From NCBI GenBank assembly GCA_041613315.1, contig JBFJHJ010000015.1, forward strand, positions 1,050 to 65,049: DNA of 64,000 nucleotides, read 5' to 3'. The stretch is from Gemmatimonadales bacterium. GTDB lineage: Bacteria > Gemmatimonadota > Gemmatimonadetes > Gemmatimonadales > GWC2-71-9. Below the pieces are notes generated by a model. The model had not been told where the DNA came from. It did no database searches and was given only the letters and a program-made list of their open reading frames with translations. A program made the position numbers and the translations under genes. This document shows, in pieces, positions 1 through 64,000 of the stretch (position 1 is its first letter; every line of letters starts with the position of its first letter).

Positions 1-8
1 CACGAGAG

Positions 9-623
9 TCATGCCGTTGCGTCGGACCGCTGGCGCCAGATCTCCTGCGCGCGCGCGAGGTCGTCGGCGGTGTTCACGTTGAAGAACAGGGTGGTGGGGT
101 CGCCGAACGTGGCCAGGCGCTCTCGCGGCAGCGTGCCGAGGCGTATGGTGTGGTGAAAGCCGGTCGCGCGGAAGTCCTCGTGGGCGAGCCGCTCCCGGAT
201 AATGTCGGCACATTCCTCGCCGTACACGGCGCACAGCGGTTCGACGCCCTTCGGTCCGTCGCTCTCGGGGAGGAAGGCATCGTAGTCGGCGGCGCCGCTG
301 ATCAGCGCCTCGAGCAGCGGTGCGCTGACGAACGGCATATCCCACGCCACGACGAGCACGGGTCCGCTTCCCGCGCGGAGCGCCGTGTAGATGCCGCCAA
401 GGCTGCCGCAACCCGGCACGATGTCCTTGGTCACCGTGAGGCCGTCGCGCCAGCGGGCGGCGTCGGGCGCGTTGGCGACGAGCAGCGGCGGCGCGCCGAC
501 CGCTTGCTGCAGGGCCGCCACCACCCGGTCCACGATGCGCTCGCCGCCCACCCGCTCGAGTCCCTTGGGGCGCCCGCCAAACCGACTCGCGGCCCCGCCG
601 GCCAACACGGCGGCCCGCATCAC
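9..623 (-). CDS. mobA: Molybdenum cofactor guanylyltransferase (MobA-like NTP transferase)
   Basis: 204-aa ORF. N-terminal AAVLAGGAASRFGGRPKGL nucleotide-binding motif and a GSLGG motif, both typical of MobA. It is the last gene seen of a minus-strand string that follows a Mo/W-type ABC transporter. Confidence 0.75.
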   Translation of the reverse strand: MMRAAVLAGGAASRFGGRPKGLERVGGERIVDRVVAALQQAVGAPPLLVANAPDAARWRDGLTVTKDIVPGCGSLGGIYTALRAGSGPVLVVAWDMPFVSAPLLEALISGAADYDAFLPESDGPKGVEPLCAVYGEECADIIRERLAHEDFRATGFHHTIRLGTLPRERLATFGDPTTLFFNVNTADDLARAQEIWRQRSDATA

Positions 624-653
624 GCCGGCGCCGCGGACCGGTCGCCGGCCACC

Positions 654-1103
654 CTACTCGCCGGCATACTCCGCGTAGAGATATGGGTCCTCGTGCACGC
701 GCACCCGCTCGAGTCGCACGCCCCCGGGGAGGCGCGGCGCCAGGAGGCGCCAGATGTGCACCGCGAGCGCTTCGGTGGTGGGGATATCCGTCCCGAACGC
801 GAACTCCGGCACATCGTGGTTCAAGTGGCGGTGGTCGAGGCGGTCGGTGATCTCCGCCTGGAGAATGCGGTCGAGCGCGCGCAGATCCATCACCATCGCG
901 GTCCGGGCGTCGGTGGCGCCGGCCACCGTCACATGGCACTCGTAGCGGTGGCCGTGCCCGTGCGCGTTACCGCACGCGCCGAACGCGGCGGCGTTCTGCT
1001 CGGCCGACCACTCCGGCCGGTGGTAGCGATGCGCCGCGCTGAACACCACCACGCGGGTCAGTCGAACGGTCGGCATATCGACCGCAATGTAGCCACGATT
1101 CAA
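654..1103 (-). CDS. queD: 6-carboxytetrahydropterin / 6-pyruvoyl-tetrahydropterin synthase family protein (QueD/PTPS)
   Basis: 149-aa ORF with FSAAHRY and CGNAHGHGHRYECHVTV motifs (Zn-binding His/Cys pattern of the PTPS/QueD fold). 4-nt overlap with the upstream ABC ATPase. Confidence 0.7.
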   Translation of the reverse strand: MNRGYIAVDMPTVRLTRVVVFSAAHRYHRPEWSAEQNAAAFGACGNAHGHGHRYECHVTVAGATDARTAMVMDLRALDRILQAEITDRLDHRHLNHDVPEFAFGTDIPTTEALAVHIWRLLAPRLPGGVRLERVRVHEDPYLYAEYAGE

Positions 1104-2095
1104 AACACCCGCACGGCCGTCGCCTTGATCGAGAGCACGACCTCGGATCCCAACGAGATGCTGAGTTCCTGCAAGGCGCGAGGCGTGACCCGCGCGGCCA
1201 GCTCGACGCCGACATCCACGGTGAGCGTGACGCCGCCCTTCCCGTCTTCGGCGATCTTGGTGACCCGGCCCCGCAACTGGTTGCGGGCGCTGGACGCGAG
1301 CGGTTGGAGGCTCACCACGATGTCGGTGGGCGGAATCGCCAGGGTCACGGGGCCGGCCCGGTCGGTCACGACCTCCAGCTCCAGCGGTCCCAGGCGCACG
1401 GTGCGGGCTCCGCTCCCGTCGGGCAGCTCCGCCCGAAAGAGGTTCTCGGGCGTGACGGGCGTGGCACGACCTCCCGCGAGGGCGATCAGACGATCGGACC
1501 AGCGGTAGGCGTCTTCCAGCTGGTGTGAGGCGAAGCAGAGCGCGGCGCCGCGGACCCGCTCCTCCTCCAGGACCCGGTAGAACTGGTGGGCCGCCGCGCG
1601 GTCCGCGCCGGCCACCGGCTCGTCCAGCAGCAGGATCCGGGGCTCGAGCGCGACGGCGCGGGCAACGGCCACGCGCTGGGTTTCGCCGTCACTCAGCGCG
1701 CGCGCCGGTCGGTCGGCCAAGGGGGCGACGCCCAGCCGCTCGAGCGCCGCCGATGTGCGCCGGGCCGCCGCGGGCCCGTGAACACCGTGAAGGCCGAGGG
1801 CATAGCGGACATTGTCCCGGACGGTCCCCGGGAAGAGGAGCGGGCGCTGCTCGACGAGCGTCACGTGGCGACGGGCGGCGCGTCGTTCCGCCGCGGTCGT
1901 GACGGGCCGGCCATCGAGGAGCAGCGTGCCGGCGGCCGGTCGCTCGAGGAATGCGAGAATCCGGAGGAGCGTGCTCTTGCCGGCGCCGTTGGGCCCGACG
2001 AGCGCCAGCGCCGATCCCGGCTCCAGGTCGAGCACGTCCACCGCCAGGACCGACCGGCCGCGGTAGCGGTGCTGGAGTGCGCGCGCGCTAAGCAT
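1100..2095 (-). CDS. ABC transporter ATP-binding protein with C-terminal TOBE/Mop domain (molybdate/tungstate type, TupC-like)
   Basis: Walker A GPNGAGKST, signature LSDGETQRV and Walker B ILLLDEP. The C-terminal ~65 aa (RNQLRGRVTKI...VLSIKATAVRVF) resembles a TOBE/Mop oxyanion-binding domain. 8-nt overlap with the permease gene. Confidence 0.8.
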   Translation of the reverse strand: MLSARALQHRYRGRSVLAVDVLDLEPGSALALVGPNGAGKSTLLRILAFLERPAAGTLLLDGRPVTTAAERRAARRHVTLVEQRPLLFPGTVRDNVRYALGLHGVHGPAAARRTSAALERLGVAPLADRPARALSDGETQRVAVARAVALEPRILLLDEPVAGADRAAAHQFYRVLEEERVRGAALCFASHQLEDAYRWSDRLIALAGGRATPVTPENLFRAELPDGSGARTVRLGPLELEVVTDRAGPVTLAIPPTDIVVSLQPLASSARNQLRGRVTKIAEDGKGGVTLTVDVGVELAARVTPRALQELSISLGSEVVLSIKATAVRVF

Positions 2096-2783
2096 CGCCC
2101 CGGCCTTGCAGCAGTTGGAGGAGCACGTTCACGGTGAGGGCGAGCGCCAGGAGGACCAGCCCCAGCGCCGTGGCGAGGGCGAAGTCGCCTTGCGACGTGG
2201 CCAGGGCCACGGCGGTGGTGAGCGTCCGCGTGTAGTGCCGAATGTTGCCGCCCACAATCATCGCCGCTCCGACCTCCGCCAGGACGCGGCCGAACGCCAC
2301 CACGACGGCGGCGAGCAGGGCGAACCGCGCCTCGCGGGCCACGACGAGCTGGGTGCGGAGGGGTCCGGCGCCGAGGGTGAGGGCGGTGCGGCGCACGCGA
2401 GGATCGATGCCCTGGACCGCGGCGGCGGTGAGCGCGGCGGCGATCGGCGCGGCGAGCACGACCTCGGCGATCACGATCGCCCACCACGTGTAGAGCAGCG
2501 CGAGGTCGCCGAACGGTCCGCGTCGGGCGAGCAGGCCCCAGACGAGGACGCCCACCACCACGGTGGGAAATGCCAGCATGGTGTTGAGGACGGTGATGAG
2601 GGCGCGACGGCCCCAGAAACGTGTCGTCCCGACCCAGAACCCGAGGGGCACGCCGACGACGCATGCCAGCACCGTTGCGATGCCGGCAACGCGCAGCGAG
2701 AGCAGCGTGATCTCCACCACCTCGACGTCGCCGCCCACGATGAGCTCGACGCCGCGGCGGAGGCCGTCGGTCAGGAACTCCAA
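2088..2783 (-). CDS. ABC transporter permease (tungstate/molybdate TupB-like)
   Basis: 231-aa polytopic membrane protein with a BPD_transp_1-like EAA loop region (TLGAGPLRTQLVVAREARFA). Overlaps the ATPase gene. Confidence 0.8.
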   Translation of the reverse strand: MEFLTDGLRRGVELIVGGDVEVVEITLLSLRVAGIATVLACVVGVPLGFWVGTTRFWGRRALITVLNTMLAFPTVVVGVLVWGLLARRGPFGDLALLYTWWAIVIAEVVLAAPIAAALTAAAVQGIDPRVRRTALTLGAGPLRTQLVVAREARFALLAAVVVAFGRVLAEVGAAMIVGGNIRHYTRTLTTAVALATSQGDFALATALGLVLLALALTVNVLLQLLQGRGDA

Positions 2784-2787
2784 GCGG

Positions 2788-3522
2788 CTACATCCGGATG
2801 GCGTACCCCAGCGAAAAACTCAGCGTGGGGTGGTGGACCCACTCCGTGCGCTTCGTGGACAGCGGATCGAGCACCGGCGGTGCGTCCGGATCTTCCGGTG
2901 GTGCGGTGAAGAACAGGGTCGGGTACGACAGCCGCCAGATGATATCCCGGCCCTCCGCTCGGAACACCACACGGTCGGTGACGAAGAAACGGAATCCGAT
3001 CTTCGGGCCGGCGTGGAAATGGCTGCGGAACTGGAACCCGCTCGAGTCGGCCGGGACGCCGCCGCCGAAGGCCATGCCGAACGTCGCGCCGAAATACGGG
3101 GCGAGCCCATTCCAGGTCTTGGCGCCCGTGAGCACCAGCGCCATGCCGACGTCGGCGACGGCGACGCGCTGGGTCTCGGTGCTCTTGACGCGCGCATCGG
3201 GCAGGCGCGTGGGATCGAGGACCAACCGGTCGAACGTGCCGAGCTGGAAGCCGAGGTCGAACATGGCGAGCCCACCGAGTCGGAAGTCCAGGTGCGCGCC
3301 GCCGAGCGCGCCGCTCGTGGGTCCCACCCCCGCCTTGCCCGCGCCACCGCTGAAGTAGCCGCCGGTGAGCGAGAGGATCTGCCTCGCGCGAATGTGGCGG
3401 TAGGGGGAAGACCCCGGGGGATGGCCGACCTGCGCCGCGACCGGCGCTACGGTCACGAGTCCCAGGGCGGCGATCGCGAGACCGACCGAGTAGATGAGAC
3501 GTCCAGCGGGGCGGTTTGACAT
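2788..3522 (-). CDS. Secreted hypothetical protein, probable small outer-membrane beta-barrel
   Basis: Signal peptide (LAIAALGLVTVAPVAAQ). Gly-rich alternating beta-strand-like pattern. Ends 5 nt before the permease start, so it is probably co-transcribed. Confidence 0.5.
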   Translation of the reverse strand: MSNRPAGRLIYSVGLAIAALGLVTVAPVAAQVGHPPGSSPYRHIRARQILSLTGGYFSGGAGKAGVGPTSGALGGAHLDFRLGGLAMFDLGFQLGTFDRLVLDPTRLPDARVKSTETQRVAVADVGMALVLTGAKTWNGLAPYFGATFGMAFGGGVPADSSGFQFRSHFHAGPKIGFRFFVTDRVVFRAEGRDIIWRLSYPTLFFTAPPEDPDAPPVLDPLSTKRTEWVHHPTLSFSLGYAIRM

Positions 3523-3544
3523 CGGATCAGTACGCTCCTACAAT
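3516..3544 (+). promoter_or_regulatory. Sigma70-type promoter TTGACA-N17-TACAAT for the SH3-repeat gene
   Basis: Exact TTGACA at 3516-3521, a 17-nt spacer, then TACAAT at 3539-3544, which lies 17 nt upstream of the ATG at 3561. The -35 overlaps the start codon (3520-3522) of the divergent minus-strand gene. Confidence 0.55.
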
Positions 3545-3560
3545 CCTGTAAGTCACTCGG

Positions 3561-4598
3561 ATGAGGCAATCTAGCCACCTCCCACGGGCGCTACCAGCCT
3601 GTGCGCTCGCGGCGCTCGCCGCGGCCATCGTCGGGCCGATTCCCCTCGCGGCACAGACGACGTATCGGGTCACGCGCACGGAGAATTTCCGCCGCGACAA
3701 CGACCCGTCGGCGCCACTCCTGGCGACCGTGCTCGAAGCGGTGGAGCTGCCGGGCGACTCGACGGTGAGCGGGTGGATTCGCGTGACCGTCGAAGGGTGG
3801 GTGTGGGGCAACTCGGTGGATCGCACCTCGCGCGACGGCCACAATCTCGTCGTGACGCCGCGCGGCGGCGAGAACCTGCGGACCGAGCCCAACGGTGATG
3901 TCATCGCGCGGCTTGCGAGCGGCTGTCTGCTCGACGAAGTGGATCGGCGACCCGGCTGGGTGCGGGTGCGGCGGACCGGATGGATGTGGGGTCGCTCGTT
4001 GGAACGGCGAGACGCCCGGCCCGCGGCAGTGGACGGGCGCGGATCGGCGGCGCCGCGCGGGACGCAGGCCGACGCGGGCGCGGTGGGCGTCGATCGCGCG
4101 GTGACGTCCGACCGAGCGTTGTTGCGGCGGACGCCGGGCGGTTCGCCGACGGGGACGCTCGCCGAGGGGGCGCCGGTGCGCGTGCTGAGCCGGACGGGAG
4201 AGTGGGTGCGGGTACAGACCGAAGGGTGGATTCGCGAGACGGAGCTGCGGCCCGCGGCGCCGGGCGTGCTGATGGGCGTAACGGGCGCCGAGGTGCGCAG
4301 CAACCCGCGAGAGTTCGAGGGGAAGCTCGTGCAGTGGACCGTGCAGTACATCGCTATCCAGGAGGCCGACGAGCTCAGGCGCGAGATTCCCGAGGGGCGT
4401 CCCTATCTGCTGGCTCGCGGGCCCGTGCCCGAGGCAGGGTTCGTGTACGTCGTCCTGACCGACGAGCATCGGTCCCGCGTGGAGCGGCTCGCGCCGCTTG
4501 CCGACCTCGTGATCATCGGCCGGGTGCGTGCCGGCCGATCCCGCTATCTGGGGAACCCGATTCTGGAGATGGTGGATCTGGCGGTACGTGAACGGTGA
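3561..4598 (+). CDS. Secreted protein with three bacterial SH3-like repeats
   Basis: Signal peptide ending PLAAQ. Three repeats of the pattern GW(I/V)RV...GW(V/M/I)(W/R) (WIRVTVEGWVWG, WVRVRRTGWMWG, WVRVQTEGWIRE), typical of SH3b domains. Confidence 0.6.
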   Translation: MRQSSHLPRALPACALAALAAAIVGPIPLAAQTTYRVTRTENFRRDNDPSAPLLATVLEAVELPGDSTVSGWIRVTVEGWVWGNSVDRTSRDGHNLVVTPRGGENLRTEPNGDVIARLASGCLLDEVDRRPGWVRVRRTGWMWGRSLERRDARPAAVDGRGSAAPRGTQADAGAVGVDRAVTSDRALLRRTPGGSPTGTLAEGAPVRVLSRTGEWVRVQTEGWIRETELRPAAPGVLMGVTGAEVRSNPREFEGKLVQWTVQYIAIQEADELRREIPEGRPYLLARGPVPEAGFVYVVLTDEHRSRVERLAPLADLVIIGRVRAGRSRYLGNPILEMVDLAVRER

Positions 4599-4608
4599 GG
4601 GAGGTGGC

Positions 4609-4995
4609 ATGAACGAGATCCTGCGAGCCAAGATCATTCGTCAGCTCGACGGGCTGACCGACGAGGTCGGCCGCCAGCTGCTGGACTATCTCGAGTTTCT
4701 CGAGTCGAAGTACAACCGGAGCCGCCGCTCGGTGTCGCCGCTCAAGCGCGTCGCGGAGACGGTGGAGGAGAAGCTCGGCGGGGCCGAGTTGGGCGAGATG
4801 GCGTCCCGAGGCGCGGCGCAGATGGTGGAGGCCGCCGGCCGGCTGATGTCGGGGCTGGCAGCGGCGAGCCGCACGGTCGCGGAGGAGCTCGCGAAGCCCG
4901 CACCACCGCCGCCCGTACCGGAGGCGACGACCGACGCGGACGCGCCGACCGCGGAGGCTGCGGCGCCCGACGAGGAGGGTGAGCGGAGCGCTTGA
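4609..4995 (+). CDS. Hypothetical protein (helical N-terminus, Ala/Pro-rich acidic tail)
   Basis: ATG at 4609 is preceded by GGTGAGGGAGGTGG (SD-like). The listed ORF start at 4528 would overlap the previous gene. No motif recognised apart from an LLDYLEFLESKY helix. Confidence 0.5.
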   Translation: MNEILRAKIIRQLDGLTDEVGRQLLDYLEFLESKYNRSRRSVSPLKRVAETVEEKLGGAELGEMASRGAAQMVEAAGRLMSGLAAASRTVAEELAKPAPPPPVPEATTDADAPTAEAAAPDEEGERSA

Positions 4996-5052
4996 CCGCC
5001 GGCCCGGCGCCGGAGTAGCTTTCCCCATGGAGCTCTGGACATCGTTGTTCGG

Positions 5053-5083
5053 GACCCGCCGTGCGCCGTCGGCGCGGCGGGTC
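5053..5083 (+). terminator. GC-rich hairpin (8+5 bp stem, 3-nt loop) between the hypothetical gene and guaB
   Basis: In GACCCGCC-GT-GCGCC-GTC-GGCGC-GGCGGGTC, the outer and inner arms are exact reverse complements. It is followed by TTCGCGC with no real U-tract, so a terminator function is uncertain. Confidence 0.3.
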
Positions 5084-5106
5084 TTCGCGCATCCGGGAGG
5101 GCGGTG

Positions 5107-6567
5107 ATGGTAAGCCGACTGCGTCCGGGACACGCCCTCACGTTCGACGACGTGTTGCTGGTGCCGCGGCACGGAGCCGTACACCCCTCCGGGGTCGACC
5201 TGACCAGCCGCTTCACGCGCGGCATCGCGCTCAATATCCCCCTCGTCGCGGCGGCGATGGACACGGTCACCGAATCCGAGATGGCGATCGGCATGGCGCG
5301 CCTCGGCGGCATCGGTGTGATCCACAAGAACATGACGATCGACCGGCAGGCCGCGGAGGTGGATCGCGTGAAGCGCTCGGAGAGCGGCATGATCCTGAAT
5401 CCGATCACGCTGGGGCCCGATCGCTCCATCCGGGAGGCGGCGCAACTGATGGCGCGGTTCCGGATCTCGGGCGTGCCGATCGTTGATGACCGGGGACGCC
5501 TGGTGGGGATTCTCACGAACCGGGATCTCCAGTTCGAGCGCAACGTCGACCGGCCGATCGCGCAGGCGATGACGAAGGAGGGGCTGGTGACGGCCCCGGT
5601 GGGCACCACACTCGACGAAGCGGAGCGCATCCTCGGCGAGCACCGTATCGAGAAGTTGCCGGTGGTGGATGGGGGAGGGGTCCTCAAGGGGCTGATCACG
5701 GTCAAGGATATCTTCAAGCGCCGGCACTTCCCACACGCCAACAAGGACGAGCACGGCCGGCTCCGCGTCGCGGCGGCGGTGGGCGTCGGACGCGAGACGA
5801 AGAGCCGCGCCCGGGCGCTGCTGGATGCGGGCGTGGACGCGGTCGTCGTGGACTCGGCGCACGGTCATTCGGCGGGGGTGCTGGCGGCCGTCGCCGAGCT
5901 GCGTGAGGCGTTTCCGGACGCGCAGCTCGTGGCGGGCAACGTGGCGACGTTCGAGGGCGCGAAGGCACTGGCCGAGCTGGGAGTGGATGCGGTGAAGGTT
6001 GGGATCGGGCCTGGCTCGATCTGCACGACACGGGTGGTGACCGGCGTGGGGGTCCCACAGATCACGGCGGTGGTCGAGGCGGTGCGCGGCGCCGGCGACG
6101 TTCCAGTGATCGCCGACGGCGGTGTCAAGTACTCCGGTGACGCGGTGAAGGCGCTGGCGGCGGGCGCCGAGAGCGTGATGCTCGGATCGATGCTGGCCGG
6201 CACCGAGGAGAGCCCGGGAGAAAGCTTCCTGCTGGAGGGCCGCCGGTTCAAGACCGTGCGGGGGATGGGCTCGCTCACGGCGATGCAGGACGGCTCGGCC
6301 GATCGGTACTTCCAAGAGGGCGACATGTCCCCTCGCAAACTCGTGCCGGAGGGGATCGAAGGGCGCGTGCCGTACCGGGGCCCCGTGGCCGATGTCCTGT
6401 ATCAGGTGGCCGGCGGCATTCGCAGCGGGATGGGCTACTGCGGCTGCGCCACGCTGGCCGCGCTGCGCTGCGACACCGAGTTCGTGCAGGTCACCTCGGC
6501 CGGCCTCCGGGAGTCGCACCCCCACGACGTGGTCATCACGCGCGAAGCACCGAACTACTCGGTGTAA
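5107..6567 (+). CDS. guaB: IMP dehydrogenase
   Basis: [10 protein letters not shown]-terminus, tandem CBS region, catalytic loop [11 protein letters not shown] and C-terminal ...[17 protein letters not shown] lies 6 nt upstream of the ATG at 5107 (GTG at 5104 is also possible). Confidence 0.95.
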
Positions 6568-6576
6568 GACTACTCG

Positions 6577-6657
6577 CTATCCATTTTTCCGTCGTCCGTT
6601 TCCCGTTGTCCGTGGCGCGACGCACCACGGAAGACGGAGACCGGATCACGGACAACG
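6577..6657. repeat. Intergenic heptamer-array inverted repeat, copy 1
   Basis: Forward array: ctatccat ttttccgt cgtccgt ttcccgt tgtccgt (6577-6613). Inverted array: acggaag acggaga ccggatc acggaca acg (6627-6657). Shares the exact 11-mer CCGTCGTCCGT with copies 2 and 3. Shares a 16-mer with copy 3, in reverse-complement orientation. Confidence 0.6.
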
Positions 6658-6678
6658 CTGTACCGTGAGGAGCGGCCA

Positions 6679-7119
6679 ATGGCGGACCAAACACCCCAGT
6701 CCTACGCAAACCATAAGCGCATCGTGCCGGGCTTCCACTATGTGACGTTCGCGCTCCTGCTCATCCCCACGATCTGGTGGGTGTATCGCAGTATTCGGGC
6801 GTTCTCGGTGGATCACCTGATGCTGTTCGCAATGGGGGCCGGGGCGGTGATGCTCCTACTCTACACCCGGTCGTTCGCCACCAAGAATCAGGACCGGATC
6901 ATTCGGCTGGAGGAGCGCACTCGGCTCGAAGAGCTGCTGCCGCCCGAGCTGGTACCGCGGATCGGCGAGCTGACCACGGCGCAATGCGTGGCCATCCGCT
7001 TCGCGGCGGACGCTGAGGTGGAGGCCTTGGTGCGAGCGGTGTTGCACGAGGGGATCACGGATCGGGAAGCCATCAAGGGGCGAGTCCGGAGCTGGCGGGC
7101 GGACTACCAGCGGGTGTGA
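6679..7119 (+). CDS. Small membrane protein (two N-terminal TM helices plus helical C-terminal domain; DUF6526-like from memory)
   Basis: 146-aa ORF. SD GAGGAGCGG upstream. TM segments FHYVTFALLLIPTIWWVY and LMLFAMGAGAVMLLLY. Confidence 0.55.
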   Translation: MADQTPQSYANHKRIVPGFHYVTFALLLIPTIWWVYRSIRAFSVDHLMLFAMGAGAVMLLLYTRSFATKNQDRIIRLEERTRLEELLPPELVPRIGELTTAQCVAIRFAADAEVEALVRAVLHEGITDREAIKGRVRSWRADYQRV

Positions 7120-7223
7120 TCACGCGGAGAACACGAGGGCGTGTGCGCGTCCGGTTCGTCATGGCGCGGTGCCACCCGCCCGCCGTGACTCGGACCACGC
7201 GGCGCTGGAAGGGCCGCGATTCC

Positions 7224-8969
7224 CTACAGGGAGATCGACCCCTTCCGAAACTGCGTCTCCCCGATCAGCGCGTTCACCAGCACCGCCCGCCCGCCCTTCG
7301 CCGCGGCCTTGGCCTCGGCCAGCACGCCCTCGACATCCTCCGCCCGATCCACCAGGAGTCCCGCACCGCCGTACCCCTCCGCCACCCGGTGATAATCGGT
7401 CCGCCGAAGCACGGTGCCGACGTCGTCCTTCAGCATCTCCCGTTGTCCCCGGGCGATCTGGGTCCAGCACGCGTCGGTTCCCACCACCGCGATAACGGGC
7501 ACTCCGTGACGCGCGAACGTGTCGAACTCGGCTAGACTGTAGGCCGCCGACCCGTCGCCGTAGAGAATCCACACCTCGGCCTCGGGACGACACAGCTTCG
7601 CGCCCAGCGCGAACCCGGCGCCGACGCCCAGCGTCCCGAACGGTCCGGGATCGAGGAAGCTGAGCGGCCTTCGCGGTGAGACGATGTAGGACGCCGTTGC
7701 CACGAAGTCGCCGCCGTCCAGCACCAGCACGCTCTCGTCGTCCAACGCCCGCTCGATGGACTGGCACAACATGAGCGGATTGATGAACTCGGTGTCCTCC
7801 GCGGCCAGCCGGTCGATCTGCGCGTTCCGCTCGCGATCCCGCTGGTGCAGCTGCTCCCGCCACTCGTCCCAACACTCGGGCGGGGTGGGCACCGCCGCGG
7901 CGAGCCTCCGGAGCAGTCGGCCGGGATCGCCCAACACGCCGACGGTGGGTCGCCGGTTCTGCACCAGATCCCGCCCGCTCCGGTTCACCGCCACGAGGGT
8001 CGCGCGCGAGTTGATGTCCCGGCCGTAGCCCAATCGGAAGTCGCAGGGGACGCCGGCCAGGATCACGAGGTCGGCGTCGCGCAGCGCCTCTCGGCGTCGG
8101 TGGCGGAGTTGCAGGCGATGCTCCCGGCCCAGGAGTCCCCGGGCGGAACCCGAAAGGTAGACGGGGATGCCCAACTGGTTCACGGCGGCCGCCAGCTCGC
8201 CAACCCCCTCGGGCTCGAGCAGCGTCTGGCTCCCGATCAGGAGTATGGGCCGGTGGGCTCCTCGCAGGTGCGCGGCGGCGCGCTCGACCTTGCGCTCCGC
8301 CGGGGTAGGAATCTCCGGTGCAACACACTTCGCAGGCGCCGGCCGATCGGCGCCACCGAACAGGTTCCTGAGATGCCGCCGGAGGTAGAGCCGCCGCAGT
8401 CTCCCCGCGAGCCCCGCCCCCCAAGCGTCATCGACCGCGTACCACTTCCGGATCTCGCGCTCCTCGTACAGCAGGTCCACCGGACACTCGACGAACACGG
8501 GACCGGGAACGTCACGCTGCGCGATGCGAAACGCGCCCGTCACGGCGGTCGGGAGATCTCGCACGCGGCCGACCGACACGGCGTGTTTCACGTGCGGTCG
8601 GAACAGGGCGAGCTGATCGATGTCCTGGAGCGCCCCTCGGCCCTTGAGGATGGTGGCGGCCGCGCCGCCCAGGAGGACGACAGGCATCTGGGCGAGTTGC
8701 GCGTTCTTGACGGCCGTGATCGCGTTCGTGGCACCCGGTCCGGCGGTCACGGCGGCGACGCCGGGCACGCCGGTGAGCCGTGCGACGGCGTCGGCGGCGA
8801 AGACCGCGCTCGCTTCGTCCCGGACATCCACGACGCGAATCCCGCGGTGCTTGGCCCCCACCAGGATCGGCGAGATATGCCCGCCGCACAGGGTGAACAG
8901 GAACCGCACGCCTTGCGCCGCGAGGACATCCGCGATCAGGGCGCCGCCGTTCGGCGCGCCGTCTACCAT
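7224..8969 (-). CDS. Thiamine-diphosphate-dependent enzyme (acetolactate synthase / 2-hydroxyacyl-CoA lyase / oxalyl-CoA decarboxylase family)
   Basis: 581 aa. N-terminal Pyr domain ([16 protein letters not shown]...[11 protein letters not shown]). C-terminal PP domain with a GDGSAAYS...E TPP-binding motif. Confidence 0.85.
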
Positions 8970-10951
8970 GACTCGGCGATCGCCCGCGCCACGTGGTCCG
9001 CGATCGCCATGATCGTGATCATCGGGTTGACCCCGCTGGACGTGGGGAACGCGCTCCCGTCCGCCACGTACAGCCCGGCGAGGTGGAACGACTCTCCCGA
9101 CTCGCCGACGACCCCACGCGTGGGATCGCGCCCCATCGCGGCGGTCGCCATCTGGTGAAAGCTGATGTACGACAAGCGGGCGCGCGTATAGCCACGCGCG
9201 TCCATCCCGGTGGCAAAGCGCTCCAGCCAGCCCGCGGTATTCGGGCGGACGCGCACGGGTGGGGTGTGCAGACTCACCAGCTCCCTGGCGCCGGCGGCGG
9301 CGAGGATCTCGGCCGCACCGCGGAGCGCCTGGCGCACGTGCCCCGCGTCGTAGCGCGACAGCTCGTAGTGCGCCCGCGGACGGCCCTCGCGCGTCACCGC
9401 GACCCGGCCGTTATCCCGATCGCGCAGCAGCACCCCGGCGATCCCGGTGCGCGCGAGTTGCCCGACGTCGTCGCGAAAGCGCTCGGCGCCCTCCCACCCG
9501 AACCCGCTAGCCGGCAGCGCGAAGTGGATGGGGGCCGTCTCGAACCTCGCGCCGTATCCCCCGTCCATGTCGGCGAGCTGATCCGAGTAACGGGTTTGGA
9601 GCGGGCCGCGCCACGGCTCCACCAGCTCCTCGAACACGCCGACGACGCCCGTCGCGGGATGGAGCCGGAGTCCGCGGCCGATCCTCGGATGGGAGAGCCC
9701 GGAGCGCCGGAGCAGCGCCGGCGTATAGATGGCGCCGCACGCCACGACCACGGCACGGGCGCGTACCGTAAGCCGATGGGCCGCGCCGCCGGGGCGCCGC
9801 ACCGTCGCTTCGACCCCGGTGGCCCGTCCACGTTCGGCCAACACGCGCTCGACGTCGCACTGGGGGATGAGCCGGGCGCCGGCCCGGACGGCGTCCCGCA
9901 GGTAGGTGGCGGCGGTCGAGTTCTTGGCGCCCTGCCGACAGCCGTAGCCGCAGTAGCCGCACGCGAGTGCGTCGCGGCACCCCGTCACGTTCCGCGGCTG
10001 TGCGTCGACGTGCCACCCCAGCGCCCGGCAGCCGCGCTCGAGCAGCACGTCGCGCGGGCTGGGGGTGTCCCACTCCGGCGCGAGGTTCAGGCGCGTCGCG
10101 ACCCGTGACAACGATTCGGCGAAGCGCGGGCGCGAGAACAGCGAGAACCCCGCCAGGTCGTCCCACTCGGCGCGGATCGCGTCGGGCAGCGGAAAGCTGG
10201 TGGTCCAGTTGATCGTCGTGCCGCCGCCGACGCAGCTGCCGGCGAGGATCGGCATCGAGCCGCTCTGCGTCATGAGCAGCCCTCCATCCAGGTACAGCGC
10301 CCCCAGCATCTCGCCTTCGATTTGGGTCATGTCCCGGACGCCGGGGTTCGGCCCTTTCTCGAGCACTACGACGCTGCGCCCGGCCTCGGCGAGGACCCCG
10401 GCCACGACGCCGCCTCCCGCGCCGGATCCCGCGATGACGACGTCACACTCGAGCGTCGTGTCGCGGTCGATGGCGAGCGCGGGCAACGGCTCGATGCCCC
10501 GGGCCGGTGGTGGGAGCGGACCGGGGTAGCCCACGGCGCGCCACGCGGGGTGGGAGCCCTCCGGCAGTGGCCAACAGAAGTGCGCCACGTGAGCGAGACG
10601 CTTGAGCGCCTGGAAGCCCGCCCGGCGGAGGGGGAGCCGCGAGAGCGCCCAATCCCGCAGGACCGCTTCGCGCTTCTCCCGGGACAGCGTCGCGAACCGG
10701 CTGAATCGGCCGCCGAGCACGAGATTGGCGACGCGCGAATCGAGGGCCGTGAGGAGTGTGCGTATCCGCGCGGCATCTCGAGGATCTCGGAGCGATGCGA
10801 TGAGCGCGGCGGCGCGCGCGGCGGCGCCGCTGGCGCGCGCGCCAGTGGCATAGAGGCCGTGCGGGTCGTCCGCCCGCGCGATCTCCGGAATCAGCGTGTC
10901 ACACACCGCCTCCAGCGTCGCGCGGTGGCGATCAGAGAGGTTGTCGGCCAC
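8963..10951 (-). CDS. GMC-family FAD oxidoreductase (long-chain alcohol oxidase-like)
   Basis: 662 aa. Has the dinucleotide-binding motif [16 protein letters not shown], a GMC C-terminal region ([17 protein letters not shown]) and a ~150-aa N-terminal extension. 7-nt overlap with the TPP enzyme gene. Confidence 0.85.
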
Positions 10952-10978
10952 CGTCGGTGCGGAGCGAAGCCGCGGGCG

Positions 10979-12721
10979 TCAGCTCGCGGTCTTCCGCCCC
11001 TTCCGCTCCGCCACGAGGCGCCGGTGCACCTCGGCGTTCTCGAGCCATGGCTTCCGCTGGAAGTAGCTTCGCGTGAGCTCCAACACCTTGGGTGACAGGA
11101 GCAGCAGAGCGAGGAGGTTCGGCAGGATCACGATGCCCAGGAACACGTCGCCGAGGCTCCACACGTCCGCCAGCGCCAGGACCGCGCCCACGAAGTGCAT
11201 GACCACGAAGGCGATCTTGTACGGCAGGATCGCTTTGGGGCCGAACAGGTAGTTGGCGCACCGGTCACCGTAGTAGCTCCAGGAGATGGACGTCGACACG
11301 GCGAAGAGCAGGACGCTGATGACCACGATGTAATCGCCCGATTCGCCCGGGAGGCCGTGCTCGAACCCGAGCATCGTGAGCGGTGCGCCGCTCTCCGCGG
11401 CGTCGCCGTACAACGTGGTGTACGTGCGGCCGTCATCGCCCTGTGCCGACCCGCGGCGCGGGTAGACGGTGCCCGAGAACGGAACGGTCTGCGCTTGGTC
11501 CGTGAAGAGCCGCTCGACCGCCACCTCGTGCCAGGCGAGGAGGGGGAAGCCGGGCCCCGTGGAGACGGGCTGGCCGTCCTGAATCCGGATCTCCTGCGGT
11601 GGCGAGATCAAGTCGTAGCTGCCGTCCGCTTCCTGCGCGACGTAGGCGATGTCGCCCCCCACCAGCGTGATCTCCGTGGGGTGCCGATCGTCCCACACGC
11701 CCGTCACGATGATCACGAGCGCCGTCATCGAGACGATCACGATCGTGTCGATGAAGGGCTCCACCAGCGCCACGACCCCTTCGGACACGGGCTCGTCGGT
11801 CTGGACCGCGGCATGGGCGATGGGGGCGGAGCCTTGCCCGGCCTCGTTCGAGAAGAGGCCGCGCTTCACGCCCCACATCATCGTCACGAGGACCGCGCCG
11901 ACCCCCGTGCCGGCGACGCCCGCGGTCGGGTTGAACGCTTCCTTGAAGATCAGGATGAACGACGGGATGACCTGGTCGTAGTTCACCGCCAGGATGAACA
12001 GGGCGCCGGCGACGTAGATCGCGGCCATGGACGGCGCGAGGATGCCCGTCACCTTCCCGATGCGACTGATGCCGCCCAGAATCACGGCGGCTACGACCGC
12101 CGACGTCACGAGGCCCGTCACCCAGACCGGGATGCCGAACGTCGTTCGCATCGTATCGGCCACGGTGTTGGCCTGGATGGCGTTCCCGGTGAGGAACGCC
12201 GTGAGGCCCAACACCGCGGCGAACAGCACGGCCAGCCACTTCCAGTTCGCGCCCATTCCGCGCTCGATGTAGTACATCGGGCCGCCGGATACCGTCCCCT
12301 TGAGCTTGTCGGCGGCGGCGTCCACCTGGCGGTAGTGCTGCGCCAGCGTCACCTCGGTGTATTTCGTGGCCATCCCCAGAAACGCCGTGACCCACATCCA
12401 GAACAGCGCCCCAGGGCCTCCCCAGTGAATCGCGATCGCCACGCCCGCGATGTTGCCGATACCCACCGTGGCGGACAGGGCCGTCGTCAGCGCCTGGAAG
12501 TGCGACACGTCCCCCGGCTCGTTCGGATCGTCGTACTTGCCGCTGGTCACGGCGAAGCCATGCGGGAGCTGGCGCAGCTGGAGGAAACCGAGGCGGAGGG
12601 TCAAGTAGATCCCCGTCCCGATCAGGGCGATCACGACCAAGGGGATCCGCTCCTCCCCGACGGGAATCCCCGTCTCCCACACCCAGCCGTTCAGCGTTTC
12701 AACGAGCTCTCCGAAGTCCAT
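10979..12721 (-). CDS. Alanine/glycine:cation symporter (AGCS family)
   Basis: Characteristic SHFQALTTALSATVGIGNIAGVA and NEAGQGSAP motifs. 580 aa, about 100 aa longer than I expect for the family because of an insertion at roughly aa 343-445. Confidence 0.9.
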   Translation of the reverse strand: MDFGELVETLNGWVWETGIPVGEERIPLVVIALIGTGIYLTLRLGFLQLRQLPHGFAVTSGKYDDPNEPGDVSHFQALTTALSATVGIGNIAGVAIAIHWGGPGALFWMWVTAFLGMATKYTEVTLAQHYRQVDAAADKLKGTVSGGPMYYIERGMGANWKWLAVLFAAVLGLTAFLTGNAIQANTVADTMRTTFGIPVWVTGLVTSAVVAAVILGGISRIGKVTGILAPSMAAIYVAGALFILAVNYDQVIPSFILIFKEAFNPTAGVAGTGVGAVLVTMMWGVKRGLFSNEAGQGSAPIAHAAVQTDEPVSEGVVALVEPFIDTIVIVSMTALVIIVTGVWDDRHPTEITLVGGDIAYVAQEADGSYDLISPPQEIRIQDGQPVSTGPGFPLLAWHEVAVERLFTDQAQTVPFSGTVYPRRGSAQGDDGRTYTTLYGDAAESGAPLTMLGFEHGLPGESGDYIVVISVLLFAVSTSISWSYYGDRCANYLFGPKAILPYKIAFVVMHFVGAVLALADVWSLGDVFLGIVILPNLLALLLLSPKVLELTRSYFQRKPWLENAEVHRRLVAERKGRKTAS

Positions 12722-12911
12722 AGATCCCTTGGGCGGTTAGGCGGCGTGGCATAATGGGTCGGCGCGCAGTCGCGGGCAAGTAGCGGTCGCCCCGGGGAGG
12801 CCGGAGAGTGGCGCGGCCGTCGGGCCACCCGCTACAATGATATGCGGACACTACCCCGAGACCCGGCGTCGGGTTCGGGGCCCATTCTTTTCCAACGAGC
12901 TGTCGACGCCG

Positions 12912-13970
12912 ATGACACCGTCGAAACCATCCCAGCCAGCTGCGACGCGCGGCGTCCGCGTGCCGGCGGCCCGGAGTCGTGCGGCGCGAGCGGTCGGCAC
13001 GCTGCTCAAGCCGGGGATGCGGGTCGTCCTGACCACCCATGTCAATGCGGACGGTGATGGGGTGGGGAGCGCCGTGGCGCTGTGGCATTTGCTCACGGCT
13101 CGGAAGGTGCGGCCGGTGATCGCCAATCCGACGCCGGTGCCCGAGCGGTTCCAATTCCTGTTCGAGCGGATTGCGCGCGCGGACGGGACGTCGGACGCGC
13201 TGCGCCATCTGGGCCGCGCCGACGCGATCGTCGTCCTGGACATCGCGGACCTGGGCCGACTGGGGCATCTGGCGGGCGCGGTGGAGGGGGCGCGCGTGCC
13301 GGTCGCATGCATCGATCACCATGTGAGCAACGGGTCGTTGCCGGAGGGCCCGCGCCTCGTTGACGCGCACGCCGCAGCGACGGGGGAGCTGGTGTACGAC
13401 CTCGCCCGCACAGTGAGGTGGGCGATCACGCCGGAGGCGGCGCGCGGCCTGTACGTGGCCATCATGACCGACACGGGTGGGTTCCGCTACAGCAACACGA
13501 CGGCCCGGACGCTGCAGGTGGCGGCGCACCTCCTCGAGCACGGGGTGCATCCGGAGGACATCTACGCCCGGCTGTACGCCAACGAGCCCGAGGGGAAGCT
13601 CCGGCTGTTGGCCGAGGTGCTGGAGACGCTGGTCGTGGAGCAGGACCACGGGCTCGCCTGGCTCACCGTGCCCCCCGGGGCGCTGGAGCGCCACCGCGTG
13701 CAGGCCGACGACCTGGACGGGATCGTGGAGTTCCCCCGCTCGGTCCGCGGTGTGCGCCTGGCGATCATGTTTCGTCAGCTCGCGAGCGGGCGGATCAAGG
13801 TGTCGTTCCGATCGGTGGGGGACGTGGACGCCGCCGCCTTGGCCGAACGGTTCGGCGGCGGCGGGCACCGCAAGGCGGCCGGCGCCTCGTTGGCCGCCGA
13901 CTTGGCGGACGCCCAGGCGACGGTTCTCACCGTCGCGCGGGACGTGCTACGCAACGGCGGCGCCGGCTGA
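12912..13970 (+). CDS. nrnA: DHH-family phosphoesterase (NrnA-like oligoribonuclease/pAp phosphatase)
   Basis: DHH motifs HVNADGDGVGS and DHH (IDHHVSN), plus DHHA1 GGGHRKAAG near the C-terminus. The start could instead be the upstream ATG at 12837. Confidence 0.8.
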   Translation: MTPSKPSQPAATRGVRVPAARSRAARAVGTLLKPGMRVVLTTHVNADGDGVGSAVALWHLLTARKVRPVIANPTPVPERFQFLFERIARADGTSDALRHLGRADAIVVLDIADLGRLGHLAGAVEGARVPVACIDHHVSNGSLPEGPRLVDAHAAATGELVYDLARTVRWAITPEAARGLYVAIMTDTGGFRYSNTTARTLQVAAHLLEHGVHPEDIYARLYANEPEGKLRLLAEVLETLVVEQDHGLAWLTVPPGALERHRVQADDLDGIVEFPRSVRGVRLAIMFRQLASGRIKVSFRSVGDVDAAALAERFGGGGHRKAAGASLAADLADAQATVLTVARDVLRNGGAG

Positions 13971-14012
13971 GTCGTTGCCCCAGCCGCGGCGCGCGTCTAG
14001 GATTCGACAGCC

Positions 14013-15101
14013 ATGGCAAGCCGACTGCAGGCCGAGGTCGCCGGCGCACTGACCAACGTGCGCAATCCCCGCGTGGACAACGATGTCATCTCGGCGGGGA
14101 TGGTTGACGAGCTCGTGATCGAGCCCGACGGGCGCGTCGCGCTCACCTTCCGTCTCTCGCGCGACGATCCGGCCAGCCTGGTGCGGGACGTGCGTCGTGC
14201 GGTGCGCGCGGTGGAGGGTGTGACCGACGTGACGATCAACGTTGTGGAGCCGCGGGCGGCCCCGGCGGCCGGAACGGCTCCGGCGGCGCCGCCCCGACCA
14301 CCCCGCCCCGCAGGCCTCCCGGAGCTCGGGACGGTGCTGGCGATCTCCAGCGGCAAGGGTGGCGTCGGGAAGTCGACGGTCGCGGCGAATCTCGCGGCCG
14401 AGCTCGCTCGCAGTGGCCGCCGAGTGGCGCTCATGGATGCCGACGTCTACGGGCCCAACATTCCGCGACTCTTCGGTCTGAGCGGCAAGCCTCCCGTCCG
14501 GCAGGGCAAGATCGTTCCCTTCGAGCGCTACGGCGTGAAGGTGATGTCCCTCGGCCTGCTCATCGACCGGGACAAGCCTGCCATCTGGCGCGGGCCGATC
14601 GTGACGCGGATCATCACCCAGTTCCTCCACGACGTGGACTGGGGCCCGCTCGACTACTTCGTCGTGGATCTCCCGCCCGGCACCGGTGACGCCCAGCTGT
14701 CGCTCGCGCAGACGGTCCACCTGAAGGGCGCCGTGATCGTGACGACGCCGCAGGAGATGGCGGTCGGTGACGCCCTGCGCGGCGCCAAGATGTTCGAGAG
14801 CGTGGGCGTCCCCGTACTCGGGATCGTCGAGAACATGAGCTACTTCGTCTGTCCCCATTGCGAAGAGCGGAGCGACGTGTTCCTCACGGGCGGCGGGCAG
14901 CGGTTGGCCGCCGAGCTGGGTGTGCCGCTCCTCGGGCAGATTCCCCTGCAGGCCGGCATGACCGCGCAGCAGGACGAGGGTCAGCCGGTGGTCGTCTCCG
15001 CACCGGATTCCCCCGCAGGCCAGGCGCTCGCTGCCATCGCGGAGGAAGTCGAGCGGCGGGCGGGCGGCAAGAGCGTGGCGCTGCCGATCGTCACGGGGTA
15101 A
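14013..15101 (+). CDS. apbC: Mrp/ApbC/NBP35-type iron-sulfur cluster carrier ATPase with N-terminal DUF59-like domain
   Basis: Deviant Walker A SGKGGVGKST, a CPHC cluster-ligand motif (FVCPHCEERSD) and an N-terminal MIP18/DUF59-like segment. Confidence 0.9.
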   Translation: MASRLQAEVAGALTNVRNPRVDNDVISAGMVDELVIEPDGRVALTFRLSRDDPASLVRDVRRAVRAVEGVTDVTINVVEPRAAPAAGTAPAAPPRPPRPAGLPELGTVLAISSGKGGVGKSTVAANLAAELARSGRRVALMDADVYGPNIPRLFGLSGKPPVRQGKIVPFERYGVKVMSLGLLIDRDKPAIWRGPIVTRIITQFLHDVDWGPLDYFVVDLPPGTGDAQLSLAQTVHLKGAVIVTTPQEMAVGDALRGAKMFESVGVPVLGIVENMSYFVCPHCEERSDVFLTGGGQRLAAELGVPLLGQIPLQAGMTAQQDEGQPVVVSAPDSPAGQALAAIAEEVERRAGGKSVALPIVTG

Positions 15102-15105
15102 CCGC

Positions 15106-15218
15106 ATCCCGTCGTCCGTGATCCGTGATCCGTTTTTTGCCAGCGACGATGACCTCCCTCGTAGGTGTCGTCGGCCCTGCGTCGCACGCGGACCACGGGC
15201 CACGGACAATGGATAACG
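15106..15218. repeat. Intergenic heptamer-array inverted repeat, copy 2
   Basis: Forward array: atcccgt cgtccgt gatccgt gatccgt (15106-15133), followed by a T6 run. Inverted array: cggacca cgggcca cggacaa tggataa cg (15189-15218). Contains CCGTCGTCCGT (15109-15119). Confidence 0.6.
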
Positions 15219-15219
15219 T

Positions 15220-15975
15220 GTGTCCACCGCTATCACGCTCCTCACCGACTTCGGACTGTCCGACAGCTACGTCGCCGAGGTGAAGGCCGTCCTGCTACGG
15301 GACGCGCCGGGCGTACCGATCGTGGACGTGTCTCATGACATCCCGCGGGGCGATGTCCGGGCGGCCCAGTACCTGCTCGGGCGCACGTGGCACCGGTTCC
15401 CGGAGGGGACGGTGCACGTCGTGGTGGTGGATCCAGGTGTCGGCACGGACCGCCGCGCGCTGGCCGCGGCCCGCGGGGGTCACGGGTTCGTCGCGCCGGA
15501 CAACGGCGTCCTCGGCCCCGTGCTCACCGGCGCCCGGATCGTGGCGCTGGAAATCCCGCCCGCCGCCGCGCCCACGTTTCACGGGCGGGATGTCTTCGCG
15601 CCGGCGGCGGCCCGGCTGGCCCGCGGTGAGGCCCTCGAGCGCGTCGGCCTGCGGGTGACGGATCCGGTGACGGGGCCGCTTCCCGAGCCGACGACGAGCC
15701 CGGACGGTGCGGTCGGCGAAGTGGTGTATGTGGACCGGTTCGGTACACTGGTGACCAATATCGGTGCCGCGCTCGTCGCCGGAGCGGTGGAGGCGATCCT
15801 CCCCGAGGGGCGTCGCGCGCGGTTCGGCCACACCTTCGGGGATGTGGTGCCCGGGGCGTTAGTCGCCTTCGTGGGGTCCGGCGGTACGGTGGAGGTCGCC
15901 GTCCGGGATGGCTCGGCCGCCACGCTCACTGGGACGGGCGTGGGCGCGGTGGTGCGCGTCGCTCGAGCGCCGTGA
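15220..15975 (+). CDS. SAM hydrolase / SAM-dependent halogenase family protein (DUF62, S-adenosyl-L-methionine hydroxide adenosyltransferase-like)
   Basis: N-terminal ITLLTDFGLSDSYVAEVKAV and VVVVDPGVGT motifs characteristic of the family. Confidence 0.8.
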   Translation: MSTAITLLTDFGLSDSYVAEVKAVLLRDAPGVPIVDVSHDIPRGDVRAAQYLLGRTWHRFPEGTVHVVVVDPGVGTDRRALAAARGGHGFVAPDNGVLGPVLTGARIVALEIPPAAAPTFHGRDVFAPAAARLARGEALERVGLRVTDPVTGPLPEPTTSPDGAVGEVVYVDRFGTLVTNIGAALVAGAVEAILPEGRRARFGHTFGDVVPGALVAFVGSGGTVEVAVRDGSAATLTGTGVGAVVRVARAP

Positions 15976-16064
15976 CGCGACGCGCTCCCACCGGGTCTTG
16001 AGGCGCCGACGTCGACGCGTAGGATCAACGGACGAGAACGATAGACTCTGCCAAGGAGCATGTC

Positions 16065-18518
16065 GTGACACGACAGGCGCCGGATGCGGCGACGTTCGAG
16101 AAGCTCGGAGCGTTTTACCTGGGCCGCGAGTACGATCTCGAGGGGGGCGGCGTCCGTCCCGACCTCGTGCTGTATGACGCCAAGGACCTCACGACCCACG
16201 CGGTCTGCGTCGGGATGACCGGGAGTGGCAAGACCGGTCTCTGCCTCTCGCTGCTGGAAGAGGCGGCGATCGACGGGATCCCGGCGATCGCGATCGATCC
16301 GAAGGGAGATCTCGGCAACCTACTCCTGACGTTCCCGGAGCTGCGGCCGGCGGACTTTCGCCCGTGGATCGAGGACGCCGAAGCGGCGCGGAAAGGGGTC
16401 ACGCCGGACGAGTTCGCCACGTCGGTGGCGACCAAGTGGAGGGACGGGCTCGCCGAATGGGGACAGGACGGCGCCCGCATCGCGCGCCTCAGGAGCGCCG
16501 CCGATTTCGCGATCTACACCCCCGGCAGCAGCGCCGGTCTCCCCGTCAATGTCCTCCGCTCGTTCGCGGCTCCACCGCCGGAGCTCGTGAGTGACGCCGA
16601 CGCGTTAGGGGAGCGCGCCGCGGCCGCGGTCTCGGGGCTGCTCGCGCTGCTGGGCGTGGAGGCGGATCCCGTCCAAAGCCGCGAGCATATCCTTCTCTCG
16701 ATTCTTTTCCGTAACGCGTGGCAGGAGGGCCGCGACCTCGACCTCGGGAAGCTGATCGCCGAGATCCAGTCACCGCCGGTGGAGCAGGTCGGGGTGATGA
16801 ACGTGGAGACGTTCTACCCCGGGAAGGAGCGGTTCCAGCTCGCGATGCGGCTCAACAACCTGCTGGCGTCGCCGGGGTTTGCCTCCTGGCTCGAGGGCGA
16901 GGCCCTGGAGATCCCGCGGCTCCTGTGGACGGCCGACGGACGCCCCAGGGTCGCGATCCTGTCGATCGCCCACCTGTCGGACGTGGAGCGGATGTTCTTC
17001 GTTACCGTCCTGCTGAACGAGCTCATCGCGTGGATGCGCACGCAGCCGGGCACGGCGAGCCTTCGCGCGCTGCTCTACATGGACGAAGTGTTCGGCTACT
17101 TCCCCCCGACGGCGAACCCGCCGTCCAAGACGCCGATGCTGACGCTGCTGAAACAGGCCCGAGCCTACGGCCTCGGCGTGGTCCTGGCCACCCAGAATCC
17201 CGTGGACCTGGACTACAAGGGACTCTCGAACGCCGGGACGTGGTTCCTGGGCCGGTTGCAGACAGAGCGTGACAAGCTGCGGGTGATCGAGGGCCTCGAA
17301 GGGGCGTCGGCCGCGGCGGGCGCGGGGTTCGACCGGCAGCGGATGGAGCGGACCTTGGCGGGACTGACGAGCCGCGTGTTTCTCATGAACAACGTGCATG
17401 ACGATCGGCCCGTGCTGCTCCATACGCGGTGGGTGTTGTCGTACCTCCGCGGGCCGATGACGCGCGTCGAGATCGAGACGCTGATGGCGCCGCGTAAGGC
17501 GGCATCACCACCGCCACCGCCGCCCACTACCGCGTCCACCGCCACACCGCGCGCCCGCGTCGAGTCCGTCGCGGCCCGACCGAGCGTGCCGCCCGAGGTG
17601 ACCGAACGGTTCCAGGCGTCCGGCTCGCCGCCCGCGGGGGCGCGGCTCCGCTACCATCCGGCGCTACTCGGCACGGCCGACTTGCACTATGCGAACGCCC
17701 GGGTCGGCGTGGACCTGTGGCAGACCGTGGCGTGCGTCGCGCCGCTCGACGGCGGCGCCGGTGCCGCCGTGTGGGGAAAGGCGTCCTGCGTCGACGCCAG
17801 CACGCTGCGACTGGTGGACAATCCCGATCCAGCGGCGGAGTTCGCCGCGCTGCCGGCCCGCGCGGCGAAGCCCAAGGGCTTTCAATCCTGGGAGAAATCC
17901 TTCAAGACCTATCTCTACAAGGAGCGTCGGCTCACGCTGTACGCGTGTCCCGCGCTCAAGCTGACGTCCGAGGCGGGGGAGACCGACGGCCAGTTTCGGA
18001 TCCGGGCGCGGGAGGCGGCGCGAGAGGTCCGTGACGGCGCCGTGGAGAAATTGCGCGAGCGCTACGCGCCGAAGCTCGCGCGGCTACAGCAGCGGATGCA
18101 GCGGGCGCAAGATCGGGTGGGGCGGGAGCAATCTCAGCATCGGCACCAGCAGATGCAGACGGCGATCTCGGTCGGCGCCACGGTGTTGGGGGCCCTGTTC
18201 GGGCGCAAGGCGGCGAGCGTCGGGACCGTGGGCCGCGCGACCACAGCCATGCGCGGGGCCAGTCGCGCCGCCCGCGAGAAACAAGACATCGCCCGCGCGC
18301 AGCGCGAGCTTCAGGATCTGCAGCAGCAGCTGCAAGATCTCGAAGCGGAGTTTCAGGAAGAATCGGCCGCCGTGGCCGACCTGGCGGCCGACGAGCTGGA
18401 GATCACGGAACGGGAGATCGCGCCGCGAAAGACCGACATCGCGATCGGTACCGTCGCCCTCCTGTGGGTGCCGTGGTGGGTGAGCGCGGACGGGACGGCG
18501 ACCCCCGCGTCGGAGTGA
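16065..18518 (+). CDS. HerA/FtsK-superfamily P-loop ATPase (DUF853/YjgR-like) with long C-terminal extension
   Basis: GTG start 6 nt after AAGGAG. Walker A GMTGSGKTG followed by IDPKGDL (as in YjgR-type proteins). Walker B-like LLYMDEVFGYF. The tail has a poly-Pro linker, a coiled coil (QQRMQRAQDR...QDLQQQLQDLEAEF) and two hydrophobic segments. Confidence 0.75.
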   Translation: MTRQAPDAATFEKLGAFYLGREYDLEGGGVRPDLVLYDAKDLTTHAVCVGMTGSGKTGLCLSLLEEAAIDGIPAIAIDPKGDLGNLLLTFPELRPADFRPWIEDAEAARKGVTPDEFATSVATKWRDGLAEWGQDGARIARLRSAADFAIYTPGSSAGLPVNVLRSFAAPPPELVSDADALGERAAAAVSGLLALLGVEADPVQSREHILLSILFRNAWQEGRDLDLGKLIAEIQSPPVEQVGVMNVETFYPGKERFQLAMRLNNLLASPGFASWLEGEALEIPRLLWTADGRPRVAILSIAHLSDVERMFFVTVLLNELIAWMRTQPGTASLRALLYMDEVFGYFPPTANPPSKTPMLTLLKQARAYGLGVVLATQNPVDLDYKGLSNAGTWFLGRLQTERDKLRVIEGLEGASAAAGAGFDRQRMERTLAGLTSRVFLMNNVHDDRPVLLHTRWVLSYLRGPMTRVEIETLMAPRKAASPPPPPPTTASTATPRARVESVAARPSVPPEVTERFQASGSPPAGARLRYHPALLGTADLHYANARVGVDLWQTVACVAPLDGGAGAAVWGKASCVDASTLRLVDNPDPAAEFAALPARAAKPKGFQSWEKSFKTYLYKERRLTLYACPALKLTSEAGETDGQFRIRAREAAREVRDGAVEKLRERYAPKLARLQQRMQRAQDRVGREQSQHRHQQMQTAISVGATVLGALFGRKAASVGTVGRATTAMRGASRAAREKQDIARAQRELQDLQQQLQDLEAEFQEESAAVADLAADELEITEREIAPRKTDIAIGTVALLWVPWWVSADGTATPASE

Positions 18519-18531
18519 TCCAAATGACAAG

Positions 18532-18563
18532 ACGACCGCTTCCGGTTCTGGAAGCGGTCGTCG
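18532..18563. terminator. Bidirectional hairpin between convergent genes (perfect 13-bp stem, 6-nt loop)
   Basis: GACGACCGCTTCC-ggttct-GGAAGCGGTCGTC. Located 14 nt after the + strand stop and 23 nt after the minus-strand dodecin stop. Confidence 0.6.
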
Positions 18564-18585
18564 CCGCCCTCAGCGCGAGGCGGGC

Positions 18586-18789
18586 TCAGTCCTTCAGGAC
18601 AAACGTGATCTTCAAGTTCACGCGATATTGCGTGACCTTCCCGTCCTTCACGTCGACCTTTACACCCTTGACCCACGCGCCGCGGATGCCGTCGAGCGTG
18701 CGGGACGCCCGCTCCACGCCCGACCGCACGGCGTCGTCGATGCTCTTGGTGGAGCTGGCCGTAATCTCGGTGACTTTGGCGACCGTCAT
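18586..18789 (-). CDS. Dodecin-family flavin-binding protein
   Basis: 67 aa. The pattern MTVAKVTEITASSTKSIDDAV...VKVDVKDGKVTQYRVNLKITF matches the dodecin fold signature. Confidence 0.85.
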   Translation of the reverse strand: MTVAKVTEITASSTKSIDDAVRSGVERASRTLDGIRGAWVKGVKVDVKDGKVTQYRVNLKITFVLKD

Positions 18790-18799
18790 GACCGGCCCC

Positions 18800-19207
18800 T
18801 CAGTGCGTGACCATGGGAGTCATGTCGGCGGCTTCCTTGACCCACTTCGCGACGGTGCCCGTGCCGGGCGTGGTGCGCGTCAGACGTTTACGCGTGTTCG
18901 CGTCCTTGAGCGCGGCCGCCAGGTTGTCGGCGTTGCGAGTGCGCAGCTCTTTCACCGTGTCGACACCGGCGGCCTCCAAGAGCTCGGAATACTCGGAGCC
19001 GATTCCGGAGATGCGCATGAGGTCGGCCAGATTCACCCACTTGAGGAGCTGGGCGGGGCTGATGCCGGTCCGCGCGCTCACGGTCTCCCGGCCCCGGGGG
19101 TCGCTGCACGACTTCAGCAAGTCGGCCGTCGTCCGGATGTTGACCAGCGTGAGCTTCTGCGCGTAACCCGGACCGATTCCTTCGATCTCTTCGATCTTGT
19201 ACGCCAT
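18800..19207 (-). CDS. DUF4332 domain protein (tandem helix-hairpin-helix-like)
   Basis: Begins MAYKIEEIEGIGPGYAQKL, with a second ISGIGSEYSELLEAAGV repeat. Start chosen at the ATG at 19207 rather than the ORF start at 19243. Confidence 0.7.
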   Translation of the reverse strand: MAYKIEEIEGIGPGYAQKLTLVNIRTTADLLKSCSDPRGRETVSARTGISPAQLLKWVNLADLMRISGIGSEYSELLEAAGVDTVKELRTRNADNLAAALKDANTRKRLTRTTPGTGTVAKWVKEAADMTPMVTH

Positions 19208-19314
19208 CGATACCGTCCTTTTGTAGGGCGTGGTGTAACTCAAGCATAGTCGGTCGGACTCCGATTCCCAACCCCGGCCGGATCAGGCGTAGCACCTACA
19301 CGCGAGGGGGGACG

Positions 19315-19770
19315 ATGTTCGATGATTTCAAGAAGTTTGCGGTGCGGGGCAACGTGGTGGACATGGCCGTCGGGATCATCATCGGCGGCGCCTTCGGGAC
19401 GATCGTGAAGTCACTGGTGTCCGACGTGCTGATGCCGCCCCTCGGGCTGCTGCTTGGCAACGTGGACTTCTCGGACCTGTTCGTGACGCTGCAGGAAGGA
19501 ACGACGGCGGGACCCTACGCCACCGTGGAGGCGGCACAGGCGGCGGGCGCCGTGACGATCAATTACGGCGTGTTCGTGGACAACGTCGTGAGCTTCTTGA
19601 TTGTCGCGATCGCGGTGTTCGTGCTGGTGCGAGGGGTCGCCCGTTTGCAGCACCAAGAGGAGAGCGCCCCGCCACCGCCCAGCAAGAAGGAGTGTTCATA
19701 CTGTTTCACGAAGGTACCCGTCAAGGCCAAGCGGTGCCCGCACTGCACGTCCCAGCTCGAAGCGGCCTAG
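19315..19770 (+). CDS. mscL: Large-conductance mechanosensitive channel with C-terminal zinc-ribbon tail
   Basis: FKKFAVRGNVVDMAVGIIIGGAFGTIV is the canonical MscL TM1. The C-terminus carries CSYC-x11-CPHC. Confidence 0.9.
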   Translation: MFDDFKKFAVRGNVVDMAVGIIIGGAFGTIVKSLVSDVLMPPLGLLLGNVDFSDLFVTLQEGTTAGPYATVEAAQAAGAVTINYGVFVDNVVSFLIVAIAVFVLVRGVARLQHQEESAPPPPSKKECSYCFTKVPVKAKRCPHCTSQLEAA

Positions 19771-19799
19771 GCGCCGCGAGCGCGTGCAGAGGCACCCGG

Positions 19800-20645
19800 T
19801 TACGGCACCCACTCGACCATGACGTCGCCGAGCGCGGCGTCGATGTCGACGAAGAGCGTCGCGGCGGCAGTGTCGTAGTTCGCGGAGTAGTACCGCCCGC
19901 CGCGGCGAGTGAAACCCTCCCGGTCGAACCCCACAAACAGCCGGGTGAGATCCACGGCAACCCCGAGGCTGGCGGGCAAGCGCAGGGTCATCTCGCCGAT
20001 CCCCATCTTCACGCTCACGCGGGTCTCGGCGCCCGCTTCCCACGCGCCGGTGAAATCCAGCGTGAACGCTCCTGCGGCACCGGCTACCTCGATGCGGCGG
20101 CAACGCGCGTTGCCGAGCCGAAGCAGCTGGATCTCGGCGGCTCCGGCCTTGAGGCTCAGGCGGTCGCAGGCGACGCGGTTGGGCTGGCTGAAGTCCACGG
20201 TGCTTTCACTGGCCCCGGTGCTGAGGTCCATCCGGGAAATCGCGAGGCCGCCGAGGTCGAGCTGGGCGTTGGCCGCCCCGAATGTGAAGTCGAGGCGCGT
20301 CGGCACGTTGGGAGATAGCGCGAGATCCAGCTCGTGGCGCTTGCCGTTCCCGTCGCCTCCTCGGACCTTGGTCACTTCAAGGCGGAGCTGCCGGCGTCGC
20401 GAATCGTACGTGGTCACGTGTGTGGCGCGGTCCTCGTCGTACGCTAGACGGGCGCGGTACAGCGCCGACGGTGACCCCGCAACAAGGTGCAGCCGGCCTT
20501 CCGCGAACCGCACGTCAACCCGAAGATCCTCCTCGCCGTGCGCCTGGCGGGTGAGCGTCACCGTGCGGAAGGACTGAGCCATACCGTCTCGCGGCGTGGC
20601 CGGCAGCGCGAGCAGCAGCGCCGCCAGCCCCCAGCGTGTGCTCAC
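19800..20645 (-). CDS. Secreted beta-rich repeat protein (DUF4097/toastrack-like)
   Basis: GTG start at 20645 forms a GTGA overlap with the upstream stop (20642-20644). Signal-like N-terminus WGLAALLLALPA. Repeated short beta-strand segments (LDLALS, LDFTFG, QLDLGG, MDLSTG, TVDFS) as in toastrack/putative-adhesin domains. The 606-aa listed ORF is an out-of-frame extension. Confidence 0.6.
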   Translation of the reverse strand: MSTRWGLAALLLALPATPRDGMAQSFRTVTLTRQAHGEEDLRVDVRFAEGRLHLVAGSPSALYRARLAYDEDRATHVTTYDSRRRQLRLEVTKVRGGDGNGKRHELDLALSPNVPTRLDFTFGAANAQLDLGGLAISRMDLSTGASESTVDFSQPNRVACDRLSLKAGAAEIQLLRLGNARCRRIEVAGAAGAFTLDFTGAWEAGAETRVSVKMGIGEMTLRLPASLGVAVDLTRLFVGFDREGFTRRGGRYYSANYDTAAATLFVDIDAALGDVMVEWVP

Positions 20646-21898
20646 GCGTCCGACTCCGACGCGCGCGCCCCGGAGCCACCGGGCGACGTGACCTCTCCCA
20701 GCGGCCAGAAGTGCTCGTCCGTCAACGCCTGGTCCAGCCGTCGGACGAACGTGCCGCGGATCCCCGCGCGAGTGATGAGCATGGCGCCGAACCCCGCCGT
20801 AGCGAGAATCCAGGTGAGCAGCGCCGCCGCGATCACGAAGACCATGCCGGCAACGGGAATCCACCCGAGGACGACGGCCGGAATCCAGATGGCGAGCAGT
20901 CCGCCCAGGCCGTAGAGGATGTAGGTGAACGGGACCCACGGCCCTGTGCCCGTGCGACGCTTCCACCGCCGCACGAAGATCTCTCCTACCGTCCGGGCGA
21001 TGGCGACGTAGCCGCCCGCGATCGCGAGCAGCAGCCCCACGAGGAACGCCACGACCGCGAACGGGATGACCAGAATCCCCACCACCGTGAGCACGAGGCC
21101 GGCGATCATGGCGCCGAACACGGGGATCACGAGCGGCTGCGCGAAGAGTCCGGCCAGGAACGAGCGGCCGAACGAATGCCAAACCATGTCGGACACCACC
21201 TCGAGCTGGCGTGGCGCAAAGAACAGGATGCCAAGTCCCATGAACGCCAGCGCCACGAACGTGCCCAGCAGGCTGCTGCCCGCGCCCACGATCTGGGCCA
21301 GCAACGAGGGGCCCGCATCGAGCCGGACGGATTGCTCGACGCGGACGCCGGGTGGACCGACGGGTGCCGGTGCGACGACCGGCGCGTGCTCGGCATGCGG
21401 CGCGTGAGCATCGGGCTGTGCCGGTGGCATCTCGGGGACGGGCGGGATCGCGAGGGCAGGAACCACAACCTCGCCGGCGGCGAGCTGCCGCACCGCATCC
21501 CGCACCGCACCCAGGCTCGTCTCCTCGGCACGGTCGAGTCCCACGGCTCGGAGCGCCCGCGCCGCCGCGAGGAGATCGGCGGTCTCCATCTCGCCGGCCG
21601 TGGCCACGAGCGCGCGCCACGACTGCTCGAGGCTACCTCCCGATCGGTACTCGCCGACGACGGCCGGGCCGACTCGGACCGCGCCGTTGCGGAGCGAGAC
21701 GGTGAGCTGCTCGCCGTTCGAGAGCTCGAAGGTGAGCGCGGCCTCTCGGCCCGACAGCGCGCCCGTATGGGCGACCACCGTTGGCGCCGCAGGCTGCTGG
21801 CGGGCCAGCGCGGCGCCCGAGGACCCAAGGCACAGGGCCGCGGCGAGCACCAGCGGGCCGCCGGCGCTAACGCACCGCATGGCGCACTCCCTTCGCAC
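20642..21898 (-). CDS. Polytopic membrane protein with periplasmic N-domain and Pro-rich linker
   Basis: Signal peptide (LVLAAALCLGSSGAALA), a ~150-aa soluble part, a PPVPEMPPAQP...APAPVGPPG linker, then about 6 TM helices. Lies in the ECF sigma operon. Confidence 0.6.
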   Translation of the reverse strand: MRRECAMRCVSAGGPLVLAAALCLGSSGAALARQQPAAPTVVAHTGALSGREAALTFELSNGEQLTVSLRNGAVRVGPAVVGEYRSGGSLEQSWRALVATAGEMETADLLAAARALRAVGLDRAEETSLGAVRDAVRQLAAGEVVVPALAIPPVPEMPPAQPDAHAPHAEHAPVVAPAPVGPPGVRVEQSVRLDAGPSLLAQIVGAGSSLLGTFVALAFMGLGILFFAPRQLEVVSDMVWHSFGRSFLAGLFAQPLVIPVFGAMIAGLVLTVVGILVIPFAVVAFLVGLLLAIAGGYVAIARTVGEIFVRRWKRRTGTGPWVPFTYILYGLGGLLAIWIPAVVLGWIPVAGMVFVIAAALLTWILATAGFGAMLITRAGIRGTFVRRLDQALTDEHFWPLGEVTSPGGSGARASESDA

Positions 21899-22382
21899 TC
21901 CTCGCCGGTCCCGCGAGCCGGTAGAGACCCCAGGTTGACACGGTCATGACCGTGAGCGCCGCGCCGCTCAAGGCGGCCACGACGGTCCCGCTCGGGAGCA
22001 GCGTGGTGATCGTCGGCGTCACCAGGTCGAAGCCTCGGGCCAGGTAGTCGCGCCCGGTCTCGACGAGCCACGGCCACGCGTCCGACGTCAGCCGCGCCAG
22101 GCCGGACGTCGCGCGGTCGGGGAACGTGGCAATGAGAACGGCGAGGGCCGCCTGCCACAAGAAGGCGCCGGCTGCGAGCACTGCCACGCCCGCACGGATC
22201 CGGTGCGGAGGCAGCACGCGTTCCCGGAGCTGGCGGAGCCAGCGCGGTACGGGGCGCCACACCCGGGCGAGCACCCGCTCGACGAACCCCGGGGATGGGG
22301 TAAACGCCTGCAGGGTAGAGACATAGCGCCGGATGGCGTGGTCGTCGGCGGGGTCCAGCCCGCCGGGAATCAGGTCGTCCAT
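21867..22382 (-). CDS. Putative anti-sigma factor (membrane protein immediately downstream of ECF sigma)
   Basis: 171 aa with a cytoplasmic N-terminal ~60 aa followed by TM helices (AGVAVLAAGAFLWQAALAVLIA). Position after the sigma gene is typical. No zf-HC2 motif seen. Confidence 0.45.
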   Translation of the reverse strand: MDDLIPGGLDPADDHAIRRYVSTLQAFTPSPGFVERVLARVWRPVPRWLRQLRERVLPPHRIRAGVAVLAAGAFLWQAALAVLIATFPDRATSGLARLTSDAWPWLVETGRDYLARGFDLVTPTITTLLPSGTVVAALSGAALTVMTVSTWGLYRLAGPARSAKGVRHAVR

Positions 22383-22416
22383 GCTGTCTCCCTTACGGAG
22401 CCATGGGTTGGGAGTT

Positions 22417-23019
22417 TCACTCTTTCAAGGGGGCCAGGGCCTCTTTCAACTCGGCCCTGGCCCGGTGGATGTAGGTCTTCACCGTGCCCAGGGGGAGCCC
22501 CAAAATCTCGGCGATTTCTTCGTACGGACGATCCTCCAGGTGGCGCAGGATGATGCAGGCGCGGTACTCGGGTCGCAGGGAGGCGATCGCACGCTCGATG
22601 TGTCCTCCCAGCTCCCGTGCCTCCAGTTCCTCGAGGGGGGATTCGCCGCGGGCGCCAATCTGGAGCGCCGTCGCCGCCTGTCGGTCCGGGGTCAGTGCGT
22701 CGGGGCCGCCCTCGATCGAGAGCGTTTCCAGCTCACGCCGCCGGAGATGATCGATGGCGGCGTTGTTCGCGATCTTGAAAATCCACGAGGAGAACTTGAA
22801 CTCGGGGCGGTAGCGCTCGATGGCGTTCAAGACCTTGACGAACGTCTCCTGGGCCAGGTCTTCAGCGAGCTCCCGGTCGCGCACCATCCGGTAGATCAGG
22901 GAGAAGACCGGACGCTGGTAGCGTCGGGTCAACTCCCGGTAGGCCGCCTCCGCGCCGCCCAGGGCGTATTCGACCACCTCTTGGTCGCTGAGGGTGGAGA
23001 GGTCGAGGGGAGCGTGCAT
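22417..23019 (-). CDS. ECF-type RNA polymerase sigma factor (sigma-70 family regions 2 and 4)
   Basis: Region 2: YRELTRRYQRPVFSLIYRMVRDRELAEDLAQETFVKV. Region 4: RACIILRHLEDRPYEEIAEILGLPLGTVKTYIHRAR. Start taken at MHAPLD (23019). Confidence 0.9.
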   Translation of the reverse strand: MHAPLDLSTLSDQEVVEYALGGAEAAYRELTRRYQRPVFSLIYRMVRDRELAEDLAQETFVKVLNAIERYRPEFKFSSWIFKIANNAAIDHLRRRELETLSIEGGPDALTPDRQAATALQIGARGESPLEELEARELGGHIERAIASLRPEYRACIILRHLEDRPYEEIAEILGLPLGTVKTYIHRARAELKEALAPLKE

Positions 23020-23111
23020 CGCGGTCAGGCCCTTACGGCGCTCGTGTGCGGCCGGTTTCGATCTGCACCGCGCTTGCGGCAAGTTCAAGCGCGCCAGTAT
23101 GTTTTGCGCCT

Positions 23112-23843
23112 ATGACGCCGACGCCCCCGAGCTTCCCCACGCTGGGCGGCGACGCGAAGCGGTCGTACGTGCGGGAGATGTTCACGGCCATCGCGCCGCG
23201 GTACGACCTGTTGAACCACCTCCTCAGCTTCAACATCGACCGGCGCTGGCGCCGCCGCGCGGTCGCGCTGCTCGGCTGGCCGGCGGCGCCCGGCGGCACG
23301 TACCTGGACCTGTGTGCCGGCACGATGGATCTGGCGGCCGCGTTGGCCACGCAACCCGGGTTTCGAGGCCGTGTCGTCGGCGCCGACTTCGTCGTGCCGA
23401 TGCTACGCCGCGGCCTGGGCAAGGCGCGCGACCTGCGCGCCGTCGGTGCCGACGCGTTGGAGCTTCCGTTCCCAACCGCGGTGTATGACGGGTGCCTCGT
23501 GGGGTTCGGAGTGCGCAACTTGGCGGACGTACACGACGGATTCCGGGAGATCGCGCGCGTCGTGCGACCTGGCGGGCGGGTCGTGATTCTCGAGTTCGCG
23601 ACGCCCACCGCCTGGCCGATCCGGCCTCTGTATCAGTTCTACTTCCAGCGCGTGCTCCCGTGGATCGGCCGAACGGTGTCCAAACATACGGACGCTTACT
23701 CGTACCTGCCAGACTCGGTGACGCGGTTCCCGGAGCCGGACGGCGTGGCCAGGTGGCTCGCCGCCGCCGGGTTCCGAGACGTGCGGTACGAGCGGCTCAC
23801 GTTCGGGATCGCGGTGCTGTATATCGGGACGAGGGATACCTGA
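23112..23843 (+). CDS. ubiE: Demethylmenaquinone/ubiquinone C-methyltransferase
   Basis: MFTAIAPRYDLLNHLLSF plus the SAM-binding YLDLCAGTMD and FGVRNL motifs, characteristic of UbiE/MenG. Confidence 0.9.
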   Translation: MTPTPPSFPTLGGDAKRSYVREMFTAIAPRYDLLNHLLSFNIDRRWRRRAVALLGWPAAPGGTYLDLCAGTMDLAAALATQPGFRGRVVGADFVVPMLRRGLGKARDLRAVGADALELPFPTAVYDGCLVGFGVRNLADVHDGFREIARVVRPGGRVVILEFATPTAWPIRPLYQFYFQRVLPWIGRTVSKHTDAYSYLPDSVTRFPEPDGVARWLAAAGFRDVRYERLTFGIAVLYIGTRDT

Positions 23844-23844
23844 G

Positions 23845-25356
23845 ATGACGCTCGAGTGTCTGCGCGACTTCATCACGCAGCTCGACTCCTGCGGCGAGCT
23901 GGTCACGGTGACGCACCCCGTCTCCGTCGTCACAGAGATCGCCGAGGTTGCCGATCGCTGCATGAAGAGTGCGGGCGGCGGTCCGGCGCTCCTCTTCGAG
24001 CGTCCGGTGCTGGCGAACGGGCGGCCCAGCGAGGTGCCGGTCGGCATCAATCTCTTCGGCTCCGCCCGGCGGATCGCCATGGCGCTCGGTGTTGAGGACC
24101 TCGACGCGATCGGGGCGCGGATCACCGAGCTGACCGCCCTCAAGGTCCCCGACGGGTGGCGGGAGAAGCTGGCACTGCTGCCCAAGCTCGCCGAGATCGC
24201 CAAGTACCCACCGCGCACGGTCTCGGGCGCGCCGCCGTGCCAAGCCGTGGTGCTCCGCGGCGGCGAGGTGGACGTCGAGCGCCTGCCCAACATCACCTGC
24301 TGGCCGGGAGACGGCGGCGCCTACATCACGCTGCCGCAAGTGGTGACGCGCGACCCCGCGACCGGCGTCCGCAACGTCGGCATGTACCGTGTGCAGGTGT
24401 TGGGTCGCGACCGCCTGGCGATGCATTGGCAGCGGCACAAGGTGGGGGCCGCGCATTGGCGCGACCTGGCGGCCCGCGGCGAGACCATGCCGGTCGCGAT
24501 CGCGCTCGGGGGCGACCCGCCGTCGATCTACGCCGCGTCCGCGCCCCTGCCCCCCAACGTGGATGAGTACGTCTTCGCGGGATTTCTTCGACGGAAGCCC
24601 GTGCGACTCGCGCGGTGCGTGACGAGCGATCTCCTGGTGCCGGCCGAGGCGGACATTGTGATCGAGGGCGTGATCGATCCCGCGGAGCCGCTGGTGCTGG
24701 AGGGGCCGTTCGGCGACCACACCGGGTTCTACTCTCTCGCGGATTACTACCCGGCGGTGCAGGTGACCGCCGTTACCATGCGCCAGGACCCGATCTATCC
24801 CACGACGATCGTGGGCCAGCCACCGATGGAGGATTTCTACCTGGGCCACGCCACGGAGCGTATCTTCTTGCCGCTCCTGCGGCTCACCGTGCCGGAGATC
24901 GTGGACTACCACATGCCGGCGTACGGGATCTTCCACAACCTGGTCTTCGTGAGCATCGACAAGCAGTATCCAGGGCAGGCGTACAAGGTGATGAACGCGC
25001 TCTGGGGCATGGGCTTGATGTCCCTGGCGAAGCTGATCGTGGTTCTCGACCGGGACGTGAACGTGCGGAATGCCGAGGAAGCGTGGTGGGTGGCGCTCAA
25101 CCACATCGATCCCGAGCGGGACGTCCGGTTCACGATGGGGCCGATCGACGTGTTGGATCACGCGTCGCGGGCCTTTACCTACGGGTCGAAGATGGGCATC
25201 GACGCCACGCGCAAGTGGAAGGAGGAAGGGTTCGACCGCGAGTGGCCCGCGCGTATCGTGATGGACGAGGAGACAAAGGCGCGAGTAGACGCCATGTGGG
25301 AGGACTTGGGGATCCCACTGGCGCGGCGGCGGGACGGAGGAGACGGACGACGATAA
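23845..25356 (+). CDS. UbiD-family (prenylated-FMN-dependent) decarboxylase, menaquinone-pathway type
   Basis: 503 aa. RNVGMYRVQV and GPFGDHTGFY motifs typical of UbiD. Starts 2 nt after the ubiE stop. Confidence 0.9.
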   Translation: MTLECLRDFITQLDSCGELVTVTHPVSVVTEIAEVADRCMKSAGGGPALLFERPVLANGRPSEVPVGINLFGSARRIAMALGVEDLDAIGARITELTALKVPDGWREKLALLPKLAEIAKYPPRTVSGAPPCQAVVLRGGEVDVERLPNITCWPGDGGAYITLPQVVTRDPATGVRNVGMYRVQVLGRDRLAMHWQRHKVGAAHWRDLAARGETMPVAIALGGDPPSIYAASAPLPPNVDEYVFAGFLRRKPVRLARCVTSDLLVPAEADIVIEGVIDPAEPLVLEGPFGDHTGFYSLADYYPAVQVTAVTMRQDPIYPTTIVGQPPMEDFYLGHATERIFLPLLRLTVPEIVDYHMPAYGIFHNLVFVSIDKQYPGQAYKVMNALWGMGLMSLAKLIVVLDRDVNVRNAEEAWWVALNHIDPERDVRFTMGPIDVLDHASRAFTYGSKMGIDATRKWKEEGFDREWPARIVMDEETKARVDAMWEDLGIPLARRRDGGDGRR

Positions 25357-25369
25357 CGCGGAGTCCACC

Positions 25370-26038
25370 GTGAAGATCGGCATTCTGGGTACGGGGTCCG
25401 TGGGACGGGCACTCGGCACGAAGTTCGCCGAGCGAGGTCACCAGGTGATGCTGGGGTCGCGCACGGCCGATAACGAACGCGCTCGCGCCTGGGCCAAGGC
25501 GGTGGGGCGACGAGCGTCGCACGGCACGTTTGCCGACGCCGCCGGTTTCGGTTCGATCGTCCTCAACTGCACCGCCGGCGTGACGTCGCTGGACGCGCTG
25601 GCGCTCGCCGGAGCGGAGCAACTCCGGGGGAAAACGCTCGTCGACGTCGCGAACCCGTTGGATTTTTCGCGGGGCATGCCTCCCACGCTGACGGTGTGCG
25701 ACACCGACTCGTTGGGCGAACAGATCCAACGGGCGTTTCCCGACACCAAGGTCGTGAAGACCCTCAATACCGTGAACGTGGCGGTGATGGTGAATCCTGG
25801 GGTGGTGCCCGGCGACCACGATCTCATCGTGTGCGGCAACGACGCCGACGCCAAAGCAGCGGTGACGGAGCTCCTCGTCCACGATCTCGGCTGGAAGCGC
25901 GAGAACGTGATCGACCTCGGCGACATCAGAATGGCGCGCGGGATGGAGATGTGGTTGGCGCTCTGGATCAGGCTCTTCGTGCGCTTCGGGCACCCGCACT
26001 TCAACCTCCACCTCCGCGTGGGGAAGAAGCCGGCGTAG
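25370..26038 (+). CDS. NADP oxidoreductase, coenzyme F420-dependent family (NpdG/ProC-like Rossmann reductase)
   Basis: MKIGILGTGSVGRALGTKFAERGHQV dinucleotide-binding N-terminus. About 220 aa, as in F420:NADP oxidoreductase-like proteins. Confidence 0.7.
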   Translation: MKIGILGTGSVGRALGTKFAERGHQVMLGSRTADNERARAWAKAVGRRASHGTFADAAGFGSIVLNCTAGVTSLDALALAGAEQLRGKTLVDVANPLDFSRGMPPTLTVCDTDSLGEQIQRAFPDTKVVKTLNTVNVAVMVNPGVVPGDHDLIVCGNDADAKAAVTELLVHDLGWKRENVIDLGDIRMARGMEMWLALWIRLFVRFGHPHFNLHLRVGKKPA

Positions 26039-26041
26039 GTC

Positions 26042-26968
26042 GTGCTGTCCTCCGCGGAGGGCCGGGTACGGGCGGGCGGCGGTGTGGACGGGCAGACGTT
26101 CGCCGCGAACTCGCTGTTCGCCCGGTACGTCAATCTCGTCAAGCTCCCGCACACGGTGTTCGCCCTCCCCTTCGCGTTGCTGGGCGTGGTCTACGCCTCG
26201 ATGGAAGCGGCCGTCACGGCGGAAATAGTAGCGCTGGTGATCGTGGCGTTCACCGCGGTCCGGTTCACGGCCATGGGGTTCAACCGGATCGCCGACCGGC
26301 AGCTCGACGTTCTGAATCCGAGGACTGCCGGTCGTGAGCTACCCGCCGGCCGTCTGTCGCTCACGGCGGCGGCCGTCGCGGTAGCGGTGGCGTCCGCGGC
26401 GTTCGTGATCGCTGCGGCGCTGCTCAATCCGCTCTGCCTCGTGCTCAGCCCCCTGGCCCTGCTCTGGGTGCTCGGCTACAGCTACACGAAGCGGTTCACG
26501 AGCTGGTCCCATCTCTGGCTGGGAGGAGCACTGGCCATGGCGCCCGCGGGAGGGTACCTCGCGGTGACGGGCGCATGGAGCGATCCCTGGTGGACGCTGC
26601 CGGCGATCGGCGGTGCGGTGCTCACCTGGGTCGCGGGGTTCGACGTCTTCTACGCGTTGCAGGATGAGGACTTCGACCGGGCGCACGGGCTCCGGAGCAT
26701 GGTGGTGCTGTTGGGCCGCCGCCGCGCGATCCGGGCGGGCGAGCTGCTGCACGGCGCGACGATCGTTCTCCTCGTGGCGTTCGGGATGGGCACCGGCTTC
26801 GACATCGTGTACTACGTCGGCGTTGGCGTGGCCGCGCTCATCCTGGCGTGGGAGCACCGCCTCGTCCGGCCCGAGGATCTGTCGCGGCTCGACGCAGCGT
26901 TCTTCCGGATGAACGGGATCATGAGTATTGTCGTGTTTCTCTTCGCACTCGGAGATCGACTGCTGTGA
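26042..26968 (+). CDS. UbiA-family aromatic prenyltransferase (MqnP/4-hydroxybenzoate polyprenyltransferase-like)
   Basis: Asp-rich motifs NRIADRQLD and YALQDEDFD. About 8 TM helices. The exact start is uncertain. Confidence 0.85.
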   Translation: MLSSAEGRVRAGGGVDGQTFAANSLFARYVNLVKLPHTVFALPFALLGVVYASMEAAVTAEIVALVIVAFTAVRFTAMGFNRIADRQLDVLNPRTAGRELPAGRLSLTAAAVAVAVASAAFVIAAALLNPLCLVLSPLALLWVLGYSYTKRFTSWSHLWLGGALAMAPAGGYLAVTGAWSDPWWTLPAIGGAVLTWVAGFDVFYALQDEDFDRAHGLRSMVVLLGRRRAIRAGELLHGATIVLLVAFGMGTGFDIVYYVGVGVAALILAWEHRLVRPEDLSRLDAAFFRMNGIMSIVVFLFALGDRLL

Positions 26969-26974
26969 ACGGGG

Positions 26975-27745
26975 GTGAGCTGTGAGCGGCCAGCCGCAGC
27001 CGACGTCGTCGGGTCAGCCGCCGAGGCCGAAGCCGAAGCGCAAGCACCGGAAGCCGGAGCGTTCGCGTCCACCCCAGCGCACCACCCACAGCTCACCCCC
27101 TCCGCCGAGCGCGCCACGGCATCCCCACAAGACGCCGGCACCGAACCGGAGGGGCCGCTGAGCGCCGGTAGCCCCTGGGTGCTGGCGGTGACCGGTGCCT
27201 CAGGTGCGCCATATGCCGTGCGCCTCTTGGAGACCCTGGCACGGGCCAAGGTGCCGCTCCTGCTCGTGATCTCCCGACACGGCTGGCGGTTGCTCGAGAC
27301 CGAGGCGGGCATCTCGTCCGACCATGAGCTCCGTGCGGCGACGGGTGGCGATTGGTCGAGCATCACGGTCTGCGACGACGACGACCGGGGCGCGGCGCCC
27401 GCCTCGGGCTCGAGTCCCAGCGCCGGGATGGTCATTTGCCCATGCTCCATGGGGACGGTCTCGGCGATCGCGCAGGGCTCGAGCCGCTCGCTGATCGAGC
27501 GCGCGGCAGACGTGGCCCTGAAGGAGCGGCGCCGGCTCATCCTCGTGCCCCGGGAGTCGCCGCTCTCGCTCGTGCACCTCAGGAACCTCACGAGGGTGAC
27601 CGAAGCGGGAGCTACCGTCATCCCGGCGGCGCCGGGCTTCTACCACCGCCCCACCACCGTCGCGCAGCTCATCGATTTCGTGGTCCAGCGGGTGCTCGAT
27701 CACATGCGCGTGGAGGTGAGTCTCGTGGCCCGATGGAAGGGATAG
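26975..27745 (+). CDS. ubiX: UbiX-type flavin prenyltransferase
   Basis: Core begins WVLAVTGASGAPYAVRLL, then ICPCSMGTVSAIA and RRLILVPRESPLS. The first ~68 codons are low-complexity Ala/Glu/Pro, and an in-frame GTG at 27179 would give a typical ~188-aa UbiX. Confidence 0.85.
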   Translation: MSCERPAAADVVGSAAEAEAEAQAPEAGAFASTPAHHPQLTPSAERATASPQDAGTEPEGPLSAGSPWVLAVTGASGAPYAVRLLETLARAKVPLLLVISRHGWRLLETEAGISSDHELRAATGGDWSSITVCDDDDRGAAPASGSSPSAGMVICPCSMGTVSAIAQGSSRSLIERAADVALKERRRLILVPRESPLSLVHLRNLTRVTEAGATVIPAAPGFYHRPTTVAQLIDFVVQRVLDHMRVEVSLVARWKG

Positions 27746-27832
27746 CACCGTCGTCCGTTGTCCGTGATCCGCTATCCGTCTGTGAGCGTGGTAACCGGGG
27801 TGGTCGGACCATGGATGACGGAGAACGAGCGG
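27745..27832. repeat. Intergenic heptamer-array inverted repeat, copy 3
   Basis: Forward array: gcaccgt cgtccgt tgtccgt gatccgc tatccgt (27745-27779). Inverted array: cggacca tggatga cggagaa cgagcgg (27805-27832). CCGTCGTCCGT lies at 27748-27758. The 16-mer cgttgtccgtgatccg (27756-27771) equals the reverse complement of 6642-6657. Confidence 0.6.
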
Positions 27833-27842
27833 GGGTCGTAGG

Positions 27843-28319
27843 GTGCGATTGGGGATCATCTCCGATACACACGGCACGCTCCGGACGGAGGTCTTCACGA
27901 TCTTCGCGGAGGTGGACCACATTCTCCACGGCGGCGATGTCGGTCCCGTCGATCTCCTCGTCGAGCTGGAGGCGCTGGCGCCGGTGACGGCGGTGTACGG
28001 CAACACCGACGGGGTCGAGCTCCGGCAGCGGTGTCCCCAAGTGGCGGAGCTCGACTTGGACGACTTCCGCATCGTCGTGACGCATGGCGATCAGTTTGGG
28101 TCGCCTACGCCAGCCAAGCTCCATGCCGCCTTTCCGACGGCCGAGATCATCGTGTTCGGCCACACCCACCGCCCGCTGCTTCAGCTCGTGGACAGGACCG
28201 TCACGGTGATGAACCCCGGCTCGGCGGGCGCCGCCCGTTTCGGCATCCCGCCGTCGGTAGGCATCATGGAGTTGGAGCCCGGGATCCCGCCGCGCGCGCG
28301 GCTGGTGCCGCTGGTGTAG
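27843..28319 (+). CDS. YfcE/MJ0936-family metallophosphoesterase
   Basis: MRLGIISDTHG, HGGD and GHTH motifs in the canonical order. Confidence 0.8.
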   Translation: MRLGIISDTHGTLRTEVFTIFAEVDHILHGGDVGPVDLLVELEALAPVTAVYGNTDGVELRQRCPQVAELDLDDFRIVVTHGDQFGSPTPAKLHAAFPTAEIIVFGHTHRPLLQLVDRTVTVMNPGSAGAARFGIPPSVGIMELEPGIPPRARLVPLV

Positions 28320-28399
28320 GCAACGCCGTCCCGGCCCGCCGAGCGGCGCGGCCTCTTCGTTACCTTTCCCATGCCCTCACCACCACCGACGGAGCGAGG

Positions 28400-30172
28400 A
28401 TGACGGCACTGGTTCCTCTCACGCTCGCGCTGCTCCAGGCCGGAGCACCGGCGCCGACGTTCCAGCAGGGCGTGGACTACCGCATCGAGGCGACGCTCGA
28501 CGAAGCGGCGCAGGTGCTCCGTGGACGCGCCCGCCTGCGCTACACCAACAACGTCCCGGACCGGTTGGATACGCTCTATGTGCACCAGCACCTGAACGCC
28601 TTCCGGCCGAATAGCGCGTGGGCCCGGCGCGAGCTGCAGTTCCGGGAGCGGCGCTTTCAGGACCTGGGGCCCGCCGAGCACGCCTTCGAGCGCTTCACGC
28701 GCATCACCGTGGATGGGCGGAGCGCCCGCGCCGTGTATCCCGGCGCGCCCGACTCCACCGTCGCCGCGATCGTACTCCCGGCGCCGCTCCGGCCGGGCGG
28801 CACCATGGACGTCGTCATGGACTGGGAGGCCCGACCCTCGACCGTGCCGAGGCGGCAGGGCCGCGACGGCCGGCACTGGGACTTTGCGCAGTGGTATCCC
28901 CGCATCGCCGTGTACGGCAGCGGGGGGTGGGCGGCCCATCCGCTCATGCCGCAAGGGGAGTTCTTCGGGGAGTTCGCGACCTACGACGTTACGCTGGATG
29001 TCGCCGCCGACCAGATCCTGGGCGCCACCGGTGTCCCGGTCGAGGGGGATCCGGGATGGGAGCGCGTGGTCGGACCGGTCTCCGAGCCCGTACGCCTGCG
29101 GCGGGACGCGTACCCGCCCCCACGGGCTGAATCGTTGGGGATGCTCGAAGCGCGGCCGGCCGATGGCCGCAAGCGTGTGCGCTGGCGGGCCCAGCGCGTG
29201 CATCACTTCGCCTGGAGCGCCGACCCCGAGTTTCGCTATGAGGGGGGGCGGCTCGGCGATGTGGCGATCCACGTGCTGTACCGCCCGGGCGACCTCGACT
29301 GGGATCTGGGCGCCGTGGTCCGGCGCTCGATTCGGGCGCTCGGCTGGCTCGACGAGATGTTCGGCCCCTACCCGTATCCGCAGCTCACGATTCTGCACCG
29401 GCTCGAGGGCGGCGGGACCGAGTTCCCGATGCTGGTGATGAACGGCGGCGACGGGCAGGGCCTGATCGCCCATGAAGTGACGCACCAGTACGCGCACGGC
29501 ATCTTCGCCAACAACGAGTGGCGCGACGCGTGGCTCGACGAGGGGTTCACGTCCTTTCTCACGAACTGGTTCTTCGAGGCGCATGGCGCGAAGGACGTCT
29601 GGCGTCCCGTCCTCGAGCGCGCGGCGAGGTGGCCGGCGGAGCTCCAGGCGCAACCGGTGGCGACACCCTCCGCCGACTTCGTGAACTTCCAGACGTATGG
29701 CGCGATGTCGTACACGAAGGGATCGATCGTCTTCTACATGCTCCGCGAGCTGATCGGCGCCGGCGCGTTCCGGGACGGCCTCCAACGCTACTACGCGTGC
29801 TGCCGCCTGGCCCACGTGACCGAGGCCGATATCCGGCGCGTCATGACGGAGGCGAGCGGCCGGGACCTGGACTGGTTCTTCGACCAGTGGCTGCACACGA
29901 CGCACCGGCTGGATTACGCGGTGGGCGACGTGAGCACCGTTCGCCTCGCCGATGGCCGGTGGCGGACCCGGGTGGACGTGCGGCGGGAGGGCGAGGCGTG
30001 GATGCCGGTCGTGCTCGAGGTTGGGTCGGAGCGGCTAGAACTCGCGAGCCGGGAGCGGCGGCAGGTGGTGGAGGTGACCACGACGGCGCGGCCGGCCGCC
30101 GTCACGCTCGATCCGGACGTCCAGCTGCTCGAGACCAACCGAGCCAACAACCGGCGGGCCCTCGAGCCGTGA
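28400..30172 (+). CDS. M1-family zinc metallopeptidase (aminopeptidase N-like), secreted
   Basis: ATG at 28400 after GGAGCGAGG. Signal-like MTALVPLTLALLQAGA. HEVTHQY (HExxH) followed by WLDEGF (the downstream Glu ligand). The listed ORF start at 28031 overlaps the previous gene out of frame. Confidence 0.85.
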   Translation: MTALVPLTLALLQAGAPAPTFQQGVDYRIEATLDEAAQVLRGRARLRYTNNVPDRLDTLYVHQHLNAFRPNSAWARRELQFRERRFQDLGPAEHAFERFTRITVDGRSARAVYPGAPDSTVAAIVLPAPLRPGGTMDVVMDWEARPSTVPRRQGRDGRHWDFAQWYPRIAVYGSGGWAAHPLMPQGEFFGEFATYDVTLDVAADQILGATGVPVEGDPGWERVVGPVSEPVRLRRDAYPPPRAESLGMLEARPADGRKRVRWRAQRVHHFAWSADPEFRYEGGRLGDVAIHVLYRPGDLDWDLGAVVRRSIRALGWLDEMFGPYPYPQLTILHRLEGGGTEFPMLVMNGGDGQGLIAHEVTHQYAHGIFANNEWRDAWLDEGFTSFLTNWFFEAHGAKDVWRPVLERAARWPAELQAQPVATPSADFVNFQTYGAMSYTKGSIVFYMLRELIGAGAFRDGLQRYYACCRLAHVTEADIRRVMTEASGRDLDWFFDQWLHTTHRLDYAVGDVSTVRLADGRWRTRVDVRREGEAWMPVVLEVGSERLELASRERRQVVEVTTTARPAAVTLDPDVQLLETNRANNRRALEP

Positions 30173-30197
30173 GGGTGGCGAGCGCCGCGCGGCCGCC

Positions 30198-30518
30198 TTA
30201 GGCCGAGGCAGTGAGGTTGAGGCCGGCGATCCCGAGGACGACCAGGACGATGCACCCGAAGCGCACGGGGTCTCGGGACTCGTCGAACAGCACCATGCCG
30301 AGCAGGGCGGTGCCGACGGCGCCGATGCCGGTCCATGCGGCGTAGCCCGTGCCGATGGGGATCGAGCGCACCGCCTTGGCCAGGAAGAGGAGGCTCACCG
30401 CCATCGCCACGATCGTCGCCAGGCTTGGCCCCAGGCGCGTGAAGCCCTGGCTGTACTTGAGGCCGATCGCCCACGCCGTCTCCATCACGCCGGCGATCGC
30501 CAGATAGACCCACGCCAT
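30198..30518 (-). CDS. sugE: SMR-family small multidrug/guanidinium exporter (SugE/Gdx-like)
   Basis: 106 aa with 4 TM helices. Conserved membrane Glu in AGVMETAWAIGLK. SD AGGAGGAAACCG upstream. Confidence 0.85.
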   Translation of the reverse strand: MAWVYLAIAGVMETAWAIGLKYSQGFTRLGPSLATIVAMAVSLLFLAKAVRSIPIGTGYAAWTGIGAVGTALLGMVLFDESRDPVRFGCIVLVVLGIAGLNLTASA

Positions 30519-30575
30519 CGGTTTCCTCCTCGTGCGTTGCGGTTCTGCGCCGCCGCCCCGCCGCCCCGGCCGCCC

Positions 30576-31550
30576 CTATCTCGTCACGACCACGAACGTC
30601 ATGTACACCACGAACCCGCCCAGGAGCAACATCCCGTTCCACCGCGTGACCGTGCGCCGCTCGAGCATGAGCGGGAGGAGGGCCGCCGAGAAGGCGAGCA
30701 TCACCCAATTGTCGAGGGACTCAGCCCGCGGGTTGACGGGCACGGGGAAGATGGCGGCGGTGGCCCCCAAGATGCCCAAGAGGTTGAAGATGTTGGAGCC
30801 GACGACGTTGCCGAGCGCGATCTCCTGCTCACCGCGCCGGGCGGCGATGAGGCTCGTGGCCAGTTCCGGAAGGCTCGTGCCCATCGCGATCACCGTGAGA
30901 CCGATGACGCGCTCCGGCACGTGCAGCAGGTTCGCCGCGGCGACGGCGCCGCGGACGGCCAGATCGGCTCCCACCACGAGCGCGCCCATCCCCGCCGCGA
31001 CGAGCGCCACGTTGACCCCCCACGCCCGGGCCGTGCCGCTCTGCACGTGGGTGTTCCGCTCGATCTCGCGCGCCGGTGTGTGCGGGTCGTCGCCGGTCCG
31101 GGGATGTCGCGCGAGCCAAACCGCGTAGGCGATGAAGGCGACCAGCCCGCCCAGGAGGAGGCCGCCTTCCAGGCGGCCCACGAGCCCGTTCGCCGCCAGC
31201 AACACGGCGACGCAGGAGACCGCAAACATGATCGGGTACTCGATGCGCAGTGTTTGCCGGAGCACTGGAATCGGGGCCAGGATCGCCGCGAGGCCCAGAA
31301 TCGCACCGACGTTGAAGATGTTCGAGCCGATGATGTTGCCAAACGAAATGTCGGTGGCGCCGCGGGCGGCGGCGTCGAGGCTCACGGCCAGCTCGGGGAG
31401 GCTCGTTCCGATGGAGACGACGGTGAGGGCGACGACGGCGGTGGAGACCCGGGCCAGAAGCGCCACGGCCACCGCGCCCCTGACGAGGTAATGCCCGCCC
31501 ACGAACAGGACGACGAGCCCACCCGCGAGCTGCAGGGTCGCGATCAGCAC
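30576..31550 (-). CDS. CaCA-family sodium/calcium antiporter (YrbG-like)
   Basis: Two alpha-repeats, GTSLPELAVSL and GTSLPELATSL, each followed by GNI(I/V)GSNIFN. GTG start at 31550 after GGAGGA. The upstream 89 codons of the listed ORF are Arg/Pro-rich junk. Confidence 0.85.
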   Translation of the reverse strand: MLIATLQLAGGLVVLFVGGHYLVRGAVAVALLARVSTAVVALTVVSIGTSLPELAVSLDAAARGATDISFGNIIGSNIFNVGAILGLAAILAPIPVLRQTLRIEYPIMFAVSCVAVLLAANGLVGRLEGGLLLGGLVAFIAYAVWLARHPRTGDDPHTPAREIERNTHVQSGTARAWGVNVALVAAGMGALVVGADLAVRGAVAAANLLHVPERVIGLTVIAMGTSLPELATSLIAARRGEQEIALGNVVGSNIFNLLGILGATAAIFPVPVNPRAESLDNWVMLAFSAALLPLMLERRTVTRWNGMLLLGGFVVYMTFVVVTR

Positions 31551-31566
31551 CGGGGTCCGTCCTCCG

Positions 31567-32667
31567 TCATGCGAGTCGGAGTCGGGCGAGCCAGGTTTCG
31601 AGCGCGACGGTGCGGCGCAGCGCGCCGGGGTGGCGCCGGAACCACGCTCGGACGAGCACCGTCTCATCGATCGCCACCGCCGGCACGGGGCCGGGGGGCT
31701 CGGGCGCGGCATGTTCGGCGACCAAGGCCCGAAAGGCCTCGAGCTCGATCGGCGTGCGCGGCGCCGGGGCGGCCGCCCGGACGGTGGCGCGGCGGATGAC
31801 GTACGCGCGGTCGTCACCGTACCACCCGGGATCGGTGTACACGAAGCTCAGCGCGTCGAGCGCGGCTTGGGCCCGGGCGCAGGCGCCCAGCAGCCACGTG
31901 AGCGCCTCGAACCGCCCCCGCCACCACGCGGCCCGCTCATAGTCTTCTCGCTCGCTGGCGGCCGTCATCTCCGCGATCACGCGGTCGAGCGGCTCGACGG
32001 CCCGACCTTCGATGAGCGCCTCCGCCTGTGCCACGCGGGCCTGGTAGGTTTCTTCGGTAACGAAGCCGGCGCACGGACCCGTGCATGTTCCGAGCGCATG
32101 CCGCAGACACGCGGCGCGGCGCGACGGGGCGAAGAGGTCTCCCTGCTCGGCGTACGCGACGGAAACGTCGAGCGCGCAGTCGCGCAAGCCCAGAAGGTCG
32201 TTCAGCACACGGATGCCCTCGGTGAGCCGGGCGATCGCGGTGAAAGGCCCGTAGTGTCTCACCTCGTCGTCGCCGGTCCGGGCTCCGACGTAGACCTTCG
32301 GTGCCGGGCCGCCGGAGACCTTGATGAACGCCACACGGTGGCGCCGGTTCATGCGCACGTTGAACGGGGGCCGGTGGCGTTGGATGAGGCGTAGCTCGCC
32401 GAGCAGAGCGGCGAACTCCGAGGGGTGGTAGTCCCATTGCACGTCGGCCGCCGCTTGCAGAATGCGGGCCGCCTTGTCATCCGGATAGCTGGCGCGGAAA
32501 TACGAGAGGAGGCGGGTGCGGAGCCGCCCGGCTTTGCCCACGTAGATCACGCGTCCGCCGGCGTCGAGCATGCGATACACGCCGGGGCGGTTCTCGGCGA
32601 GGGCGGCGACGCGACGCTGGAGCGCCGCGACGTCGCCGAGCGGGAGGGCGAGCGCCGCTACTGCCAT
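31567..32667 (-). CDS. Cho-like excinuclease (UvrC N-terminal-half homolog: GIY-YIG plus Cys cluster plus UVR-like helix)
   Basis: ATG at 32667 (MAVAALAL...). GIY-YIG: GVYRMLDAGGRVIYVGKAGRLRTRLLSYF ... EFAALLGELRLIQRHRPPFN. Cys cluster: CLRHALGTCTGPCAG. No RNaseH-like/HhH C-terminal half (366 aa). 10-nt overlap with the upstream gene. Confidence 0.8.
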   Translation of the reverse strand: MAVAALALPLGDVAALQRRVAALAENRPGVYRMLDAGGRVIYVGKAGRLRTRLLSYFRASYPDDKAARILQAAADVQWDYHPSEFAALLGELRLIQRHRPPFNVRMNRRHRVAFIKVSGGPAPKVYVGARTGDDEVRHYGPFTAIARLTEGIRVLNDLLGLRDCALDVSVAYAEQGDLFAPSRRAACLRHALGTCTGPCAGFVTEETYQARVAQAEALIEGRAVEPLDRVIAEMTAASEREDYERAAWWRGRFEALTWLLGACARAQAALDALSFVYTDPGWYGDDRAYVIRRATVRAAAPAPRTPIELEAFRALVAEHAAPEPPGPVPAVAIDETVLVRAWFRRHPGALRRTVALETWLARLRLA

Positions 32668-33662
32668 CCCCGAAGCGATCGCACGTACCGATGTAGCACG
32701 AGGAACTTCTCGTACACAATGACGTCCTTGCGCTTCCGGCCCAACTCGGCGAAGAGCTCCCGCATCCGCCCCCGGCGAGTCACATAGAAACGGAAGGTCT
32801 CGGCGAAGTCCTCCTGCGGGTGCGAGGCGGCGTACGCCGTCACCTGTTGGATGACGGTCGTGCTGACGCGGCGGCGCTGCATGTCCACCCACGTATCGTC
32901 CCGTACCCGATAGGCCTTCGCCACCTCGCCGAACACGCGACGGAAGGCCTCGGTCCGCGTCCACGACCAGTGGTGGAACAGGAAACTGTGGCCCAGCTCG
33001 TGCGTGATCAGCCCCACGAGGAGGGACCACACGATCTCCTCCCGGCTCGATACCTCCACGTGCGACCGATCGATCTCGATGATCTTGGGATACGTGGGGT
33101 CGACGCCCGATACGCCGGGACGCAATAGGACGCGGTAGCCCCAGTCGCGGATGCGGGCGACGCGGAGCAGCTGACGCACCTTCGCGAGGGCCGGCCGGAT
33201 GAGGTCCCGCCCGGTGGCGTCGCCGCCGCACCACGGACAGACGTTCATCCAGTCGTTCACCCCCCGGTCGCAGTGCGGGCAGGTCCCCTCGTACTCGTCG
33301 TCGCCCCACTCCTGTTCGCGGCCGCACCACGGGCAATGCTCCATGGGGTGCTCCACCCCGCCCCCGCATCCCCAGTCACACTTGGCGCTGAACTTGAATC
33401 CCTTGGGGGCCTTGAGCGGCTCCTCGCTGGAATAGCCCTCCTCGTAGATATCGGTACCGCACCACGGGCAGTAGGAGAAAAAATCCGACACGACCCAGCC
33501 GCACCGGTGGCATTCGGCCCCCGTCACCCGGAAGTCGTCCCCCCAGGTGAGCTTTCGGGCGCAGCTGGGGCAGTAGCGCCAGTAGCGCTTGAGCTCGTGC
33601 CCGCACGTACAGCGAAGCTCGGGCCGAGGGGTCGGGGCCCGACGCCGCCGGCGATCACTCAT
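32658..33662 (-). CDS. Four-zinc-ribbon protein with C-terminal HExxH zincin-like metallopeptidase domain
   Basis: Ribbons: CTC...CPSC, CHRC...CPWC, CDWGC...CPWC, CPHC...CPWC. Then LITHELGHSFLFHH and a downstream EDFAETF. 8-nt overlap with the ATP-grasp gene. Confidence 0.7.
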   Translation of the reverse strand: MSDRRRRRAPTPRPELRCTCGHELKRYWRYCPSCARKLTWGDDFRVTGAECHRCGWVVSDFFSYCPWCGTDIYEEGYSSEEPLKAPKGFKFSAKCDWGCGGGVEHPMEHCPWCGREQEWGDDEYEGTCPHCDRGVNDWMNVCPWCGGDATGRDLIRPALAKVRQLLRVARIRDWGYRVLLRPGVSGVDPTYPKIIEIDRSHVEVSSREEIVWSLLVGLITHELGHSFLFHHWSWTRTEAFRRVFGEVAKAYRVRDDTWVDMQRRRVSTTVIQQVTAYAASHPQEDFAETFRFYVTRRGRMRELFAELGRKRKDVIVYEKFLVLHRYVRSLRGWQ

Positions 33663-34665
33663 AGCGGGCGATCGCTTCGTCGACGATGCGTTGCACGAAT
33701 GCGTAGTAGTCCATGCCGGCTTTTTCGGCGGAATTTGCCATGTCGTGCCCGAAGCTGATGAACGGGTTCGCGTTCGCCTCGATCAACCACGGCTCGCCAT
33801 CGCCCGTCAGTCGAATGTCGAGCCGCGCGTAGTCGCGAAGCCAGAGATACCGGAACGCGGCCCGGCACATGTCTTCGATCCGTTCCCGGGCGACGCGGGG
33901 GAGCGGGCGCGCGAACACGTTCTTGATGCCCTTACGCTCGCGGTACGGCTCGTCCCATTTGGCCGATTTCGTGGCGATGCGCTCCTCGGGCTTCGTGCGC
34001 TCCTTGTCGAAGATCATCTCGATGACGGGAAGTACCTCCAGGGCGTCACCGTTCCCGACGATGCTCACATACAGCTCGCGGCCGTCCACGAATTCCTCGG
34101 CGATCGCTGGTTGGTCGAACCGCTCGTGCACGAATCGGACCCGCTCGGCGAGCGCGTCCACGTCCCGCACCACCGATGCTGTCGCGATCCCCATCGAAGC
34201 ATCCTCCTGGAGCGGCTTCACGATCAGGGGGAACGCCAGCGTCGGCAGCCCGGCGACCTCCTCGCCCCGCGCGTAGGTCACGAAGCGCGGCACCTGAATG
34301 CCGTGGTACGCGAGGAGCTTCTTGCTCATCGCCTTGTTCCGGGTCGTCAAGAGCGACATCGGTGGTGAGCCGGTGTAGCGGTACCCTTCCGCCTCGAGAA
34401 GTGCGGGAAAGAGGTAGTCCAGCCGGGCGTCGCCCAGGAACCCTTCCGCGCAGTTGAACACGAGTTCCGGCCCAAACGCGCCGAGCCGATCCACCATGTG
34501 CCCGAAATCGTCGTGGACGCCGGCGAGCAGCACCTCGTGGCCGTGGGCCATCAGCGCCTCGGCGACCTCGTACTCCGCCTCTTCGACCTCCGCCGCCACT
34601 TCCTTCTTGAAGTCCTCGTCCTCCCATCCCTGGTACGGGGTGTCGAACACGACGGCGATCTTCAT
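33655..34665 (-). CDS. ATP-grasp ligase (D-Ala-D-Ala ligase-like family)
   Basis: Starts MKIAVVFD at 34665 (ATGA overlap with the mutM stop). Has KPLQEDASMGI, EEFVDGRELYVSIVG and the LIEANANP Mg/ATP-site pattern of the ATP-grasp fold. Confidence 0.8.
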   Translation of the reverse strand: MKIAVVFDTPYQGWEDEDFKKEVAAEVEEAEYEVAEALMAHGHEVLLAGVHDDFGHMVDRLGAFGPELVFNCAEGFLGDARLDYLFPALLEAEGYRYTGSPPMSLLTTRNKAMSKKLLAYHGIQVPRFVTYARGEEVAGLPTLAFPLIVKPLQEDASMGIATASVVRDVDALAERVRFVHERFDQPAIAEEFVDGRELYVSIVGNGDALEVLPVIEMIFDKERTKPEERIATKSAKWDEPYRERKGIKNVFARPLPRVARERIEDMCRAAFRYLWLRDYARLDIRLTGDGEPWLIEANANPFISFGHDMANSAEKAGMDYYAFVQRIVDEAIARYE

Positions 34666-35498
34666 GCCGACCCGCCCTGACAGCGCCAGCAGAACGTGGT
34701 GGTCCGCCCGTCGATAGCGTGCGTCGCCGCCAGCGCCGTGCCGCAGCGCGGGCACGCTTCGCCGCCACGGCCATAGACCTGGAGGACGTCCTGGAACGCG
34801 CCCTGCTCCCCCGTGCCCGTTCGGTAGTCCCGGACGGTCGTGCCGTCGGCGGCGACGGCCGCCCGCAACACGTCGCACACCGCCCGATGCAGGCGCACCC
34901 ACTCCGCCTCGGACAGTTGGTGCGCCGGCCGAGACGGGTCGATCTGCGCGCGGAACAGCGCCTCGTTGGCGTAGATGTTCCCCACGCCAGCCAGCCGGCG
35001 CTGGTCCATGATCGCCTTCTTGATGGCCTGCCGCGTGCCGCGCAGCCGCTCCGCGAAGCGCTCGGCGGTGAAGTCCGCCGCGAGGGGCTCGGGACCGATG
35101 CGGCCAGTATAGGCCGACCAGCCCCGTTCGTCCAACAGCCAGATGGTGCCGAGACGCCGCACGTCGCGAAAGACGAACCGAGCCCCGCCGCCGAGCGATG
35201 CTTCGAGCACGGCGTAGCGCCGCTCTGCCTGGCGGAGGCGCCGATCATAGACGATCAGCGCCCCGGTCATGCGGGGCTGGATCACCAGACGGTGGCCGGT
35301 GGAGAGCAGAAAGACCACGTGCTTCGCCCGACGCTCCACGCGCTCGATCCGGTTGCCGGCGAGCGTGGCAAGCAGCCGCCGCCGGCTCACCCCTCGCAGG
35401 ACGTCGGTCTTATGGAGACGGGGATGCCGAAGGGTGCGGCCGGTGAGCCGGGGCCGCAGGCCCCGGACGATCGTTTCGACCTCAGGAAGCTCCGGCAC
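34662..35498 (-). CDS. mutM: Formamidopyrimidine-DNA glycosylase
   Basis: MPELPEVET catalytic N-terminus, H2TH region and C-terminal zinc finger CPRCGT...FCWRCQ. Confidence 0.9.
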   Translation of the reverse strand: MPELPEVETIVRGLRPRLTGRTLRHPRLHKTDVLRGVSRRRLLATLAGNRIERVERRAKHVVFLLSTGHRLVIQPRMTGALIVYDRRLRQAERRYAVLEASLGGGARFVFRDVRRLGTIWLLDERGWSAYTGRIGPEPLAADFTAERFAERLRGTRQAIKKAIMDQRRLAGVGNIYANEALFRAQIDPSRPAHQLSEAEWVRLHRAVCDVLRAAVAADGTTVRDYRTGTGEQGAFQDVLQVYGRGGEACPRCGTALAATHAIDGRTTTFCWRCQGGSA

Positions 35499-36756
35499 GC
35501 GCGACCTCGCGCCAGCCGATATCGTGGCGGAAGACTTTTCCGTCGAATCGGATCGCCTCCGCGAGTCCCCGACTCGCCGCCTGTGCGGCCGGCACGTCGC
35601 GGCCCAGGCCGGTGGCGCAGAGGACCCGCCCGCCAGCGGTCCGGAGGGTGCCTTCCGCGAGTACGGTCCCGGCGTGGAACAGGAGCGTGTCGGGCGGGAG
35701 CGGGTCGGGCAGTCGGATCGCGGTGCCCGTCACCGGTGCGTCAGGGTAGCCGGGCGACGCCAGCACCGTGGTCACTGCCGCGCGGGCGGCGGTGTAGCGT
35801 CCCGTCGTGGGGTGCCACGCCTCTCCCGCTCCGATCGCCCAGAGGTGCTTGGCCAGATCGTCCTCCAGCGCCGGCAGCACCACCTGCGCCTCGGGATCGC
35901 CGAAGCGGCAGTTGAACTCCACCACGGCGGGTGCCCCGTCGTCCCCGATCATGAGGCCGGCGTAGAGGACCCCGCGGTACGGTGCGCCGCGCGCGGTGAG
36001 CTCGCGCAGCGTGGGCACGAGCACCTCCCGCTCGACCCGAGCCAACAGCCGGTCGTCGGCGAGGGCGACCGGCGTATACGCGCCCATCCCCCCCGTGTTG
36101 GGTCCGACGTCGCCCTCGCCGAGCCGTTTGTGATCCTGCGCGGAGGGGAGCAGCACCACTTGCTCGCCGTCGGTCAGGGCGAACACCGACAGCTCCTCTC
36201 CGGTCAGAAACGCTTCCACCACGATCTCGCGTCCGGCATCGCCGAACCGGCCGGCGAACATGGCCCGCACGGTCGTGGCGGCCGCGGCGCGCGTGTCACA
36301 CACGACCGCGCCCTTCCCCCCGGCGAGCCCGGACGCCTTGACCACGAGGGGTTCGGGATGGCGCCCCACGTAGTCGAGGGCGGCGGCCTCGTCGGTGAAG
36401 GTATCGCTGGCCGCGGTGGGCACGCCGGCCGACGCCATGACGGCCTTGGCCCACGCCTTGGACGCCTCGATGCGCGCCGCGGCGGCCGAGGGGCCGAACA
36501 CCGGCTGCCCGGCGGCGGTCAGCGTGTCGGCGAGCCCCGCGGCGAGCGGCGCCTCGGGACCGACGACCACGAGATCGATCTTGTGCTCCCGGACGGCGAG
36601 GCAGAGGCCGGGAACGTCGTCCGGGCGAATGGGGAGGTTGGTGGCGACGGCAGCGGTGCCGGGGTTGCCCGGCGCGCAGTACACGGTCGTCGAAGGGGCG
36701 AGCGCCCAGGCCAGGGCATGCTCACGCCCGCCCCCGCCGACGACCAGAACCTTCAC
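35482..36756 (-). CDS. purD: Phosphoribosylamine--glycine ligase
   Basis: MKVLVVGGGGREHALAWAL N-terminus, ATP-grasp core and the GPNTGGMGAY motif. Confidence 0.95.
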   Translation of the reverse strand: MKVLVVGGGGREHALAWALAPSTTVYCAPGNPGTAAVATNLPIRPDDVPGLCLAVREHKIDLVVVGPEAPLAAGLADTLTAAGQPVFGPSAAAARIEASKAWAKAVMASAGVPTAASDTFTDEAAALDYVGRHPEPLVVKASGLAGGKGAVVCDTRAAAATTVRAMFAGRFGDAGREIVVEAFLTGEELSVFALTDGEQVVLLPSAQDHKRLGEGDVGPNTGGMGAYTPVALADDRLLARVEREVLVPTLRELTARGAPYRGVLYAGLMIGDDGAPAVVEFNCRFGDPEAQVVLPALEDDLAKHLWAIGAGEAWHPTTGRYTAARAAVTTVLASPGYPDAPVTGTAIRLPDPLPPDTLLFHAGTVLAEGTLRTAGGRVLCATGLGRDVPAAQAASRGLAEAIRFDGKVFRHDIGWREVARAGAS

Positions 36757-37796
36757 GACCCGTCGGATTCCTTCCGCGAGGCGTCGCCGCCGGTGCGGAA
36801 CGCATCGGTGAACGCGGTCGCCGCGCGCTTCGCGGCATCGGCTACCGTGGAGACCGCTTGTTTCGCCTCGCGGGCGTAGTGACTGGCCGCTTCGCCGATG
36901 TCCTCGGTGAGCGGCCGTTGGCGCTCCTCGTCGCCGCGGTGGGTGTACTCGCCGCGGATGATGCGATCGTACGCGCCGTCACTCACCCACGCCTGGAGTT
37001 GGCCCGCGCGGAGCGTGTGGAACGGGTGCGACTGGCCCAGGGTGTTGAGGATCTTGTACACCATGTCCATGGCGTCGCCCGACGCCTCGTACTCGCGCGC
37101 CTGCTCCATGAAGCTCTCGAGGTGCATCTGCGCCATGTCTCCGCCGCCGGCGAGCTTCAAGTAGAGCCGCATGGACGCCACGGGGTCCTGGCTCGCCAGC
37201 AGGCCGGCCCGGTCGGCCGACAGCTCGCTCTTCCGAAGCCACTCCAGCAGCGCGAGCTGGATCGGCAGGATCGCGAGGCCCGCGAGGAACGGCAGGTTCC
37301 GAAAGCCCAGGGTCAGGATCAGAATCGCCACCGTGCGGTACAGGGAGTGACCGCTCATCACGTGTCCGAGCTCATGCCCGATCAGCACGCGCAACTCGTC
37401 GTCGTCCAGCAACCCCACGGCACCGGAATTGAGGAGGATGAACGGGTGGTCCACGCCCACGGCGCCCGCGTTCACGATCGGCGTTTGGGTCACGAACAGC
37501 TCTGGCTGCTCGGGCCAATCCATGGTGGTGGTGACCTCCGTGAGGAGGCTGTGCAGCTTCGGGAACTGCCTGGGCCCGACCCGCACGGCGTTGGCCTGGA
37601 AGTAGAGCCGGATGCCGCGCTCGCCGAAGAAGCCGACAATCTTCTTCACGAGCTCGTTGAACCCGGGGATGGCGCGCAGCGTCTGCAGTGCCGCGCGGTC
37701 GGCGGGGTGTTCCCAGCTCACGGCGGAGATGTTGCGAAGCACCGTGCGCGAGCGGTCTGCGGGAACGCCGGACGTACCGGTCATAGCTGCCTCCAA
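36753..37796 (-). CDS. M48-family zinc metallopeptidase
   Basis: HELGHVMSGH (HExxH) followed by hydrophobic helices and a SELSADRAG motif. 4-nt overlap with the purD start. Confidence 0.8.
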   Translation of the reverse strand: MEAAMTGTSGVPADRSRTVLRNISAVSWEHPADRAALQTLRAIPGFNELVKKIVGFFGERGIRLYFQANAVRVGPRQFPKLHSLLTEVTTTMDWPEQPELFVTQTPIVNAGAVGVDHPFILLNSGAVGLLDDDELRVLIGHELGHVMSGHSLYRTVAILILTLGFRNLPFLAGLAILPIQLALLEWLRKSELSADRAGLLASQDPVASMRLYLKLAGGGDMAQMHLESFMEQAREYEASGDAMDMVYKILNTLGQSHPFHTLRAGQLQAWVSDGAYDRIIRGEYTHRGDEERQRPLTEDIGEAASHYAREAKQAVSTVADAAKRAATAFTDAFRTGGDASRKESDGS

Positions 37797-37867
37797 CTAT
37801 CGAATATAAGGATTACGGCAACGCTGGAGACCGTACGGCCGTGCGGCGCGTCGGTTTCATCCGTGGT

Positions 37868-39046
37868 TCACGCCCGCAGCGCGGCGGCCAGCGCTTGGTC
37901 CAAGTCCGCCAACAGGTCCTCCGGGTCTTCGATCCCCACCGACAGCCGCACCAGGCTGTCAGTGAGCCCCATCGCGTGGCGCATGGCCGGCGGCACGCTG
38001 GCGTGCGTCATGGATGCCGGGTGGCCGATGAGGCTCTCGACACCGCCCAACGATTCGGCCAGCGCGAAGATCCGGACCCGCTCCACCAGGGCGCGCGCGC
38101 GCGCCTCGGAGCCCAACTCGAGCGAAATCATGCCGCCGAAGCCATTCATCTGGCGGCAGGCCAGCTCGTGCTGCTCATGGCTCGGGAGGCCGGGATAGTA
38201 GATCCGCTCGACGGACGGGTGGCGTTCGAGCCACTCGGCGAGGCGGCGGCCCGCCCGATCGTGCTGGGCCATCCGGAGCGCGAGGGTCTTGGTGCCGCGC
38301 AGGGCGAGCCAGCAGTCGAGCGGTCCCGGGACGGCGCCGGCGGCGTTCTGGAGGAAGCCGAGACGCTCGGCGAGATCGTCCCGACTCGTCACCACGATCC
38401 CGCCCACCATGTCGCTGTGGCCGTTCAGGTACTTCGTGGTCGAGTGGACCACGATCTCGGCGCCGAACTCGATGGGTCGCTGGAAGACCGGGGTTGCGAA
38501 GGTGTTGTCCACGGCCAGCGGCACTCCACGGGCTTTGGTCAGCGCGCCAACGGCCGATAAATCTGTAAGACGCATCATCGGGTTCGTGGGGGTCTCCACG
38601 AAGACGAGTCGCGTGGCCGGGGTGAGGGCTGCCTCGACCCGATCGGGGTCCCGGGTGTCCACGAACGTGAACGTGAGCCCCCGACGCGCGAACACCTGCG
38701 TCATCAGCCGATGGGTGCCGCCGTAGAGGTTCTCGCCCGCCACCACGTGGTCGCCGGCGGCGAGGAGGGAGAGCACCGCGTCGGTCGCGGCGAGTCCGGA
38801 CGCGAAGGCGAACCCGTGCGGCGCGCTCTCCAGGGCCGCGACATTGCGCTCCAGCGCGTCCCGAGTGGGATTGCGCGTTCGGGCGTACTCGAACCCTTTG
38901 TGCCGACCGAGCGCCGGCTGGACATAGGTCGAGGTCTGGTAGATCGGCACCATGATGGCGCCGGTCTCCGCGTCAGGTCGCTGGCCGGCATGAACCGCCC
39001 GGGTGGCGAGCCGAGTCGACAGGTCGTCGTCGAAGATTCGGGTCAT
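37868..39046 (-). CDS. PLP-dependent trans-sulfuration enzyme (cystathionine gamma-synthase/beta-lyase/methionine gamma-lyase family)
   Basis: TRAVHAG...PIYQTSTY N-terminus and the PLP-lysine motif STTKYLNGHSD. Start taken at MTRIFDD (39046). Confidence 0.85.
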   Translation of the reverse strand: MTRIFDDDLSTRLATRAVHAGQRPDAETGAIMVPIYQTSTYVQPALGRHKGFEYARTRNPTRDALERNVAALESAPHGFAFASGLAATDAVLSLLAAGDHVVAGENLYGGTHRLMTQVFARRGLTFTFVDTRDPDRVEAALTPATRLVFVETPTNPMMRLTDLSAVGALTKARGVPLAVDNTFATPVFQRPIEFGAEIVVHSTTKYLNGHSDMVGGIVVTSRDDLAERLGFLQNAAGAVPGPLDCWLALRGTKTLALRMAQHDRAGRRLAEWLERHPSVERIYYPGLPSHEQHELACRQMNGFGGMISLELGSEARARALVERVRIFALAESLGGVESLIGHPASMTHASVPPAMRHAMGLTDSLVRLSVGIEDPEDLLADLDQALAAALRA

Positions 39047-39176
39047 CGAGAGCCCTTGGGGCGGCGGACCCGGAACGTACTCGTTTCGGTCCTTGTTCGG
39101 CAACCGACGCGGCGTGCCGAGGACTCACGTCGCGGAGTTGATGCGCCATCGGGCAACCCGTACGTTTGCTGAGATC

Positions 39177-40274
39177 ATGACCACTGCACGGATCACCTGT
39201 CTGGTCGTGGACGATGAAGCGTCGCTCCGACGCTCACTCGTCCGCGTGCTCGAGCAGACGGGCTATACCTGCCTACAGGCCGGGTCGGGCGTGGAGGCCG
39301 TGGCGATGCTGGAGCAGGCGCAGCCCGACCTCGTCATCTCCGATCTCCAGATGCCGGAGATGGATGGGTTCGAGCTCCTGCGGGTGGTTGGGGTGCGTTG
39401 GCCCGACATCGCATTCGTGGTGGTCACGGCGCTGACCGAGGTCGAGATGGCGGTCTCGTGCCTCCAGAAGGGCGCCATGGACTACATCACGAAGCCCTTT
39501 CAGATCGGAGAAGTGCGGGCGCGGATCCGTCAGGCGCTCGAGAAGCGCCGCCTGCTGAGCGAGAATCGGCGCTACCAGCTGCACCTCGCCGACCTGGTGC
39601 GCCAGCAGGCGTCCCGGATCGAAGAGCTGTTCCTGGAAGGCGTCCAGACCCTCGTCGAAGCCCTGGAAGCCAAGGACGCCTACACGCGCGGCCATTCGTC
39701 CCGCGTCAGCGCCTATGCCGGCCGGACCGCGCAGATGCTCAGTCTCGGCGACCGGGACCAGCAACTCATCGAGCTGGGCGCCGAGCTGCACGACGTGGGC
39801 AAGATCGGCGTTCGGGAGTCGGTCCTCCTCAAACCCGGCCCCCTCACGGTGAGCGAATACCGGCACCTCATGGAGCACACGGTGATCGGGGCGCACATCC
39901 TCGAGCCGCTCCTCAAGAACGCGCCGGAAGCGCTCGCGATCGTCCGGTCGCATCACGAGCGAGTGGATGGGCAGGGCTTTCCCGACGGGCTGAAAGGGGG
40001 GGAGATCCCGTTGCCGGCCCGCGTGGTGGCGGTCTGCGATGCCTTCGACGCCATGACCTCCGGGCGCCCCTACCGGCCTGCCATGACGGTATCCGACGCC
40101 CTGGCCGAGCTGTTGAGCCTGCGGGGCGTCCAGTTTGACGCGGACGTGGTGGCGGCGTTCGTGTCCGCGTATCCCGATCCTTCCCAGGTCCCGATCCCGA
40201 CGCCGCAGAAGGTGCGGCGCCGGATCCCCGGCGGGATCGCCGGGACGGGCGTGCCCGCGTCCATCCTCGATTAG
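39177..40274 (+). CDS. Response regulator with HD-GYP-type phosphohydrolase output (putative cyclic-di-GMP phosphodiesterase)
   Basis: REC: LVVDDE...DLVISDLQMPEMDG...KP. HD-GYP: HSSRV...LHDVGKI...HHERVDGQGFPDGL (GFP variant of GYP). ATG at 39177. Confidence 0.85.
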   Translation: MTTARITCLVVDDEASLRRSLVRVLEQTGYTCLQAGSGVEAVAMLEQAQPDLVISDLQMPEMDGFELLRVVGVRWPDIAFVVVTALTEVEMAVSCLQKGAMDYITKPFQIGEVRARIRQALEKRRLLSENRRYQLHLADLVRQQASRIEELFLEGVQTLVEALEAKDAYTRGHSSRVSAYAGRTAQMLSLGDRDQQLIELGAELHDVGKIGVRESVLLKPGPLTVSEYRHLMEHTVIGAHILEPLLKNAPEALAIVRSHHERVDGQGFPDGLKGGEIPLPARVVAVCDAFDAMTSGRPYRPAMTVSDALAELLSLRGVQFDADVVAAFVSAYPDPSQVPIPTPQKVRRRIPGGIAGTGVPASILD

Positions 40275-40285
40275 CTTTCTCCGTC

Positions 40286-41677
40286 ATGAGCAGCACCTTG
40301 ATGAAGGGGGTGTCGGGGGTGCGCGGGCTGGTGGGCACCGACCTGACCCCCGAGGTCGTCGCGCGCTACGCCGCGGCGTTCGGGCGGCTGGCCCGCGAGC
40401 GCGGCGGCACGTCGGTGGTGCTGGCCCGCGACTCCCGCAGCTCCGGACCGATCCTGGCCGCGGCCGTGCAAGAGGGGTTGCACCGGGCGGGTCTCCGGGT
40501 CATCGACTGCGGTCTCGTCGCCACCCCGACCGCCCAGCTCGCCGTCGAGCATCACGGTGCGGCCGGCGGCATTATCGTGACGGCGAGTCACAATCCGATC
40601 GAGTGGAACGCCCTGAAGTTCGTGGGGCCGGATGGGCTGTTTCTCGAGCGCGAGGCCGCCCGGCGGCTGTTCGCGATGGTGGACGGCGCCGACCCGTCGA
40701 GGGAAGACGAGACCGCCGAAGGCACCGCTCCGCCGACCCGTTCCGGCAGCCCCATGTACGACCGGGACGCCGTCGAGCGGCACCTCCGCGCGATTCTGGA
40801 ACTCGAGGTGCTCGACGTGCGGGCCGTTCGCCGGGGGCACTTCACCGTGGCGCTCGACTGCGTCCGGGGGGCCGGAGGCACCATCATGCCGCGCCTGCTC
40901 GAGCGGCTCGGGTGCCGCGTTGCGGGGATGGACGTGGAGACGGACGGGCGCTTCCCGCGCCCGCCAGAACCGATCCCCGAGAACCTCACGGCGCTGGGGA
41001 ACCTCGTGCGGGAGTCGGGAGCCGCGCTCGGGATGGCGGTCGATCCCGACGTCGACCGCCTCGCCCTGGTGGACGAGACGGGCCGCCCGATCGGCGAGGA
41101 CTACACCCTGGCGTTCGCGGTCCGGACGGTGTTGGAGCGGCGGCACGGTCCGGTGGCGATCAACGTCTCCACGTCGCTGGTGGTGGAGGACGCGGCTCGG
41201 GCGTTCGGGGCGACGGTGGTGCGGGCGCCCGTGGGCGAAGCGAACGTGGCGCGGGCCATGCAGCGCTGCGGCGCCGTGATCGGGGGGGAGGGGAACGGTG
41301 GGGTGATGCTGCCGGATCTGCACCTTGGCCGGGACGCCCCGCTGGCTGCGGCGCTGGTGTTGGATCTGTTGGCCCGGAGCGGGTCGAGCGTGGCGGGCCT
41401 CGTGTCCTCGGCGCCGCGCTATGTGATCGTCAAGGCCAAGGCGCCCCTGGGCGGGGATCTCGCGGCGGTCTACGCGGCGCTGGGCCGGCGATTCAGCGAC
41501 GCGGTGGCGGACGGGAGCGACGGACTCCGGCTCGCGTGGCCCGACCGGTGGCTGCACGTCCGGCCGTCCGGGACCGAGCCGGTGGTGCGCCTGATCGCCG
41601 AGGCGCCGGATGCCGAGTCTACCGAGGCCCTGGTGGCGGCTGGCAGGACCATTCTCGAACAGGAGCGGGCGGCCTGA
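40286..41677 (+). CDS. glmM: Alpha-D-phosphohexomutase, probable phosphoglucosamine mutase
   Basis: Active-site TASHNP, metal loop DPDVDR and sugar-binding GEGNGG. Its stop overlaps the glmS ATG by 1 nt (TGATG). Confidence 0.75.
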   Translation: MSSTLMKGVSGVRGLVGTDLTPEVVARYAAAFGRLARERGGTSVVLARDSRSSGPILAAAVQEGLHRAGLRVIDCGLVATPTAQLAVEHHGAAGGIIVTASHNPIEWNALKFVGPDGLFLEREAARRLFAMVDGADPSREDETAEGTAPPTRSGSPMYDRDAVERHLRAILELEVLDVRAVRRGHFTVALDCVRGAGGTIMPRLLERLGCRVAGMDVETDGRFPRPPEPIPENLTALGNLVRESGAALGMAVDPDVDRLALVDETGRPIGEDYTLAFAVRTVLERRHGPVAINVSTSLVVEDAARAFGATVVRAPVGEANVARAMQRCGAVIGGEGNGGVMLPDLHLGRDAPLAAALVLDLLARSGSSVAGLVSSAPRYVIVKAKAPLGGDLAAVYAALGRRFSDAVADGSDGLRLAWPDRWLHVRPSGTEPVVRLIAEAPDAESTEALVAAGRTILEQERAA

Positions 41678-43503
41678 TGTGTGGGATCGTCGGTTATGTG
41701 GGGAAGCGAGACGCGGCGCCGCTCCTTCTCGACGCACTCAAGCGGCTCGAGTACCGCGGCTACGATTCGGCGGGGCTGGCGGTCTTGGACGGCGGTCAGC
41801 TCGTGATCGAGAAAGCGGCGGGACGCCTCTCGGACCTCCAGGCGCACCTCGAGGGGCGCCTTCCCCGAGGGCGCGCCGGGCTGGGGCACACGCGCTGGGC
41901 GACGCACGGCGTGCCCAACGAAACGAACGCGCACCCCCACACCGACTGCGGCGGCCGCATCGCGCTGGTGCACAACGGCATCATCGAGAATGCCGCCGCG
42001 CTGCGGGAGGTGCTCGCGAGTCGGGGGCACGCGTTCCGCTCCGAGACCGACACCGAAGTGCTGGCCCACCTCATCGAGCAGTTCTACGACGCATCGCTGG
42101 AGCAAGCGGTGGTGGCTGCGCTGCGCGAAGTGGAGGGTGCGTACGGCATCGCCGTCATCTCGACCGCCGAGCCGGGCGTCATGGTCGCCGCGCGGTATGG
42201 CTCGCCGCTGCTCGTCGGTCTCGGCGACGGGGAGAACTTCGTGGCCTCCGACGGCTCGGCGGTCCTGGAGCACACCCGGTCGGTGGTGTACCTCGACGAC
42301 GGCGAGATCGCGGTCGTGCGGCCGGAGGGCTATCACATCGTGGACCTGGAGACCACGCGGATCGAGAAGCTCGTCAGCACGCTGGAGTGGGACCTGGGGA
42401 AGATCGAACGGGGCGGTTTCTCGCATTTCATGTTCAAGGAGATCATGGAGCAGCCGGAGAGCTTGCGGAACACGCTCCGGGGCCGGCTGCTCGAGGAGGA
42501 GGGCACCGCGAGGCTCGGTGGGATCAACATGTCGGACGACGACCTGCTCGCCGTGGATCGGGTGGTGATCACGGGGTGCGGCACGTCGTGGCACGCCGGG
42601 CTGATCGGCGAGTACATGCTCGAGGAGCTGGCGCGCGTCCCTGTGGAGGTGGAATACGCCTCCGAGTTCCGCTATCACAATCCCATCGTGGACGAGCGCA
42701 CCCTGGTCGTCGGCATCTCGCAGAGCGGCGAGACGGCCGATACCCTGGCGGCGCTGCGGGAAGCGAAGCAGCGTGGCGCCCGGACGTTGGGGTTGGTGAA
42801 CGTCGTGGGGAGCACGATCGCCCGGGAAGTGGACGGCGGGATCTACCTTCACGCGGGCCCGGAGATCGGCGTCGCCAGCACCAAGGCGTTCACCTGTCAG
42901 GTCGCGGCGCTGGCGCTCCTCACGTTGCGGATGGGTCGCCTGCGATCACTCTCGGTGCTGCAGGGTCGGGAGATCGTGCGTGCGCTCTCCCGCATCCCGG
43001 CCCAGGTGGGGGCGGCGCTCGAGCGTGCGCCGGAGGTGGAGCGGCTCGCCGAGTCCTTCATGCGCTCGTCGAATGCGCTCTACCTCGGGCGCGGGTACAA
43101 TTTCCCGGTGGCGCTCGAGGGTGCCCTCAAGCTCAAGGAGATCTCCTACATCCACGCCGAGGGGTACGCGGCCGCGGAGATGAAACACGGCCCGATCGCG
43201 CTGATCGACGACATGATGCCCGTGGTGTTCATCGCGCCGCGGGACGGCGTCTATCAGAAGATCTTGAGCAACATCGAGGAAGTGAAAGCGCGCCGCGGCC
43301 GCGTGCTGGCGGTGGTCACCGAGGGTGACAAACGCATCGCGGAGCTCGCGGATCACGTCATCACGATCCCCGAGACCATTGATCCCCTGACGCCGATCCT
43401 GAGCGTCATTCCTCTCCAACTCTTCGCGTACTACATCGCCGTTCGCCGCGGCTGCGACGTTGATCGGCCGAGGAACCTCGCCAAGTCCGTGACGGTGGAG
43501 TGA
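41677..43503 (+). CDS. glmS: Glutamine--fructose-6-phosphate aminotransferase
   Basis: MCGIVGY N-terminal nucleophile, two SIS domains and C-terminal ...[10 protein letters not shown]. 608 aa when started at 41677. Confidence 0.95.
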
Positions 43504-43594
43504 CGGGAAGGACGGAACGGGCGGTAGGGGCGGCAACGGTGTGGTCGCGTCGACCCACCCGCCCCGACCGCTGGGCGATGAGGAATGCGGGGCG

Positions 43595-44032
43595 ATGCGC
43601 GTAGCCCTCCAGCGCGTGTCCGAAGCATCCGTGACGATTGACGAACGCGTCGTCGGGGCGATCGGGCGCGGCTTCCTGGTGCTCGTGGGATTCACCCACA
43701 CGGACGGCGACGAGCAGATCGCCTGGATGGTCGAGAAGATCCGCGGTCTCCGACTGTTCCCGGATGACGCGGGCAAGATGAACCGCAGTCTGGAGGAGGT
43801 CGGGGGCAGCCTGCTCGTGGTCTCGCAGTTCACCCTCTACGGCGACGCGCGCAAGGGACGGCGACCGTCGTTCATCGACGCCGCGCCGCCGGAGCAGGCT
43901 GAGCCGCTCTACGAGCGTTTCGTGGCCGCGTGTCGCGAGCGAGGCCTGACGGTGGCGACCGGTGCGTTCGGCGCCATGATGCAGGTGGCGCTGGTGAACG
44001 ACGGCCCGGTGACGCTGACGCTCGAGCGATGA
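43595..44032 (+). CDS. dtd: D-aminoacyl-tRNA deacylase
   Basis: MRVALQRV...VSQFTLYGD...GRRPSF motifs. Confidence 0.9.
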
Positions 44033-44601
44033 TCGTCCTCGCCTCCGGTTCCCCGCGGCGGCATGAGCTTCTGGAGCTGGTCGGGATCCCTCACGTCGTG
44101 GACCCGCCGAACGTGCCCGAGCGGCCGGAGCCGGGTGAACTGCCCCAGTCCATGGCGGTGCGCCTGGCGCGAGAGAAGGCTGAGGCGGTGGCGCGGCGCC
44201 GCCCCGGGGCGCCCGTGTTGGCGGCGGACACGGTGGTCGTCTTGGGTGACGAGATGCTCGGCAAGCCGGCCTCGCCGGCCGACGCCGAGCGTATGCTTGC
44301 ACGCCTCTCGGGGCGAGAGCACCGCGTCATCACCGCCGTGGCGCTTCTCGTGGACGATCACGTCGAGGAGCGGTGCGACGTGACCCGTGTGTGGTTCCGC
44401 CCACTGTCGCCGGAGCAGATCCGGGAGTACGTCGCGACCGAAGAGCCCCTCGACAAGGCCGGGAGCTATGGCGTGCAGGGGTACGGCGCGGTGTTGGTGG
44501 AGCGGATCGAGGGCGACTTCTTCGGGGTGATGGGCCTGCCGCTCCGGCTGGTGGTGGAGCTGATGGAGCGCGCCGGTCTCCCTTACCGCTTCACGCTGTA
44601 G
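44029..44601 (+). CDS. maf: Maf-family nucleoside triphosphate pyrophosphatase
   Basis: LASGSPRR N-terminus and [10 protein letters not shown] motif. ATGA overlap with the dtd stop. Confidence 0.9.
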
Positions 44602-46190
44602 ACCGGCACGGCGCGCGCCTTCCCCTTGAGCTGCAGGGGCTCGAGCGCCTCCACCTGCGGGGCGTGGACGAGCGCGCGGTAAAACGGGTCGGAGATCAAG
44701 ATCTCGCCCGGGCCGGCTTTGGAGCAGAGCCGGGCGGCGGTGTTCACCGCGTCGCCGATCACGGTGTACTCGAGCCGGCGGTCGCTCCCGATGTTCCCGG
44801 CGAAGACCTCACCGAAGTTGATGCCGATACCGATCTCCATCTGCTGGCGCCCGTCCTGGGCCCACTTGTGGTTGAGCCGCCCCAAGACCTCCTGCATCTC
44901 GATGGCGGCGCGCATTGCCCGGTCGGCGTCGTCGTTTCGGGTGAGGGGCGCCCCCCAGAGTGCCATGATCGCGTCGCCCATGAACTTGTCGAGCGTTCCC
45001 CCGTGCTCGAAGATGACCTCAACCATCTCCGTGAAGTATTCCGTCAGGAGCGTGGCGATGTCGTCCGGCGCCATCTCCTCCGACATCCCGGTGAAGTCCC
45101 GGATGTCGCTGAAGAAGATCACCACCGGTCGGCGGGTGCCGCCCAGCTGGATCTCCTCGGACTGGCTCACGATTTGGTCCGCCAGGTCGGGGGCGAAATA
45201 GCGTTGGAAGTTCGACCGCACCACCGCCTCGCGCTGCAACCGCTCGGCGAACTGGCTGTTCTCGATCGCCACGGCGGCGATGCCGGAGAAGGCGATGAGG
45301 AACTCGAGGTCCTCGTCGCTGAAGGAGTTGGTGGCGGTCAGGTTGTCGACGTAGAGGATCCCCAACACCTTCCCCCCGCTCCCCATGAGCGGCGTGCACA
45401 TGGCGCTGCGCACGCTCTGCATGACGATGGACTTCCCCTTGAAGCGCTCGTCCGCCGCCGCATTGTCGGTGAGGATCGCCAGCCGCTCCGTCACCGCCCG
45501 TCGTGCGATGGACTGGGGCACGTGACGGCTCCCGCCCTGATCGCCCAGACGGTTCTTGGAGATGCGCGGGATGAGTTCGTCGGACACCCCCTCGAGCATC
45601 AGTACCGACACCCGATCCACGTTCATGACGTGAAACGTGATGTCCACGATCTTCTCGAGAAGCCGATCCACCTCCTGCTGCTTGGAGAGTTCCTTGGAGA
45701 TGTCGAGCAGCAGCGAGAGCTTGGTGCTCCGCCGCTCGTCCACCGTCGCGCCGGCGACCTTGAGCTGCGACGGGCCGCTCGGTCGTCCGGCCACCTGCTC
45801 GAGACTGTCCGAGGTGTCGACCACGACCTGCCGCACGATCGTGGCTTCGGGAAGCTTGGCGGCGGCGGCGCTGGGGTCGATGGCCGGTCGGGTCGACGGC
45901 GGCGTTACCTCTACCACCTTGAACGCCACCTTGCCGAACGCGACGATGTCACCGTGCACCGCGGTCGTTTCGGTCACGCGGGTGCCGTTGACAAACGTGC
46001 CGTTGCTCGAGCCCAGATCCTTGACCTTCACGCCGCCGTCCGACAGCGTCAGTTCCGCGTGCCGGCGTGACACCGTCGGATCGTAGATGGGCACGTCACT
46101 CGTGACGGCGCGCCCCACGGTCAGCGATCGCGGCTTGGTGAGATCGACGGTCTGGTCGCCCGCCGTGTTGAGCAACTTGAATGCGCGCAC
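44583..46190 (-). CDS. FHA-GAF-adenylate/guanylate cyclase (class III) signalling protein
   Basis: FHA: SRRHAELTLSDGGVKVKDLGSSNGTFVNG. GAF region: around DRVSVLMLEG...ILYVDN. Cyclase: VIFFSDIRDFT...KFMGDAIMALWGAP...GNIGS...YTVIGDAVNTAARL. GTG start at 46190 after GAGGGG. Confidence 0.8.
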   Translation of the reverse strand: MRAFKLLNTAGDQTVDLTKPRSLTVGRAVTSDVPIYDPTVSRRHAELTLSDGGVKVKDLGSSNGTFVNGTRVTETTAVHGDIVAFGKVAFKVVEVTPPSTRPAIDPSAAAAKLPEATIVRQVVVDTSDSLEQVAGRPSGPSQLKVAGATVDERRSTKLSLLLDISKELSKQQEVDRLLEKIVDITFHVMNVDRVSVLMLEGVSDELIPRISKNRLGDQGGSRHVPQSIARRAVTERLAILTDNAAADERFKGKSIVMQSVRSAMCTPLMGSGGKVLGILYVDNLTATNSFSDEDLEFLIAFSGIAAVAIENSQFAERLQREAVVRSNFQRYFAPDLADQIVSQSEEIQLGGTRRPVVIFFSDIRDFTGMSEEMAPDDIATLLTEYFTEMVEVIFEHGGTLDKFMGDAIMALWGAPLTRNDDADRAMRAAIEMQEVLGRLNHKWAQDGRQQMEIGIGINFGEVFAGNIGSDRRLEYTVIGDAVNTAARLCSKAGPGEILISDPFYRALVHAPQVEALEPLQLKGKARAVPVYSVKR

Positions 46191-46210
46191 GAATCTGCCC
46201 CTCGCGGCCC

Positions 46211-46239
46211 AATATATCCCGGGCCGAAACCGTTGGCTA
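46211..46239 (-). promoter_or_regulatory. Candidate promoter TAGCCA-N17-TATATT for the FHA-cyclase gene
   Basis: On the minus strand, TATATT (46216-46211) lies 20 nt upstream of the GTG in a 46-nt intergenic gap. The -35-like TAGCCA overlaps the trpE stop. Each hexamer matches the consensus at only 4/6. Confidence 0.3.
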
Positions 46240-47778
46240 ATGCGCGGCGAGTGCGAGGGCGCGGAGCACGGCGCCCGCCTTGCTCTCGGTCTCCTCGAAC
46301 TCGCGCGCTGGCACACTGTCGGCAACGATCCCGGCGCCGGCCTGCACGAAGGCTCGCCCCCCCGTGAGCACCGCCGTCCGAATCGCGATCGCCGTGTCCA
46401 TGGCGGCGGCCCCCCATCCCAGGTAGCCCACGGCACCGGCGTAGGGGCCGCGTCGCGTGGGCTCGAGTGCGTCCAGCAGCTGCATCGCTCGTACCTTTGG
46501 CGCCCCCGAGACCGTCCCCGCCGGGAAGCATGCACGGAGCGCGTCCACCGCGTCGCACCCGTGCCGCAGCGTTCCGCGCACCTCGCTCACGATGTGCTGC
46601 ACGTGCGAGTACCGCTCGATCACCTTGTCGTCCGTCACCCTGACCGACCCGTACGTCGCGACGCGACCCACGTCATTCCGTCCCAGGTCCACCAGCATCG
46701 CGTGCTCCGCCAGTTCCTTCTCGTCTGCGAGGAGCTCCGCCGCGAGCCGCCGATCCTCCTCGGGGTCCGCGCCGCGAGGGCGGGTCCCGGCGATGGGCCG
46801 CACGGTGATCTCACCATCCTCGACGCGCACCAGCACCTCCGGCGAGCTGCCCGCGATGTCCAGTCCGTCCAGCGACAGATGATAGAGATACGGGGCGGGG
46901 TTGAGCGCCCGGAGCGCCCGGTACACGTCGAACGGGTCGGCGCGGCAGGCGACGTCCTGCCGGCGCGACAAGACGACCTGAAAAGCGTCGCCCGCCCGGA
47001 TGTGCTCCTTGAGGCGGGCCACGTCCCGCTCGAACGCGTCGCGGGGGTAGGGACTGTGCGTTGCGATCGGGCCGGCGCCGTCGAGCGCGATGGAGCGGAG
47101 CGGCGCCGGCGTGCGGAGCCGCTCCAGCAGGCCCTCGATCCGGTGCAGCGCCCGCTCGTACTCGCCGGTGAGCGCGGCGCGGCTCGCATCGGGTGACACG
47201 TGCGTGTTGGCGACGATCGCGGCGCGCGCGAACGCGTTGTCGAGAATCACCACGGTGTCGGCGATCATGAACAACGCGTCTGGACATCCCAGGTCATCCT
47301 GGGGTCCGCCCGGCAGGCGCTCGATCGCTCGGACCGCGTCGTAGCCGAGGTACCCCACGGCACCGCCGGTGAAGCGAGGCAGGCCCGGGACCGGCACGGC
47401 ACTGAGCCCGCGTACCCGCGCCCCGAGATGCGCGAGCGGGTCGGGTGCGGGGCCCGCCGGGCGCCATCCGGCGCCGGGGGTCCACTGCTCCGCGGCGCCG
47501 CCCCGGTAGCGCCAGGCCTCCCCCGGCTCGGTGCCGAGAAACGTATAGCGGGCCCAACGTTCGCCGCCCACCAGTGACTCGAGGAGGAACGCGAACGGCG
47601 GACGAGCCAGCGCGGCAAACGCCGTGACGGGCGTCAGGAGATCCTGGGAGAACTCGCGCACCACGGGCACGACGCCGCCCCCGCGGGCGAGCCGGGCGTA
47701 GGCGTCGAACGTGGTCGGGGCGGGCCTCACGCGGCTCGGGTCACCGCGGGGCGGCCACGAGGTACGTGCCGGTCGCAT
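46237..47778 (-). CDS. trpE: Anthranilate synthase component I
   Basis: LLESL..GERWARYTF N-domain and chorismate-binding C-terminus (GAVGYLGW...DTAIAIRT...GAGIVADS). The start may be slightly downstream, since it overlaps the upstream gene by 38 nt as listed. Confidence 0.9.
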   Translation of the reverse strand: MRPARTSWPPRGDPSRVRPAPTTFDAYARLARGGGVVPVVREFSQDLLTPVTAFAALARPPFAFLLESLVGGERWARYTFLGTEPGEAWRYRGGAAEQWTPGAGWRPAGPAPDPLAHLGARVRGLSAVPVPGLPRFTGGAVGYLGYDAVRAIERLPGGPQDDLGCPDALFMIADTVVILDNAFARAAIVANTHVSPDASRAALTGEYERALHRIEGLLERLRTPAPLRSIALDGAGPIATHSPYPRDAFERDVARLKEHIRAGDAFQVVLSRRQDVACRADPFDVYRALRALNPAPYLYHLSLDGLDIAGSSPEVLVRVEDGEITVRPIAGTRPRGADPEEDRRLAAELLADEKELAEHAMLVDLGRNDVGRVATYGSVRVTDDKVIERYSHVQHIVSEVRGTLRHGCDAVDALRACFPAGTVSGAPKVRAMQLLDALEPTRRGPYAGAVGYLGWGAAAMDTAIAIRTAVLTGGRAFVQAGAGIVADSVPAREFEETESKAGAVLRALALAAH

Positions 47779-48343
47779 CCACGGCGCCCGTGACCTGGTC
47801 GGGCGTGGCGGCGCCCGAGCCCGGCACGCGTTGCCAGAGGCCCGGCGTCACTTCCCGCCACAGCGCAAGCGCGGCCGCATAGCTCGACCGGGACGCATAG
47901 GTCGGTGAGCCATCGGCCACGCTGAGGTCGCCATACCGCGCGTACTCGAACGTCGCGGTGGGCGGCGCGCTTCGCACGAGCGCAAGTCCGGAGGGCGAAA
48001 GAGTGAGCCCGTAGACCCCCGCCGCGGGAGCGACCGTCACGCGCACGGAGTCGTTCGATCCCAGGGCCGCCCCGTCCAAACTCGCCAGCGCGCCCCGCGG
48101 GAACCGAATCAGCAGGTACAGCGGCGGGGCCGCTTCCTGATGGAGAAGCTGGCGCACGACGTCCCGCGAGTTCACGGCGAAGAAGCTGACGGCAGCCACG
48201 GGCGTCGCGGACGGCTGGAGCGGCAGGATGAGAAGCTCCTGGGTGGTGCGGGTGGCATCGTCCAGCATGAGGTCGGCGCACCCGGCCAGCGCGGCGGCGA
48301 ACGCGGTTGCCGCCGCCGCGAGTGGTCGTGATATTGCGCGCAC
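47741..48343 (-). CDS. Putative lipoprotein (hypothetical)
   Basis: GTG at 48343 gives VRAISRPLAAAATAFAAALAGC, a lipobox signal (LAGC). No recognisable domain follows. Confidence 0.5.
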   Translation of the reverse strand: MRAISRPLAAAATAFAAALAGCADLMLDDATRTTQELLILPLQPSATPVAAVSFFAVNSRDVVRQLLHQEAAPPLYLLIRFPRGALASLDGAALGSNDSVRVTVAPAAGVYGLTLSPSGLALVRSAPPTATFEYARYGDLSVADGSPTYASRSSYAAALALWREVTPGLWQRVPGSGAATPDQVTGAVDATGTYLVAAPR

Positions 48344-50389
48344 ATGTCTCCGAGGTTCGCGTTGGCCCTCCTCGTCCTGGCTTTCCGCCCGGACGTGCTC
48401 GCCGCGCAGCGCTGGAACGGTCCGGAGACGACTGCGCTCATTACGCGAGCGATCGCCCGTCGCGCCGAGTCGCAGGCCGATAGCGGTCTCGTGGACTACC
48501 GCGCCCGCGCGCATGGGTTCGTCTTCTTCCTGGGACAATTCGGTGAAGGGCTCGCTGAACCACCGCGGCTGATCAAGTCGGACGAGCTGGTGCTCGAAGT
48601 TTACTGGCAGGCGCCGGGGCGGAGCAAGCAAGAGATTGTGGGCTGGCGTGACCGCGTGGATCTCCCCACCGACATCCAGTACCACCGCGACCACCTGGGA
48701 ATCGTCCAGAACAACTTCAGCGACCGCATCCGCCTCGGACAGGGTGACGAGGTCCGAGACGTCCCGCACCCACTGTCAGGCTCCGGGCCCGCGCTCTACG
48801 ACTTCGCCCTGGTGGACTCGACCGCCCTCCGCTTCCCGGGCCGCGAGGTCCGGGTCTACGAGGTCCTGGTTCGGCCGAAGGACGCGCACGCGGCGCGGGT
48901 GGCGGGCCGGCTCTATCTCGATGTCGCGCACGCGGACCTCGTCATCTTCCGGTTCAACTTCACGCGGCCAGCGTACCTCGACGACACACTCGAGGACATT
49001 ACCGTCGTCCTCGAGAACGGCCTGTGGGAGGGTCGCTATTGGCTCCCACGCCGCCAGGAGATCGAGATCCGCCGCCGCACCGCGTGGCTCGACTTGCCGG
49101 CGCGAGGGATCATCCGTGGGCGCTGGGAGATCGGGCAGTACGTCTTCAACGAGCAGCTCCCGGACACGCTCTTCCGCGGGCCGGAGATCGTGGCCGCGCC
49201 CCGGGCGGTCCGGGAGGCGTTCGTGTGGAGCGCCTCGCTGGAAACGGCCGTGCGCGAGGTCGCCGGCCCGGTCATGACGTTCGACCTCGAGGCGGTCCGG
49301 GCGGCGAATGCCGACCTGGCCGGCGAGCGGGCCCTCTCGGGGCTCGCGGCGGCGCGTCCCGCGGTCGGTGCGATCTCGGACCTGCTGCACGTCAACCGCG
49401 TTGAGGGCCTGGCCCCCGGGGCGGGCTGGGTGCTGCGGCCCGGTGGCGTGCCGCTCGAAGTTCGGGCCTGGGCGTCATTCGGGGCGGCGGATCGCCGGGT
49501 CAAGGCGGCGCTCGACCTCCGGCTGGATCTGGGAGCGGTGACGCTCACCGTGAGCGGGATGCGCCGGATCCGGGATGTGGGCGACGAAAGAGTGATCGCC
49601 CCGATTGTGAACTCCGTCATGGCGCAGGAATTCGGCCGGGATTACGGTGATTACCTACTCCTTGAGTCGCTTCGGGGCTCGCTCAGCCGCGGGTTCGGTC
49701 CCCGGGGCGCCGTGAGCCTGTCCGCCGGCGTCGAACGGGCGACGTCGGTCCCCGTCGCCGCCACCCCCGCCCACGGGACCTTCCGGCCCAACCCGCTGCT
49801 GGGAGGTGAGACGTATCGGGTGGCGAGCCTCGTGATCGAGCGGAGACACGCGGCCCTGGCGGTCCTGGGCGGCGCGAGCGCCAGGGTGGCGGTTGAGACC
49901 GGGTTGGGGGACAGCACCGACTATGTGCGAGTCCTCGCGGCGTGGCGGGTGCATGTGGGGGCCGGCGCGACCGAGCTCGTGACGCGAGGCTGGGCTGGAT
50001 GGGGATCCCGAGACCTTCCGGCCGCGCGCTCCTTCGTCCTCGGAGGGCGGGGGACACTCGTGAGCGAGCCGTTTCGGGCCTGGGGTGGGCGCCGGGGGGT
50101 GTTCGGGGTTGTCGAGTGGCGAGTTCCGGCGCCGTTTCCGGCGATTCCCCTGGGGCCGTTCGCGTCCACCGGCCGACAGGTGGTGATCGCGCCGTTCGTG
50201 GCCGCCGGCTGGGCCGACGGGGCCATGAGCGGGCTCCCGTGGGTGCCGAGCGCCGGCGTGCGGCCCATGGTCGGGCTGGGTATCGAGTGGTTCCACAGCC
50301 TGCTCCGGGCCGACATCGGCGTGAGCCTGCGGGACCCTCGCGTCGGGCTGGTGGTGGACGTGCGGCGGGACCTCTGGGGGATTCTGTAG
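48344..50389 (+). CDS. Large secreted hypothetical protein, possibly an outer-membrane beta-barrel
   Basis: Signal peptide MSPRFALALLVLAFRPDVLAAQ. The C-terminal third has alternating Gly/aromatic beta-strand-like segments (GLGIEWFHSLLRADIGVSL). No family recognised by eye. Confidence 0.5.
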   Translation: MSPRFALALLVLAFRPDVLAAQRWNGPETTALITRAIARRAESQADSGLVDYRARAHGFVFFLGQFGEGLAEPPRLIKSDELVLEVYWQAPGRSKQEIVGWRDRVDLPTDIQYHRDHLGIVQNNFSDRIRLGQGDEVRDVPHPLSGSGPALYDFALVDSTALRFPGREVRVYEVLVRPKDAHAARVAGRLYLDVAHADLVIFRFNFTRPAYLDDTLEDITVVLENGLWEGRYWLPRRQEIEIRRRTAWLDLPARGIIRGRWEIGQYVFNEQLPDTLFRGPEIVAAPRAVREAFVWSASLETAVREVAGPVMTFDLEAVRAANADLAGERALSGLAAARPAVGAISDLLHVNRVEGLAPGAGWVLRPGGVPLEVRAWASFGAADRRVKAALDLRLDLGAVTLTVSGMRRIRDVGDERVIAPIVNSVMAQEFGRDYGDYLLLESLRGSLSRGFGPRGAVSLSAGVERATSVPVAATPAHGTFRPNPLLGGETYRVASLVIERRHAALAVLGGASARVAVETGLGDSTDYVRVLAAWRVHVGAGATELVTRGWAGWGSRDLPAARSFVLGGRGTLVSEPFRAWGGRRGVFGVVEWRVPAPFPAIPLGPFASTGRQVVIAPFVAAGWADGAMSGLPWVPSAGVRPMVGLGIEWFHSLLRADIGVSLRDPRVGLVVDVRRDLWGIL

Positions 50390-50516
50390 GCGGCGCGCGG
50401 GATTCGCATGTTTGGATTTGTGTGGTGGGGAGGGGCCGGATGGCGTTTTATGGCGGCCTCGGGACGGGTGCCCTAGCTTATACGGCTCGGTCGCAACCGG
50501 CGGCACGGGGGAGTCC

Positions 50517-52787
50517 ATGGCGGAAGCCGAAGGCACGCGGAAGTTCAACGACGACTGGCTCTTAGCTACGCTGGAGGAGCTGGTCGGTGCCGAGAAGATC
50601 GCCGAGCTCCTGGCGTCGGAGGGCGCGACCGACTCCCTGTGGGAAACGGCGGTGCGCTCGGGCGTGGTGTCTGACGCGGCGCTGCTCGCCAGCCTGTCCA
50701 CCCGGTTCCGCCTCAAGATCGCCGACGTGTCGGACAGCGATCTCGCGGCCCGCGAAATGGTGCCCGAGCAGGTGGCGCGCCGCTACCACGTCCTGCCGGT
50801 CCGGGTGACCGACTCCTTCCTGGAAATCGCCACGGCCAATCCGTTCGATCTCGATTGTGAGAAGACCCTGGCGTTCGCCACCGGTCGGGAGGTCCGGATC
50901 CTGCTGGCGAGCCCCGACAAGATCCGGGAGAAGATCGACGAGGTGTACCGTCCGGAGAGCGTGATCGAGAAGCTGTTGGGGGGGATGGAGGCGGACGCCC
51001 GAGTCGAGCAGTTGGAGACGGACGACGACCTCGACGACCTCGCCATCTCGGAGGAGGAGGCCTCCCAGCGGCCCGTGGTGAGGCTGGTCGACCTCATCGT
51101 ATCCGAGGGGATCCTGTCGCGGGCGAGCGACATCCATATCGAGCCCGAGGAGGGCGGCGTCGCGGTCCGCTACCGCATCGACGGCGTGCTTCGGCAGATC
51201 ATGCAGATTCCGCGGGCGGCGGGCGTGCCGCTGATCTCGCGCATCAAGATCATGTCGGGGCTCGACATCGCCGACCGGCTGCGGCCGCAGGACGGCCGCG
51301 CCCGGGTCGCCGTGAACGGCATGCCGGTGGACCTCCGGGTCTCGACGCTGCCCGCATCGCTGGGCGAGAAGGTCGTGATCCGGGTGTTGGACTCCTCCCG
51401 CACGGTGCTCTCGCTGGATTCGCTCGGGTTCAACGACGAAGAGTCTGCGGGGATTCGCAGTCTGCTGGAGAACCGGGACGGCGTCATCCTGGTGACGGGA
51501 CCCACCGGTTCCGGCAAGACGACGACGCTGTATTCGGCGATCCGGCACGTGCAGAGCGAGGGCGTCAACATCGTGACGGTCGAGGACCCGGTCGAGTACC
51601 GCCTCCAGGGAATCGTGCAGGTGCAGGTGCACGAGAAGGCCGGGCTCACGTTTGCCGCCGCGCTCAGGTCCATCTTGCGGCAGGACCCCGACGTGGTGCT
51701 GGTGGGTGAGATCCGCGACCGGGAGACGGCGCAGATCGCCGTGCAGGCCTCCCTCACGGGCCACCTGGTGCTCTCCACCCTGCATACCAACGACGCTCCG
51801 AACGCCGTGACGCGGCTCGTGGACATGGGCATGGAGTCGTTCAAGATCGCGAGCGCGCTGCGGGGAGTGGTGGCGCAACGGCTGATGCGGCGACTCTGCG
51901 GGACGTGCAAGGAAGTATGGGTGGAGAACATTCCGCCCAAGCTCCGCCGCTGGATTCCGGCGGATACGCCGCTCTATCGGGCACTGGGCTGTCCGGAATG
52001 CGCGATGACGGGCTACCGCGGGCGGTTCTCGATCGTCGAAGTGCTACGGGTGACCCCGGAGGTCGAGCGGTCGATCAACAACAACGAGACCGCCGACAAG
52101 ATCGCCGACGCGGCGCGCCGCAGCGGCATGAAGTCACTCTGGGAGAGCGGGCTCTCGCATGTTCTCTTGGGCGAGTCCACGGTGGATGAGCTGCTCCGGG
52201 TGGTCGACGTGCCGCAGGAGGACGAACTGCTCGCCTCGGCGCCGCCCAAGCGCGCGCGTGTCTCGGGGCCCCGGTCGCGGTTCCACAAGGTCGAGCCGGC
52301 GACCACGGGCGGAGACCGGGCAGCGGTCGGCGACCCGTTGAGTGGCGGATTCGAGCTGCTCGAGACGACCGCGCCCAAGCCGCACAAGACGCACGGCGTC
52401 AAGGTGTTGCTGGTGGACGACGAGGATCAGCTCCGCAAGGTCATGCGGGACCTGCTCGAGCGGGACGGGTACGTGATCTCGGAGGCGCGGGACGGCGTCG
52501 AGGCACTGGACCAGGTGGACCGGGTGGACCCGGACATCATCGTGCTCGACCTCAATCTCCCCGGCCTGGACGGCTACGGCGTCCTGTCGCACCTGCGCTC
52601 GAGACCCGCGACCGAGCACATCCCTGTCGTGGTGCTCACGGCGCGCGGTGACGAGGATAACGAGGTCCGGGTGTTCGAGCTGGGCGCCGACGATTTCCTC
52701 TCCAAGCCGTTCCGGTCGCGGGCGCTCGCCGCTCGACTGCAGGCCGTGCTCAATCGGACCCAAGGTCCCCTGATGCGAGACGTCTGA
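50517..52787 (+). CDS. GspE/PilB-family secretion ATPase with N-terminal T2SSE_N domain and C-terminal receiver (REC) domain
   Basis: ATG at 50517 after GGGGGAG. Walker A GPTGSGKTTT, Walker B VLVGEIRD, His box LTGHLVLSTLHTNDA, and a tetracysteine CGTC...CPEC. The REC domain (52398-52784) reads KVLLVDDED...IIVLDLNLPGLDG...SKP. Confidence 0.85.
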   Translation: MAEAEGTRKFNDDWLLATLEELVGAEKIAELLASEGATDSLWETAVRSGVVSDAALLASLSTRFRLKIADVSDSDLAAREMVPEQVARRYHVLPVRVTDSFLEIATANPFDLDCEKTLAFATGREVRILLASPDKIREKIDEVYRPESVIEKLLGGMEADARVEQLETDDDLDDLAISEEEASQRPVVRLVDLIVSEGILSRASDIHIEPEEGGVAVRYRIDGVLRQIMQIPRAAGVPLISRIKIMSGLDIADRLRPQDGRARVAVNGMPVDLRVSTLPASLGEKVVIRVLDSSRTVLSLDSLGFNDEESAGIRSLLENRDGVILVTGPTGSGKTTTLYSAIRHVQSEGVNIVTVEDPVEYRLQGIVQVQVHEKAGLTFAAALRSILRQDPDVVLVGEIRDRETAQIAVQASLTGHLVLSTLHTNDAPNAVTRLVDMGMESFKIASALRGVVAQRLMRRLCGTCKEVWVENIPPKLRRWIPADTPLYRALGCPECAMTGYRGRFSIVEVLRVTPEVERSINNNETADKIADAARRSGMKSLWESGLSHVLLGESTVDELLRVVDVPQEDELLASAPPKRARVSGPRSRFHKVEPATTGGDRAAVGDPLSGGFELLETTAPKPHKTHGVKVLLVDDEDQLRKVMRDLLERDGYVISEARDGVEALDQVDRVDPDIIVLDLNLPGLDGYGVLSHLRSRPATEHIPVVVLTARGDEDNEVRVFELGADDFLSKPFRSRALAARLQAVLNRTQGPLMRDV

Positions 52788-52925
52788 CGGTGTGGCGCCC
52801 GGCGCTGAAGCGCCGGCGCGGCCGTCGACAGCGCCCTGACGGGCGCACGCATTCCCGTTCCTTACGATAGGCCTCTCGGAGAGCCCCGGGGCGTGAGCCG
52901 CGGGTCGGCGAGGCATCCGCCGCGG

Positions 52926-55034
52926 CTACAGCGTCCGAGAGGACGCGGTGGCGAGCATCACGGCGGCCGCCGTCTTCAGATCGCGGACATTGAACGGTTT
53001 GCGGAAGTAGCGCACGCCGAGCTGGCGGAGCCACTCCTCGGTCTCCGGACGGACGTCCGCGGTGAGGAAGATGGTGCGGCGCGCGAAATTCGGATCGTGG
53101 CGGGCCAGCACGTCGGCGAATGTCTCGCCGGCCGACACCGCCGCGCGCGGGTCGGCGATCACCAGATCGTATGCACCCGCCGCCAGGAGGGCGGCCCCGT
53201 GGGACGCGTCCCGCGCTGCGTCGACGCGGTGCCCGTCGTGGGAGAAGAGCACGCCGATCATCTGACGAACGGCCGGGTCCTCGTCCACGAGAAGCACGCA
53301 GCGGCTGGGGAGGGGTGTCGCCCCGGCCAGCTCGGCGGCCTCGGGCGTTGGGCCGGCGTCGGGCGTCCGGTCACTCGCGGGCAGGGTGACCGTGAACATC
53401 GCGCCACCCTCCGCGCCCCGCTGTACCTCGATGCGCCCCCGGTGCCCCTCGACGATCCCATACGTGATAGAGAGCCCGAGGCCCGTCCCCTCGCCCGGTG
53501 CCTTGGTCGTAAAGAACGGATCGAAGATGTGGGAGGCGATGTCGTCGGGCACGCCGGGTCCGGTGTCCGCGACACGCAGCATGACCAACCCGTCACGCGG
53601 GGCGGTCGTGACGCGCACCACGCGCGGCCGATCGGGCGGATTCCGGCTCACCGCCTGGATGGCGTTGGTGAGCAGATTGAGCACGGCCTGCTGCATCTGG
53701 AATCGATCACCGTAGACGCGCGGGAGGCCCTTGGAGAGGCGGAGATCCAGCTCGATCTTGCGGAGCCGCAGCTCATAGGTGATGAGGGACGTCGCGCGCT
53801 GGGCGATGTCGTTGAGGTCGATGTCGCCCACGTCCGTGGGTCCCTTGCGGGCGAAGGTGAGCAGGTTCCGAACGATCCGTGCGGCCCGCTCGGCCTGCTC
53901 GTGGATCACCCGGAGGTGCTCGCGGTCGCGCGCCGACGTGCTCGGCTGCTCCATGAGGAACTCGGACAGCCCACCGATGCTCGTGAGCGGGTTGTTGAGC
54001 TCGTGGGCCACGCCGGAGACCAGTTGCCCCACCGCCGCGAGTTTTTCCGATTGGAGCAGCTGGGACTCCAGGGCTTTCTGCTCGGTCACGTCCTCGATGA
54101 GCGCCACGACCCACCCATCGCCCCTCCCGCCCAGCCGGGACGCGCCGATCCGGAGCATCCGGTCGAGCCGCTCTGAACGGCGGGTCAAGGAGGGCTGGCC
54201 ACGCCCGCTGCGCACGGCGTCCAGCAGCTCGGTCAGCTCGTCGGGATGGCCGAACAGGGCGGGCGCGAGGCGCGAGCCGACCAGATCGGGGAGCGGTGTC
54301 CGGAGCAGCTCCCCCAGCGCCCGGTTCGCCCGGCGGATGCAGCCCTCGGCATCCACCACGGCAATGCCGTCATTGAGCGCGTCGAAGGTGGTCTCCCATT
54401 GCTGTTTGCCGGCGAGCACGAGGTCGAAGAACTTGGCGTTCGCGAGCGCGAGGGCCGCGTGCGTCGCTACCGTGGAGACAAGTCGCAGGTCGCCGTCGTC
54501 GAATGCTCCGGGCGTCTCCGCGCTCACCGCGACCGCGCCCACGCTCACCCCGTGGGCGCGGAGCGGCGCCACGAGCGCACGCCGCACCCGCACGTCGTCG
54601 AGCAGTTGGGGTTGTTCCTCCTCGTCGGCTTCCGCCACCTGCAAATGGCCCTGTTCCATCGCGGCGCCGACGAGGCCGCCCCGCGCGGCACTCACCTCGC
54701 GGCCCGCCAGCGAGGCGAGCGTGCCCCGGGCCGCCACGACCCGCACCCCCGCGGCGCTCTCGTCGGCCATGGCCACGAGCGCGCCGTCACACCGGATGAA
54801 CCGGGCGGCGTACTGCGCTACCTGTTCGGCGATCCGGTCCAGCTCCACCGAGTCCGCGAGCACGTACGCCAGCTCTTGCAGGGAGAACAGCTCGGTCAGA
54901 CGCCGGGACAGATCGGCCCGCGCGCGCTCCAGTTCCTGGGCAGGCTCACGCCGGAGACGCCAGCCGAGCCAACCGGCGAGCGCCACCGCCGCCACGAGGG
55001 CGGCGAGCAGCCAGACGTCAGGCCCCGACATCAT
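52926..55034 (-). CDS. Hybrid sensor histidine kinase (TM-GAF-PAS-HisKA-HATPase_c-REC)
   Basis: N-terminal TM helix. H-box SGVAHELNNPLTSI, N/G boxes (LLTNAIQAV, DTGPGV, GEGTGLGLS) and a C-terminal receiver (VLLVDEDP...DLVIAD). Confidence 0.85.
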   Translation of the reverse strand: MMSGPDVWLLAALVAAVALAGWLGWRLRREPAQELERARADLSRRLTELFSLQELAYVLADSVELDRIAEQVAQYAARFIRCDGALVAMADESAAGVRVVAARGTLASLAGREVSAARGGLVGAAMEQGHLQVAEADEEEQPQLLDDVRVRRALVAPLRAHGVSVGAVAVSAETPGAFDDGDLRLVSTVATHAALALANAKFFDLVLAGKQQWETTFDALNDGIAVVDAEGCIRRANRALGELLRTPLPDLVGSRLAPALFGHPDELTELLDAVRSGRGQPSLTRRSERLDRMLRIGASRLGGRGDGWVVALIEDVTEQKALESQLLQSEKLAAVGQLVSGVAHELNNPLTSIGGLSEFLMEQPSTSARDREHLRVIHEQAERAARIVRNLLTFARKGPTDVGDIDLNDIAQRATSLITYELRLRKIELDLRLSKGLPRVYGDRFQMQQAVLNLLTNAIQAVSRNPPDRPRVVRVTTAPRDGLVMLRVADTGPGVPDDIASHIFDPFFTTKAPGEGTGLGLSITYGIVEGHRGRIEVQRGAEGGAMFTVTLPASDRTPDAGPTPEAAELAGATPLPSRCVLLVDEDPAVRQMIGVLFSHDGHRVDAARDASHGAALLAAGAYDLVIADPRAAVSAGETFADVLARHDPNFARRTIFLTADVRPETEEWLRQLGVRYFRKPFNVRDLKTAAAVMLATASSRTL

Positions 55035-55851
55035 GCTCCGCGCCCTCTCGAAACTGCACCGGCGCGCCGGGTTTCAGCTTGACCGGCCTCGCGGGGACGC
55101 CGAGGTACAGATACCACGGCTTGACGTCCTTCGTTACGAGCGCGCCCGCTCCCACCATGGCGTTGGTTCCCACCCGCACGCCGGCCAAGACGGTGGCGTG
55201 GTACGTGATGCGCACCCCGTCCTCCAGGACCGTCACCGCGTCCGTCACGTCTGCCTGGTCGTCGAGATCGTGGCTGTGACTGTAGATGTTGGCGTAGTCC
55301 GCGATCGACACACGGTTCCCCAGCACGATCCCGCCCCGGTCGTCCAGCAAGACGTGGCGGTGCACCACGACGCCGTCTCCGACCTCCACGTTGTAGCCGA
55401 ACGAGAACTCCACGAACTGAAAACACTTGAAGTGCTTCCCGCATCGCTTGAAGACATGCGCGGCGAGCGTCCTTCGGAGCCGCACGCCGACGTCGACGTT
55501 CCCGCCGCCTGCCGGGGAACGGTCGAAGCTCTGCCACAACCAGAGCAGGGGCTTCACGCGGGCGTAACGATCGGGGTCGATCTCGTGGTAGTACTCAGGC
55601 TCGAGGGTGATGTGATGCGGGTCGAGCGCGAGCAGGGCGGCTCGGGTGCCCAGGGGAACGTCGGGGTCGGCCACGAGGTCCGCATAGGTGCCCGCATTCG
55701 GGAAGTACAGATCGAACAGGACATCGCGACACAGCGCGTAGCGGTCGCCACCGGGATCCTGGAGACGCTCCGCGATCTCGCCCATCCACGCATCGGTGAG
55801 CGACGCCGCCGGCGGCGGCAGTACCAGAGATCGAAGCGGCCGGTGCACCAT
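55018..55851 (-). CDS. Hexapeptide-repeat (left-handed beta-helix) acyl/acetyltransferase with ~130-aa N-terminal extension
   Basis: LbH repeats (VEVGDGVVVHRHVLLDDRGGIVLGNRVSIADYANI...GVRVGTNAMVGAGALV). 17-nt overlap with the kinase gene start. Confidence 0.75.
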   Translation of the reverse strand: MVHRPLRSLVLPPPAASLTDAWMGEIAERLQDPGGDRYALCRDVLFDLYFPNAGTYADLVADPDVPLGTRAALLALDPHHITLEPEYYHEIDPDRYARVKPLLWLWQSFDRSPAGGGNVDVGVRLRRTLAAHVFKRCGKHFKCFQFVEFSFGYNVEVGDGVVVHRHVLLDDRGGIVLGNRVSIADYANIYSHSHDLDDQADVTDAVTVLEDGVRITYHATVLAGVRVGTNAMVGAGALVTKDVKPWYLYLGVPARPVKLKPGAPVQFREGAEHDVGA

Positions 55852-55885
55852 GGGTTCTTGCGCGCTCCCGTTCAGGTTACAGGTG

Positions 55886-55914
55886 TTGACACCCCAAAAG
55901 CCGATGAATAGATT
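55886..55914 (+). promoter_or_regulatory. Sigma70-type promoter TTGACA-N17-TAGATT
   Basis: Exact -35 at 55886-55891, a 17-nt spacer, and TAGATT at 55909-55914. Sits inside the only AT-rich intergenic island and faces the apbE operon. Confidence 0.5.
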
Positions 55915-55929
55915 CGGGAAAACTCTACT

Positions 55930-55949
55930 TGAGAATGATTCTCATTCTC
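55930..55949. promoter_or_regulatory. Fur-family operator-like palindrome
   Basis: TGAGAAT-G-ATTCTCA (55930-55944) is a perfect 7-1-7 inverted repeat, matching TGATAATnATTATCA at 13/15. The overlapping GAGAATGA-TTC-TCATTCTC (55931-55949) matches the 19-bp Fur box GATAATGATAATCATTATC at 15/19. Confidence 0.55.
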
Positions 55950-56041
55950 CATGGCTTGGCTGAGACCGTACCTCTAACGCCAGATCCCATCACTCCACCA
56001 ATCCCACCCTTGCCGGAATTCGGAATTCTGAACGTTTTTCA

Positions 56042-57208
56042 ATGCTAATCCAAAACGAGCGGGGTGTCTGCCCTGGGAGCCGGCAGGCGGGCGGGTGGAG
56101 GGGCGCTCGGGGGCAATCGACGAGCTTGTGGAGGGGGATCCGGCGGGGGCACGCCGCCCTGACCGCCCGTCCGCCTGTTCGCCCGACCGTCCTGGGGGTG
56201 GCCGTTGGGGCGGCCGTGATTTTGGGCGTCGGCGGCACCCATACGGCCGCCGTGTGGGTCGAGCGTGCGGTCTATGTCATGGGGACGGAGCTCCACGCAC
56301 GGATCGCCGCACCGGACCGGGCGCAGGGGGCGCACGCGATCGAGGCGGCGTTCAATGCGGTCCGGGCGGTCGATGACCTCCTGAGCACCTGGCGCTCCGG
56401 CACCCCGCTGGCCCAGCTCAACGCGGGCCCGCCCGGCACCCCTGTCGCCCTCCCGCCGGCACTCGCCAACCTCCTCGCCGACGTGGACCGGTGGCAGCAG
56501 GCCACGGACGGCGCGTTCGACCCGGCTATCGGTGCGCTCGTGGACGCCTGGGACCTGCGTGGCCGCGGGCGGCGCCCGTCGGCGTCGGCGCTGGCCGGGG
56601 CGCTCGCCGCGAGCGGGCTCCATCGGTTTACGCTCGATGCCCGTCACCGCACGGGGCGGCGGCCCAATGCGGCGTGGTGGATCGACTCCGGCGGGTTCGG
56701 CAAGGGGGTCGCGCTCCGGGAGGCGTGGGCGGTGCTCCGACGGCAGGGCGTCCAAGACGCCATGCTCAACTTCGGCGGCCAGGTCTTGGCGCTGGGCGAG
56801 CCGGATGCCGGTGCCGCCGGTTGGGAGGTCCCCGTGGCGCACCCGGCGAGGCGCGGTCAGGCGGCGGCGCGGCTCATTCTGCGCGATCGCTCAGCCGCCA
56901 CGAGCGCACAGTCGGAACGCTTCGTGGACGTCGAGGGCGAGCGGTTCGGGCACATCCTCGATCCCCGCCACGGGATGCCCGTGCCGGCCTGGGGCAGCGT
57001 GACGGTCGTGGCGGCCGAGCCGCTCGAGGCCGACATCCTGTCCACCGCCCTCTTCGTGATGGGACCCGATCAGGGACTCCGCTGGCTGGACGCCCACCCC
57101 GGCGTCGCCGCGCTCTTCCTGGTCCTCAGGGACGGGGAGACGGAGGCGCGATGGTCGCCGGCGATGGAACCATACCTCGTTCATTCACCCGCCGAAGAAG
57201 GAGCGTAG
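56042..57208 (+). CDS. apbE: FAD:protein FMN transferase (ApbE family)
   Basis: VMGTELHARI... start of the ApbE fold, then FDPAIGALVDAWD, GGFGKGVAL and ATSAQSERF motifs. N-terminal hydrophobic segment. The start codon is uncertain. Confidence 0.85.
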   Translation: MLIQNERGVCPGSRQAGGWRGARGQSTSLWRGIRRGHAALTARPPVRPTVLGVAVGAAVILGVGGTHTAAVWVERAVYVMGTELHARIAAPDRAQGAHAIEAAFNAVRAVDDLLSTWRSGTPLAQLNAGPPGTPVALPPALANLLADVDRWQQATDGAFDPAIGALVDAWDLRGRGRRPSASALAGALAASGLHRFTLDARHRTGRRPNAAWWIDSGGFGKGVALREAWAVLRRQGVQDAMLNFGGQVLALGEPDAGAAGWEVPVAHPARRGQAAARLILRDRSAATSAQSERFVDVEGERFGHILDPRHGMPVPAWGSVTVVAAEPLEADILSTALFVMGPDQGLRWLDAHPGVAALFLVLRDGETEARWSPAMEPYLVHSPAEEGA

Positions 57209-57211
57209 AAC

Positions 57212-58528
57212 GTGATGCACCGGGGTTGGAGGGCGGCGGGGATCATCGCCGCGCTGGTGATGGGGTGCGGGCCGCTCGCGGCACAGGTCCAGGACACGAC
57301 CGAGATCGCCCGCCTCAAAGCGCAAGTCGAGGCGATCACGCGAGAGCTCGAGGAACTGCGCCTGGGCCGCGAACTGGTCGTCCCGGCGGACACGAGCGTG
57401 CTCGGCTTCGGTCCGGCGGCCTCCAAGGTCTACAAAACGGGCCAGGGGGTATCGATCGGCGGCTACGGCGAGGTGATGTACGAGCGTTTCGCGGCCACGC
57501 GGGAGGACGGGGCCCCCTCGGGACGCACCGACCAGCTCGACGCCCTGCGCGCGATCGTATATGTCGGCTACCGGTTCACCGATCGGGTCCTGTTCAACTC
57601 GGAGATCGAGATCGAGCACGCCAACACCGAGCAGGCCGGGGGCGTCTCGCTCGAGTTCGCCTATTTAGACTTCCGGCTCACCCCGCAGTTCGGTGTCCGC
57701 GCCGGGCTCCTCCTCCCCCCGATGGGTTTGCTGAACGAGTTGCACGAGCCGCCGGTCTTCTTGGGGTCGGCGCGTCCCGAGACGGAGCGTCAGATCATTC
57801 CCTCCACGTGGCGGGAGAACGGCGTGGGCGTGTTCGGCGAGGCGGGCCGGTTCACGTATCGCGTGTATCTCATCAATGGGTTCGACGCGGTGGGCGGCGG
57901 GCCCTCCCGGGCGGAGGGGTTCGAGGCGTCGGGCCTGCGCGATGGGCGGCAGGGCGGTTCCAAGGCCGTCGCGGAAGACTTCGCCGGTGTGGGGCGGCTG
58001 GAGGTCGCCGCGGCTCCGGGGCTCCGGCTCGGGGTCTCCGGCTACCTCGGCAACTCGGGCCAGCACGCGCCCGACCCCTCGGCGCCGGGCCGGACGATCG
58101 GCGCGCGCACGGGGATCTGGGAAGGCCACGTCGAGTACCGCGCCCGCGGCTTCGATCTTCGCGGCCTATTCGCGATGGCGAACGTGGACGACGCGGCGGC
58201 GATCAACATGGCCCGGGGGCTCAGTGGGTCGGCCTCGGTCGGCGAACGGCTGGTGGGGTGGTATCTCCAAGGGGGCTACGACGTGTTGCGGCACGTGCGG
58301 ACGTCCCACCAACTCGTCCCGTATCTGCGCTACGAAGCCCTGAACACGCAGGACCGGGTGCCGGCCGGCTTCAGCGCCGACCCGGCGAATGACCGCCGCA
58401 TCGTGACGCTGGGCGCGGCGTGGAAGCCGATCTCGAACATCGCGCTCAAGGCTGACTATCAGGTGGAGCGCAATGCCGCCGACACCGGCGTCGACCGGTT
58501 CCATGTCAACCTCAGCTATCTCTTCTGA
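57212..58528 (+). CDS. Porin-like outer-membrane protein (OprO/P-like architecture: signal peptide, coiled coil, beta-barrel)
   Basis: Signal IIAALVMGCGPLAAQ, coiled coil EIARLKAQVEAITRELEELR, alternating beta pattern and terminal ...HVNLSYLF. Starts 4 nt after the apbE stop, with AAGGAG upstream. Confidence 0.65.
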   Translation: MMHRGWRAAGIIAALVMGCGPLAAQVQDTTEIARLKAQVEAITRELEELRLGRELVVPADTSVLGFGPAASKVYKTGQGVSIGGYGEVMYERFAATREDGAPSGRTDQLDALRAIVYVGYRFTDRVLFNSEIEIEHANTEQAGGVSLEFAYLDFRLTPQFGVRAGLLLPPMGLLNELHEPPVFLGSARPETERQIIPSTWRENGVGVFGEAGRFTYRVYLINGFDAVGGGPSRAEGFEASGLRDGRQGGSKAVAEDFAGVGRLEVAAAPGLRLGVSGYLGNSGQHAPDPSAPGRTIGARTGIWEGHVEYRARGFDLRGLFAMANVDDAAAINMARGLSGSASVGERLVGWYLQGGYDVLRHVRTSHQLVPYLRYEALNTQDRVPAGFSADPANDRRIVTLGAAWKPISNIALKADYQVERNAADTGVDRFHVNLSYLF

Positions 58529-58532
58529 CGCC

Positions 58533-59129
58533 GTGGGCAGTCGCCTGGCGGCGCTCCCTTCGCCCCGACGCGTGGGTCTCGTCCTCGCCCTTGCGGGCGT
58601 GGCGGGCGCCGCGGTACCGGCGTCGGCGCAGGTCCGGCTCAGTCAGGACGAGGCGCTGCGGCTGGCGTTTGGACCGCCGGCGACTGTGGAGCGGCGCACG
58701 GCGTTCTTGAGCGAGGCCGACCTCGCGACGGCCCGGACCCGGGCCGGGCGGGACGTCGAGCTGACGCAGCGCGTCGTCACCTACTATGTCGGCCGCAGCG
58801 GTGACGCGCCGCTGGGCGTCGCGTACTTCGACGTGCATCGCGTACGCTCCCACAACGAAGTGCTGATGGTGGTGGTGTCGCCGGACGGCCGGATCGGCCG
58901 GATCGAGATTCTTCGATTCGACGAGCCTCCGGAGTACCGGGCGCCGAACGGCTGGCTCGACCTCCTGGAGGAGCGCGGATTGACCGACGAGCTGTCGCTC
59001 AAGGGCGCGGTCGTGAACATGACGGGGGCGACGCTCACGTCGCAGGCCGTCGTGCGGGCGGCCCGCCGCGTCCTCGCGCTGCACGAGGTGATCCGGCCGT
59101 TCGGGCAGCCAACCCGCGCCACTCCATGA
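58533..59129 (+). CDS. Secreted FMN_bind-domain protein with ApbE flavinylation motif
   Basis: Signal RRVGLVLALAGVAGAAVPASAQ. The C-terminal motif VNMTGATLTS (59022-59042 encodes TGATLTS) is the same SGAT/TGAT-type site as in NqrC/RnfG. The start is either GTG at 58533 or ATG at 58503. Confidence 0.75.
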   Translation: MGSRLAALPSPRRVGLVLALAGVAGAAVPASAQVRLSQDEALRLAFGPPATVERRTAFLSEADLATARTRAGRDVELTQRVVTYYVGRSGDAPLGVAYFDVHRVRSHNEVLMVVVSPDGRIGRIEILRFDEPPEYRAPNGWLDLLEERGLTDELSLKGAVVNMTGATLTSQAVVRAARRVLALHEVIRPFGQPTRATP

Positions 59130-59623
59130 CGCCGTTCGAGCGCTGGTCCGTGTGGGTGACCTCGGTCGTCACGACGGTGACGGGACTCGTGTACGTCTGG
59201 ATGAAGTACGCGCTACACACGACCGATCCGTGGTCGGTGGTCAACCACCCGCTCCAGCCGCTCGTGCTCAAGCTGCACATCGTGACGGCCCCGCTGCTCG
59301 TGTTCATGGTCGGCGTCATCGCGCTCCGCCACGTCTGGAAGCATTTCCTCAACGGGAGCCGATGGGGGCGGCGCACCGGGATCGGCGTCGCGCTCATGAC
59401 CGCGCCGATGATCGTCACGGGCTACGTGATCCAGGTGCTCACGGACGAGGGGCTCGTGCGGGCGATGGCGTGGTCGCACATCGCCTTCGGGACGGTGTAC
59501 GCGGTGGGGCTCGTTCTGCATCAGGTGATGATCCGCCGGGGCGCCCCGAACGGCAACGGGCGCGCGACGGCCGCCGAGCGCTCGCGGGCGGCGGCTCGCC
59601 CCGACCAGGCGCTCCGCTCCTAG
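59126..59623 (+). CDS. Four-TM His-rich membrane protein (possible b-type heme protein, DUF4405/cytochrome b561-like)
   Basis: ATGA overlap with the previous gene. Four predicted helices with His in or near the membrane (KLHIV, LRHVWKH, WSHIAF, LVLHQV). Confidence 0.55.
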   Translation: MTPFERWSVWVTSVVTTVTGLVYVWMKYALHTTDPWSVVNHPLQPLVLKLHIVTAPLLVFMVGVIALRHVWKHFLNGSRWGRRTGIGVALMTAPMIVTGYVIQVLTDEGLVRAMAWSHIAFGTVYAVGLVLHQVMIRRGAPNGNGRATAAERSRAAARPDQALRS

Positions 59624-59630
59624 CGAACGC

Positions 59631-60266
59631 TCAGGGCGTCTTGCCGGACGCCCGGGCCAGCACGCTTGCCCGTTCCCGGTCCAGGGTGCGCAGCGTCTGC
59701 TCCCACCCTCCGCCGGCGACCCCCTCGTACGAAACGATGAAGGGGTCGAGCAGCCGCAACTCTTCGAACACGTACACCGCGGAGGCGGTCTCGCGCTGAT
59801 CGAGCTGGCGCAACGACCAGAGGGATGTCAACGGGACGATCTCGAGCGGCCGAAAGAACCGGTTTTGGCTGGTGAGGGTCAGGATCTCCGGTTCGAAGCG
59901 CGCGCGGTCCTGGCGGCCGAAGAACGTGACCAGGAAGGGGGTGGGTGTCGACGTTCCGTAGCGCGCCCCGATGGCGCCGATCTCCTCGCGCTTGGACAAC
60001 AGCAACCGGTGCAGCGAGTCGTAGGCGTCCGGGGCCAGCAGGCGCAAGATCCGCTCGTCCAGCGGCAGGATGCGAATCGCGAGTGTGGACGTCTGGATCC
60101 GGAGGGCCACGTCTTCCTGCCGCAGGGTCCCGTAGCCGGCGGGGGGAAGGTCGGCCGTCGCGGCCGCCGTGTCACGCTGGCCCTCCACCGTACCGGGCAC
60201 CGCCAGCAACGCCAGGAACAGGACGGCCGCCACTCCCGGACGGGCGGGCTGTCGGTCGAGGCTCAC
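59631..60266 (-). CDS. Secreted hypothetical protein
   Basis: GTG at 60266 (GTGA overlap with the engB stop). Signal GVAAVLFLALLAVPGTVEG. No domain recognised. Confidence 0.5.
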   Translation of the reverse strand: MSLDRQPARPGVAAVLFLALLAVPGTVEGQRDTAAATADLPPAGYGTLRQEDVALRIQTSTLAIRILPLDERILRLLAPDAYDSLHRLLLSKREEIGAIGARYGTSTPTPFLVTFFGRQDRARFEPEILTLTSQNRFFRPLEIVPLTSLWSLRQLDQRETASAVYVFEELRLLDPFIVSYEGVAGGGWEQTLRTLDRERASVLARASGKTP

Positions 60267-60865
60267 GACGGCCTGACCTTCCGACCGCCTGGCCGGCCGA
60301 CGAGCCGCGCGATCGCCTTGCGCAGCGCTTCGATGCCTTCGCGTGTCTGGGCGCTCGTCACAACGCACTGGTCCTCCGGCAGTTCCGTGGCCGCCAGGAT
60401 GGCGTGCACCCGTTCGGTGCGGCGTGCCCGGGGGAGCTTGTCCGCCTTGGTCACGGCCAGCAACACCGGCACGCCGCGTTGGGCGACCCGCTGGGCGGCG
60501 GCCATGTCGTCGGGTGACGGGTCACGGCGCACGTCCACCAGCCACACTACCCCGGCCAGTGTGCGCCGGTCCGAAAGATAGTCGCCAATCACGGTGAGGA
60601 AGCGGGCGCGCTCGTCCTTCGACACGCGTGCGTACCCGTAGCCCGGGAGGTCCACCAGGTAGTAGCGGCCGTCCACCCGGTACACGTTGCACAGCCGGGT
60701 CTTGCCGGGCGAGCGACTCGTCCGGGCGATGGTCCGGCGGCCGACGAGCGCGTTCAAGAGGGACGACTTGCCGACGTTGGAGCGGCCCAGGAACGCGATC
60801 TCGGGGAGGGCGGGCTGGAGGCGGAAATCGGCGGCCGGGAAGCTGCCGATGAAGTCGACGATCAG
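60263..60865 (-). CDS. engB: Ribosome-biogenesis GTPase YihA/EngB
   Basis: [20 protein letters not shown] (G1), DLPGYGY (G3) and TKADK (G4). There is no ATG/GTG/TTG between the clpX stop and G1, so the 5-prime end is either CTG at 60865 or ATG at 60928 (inside clpX). Confidence 0.8.
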
Positions 60866-62112
60866 GCTTCTTTCTTGGCGCGGGCGGCTTCGGTGACCAC
60901 CAGCGGCTGCCGGCCCTCGGTGATGCATTCCTTGGTAATGACGACTTCTCTGACGTCCTCGCGGCTGGGCAGGTCGAACATGATCTCGGTCATGACGTCC
61001 TCGAGAATCGCCCGGAGGCCGCGCGCGCCGGTGCCGCGTTTGATCGCCCGCCGGGCCACGGCCCGGAGGGCGTCGGGTTCGAAGGTGAGCCCCACGTTCT
61101 CCAGCTCGAAGAGCCGCTCGTACTGCTTGGAGAGGGCGTTCTTGGGCTCGAGGAGGATCTTGACGAGGGCCTCCTCGTCGAGGGCATCCAGGGCGATCAC
61201 GACGGGCAGACGCCCCACGAGCTCCGGGATCAGCCCGTAGCGGAGCAAGTCGTCCGGCTCGACGTCGTGGTACGGGTTGCGCTCGAGCTGCTGTGCTTTG
61301 CCGGTCTCGATCTCTTCTTTGCTGAAGCCGATCTGACGCCGTCCCGTCCGCGCCTCGATGATCTTCTCCAGGCCGTCGAACGCGCCGCCGCAGACGAACA
61401 GGATGTTCTTGGTGTCGATCTGGATGTACTCCTGCTGGGGGTGCTTGCGGCCGCCCTGGGGCGGCACCGACGCCACCGTCCCCTCCAGGATCTTGAGGAG
61501 CGCCTGCTGGACCCCCTCGCCGGACACGTCTCGCGTGATGCTGGGGTTCTCGCTCTTCCGCGCGATCTTGTCGATCTCGTCGATGTAGACGATGCCGTGC
61601 TCGCACTCGGTGACGTTGAAATCGCCGGCCTGTAACAAGCGCACCAAAATGTTTTCGACGTCCTCCCCCACGTAGCCGGCTTCGGTGAGCGTCGTGGCGT
61701 CCGCGATCGTGAACGGCACGTCGAGGATCCGCGCCAGCGTCTGGGCCAGGAGGGTCTTGCCCACCCCCGTGGGCCCGAGAAGCATGATGTTCGACTTCTC
61801 GAGCTCGACGTCGTTGTTGCGGAGCGAGTGGGAGTTGATGCGCTTGTAGTGGCTGTAGACGGCGACCGACAGGACTTTCTTCGCCCGCTCCTGCCCGATC
61901 ACGTACTGGTCCAACACCTCTTTGACCTCGGCGGGCGTCGGGACCTGGGTGATCGCCTCGGCGACCTCCCGCTCCTCATCTTCCGCCAGGATCTCGTTAC
62001 AGAGCGCGATGCACTCGTTGCAGATGTAGACCGACGGTCCGGAGATGAACTTCCGGACCGCGTCCTTCGACTTCCCGCAGAAGGAACAACGGAGGTGTTT
62101 GTCCTGTGGCAT
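60862..62112 (-). CDS. clpX: ATP-dependent Clp protease ATP-binding subunit ClpX
   Basis: N-terminal zinc finger CSFCGK...CNEC, Walker A GPTGVGKT and the [10 protein letters not shown] and GGAF motifs. Confidence 0.97.
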
Positions 62113-62166
62113 GTCAGCCGTGGTCGGAGCAGCGTCCGCCTAGTATGGCCTCGGGCCGGGGAGCCG

Positions 62167-62781
62167 TCAAGACGGCTTCTGGCCGTCCAGCTCTGAGCGG
62201 TGCTGAATCACCTTGTCGACGATGCCGTACTCCCGGGCTTCCTCCGCCGACATGAACCGGTCGCGGTCGATGTCATGCTCGATCTCGTCCACGGACTTGC
62301 CCGTGTGCTTGGCATACAGCTCGTTGAGCTTGTTCCGGAGATAGAGGATCTCCTTGGCCTGGATCTCGATGTCGGCGGCGGTGCCCTGGGCCCCGCCCGA
62401 CGGTTGATGCATCATGATCCGGGCATGGGGCAGCGCGGCCCGTTTGCCTTCGCGACCGGCGGCCAGCAGGAACGACCCGGCCGACGCGGCCATTCCCATG
62501 CAGATCGTGTTCACCGGTGCCTGGATGTGCTGCATCGTGTCGTAGATCGCGAAGGCGCTCGAGATGATCCCGCCCGGCGAGTTGACGTAGAGGTAAATGT
62601 CGCGCTCCGGATTGTCCGCCTCTAGGAACAACAGCTGCGCGATGATGACGTTCGAGACGTCGTCGTTGATGGGCGTGCCGAGAAACACGATCCGGTCCAT
62701 CAGGAGCCGGGAGAAGATGTCGTAGGTACGCTCACCGCGGCTCGAGCGCTCGATCACGTACGGCGGAAAGATGGTCGGCAT
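62167..62781 (-). CDS. clpP: ATP-dependent Clp protease proteolytic subunit
   Basis: [11 protein letters not shown]-type N-terminus ([12 protein letters not shown]), catalytic GMAASAG Ser and MIHQP-type His (MMHQP). Confidence 0.97.
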
Positions 62782-62807
62782 GTCTGGTACCCTATGGGTG
62801 ATGCGCC

Positions 62808-64000
62808 CTAGGCGTCGCTGATGGTGGACTGTTGGAGCAGGTGGCTGAACACCTTCTCTTCCGTGAGGTTCCGTTCGAGCTCGCGAAGCCGCCCGGCCTT
62901 CTGCAACGACGCGTAGACCTGCCCAGGCTCGGCGCCGCGGCGCTTCGCGATTTCTTCGACCCGGCGGTCCACGTCCTCTTCCGTTGCCAAGAGCTGCTCC
63001 CGATCGGCCACGTGGTCGATGACGAGATCCCGTTTCACCTGGCGCTCCGCCACGGGACCGAATTCCTGCGCGAACTGCTCGAGCTGTTCGTCCGGTACCT
63101 CGTAGGCCTGGCCGAACGCCTGGAGCACTCGCTGGACCATGGGCCGCGGGGCCTCGACCCGGTTCGCTTCGATGAGCTGGTCCACGAGTTGGCGCCGCAC
63201 GTCCGCATCGGCTTCCCGTCGGGCTTCGGCCTCGAGATCCTCCCGCACCGTGCGCCGCAGGTCGTCGAGGGAGTCGAAGTCGCCGAGCTCCCGGGCGGAC
63301 CCATCGTCCAGCGGCGGCAGCTCCTGGCGCTTGATCTCGTGAAGCGTGAGTCGGACGGCTCGGACCTGCCCCCGTTTCGATTCATCCTCGAAGTCGTCGG
63401 GGTAGCGGACCGTCGTGTCGACCGTCTGGCCGGGCGTGAGCCCCGCGAGCTGCTCTTCCAGGTCCGGGATCGCCTGCCCCGAGCCCAAGACGATCTGATA
63501 CTGCCGCGCGTCCTCCGCCTTCCCCGCGCCGGCCTCCCCCTCCCCCTCTTCCGTCGGCCTCGTCGCTATGCTCACGGCGACCAGCTCACCCGGTTGAGGG
63601 GTGCGGCCCTCCACGGGAACCCAGGGGGCCTTCTGCTTCCGAAGTTCATCGATCTGTTGCGTCACCATCTCGTCGGTCACGGGACGCTGCACGCGGGTGA
63701 GGCGGAAGCCGCCCAGCCGCTCGAGCGCGAGCTCCGGCTTCACCTCCACCAGCAACTCGAACGTGACGGGCGTGCCCTCTTCGAACTTGACGTCCCGCAC
63801 GCGTGGATCGGCGATCGGCCGGAGCGATTGGCGGTCCACGGCGGCCTTCCAGCTCTCGCCGATCAATTCACGGAGGACACTCTCCCGGATGGCGTCCCGG
63901 AACTGCTTCTTCACGATCGCGAGCGGTGCCTTTCCGGGGCGAAAGCCGGGCAGCTTGGCACGCTTGGCGTATTGGGACGTGGCCTTGGCCTCGGCCTGCC
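62808..64000 (-). CDS. tig: Trigger factor (5-prime end beyond the window)
   Basis: The reading frame stays open to position 64000 (upstream reads ...[20 protein letters not shown], the trigger-factor ribosome-binding domain region). The listed start at 63914 is an internal GTG. Canonical tig-clpP-clpX order. Confidence 0.9.

Follow-up and report, generated by a model that had tools for sequence, protein, structure and literature searches.

Inverted arrays of heptamer repeats gained in operon junctions of a Gemmatimonadales genome: candidate intercistronic RNA stem-loops

What kind of genetic element fills the short spacer downstream of guaB in a Gemmatimonadales bacterium, and what could it do there? 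The window analysed here, the whole stretch of 64,000 nucleotides to which all positions refer, has a G+C content of 70% and is 99.93% identical to one contig of assembly GCA_041578975.1. The closest named relatives of its GuaB protein are from Gemmatimonadales. An earlier note on this DNA described five forward heptamer units, a 13-nt spacer and four inverted units at 6577-6657, and both the units and their spacing are as it described them. It also proposed a dispersed family with 7-bp periodicity. Array scans recover three such elements in the window, and TRF reports a period of 7 at 6588-6613, 15115-15133 and 15189-15207.

The three elements share a common plan (Table 1). Four or five NNTCCGT units are followed by a loop of 13–54 nt and then by about four ACGGANN units. 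The elements occupy positions 6578-6657, 15106-15215 and 27746-27831, and they are 80, 110 and 86 nt long with loops of 13, 54 and 24 nt for copies 1, 2 and 3, respectively. All copies have in common the heptamer cores and an 11-mer at the left end, and a 16-mer joins copies 1 and 3 through opposite arms. The left array of copy 1 begins 10 nt past the guaB stop codon (6565-6567), and its right array is followed on the 3′ side by a Shine-Dalgarno sequence, gaggag, and then by the ATG at 6679. In all three copies, the NNTCCGT and ACGGANN units contain no G-tracts of G3 or longer, with GG at most.

Table 1. Genes and element parts at the three heptamer-filled junctions of the window.
Feature	Position	Strand	Units or remarks
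guaB (IMP dehydrogenase)	5107..6567	+	upstream of copy 1
Copy 1 left array	6578..6613	+	TATCCAT, TTTTCCGT, CGTCCGT, TTCCCGT, TGTCCGT
Copy 1 loop, 13 nt	6614..6626	+	
Copy 1 right (inverted) array	6627..6657	+	ACGGAAG, ACGGAGA, CCGGATC, ACGGACA, ACG
DUF6526 protein gene	6679..7119	+	downstream of copy 1
Mrp/ApbC-type Fe-S P-loop NTPase gene	14013..15101	+	upstream of copy 2
Copy 2 left array	15106..15133	+	ATCCCGT, CGTCCGT, GATCCGT, GATCCGT; starts 4 nt past stop 15099-15101
Copy 2 loop, 54 nt	15134..15187	+	own small hairpin
Copy 2 right array	15188..15215	+	GCGGACC, ACGGGCC, ACGGACA, ATGGATA; ends 4 nt before GTG at 15220
SAM hydroxide adenosyltransferase gene	15220..15975	+	downstream of copy 2
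Flavoprotein gene (PF02441)	26975..27745	+	upstream of copy 3
Copy 3 left array	27746..27779	+	CACCGT, CGTCCGT, TGTCCGT, GATCCGC, TATCCGT; immediately 3′ of stop 27743-27745
Copy 3 loop, 24 nt	27780..27803	+	
Copy 3 right array and 11-nt G-rich tail	27804..27842	+	TCGGACC, ATGGATG, ACGGAGA, ACGAGCG; up to GTG at 27843
Metallophosphoesterase (Metallophos_2) gene	27843..28319	+	downstream of copy 3

The recurrence of these sequences is well above chance. The exact 11-mer CCGTCGTCCGT is found on the + strand at 6589, 15109 and 27748, which is 21, 7 and 2 nt downstream of + strand stop codons in copies 1, 2 and 3. Three occurrences compare with 0.20 expected, and one of 100 shuffles reached three. 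The earlier note had placed the 11-mer at these sites, always shortly after a + strand stop, and had judged three copies unlikely by chance; both statements hold, and the array patterns make the second one stronger. The two-unit pattern TCCGTNNTCCGT, with one mismatch or fewer, has 20 matches, of which 17 fall in the three elements; the expected number is 7.3 (0 of 100 shuffles). The four-unit pattern at the same tolerance has 9 matches against 0.08 expected, eight of them inside the elements; the ninth, at 60511, lies within the coding region of a GTPase and is attributed to chance. In addition, 6642-6657 is the exact reverse complement of 27756-27771, just as had been claimed. A further inverted half-copy had been placed past the glmS stop (43504-43523). 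It does not belong to the family, as it is a single ACGGA that fails all array scans, and its spacer folds as an unrelated GC-rich hairpin with z = 0. A short CGGAATT repeat at 56014 is also unrelated to the heptamer elements.

All three elements fill spacers of 97–118 nt between + strand genes; of the five co-directional gaps of 85–120 nt in the window, three are taken up by them. The flavoprotein upstream of copy 3 is UbiX-like by position, as its gene lies next to a UbiA gene in relatives. The suggestion that the two arrays pair as a long imperfect hairpin is upheld by folding, which predicts one long hairpin per spacer, made of 5–6 bp helices broken about every seventh base. The predicted energies are −47.3, −51.9 and −42.9 kcal/mol for copies 1, 2 and 3, with z-scores of −3.2, −2.9 and −1.9. 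The stems start 20, 7 and 1 nt past the stop codons and finish 26, 7 and about 8–13 nt before the start codons. A scan for sigma-70-like promoter sites found none in the three element regions, and terminator-like sites (a GC-rich hairpin with a T-run or U-tract) number 0 in each of them. Rfam has no match in the whole window at the gathering threshold, and its E-value mode gave just weak generic hairpin matches (miRNA precursor) for copies 1 and 2, far below threshold.

Intergenic heptamer arrays, often in convergent pairs directly past stop codons, have already been described in Xanthomonas, cyanobacteria and Beggiatoaceae. As relayed in PMC4679880, Mrazek 2007 found heptanucleotides to be the most abundant long simple sequence repeats (SSRs, 5–11 nt) in most bacterial genomes, and polymerase slippage was proposed as the cause. 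With 4–5 tandem 7-nt units per arm, which is above chance, the arrays described here fall into this class. The Xanthomonas GGGAATC repeats (Rehm et al. 2015, PMC4692102), the nearest analogue in the literature, form 186 tandem arrays, usually of about 4 units with variable positions, and 89–93% of the arrays are intergenic. Their mean distance to the end of the upstream ORF is 28 nt, the flanking ORFs are mostly co-directional, and 70 to 75 convergent array pairs are able to form stem-loops. These arrays are transcribed, occur next to genes of all functional classes, and vary in length and sequence between related species; no function was found for them. The same paper, whose focus is G-quadruplexes, also covers intergenic GGGGA(C/T)T heptamers in Nostoc. 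The elements in the window resemble the Xanthomonas ones in having convergent heptamer arrays as a close intergenic pair, near the upstream ORF end and between co-directional ORFs. However, the Xanthomonas unit is G-rich and G-quadruplex-capable, whereas TCCGT/ACGGA has no G3, and the phylum is different. Moreover, 16% of the Xanthomonas arrays lie between convergent genes (PMC4692102), compared to almost none here among the matches listed.

The TAACTGA repeats of marine Beggiatoaceae, cyanobacteria and Bacteroidetes (MacGregor 2015, PMC4679880) consist of 2–6 intergenic units, mostly a few nucleotides before the starts of genes of any function. S1, Csp and CsrA have been proposed as their binders, and the repeats have been proposed to replace Shine-Dalgarno sequences (PMC4679880). 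Read on the other strand, TAACTGA is (TA)TCAGT, which is the NNTCCGT frame with one core change. The right arms here end 4–26 nt before starts, the unit differs by one core base, and it has an inverted partner, whereas the TAACTGA repeats are AT-rich and nearly all direct (one indirect among 170 sets). The cyanobacterial STRR heptamers, reported for Calothrix according to a citing paper, are likewise dispersed, intergenic and tandem; their unit sequences differ, and inverted pairs are not part of the STRR definition. In a Nostoc preprint, contiguous heptamers affect the expression of recF and recO, with no partner identified. A literature search for TCCGT-type units found no paper, and a string search for dimers returned only primers.

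The architecture is not confined to this genome. Across one genome per species, a search for runs of four in-phase units found at least 120 loci in many phyla, a taxonomic breadth which partly reflects the query, the TCCGT core itself. A metagenome scan for the same phased-core pattern likewise gave a lower bound of loci. In a viral collection, TCCGT cores at a period of 6, 7 and 8 had at least 119, at least 120 and 110 matches, counts that give no comparison between periods. Among the matches listed from genomes and metagenomes, there are 32 non-redundant elements in which a TCCGT array is followed by an ACGGA array within 150 nt. The carriers among named genomes belong to Acidobacteriota, Planctomycetota, Myxococcota, Pseudomonadota and Actinomycetota, and the rest are untyped metagenome contigs. 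One Chloroflexota locus has the same plan. The same architecture is present in at least six phyla besides Gemmatimonadota.

Among the matches listed, the usual layout is a stop codon, 0–20 nt, the arms, 0–25 nt and a start codon. At one locus (L244) the ATG sits within the last unit. Flank orientation, assigned by an open-frame and GC3 heuristic that is a rough guide only, was co-directional in 15 cases, divergent in 5 and convergent in 0 among the matches listed, and a second pass gave 13, 5 and 1. TCAGT/ACTGA units are mixed with TCCGT/ACGGA units at several loci (L008, L100, L172, L210 and L207), and an Anabaena locus (L009) has (TGTCCGT)9 followed by ACTGAC-type inverted units.

Orthologous junctions in relatives show that elements come and go. 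At the copy 2 junction, a relative whose GuaB is 86% identical (L124) has its Mrp stop only 6 nt away from the start of the adenosyltransferase gene. At the copy 3 junction, the spacer is 4 nt in one relative (L617) and 3 nt in another (L619), and an unrelated GC-rich structured spacer of 160 nt is found instead in L620/L621. These spacers of 3–6 nt at the copy 2 and copy 3 junctions mean that the elements were gained inside operons. No target-site duplication was seen on comparing the filled and empty copy 2 and copy 3 junctions. In L615/L616, where the downstream protein is 85% identical, the copy 3 junction has the same 97-nt geometry, with five units in the left arm and four in the right, a loop of 24 nt and a tail of 11 nt.

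At the guaB junction, 131 nt around copy 1 (6560-6690) are identical across 10 independent assemblies of the species, with no unit-number polymorphism. In a relative whose DUF6526 protein is 68% identical (L611-L614), the left array at the junction counts five units, the loop is long, the right arm has decayed, and the fold of L611 is no better than shuffles. In another relative (L608-L610), the spacer is 157 nt long and lacks any array. A clean 7-nt indel, which would be a slippage step, was not seen among the copy 1 assemblies, between copy 3 and L615, or between the guaB junction and that of L611, which has been remodelled. Elements can therefore last long at junctions, and they can also decay.

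A sign of constraint comes from the copy 3 junction. In an ungapped comparison of copy 3 with L615, the TCCGT/ACGGA core positions are identical at 38 of 45 sites (84%), compared to 5 of 17 for the NN positions and 8 of 24 for the loop (Fisher p = 1.6e-6). The third codon positions of the flanking downstream gene are 51% identical, which means that neutral sites are close to saturation. There are zero indels in 97 nt. Thus the free positions are near random, and the cores, the 7-nt register and the total length are unchanged. The two spacers also fold alike, at −42.9 and −44.3 kcal/mol for the sense strand, with weaker antisense folds of −31.7 and −37.9 kcal/mol. A second junction, E1-beta|E2 of a 2-oxo-acid dehydrogenase operon in metagenomes (L136/L145/L248 compared to L222), also keeps its cores with a wholly different loop. 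In this set, one arm and the entire loop have been rewritten while the flanks are about 89% identical, and the change looks like replacement or conversion rather than point mutation. Core conservation, as far as such alignments speak to it, can come from selection or from copying and gene conversion among family members, either of which would keep the cores alike.

We tentatively favor the reading, with a probability of roughly 0.4, that the elements are heptamer-repeat palindromes gained in operon junctions and transcribed, and that they act as an intercistronic RNA stem-loop rather than as a terminator or a classical MITE. They would form a lineage-specific palindrome family, built as an N-R-TCCGT array, a loop, and the same type of array inverted. 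The arrays themselves belong to the bacterial heptanucleotide SSR class, whose abundance the literature attributes to replication slippage. The elements occupy what were originally very short spacers between co-transcribed genes, as the comparisons above show for copies 2 and 3, and for this reason they are probably transcribed in polycistronic mRNA. In the RNA, the arms would pair as helices of 5–6 bp (GUCCGU/ACGGAC), broken about every seventh nucleotide. The base of the stem would bring the upstream stop (1–20 nt before the stem) near the downstream start (4–26 nt after it). Such a “punctuation” stem-loop may form a barrier to 3′-to-5′ decay of the upstream cistron. It may also, or instead, gate ribosome access to the downstream start, and could be opened by a ribosome terminating at the stem base. 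The gating version does not fit all copies, because the stem of copy 1 starts 20 nt past the stop and does not include the Shine-Dalgarno sequence.

Three further observations count against the stem-loop reading as a whole. First, among the 17 elements to which a gene direction could be assigned, sense RNA is not stabler than antisense RNA; taken alone, the arms favor the antisense by a mean of +2.1 kcal/mol (p = 0.05). A general G-U signature, as selection at the RNA level would leave, is thus absent. Second, pairing is not strictly kept. In a set of 30 elements, the unit has the form N1-N2-TCCGT, with G or A as the usual N2; 66% of unit pairs are complementary at N2 (46% expected) and only 39% at N1 (27% expected). 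Unit by unit, NN complementarity is no better than in within-element shuffles, so the arms are alike in flavor without being copies of one another. In addition, some loci oppose TCCGT and ACTGA arms, L611 has a decayed right arm and L608 has no array. Third, the rewritten arm and loop at the E1-beta|E2 junction mean that core conservation may stem from gene conversion.

What the window contributes is a clean case of heptamer elements gained inside tight operon junctions, together with one orthologous pair in which the cores, the 7-nt phasing and the total length are fixed while the free positions are randomized. This signal makes function testable for a class of heptanucleotide repeats that, in the literature cited here, has neither an established function nor an established binding partner. 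Should the elements govern the relative expression of neighboring cistrons, they would have to be considered when operons are annotated and expression is modelled in Gemmatimonadota, Acidobacteriota and Planctomycetota. Even inert elements would be of use as markers of lineage and junction turnover.

The inert possibility is the most probable of the alternatives, and we consider it somewhat unlikely. It holds that the elements are inert or selfish DNA, by-products of slippage in which the inversion and the cores are kept by template switching at quasi-palindromes or by gene conversion, and that they persist at operon junctions for no other reason than that a compact hairpin is tolerated. Heptamer SSRs are over-represented in many bacteria with slippage as the published explanation, and the Xanthomonas analogue has no function found (PMC4692102). 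The lack of a sense-strand folding advantage among the 17 elements also speaks for this possibility. At L207, L094 and L009, one arm is all TCCGT and the opposite arm is all ACTGA, which points to arms homogenized internally and uncompensated between each other. The rewriting at the E1-beta|E2 junction and the absence or degeneration of the element at orthologous junctions are expected of inert DNA as well.

However, inert DNA does not readily account for the copy 3 junction, where cores and length are kept although the NN, loop and third codon positions are near random. The NN dinucleotides differ between units of one array, so recent homogenization has not taken place. The unit number of copy 1 is invariant in 10 assemblies, and a spacer of 3–6 nt gives slippage no seed from which an array could grow.

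An unlikely reading is that the arrays are phased sites bound by a protein whose footprint on single-stranded RNA or DNA is 7 nt, for example a cold-shock-domain protein (with one OB fold on each heptamer) or a ring of the HutP/TRAP type. Once bound, such a protein would melt or lock the hairpin and thereby control the downstream gene. HutP recognizes UAG triplets 7 nt apart and opens a terminator hairpin. What is conserved at the copy 3 junction is the core motif with exact 7-nt phasing, not pairing at every position, and among the matches listed single-arm arrays with the same core are common beside start codons. The TAACTGA repeats, for which S1, Csp and CsrA are the proposed binders, share the frame, and CspB is reported to bind as one protein per heptamer. 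On the other hand, the known specificity of Csp proteins is weak and T-rich, and the same core in at least seven phyla demands a very widely conserved binder. The cores also pair in the stem, so that their conservation does not separate binding from pairing. The likeness to HutP, TRAP and Csp sites, a fixed short-period RNA motif that remodels a hairpin, is a resemblance only, as the motif is a different one and the sites described here take part in stem pairing. In its boldest form, which is a long shot, N-R-TC(C/A)GT in a 7-nt register would be the register recognized by a widely conserved single-strand-binding protein for RNA or DNA (a cold-shock-like OB fold or a HutP/TRAP-like ring), and the arrays would be protein-melted switches that set the expression ratio of adjacent cistrons. 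One mechanism would then serve Gemmatimonadota, Acidobacteriota, Planctomycetota, Myxococcota, Chloroflexota, Actinomycetota and Pseudomonadota and, with TCAGT cores, Beggiatoaceae and cyanobacteria. Such a switch would account for the dominance of heptamers among the long repeats of bacteria.

It is distinctly unlikely that the elements are mobile miniature elements of the MITE or REPIN kind, inserted as a unit by a transposase encoded elsewhere. REP, BIME and REPIN elements of Enterobacteria and Pseudomonas are imperfect palindromes in transcribed spacers, often past stop codons, and their stem-loops in mRNA stabilize upstream cistrons or affect translation. A 2026 preprint still debates the function of REP. 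The elements in the window resemble REP in position and in predicted effect; however, REP has a consensus of 20–40 nt, no 7-nt periodicity and a RAYT transposase, whereas the window contains heptamer mosaics of variable length. The REP/MITE-like label in the earlier note stands in part: the elements are dispersed, hairpin-forming and in REP-like positions, but the MITE half of the label is weakened. Mobility would fit the dispersed copies with their shared left-end 11-mer and the 16-mer between opposite arms, as well as junctions that are clearly filled or empty among relatives and the unrelated 160-nt structured insert at the copy 3 junction in another lineage. It does not fit element and loop lengths that are far from uniform, the lack of any full-length consensus across the three copies such as defines REP/REPIN, or filled and empty sites that show no target duplication. 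Moreover, in a metagenomic pair (L135/L218), the left arm is an in-frame stretch of 21 nt inside miaA, just past the end of the Pfam IPPT domain; the conserved tail of MiaA is encoded in the “loop”, and the right arm, which overlaps the stop codon, directly adjoins the next start. As these arms flank native miaA coding DNA, they cannot have come as one inserted unit.

That the elements are U-tract-independent intrinsic terminators, as the earlier note had suggested, or attenuators, placed at the 3′ ends of the guaB, mrp and flavoprotein genes, is highly improbable: strong GC-rich hairpins do lie 1–20 nt past the stops, and hairpin-only terminators have been proposed for GC-rich bacteria, but there is no T-run in the three element regions, the next gene is 4–26 nt away with neither room nor motif for a promoter, the gene pairs are contiguous (3–6 nt) in relatives, related elements are nearly absent between convergent genes (0/20 and 1/19 among the matches listed), and at some loci, such as L244, the start codon lies within the last unit.

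The loop of copy 2 contains the hexamer TTGCCA, which was considered as a promoter and set aside, since the scan finds no promoter-like site there and the hexamer is missing from the sister strain. That strain also has a TT/CC double substitution at 15137-15138, on the edge of the same loop, which makes up 2 of only 12 differences in 16.5 kb.

The operon junction that holds copy 3 of the heptamer element in the window has acquired structured inserts repeatedly. One relative (L620 and L621) carries at this position a 160-nt spacer with a predicted folding energy of −87 kcal/mol, in which heptamers are absent. The junction is 3–4 nt wide in other relatives.

The E1-beta/E2 junction was compared in four contigs (L136, L145, L248, and L222), whose flanks are approximately 89% identical. 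The right arm is identical between contigs, including at its free NN positions; the NN positions of the left arm and the 8–9 nt loop differ completely. Half of the element looks as if it had been replaced, rather than point-mutated. Another change is found in the loop of copy 2, where TT at window positions 15137–15138 is CC in the sister assembly GCA_041578975.1 (L121), converting TTTTTTG to a fifth unit, TTTCCGC. These adjacent changes account for two of only 12 differences between the window and L121 in 16.5 kb.

Paired arrays are also observed around the end of miaA in two related metagenome contigs, L135 and L218. The left array is a 21-nt in-frame stretch within miaA that encodes PSSV(I/V)R, just past the IPPT domain of MiaA, and the “loop” between the arrays is coding sequence for the protein's conserved C-terminal tail. 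The right array shares bases with the miaA stop codon and runs up to the start of the next gene, which begins MRIGITCYPTYGGSG; in L135, the stop and the next start overlap as TAATG.

Viral sequences carry four-unit TCCGT arrays with a period of 7 as well: at least 120 IMG/VR contigs have one (L249–L368), and in some of these, such as L250 and L300, an inverted array lies close by. As judged by eye from the flanks, arrays with the same core appear to adjoin directly the 5′ end of a putative 23S rRNA gene in one comparison locus and a putative tRNA gene in another.

Coordinates of features in the window and in compared loci
Feature	Location	Remarks
GC-rich spacer at copy 3 junction	L620:1341-1500; L621:1107-1266	unrelated to the window's element
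Paired heptamer arrays at miaA	L135:648-792 (minus strand); L218:6882-7020	
Array at putative 23S rRNA gene	L220:~1069-1110	
Array at putative tRNA gene	L092:7340-7363 (minus strand, oriented position)	
GC-rich inverted repeat downstream of glmS	window 43520-43571	GGCGGTAGGGGCGG ... CCGCCCCGACCGC
19-nt palindrome	window 55931-55949	GAGAATGATTCTCATTCTC; inside AT-richer divergent gap 55852-56041

The inverted repeat downstream of glmS has no relation to the heptamer elements, and it folds no better than shuffled sequences do (z = 0). Separately, a count of the palindrome against the Fur box in its classical form, GATAATGATAATCATTATC, gives 15 matches over the 19 positions, and the surrounding gap may be an iron-regulated divergent promoter region.
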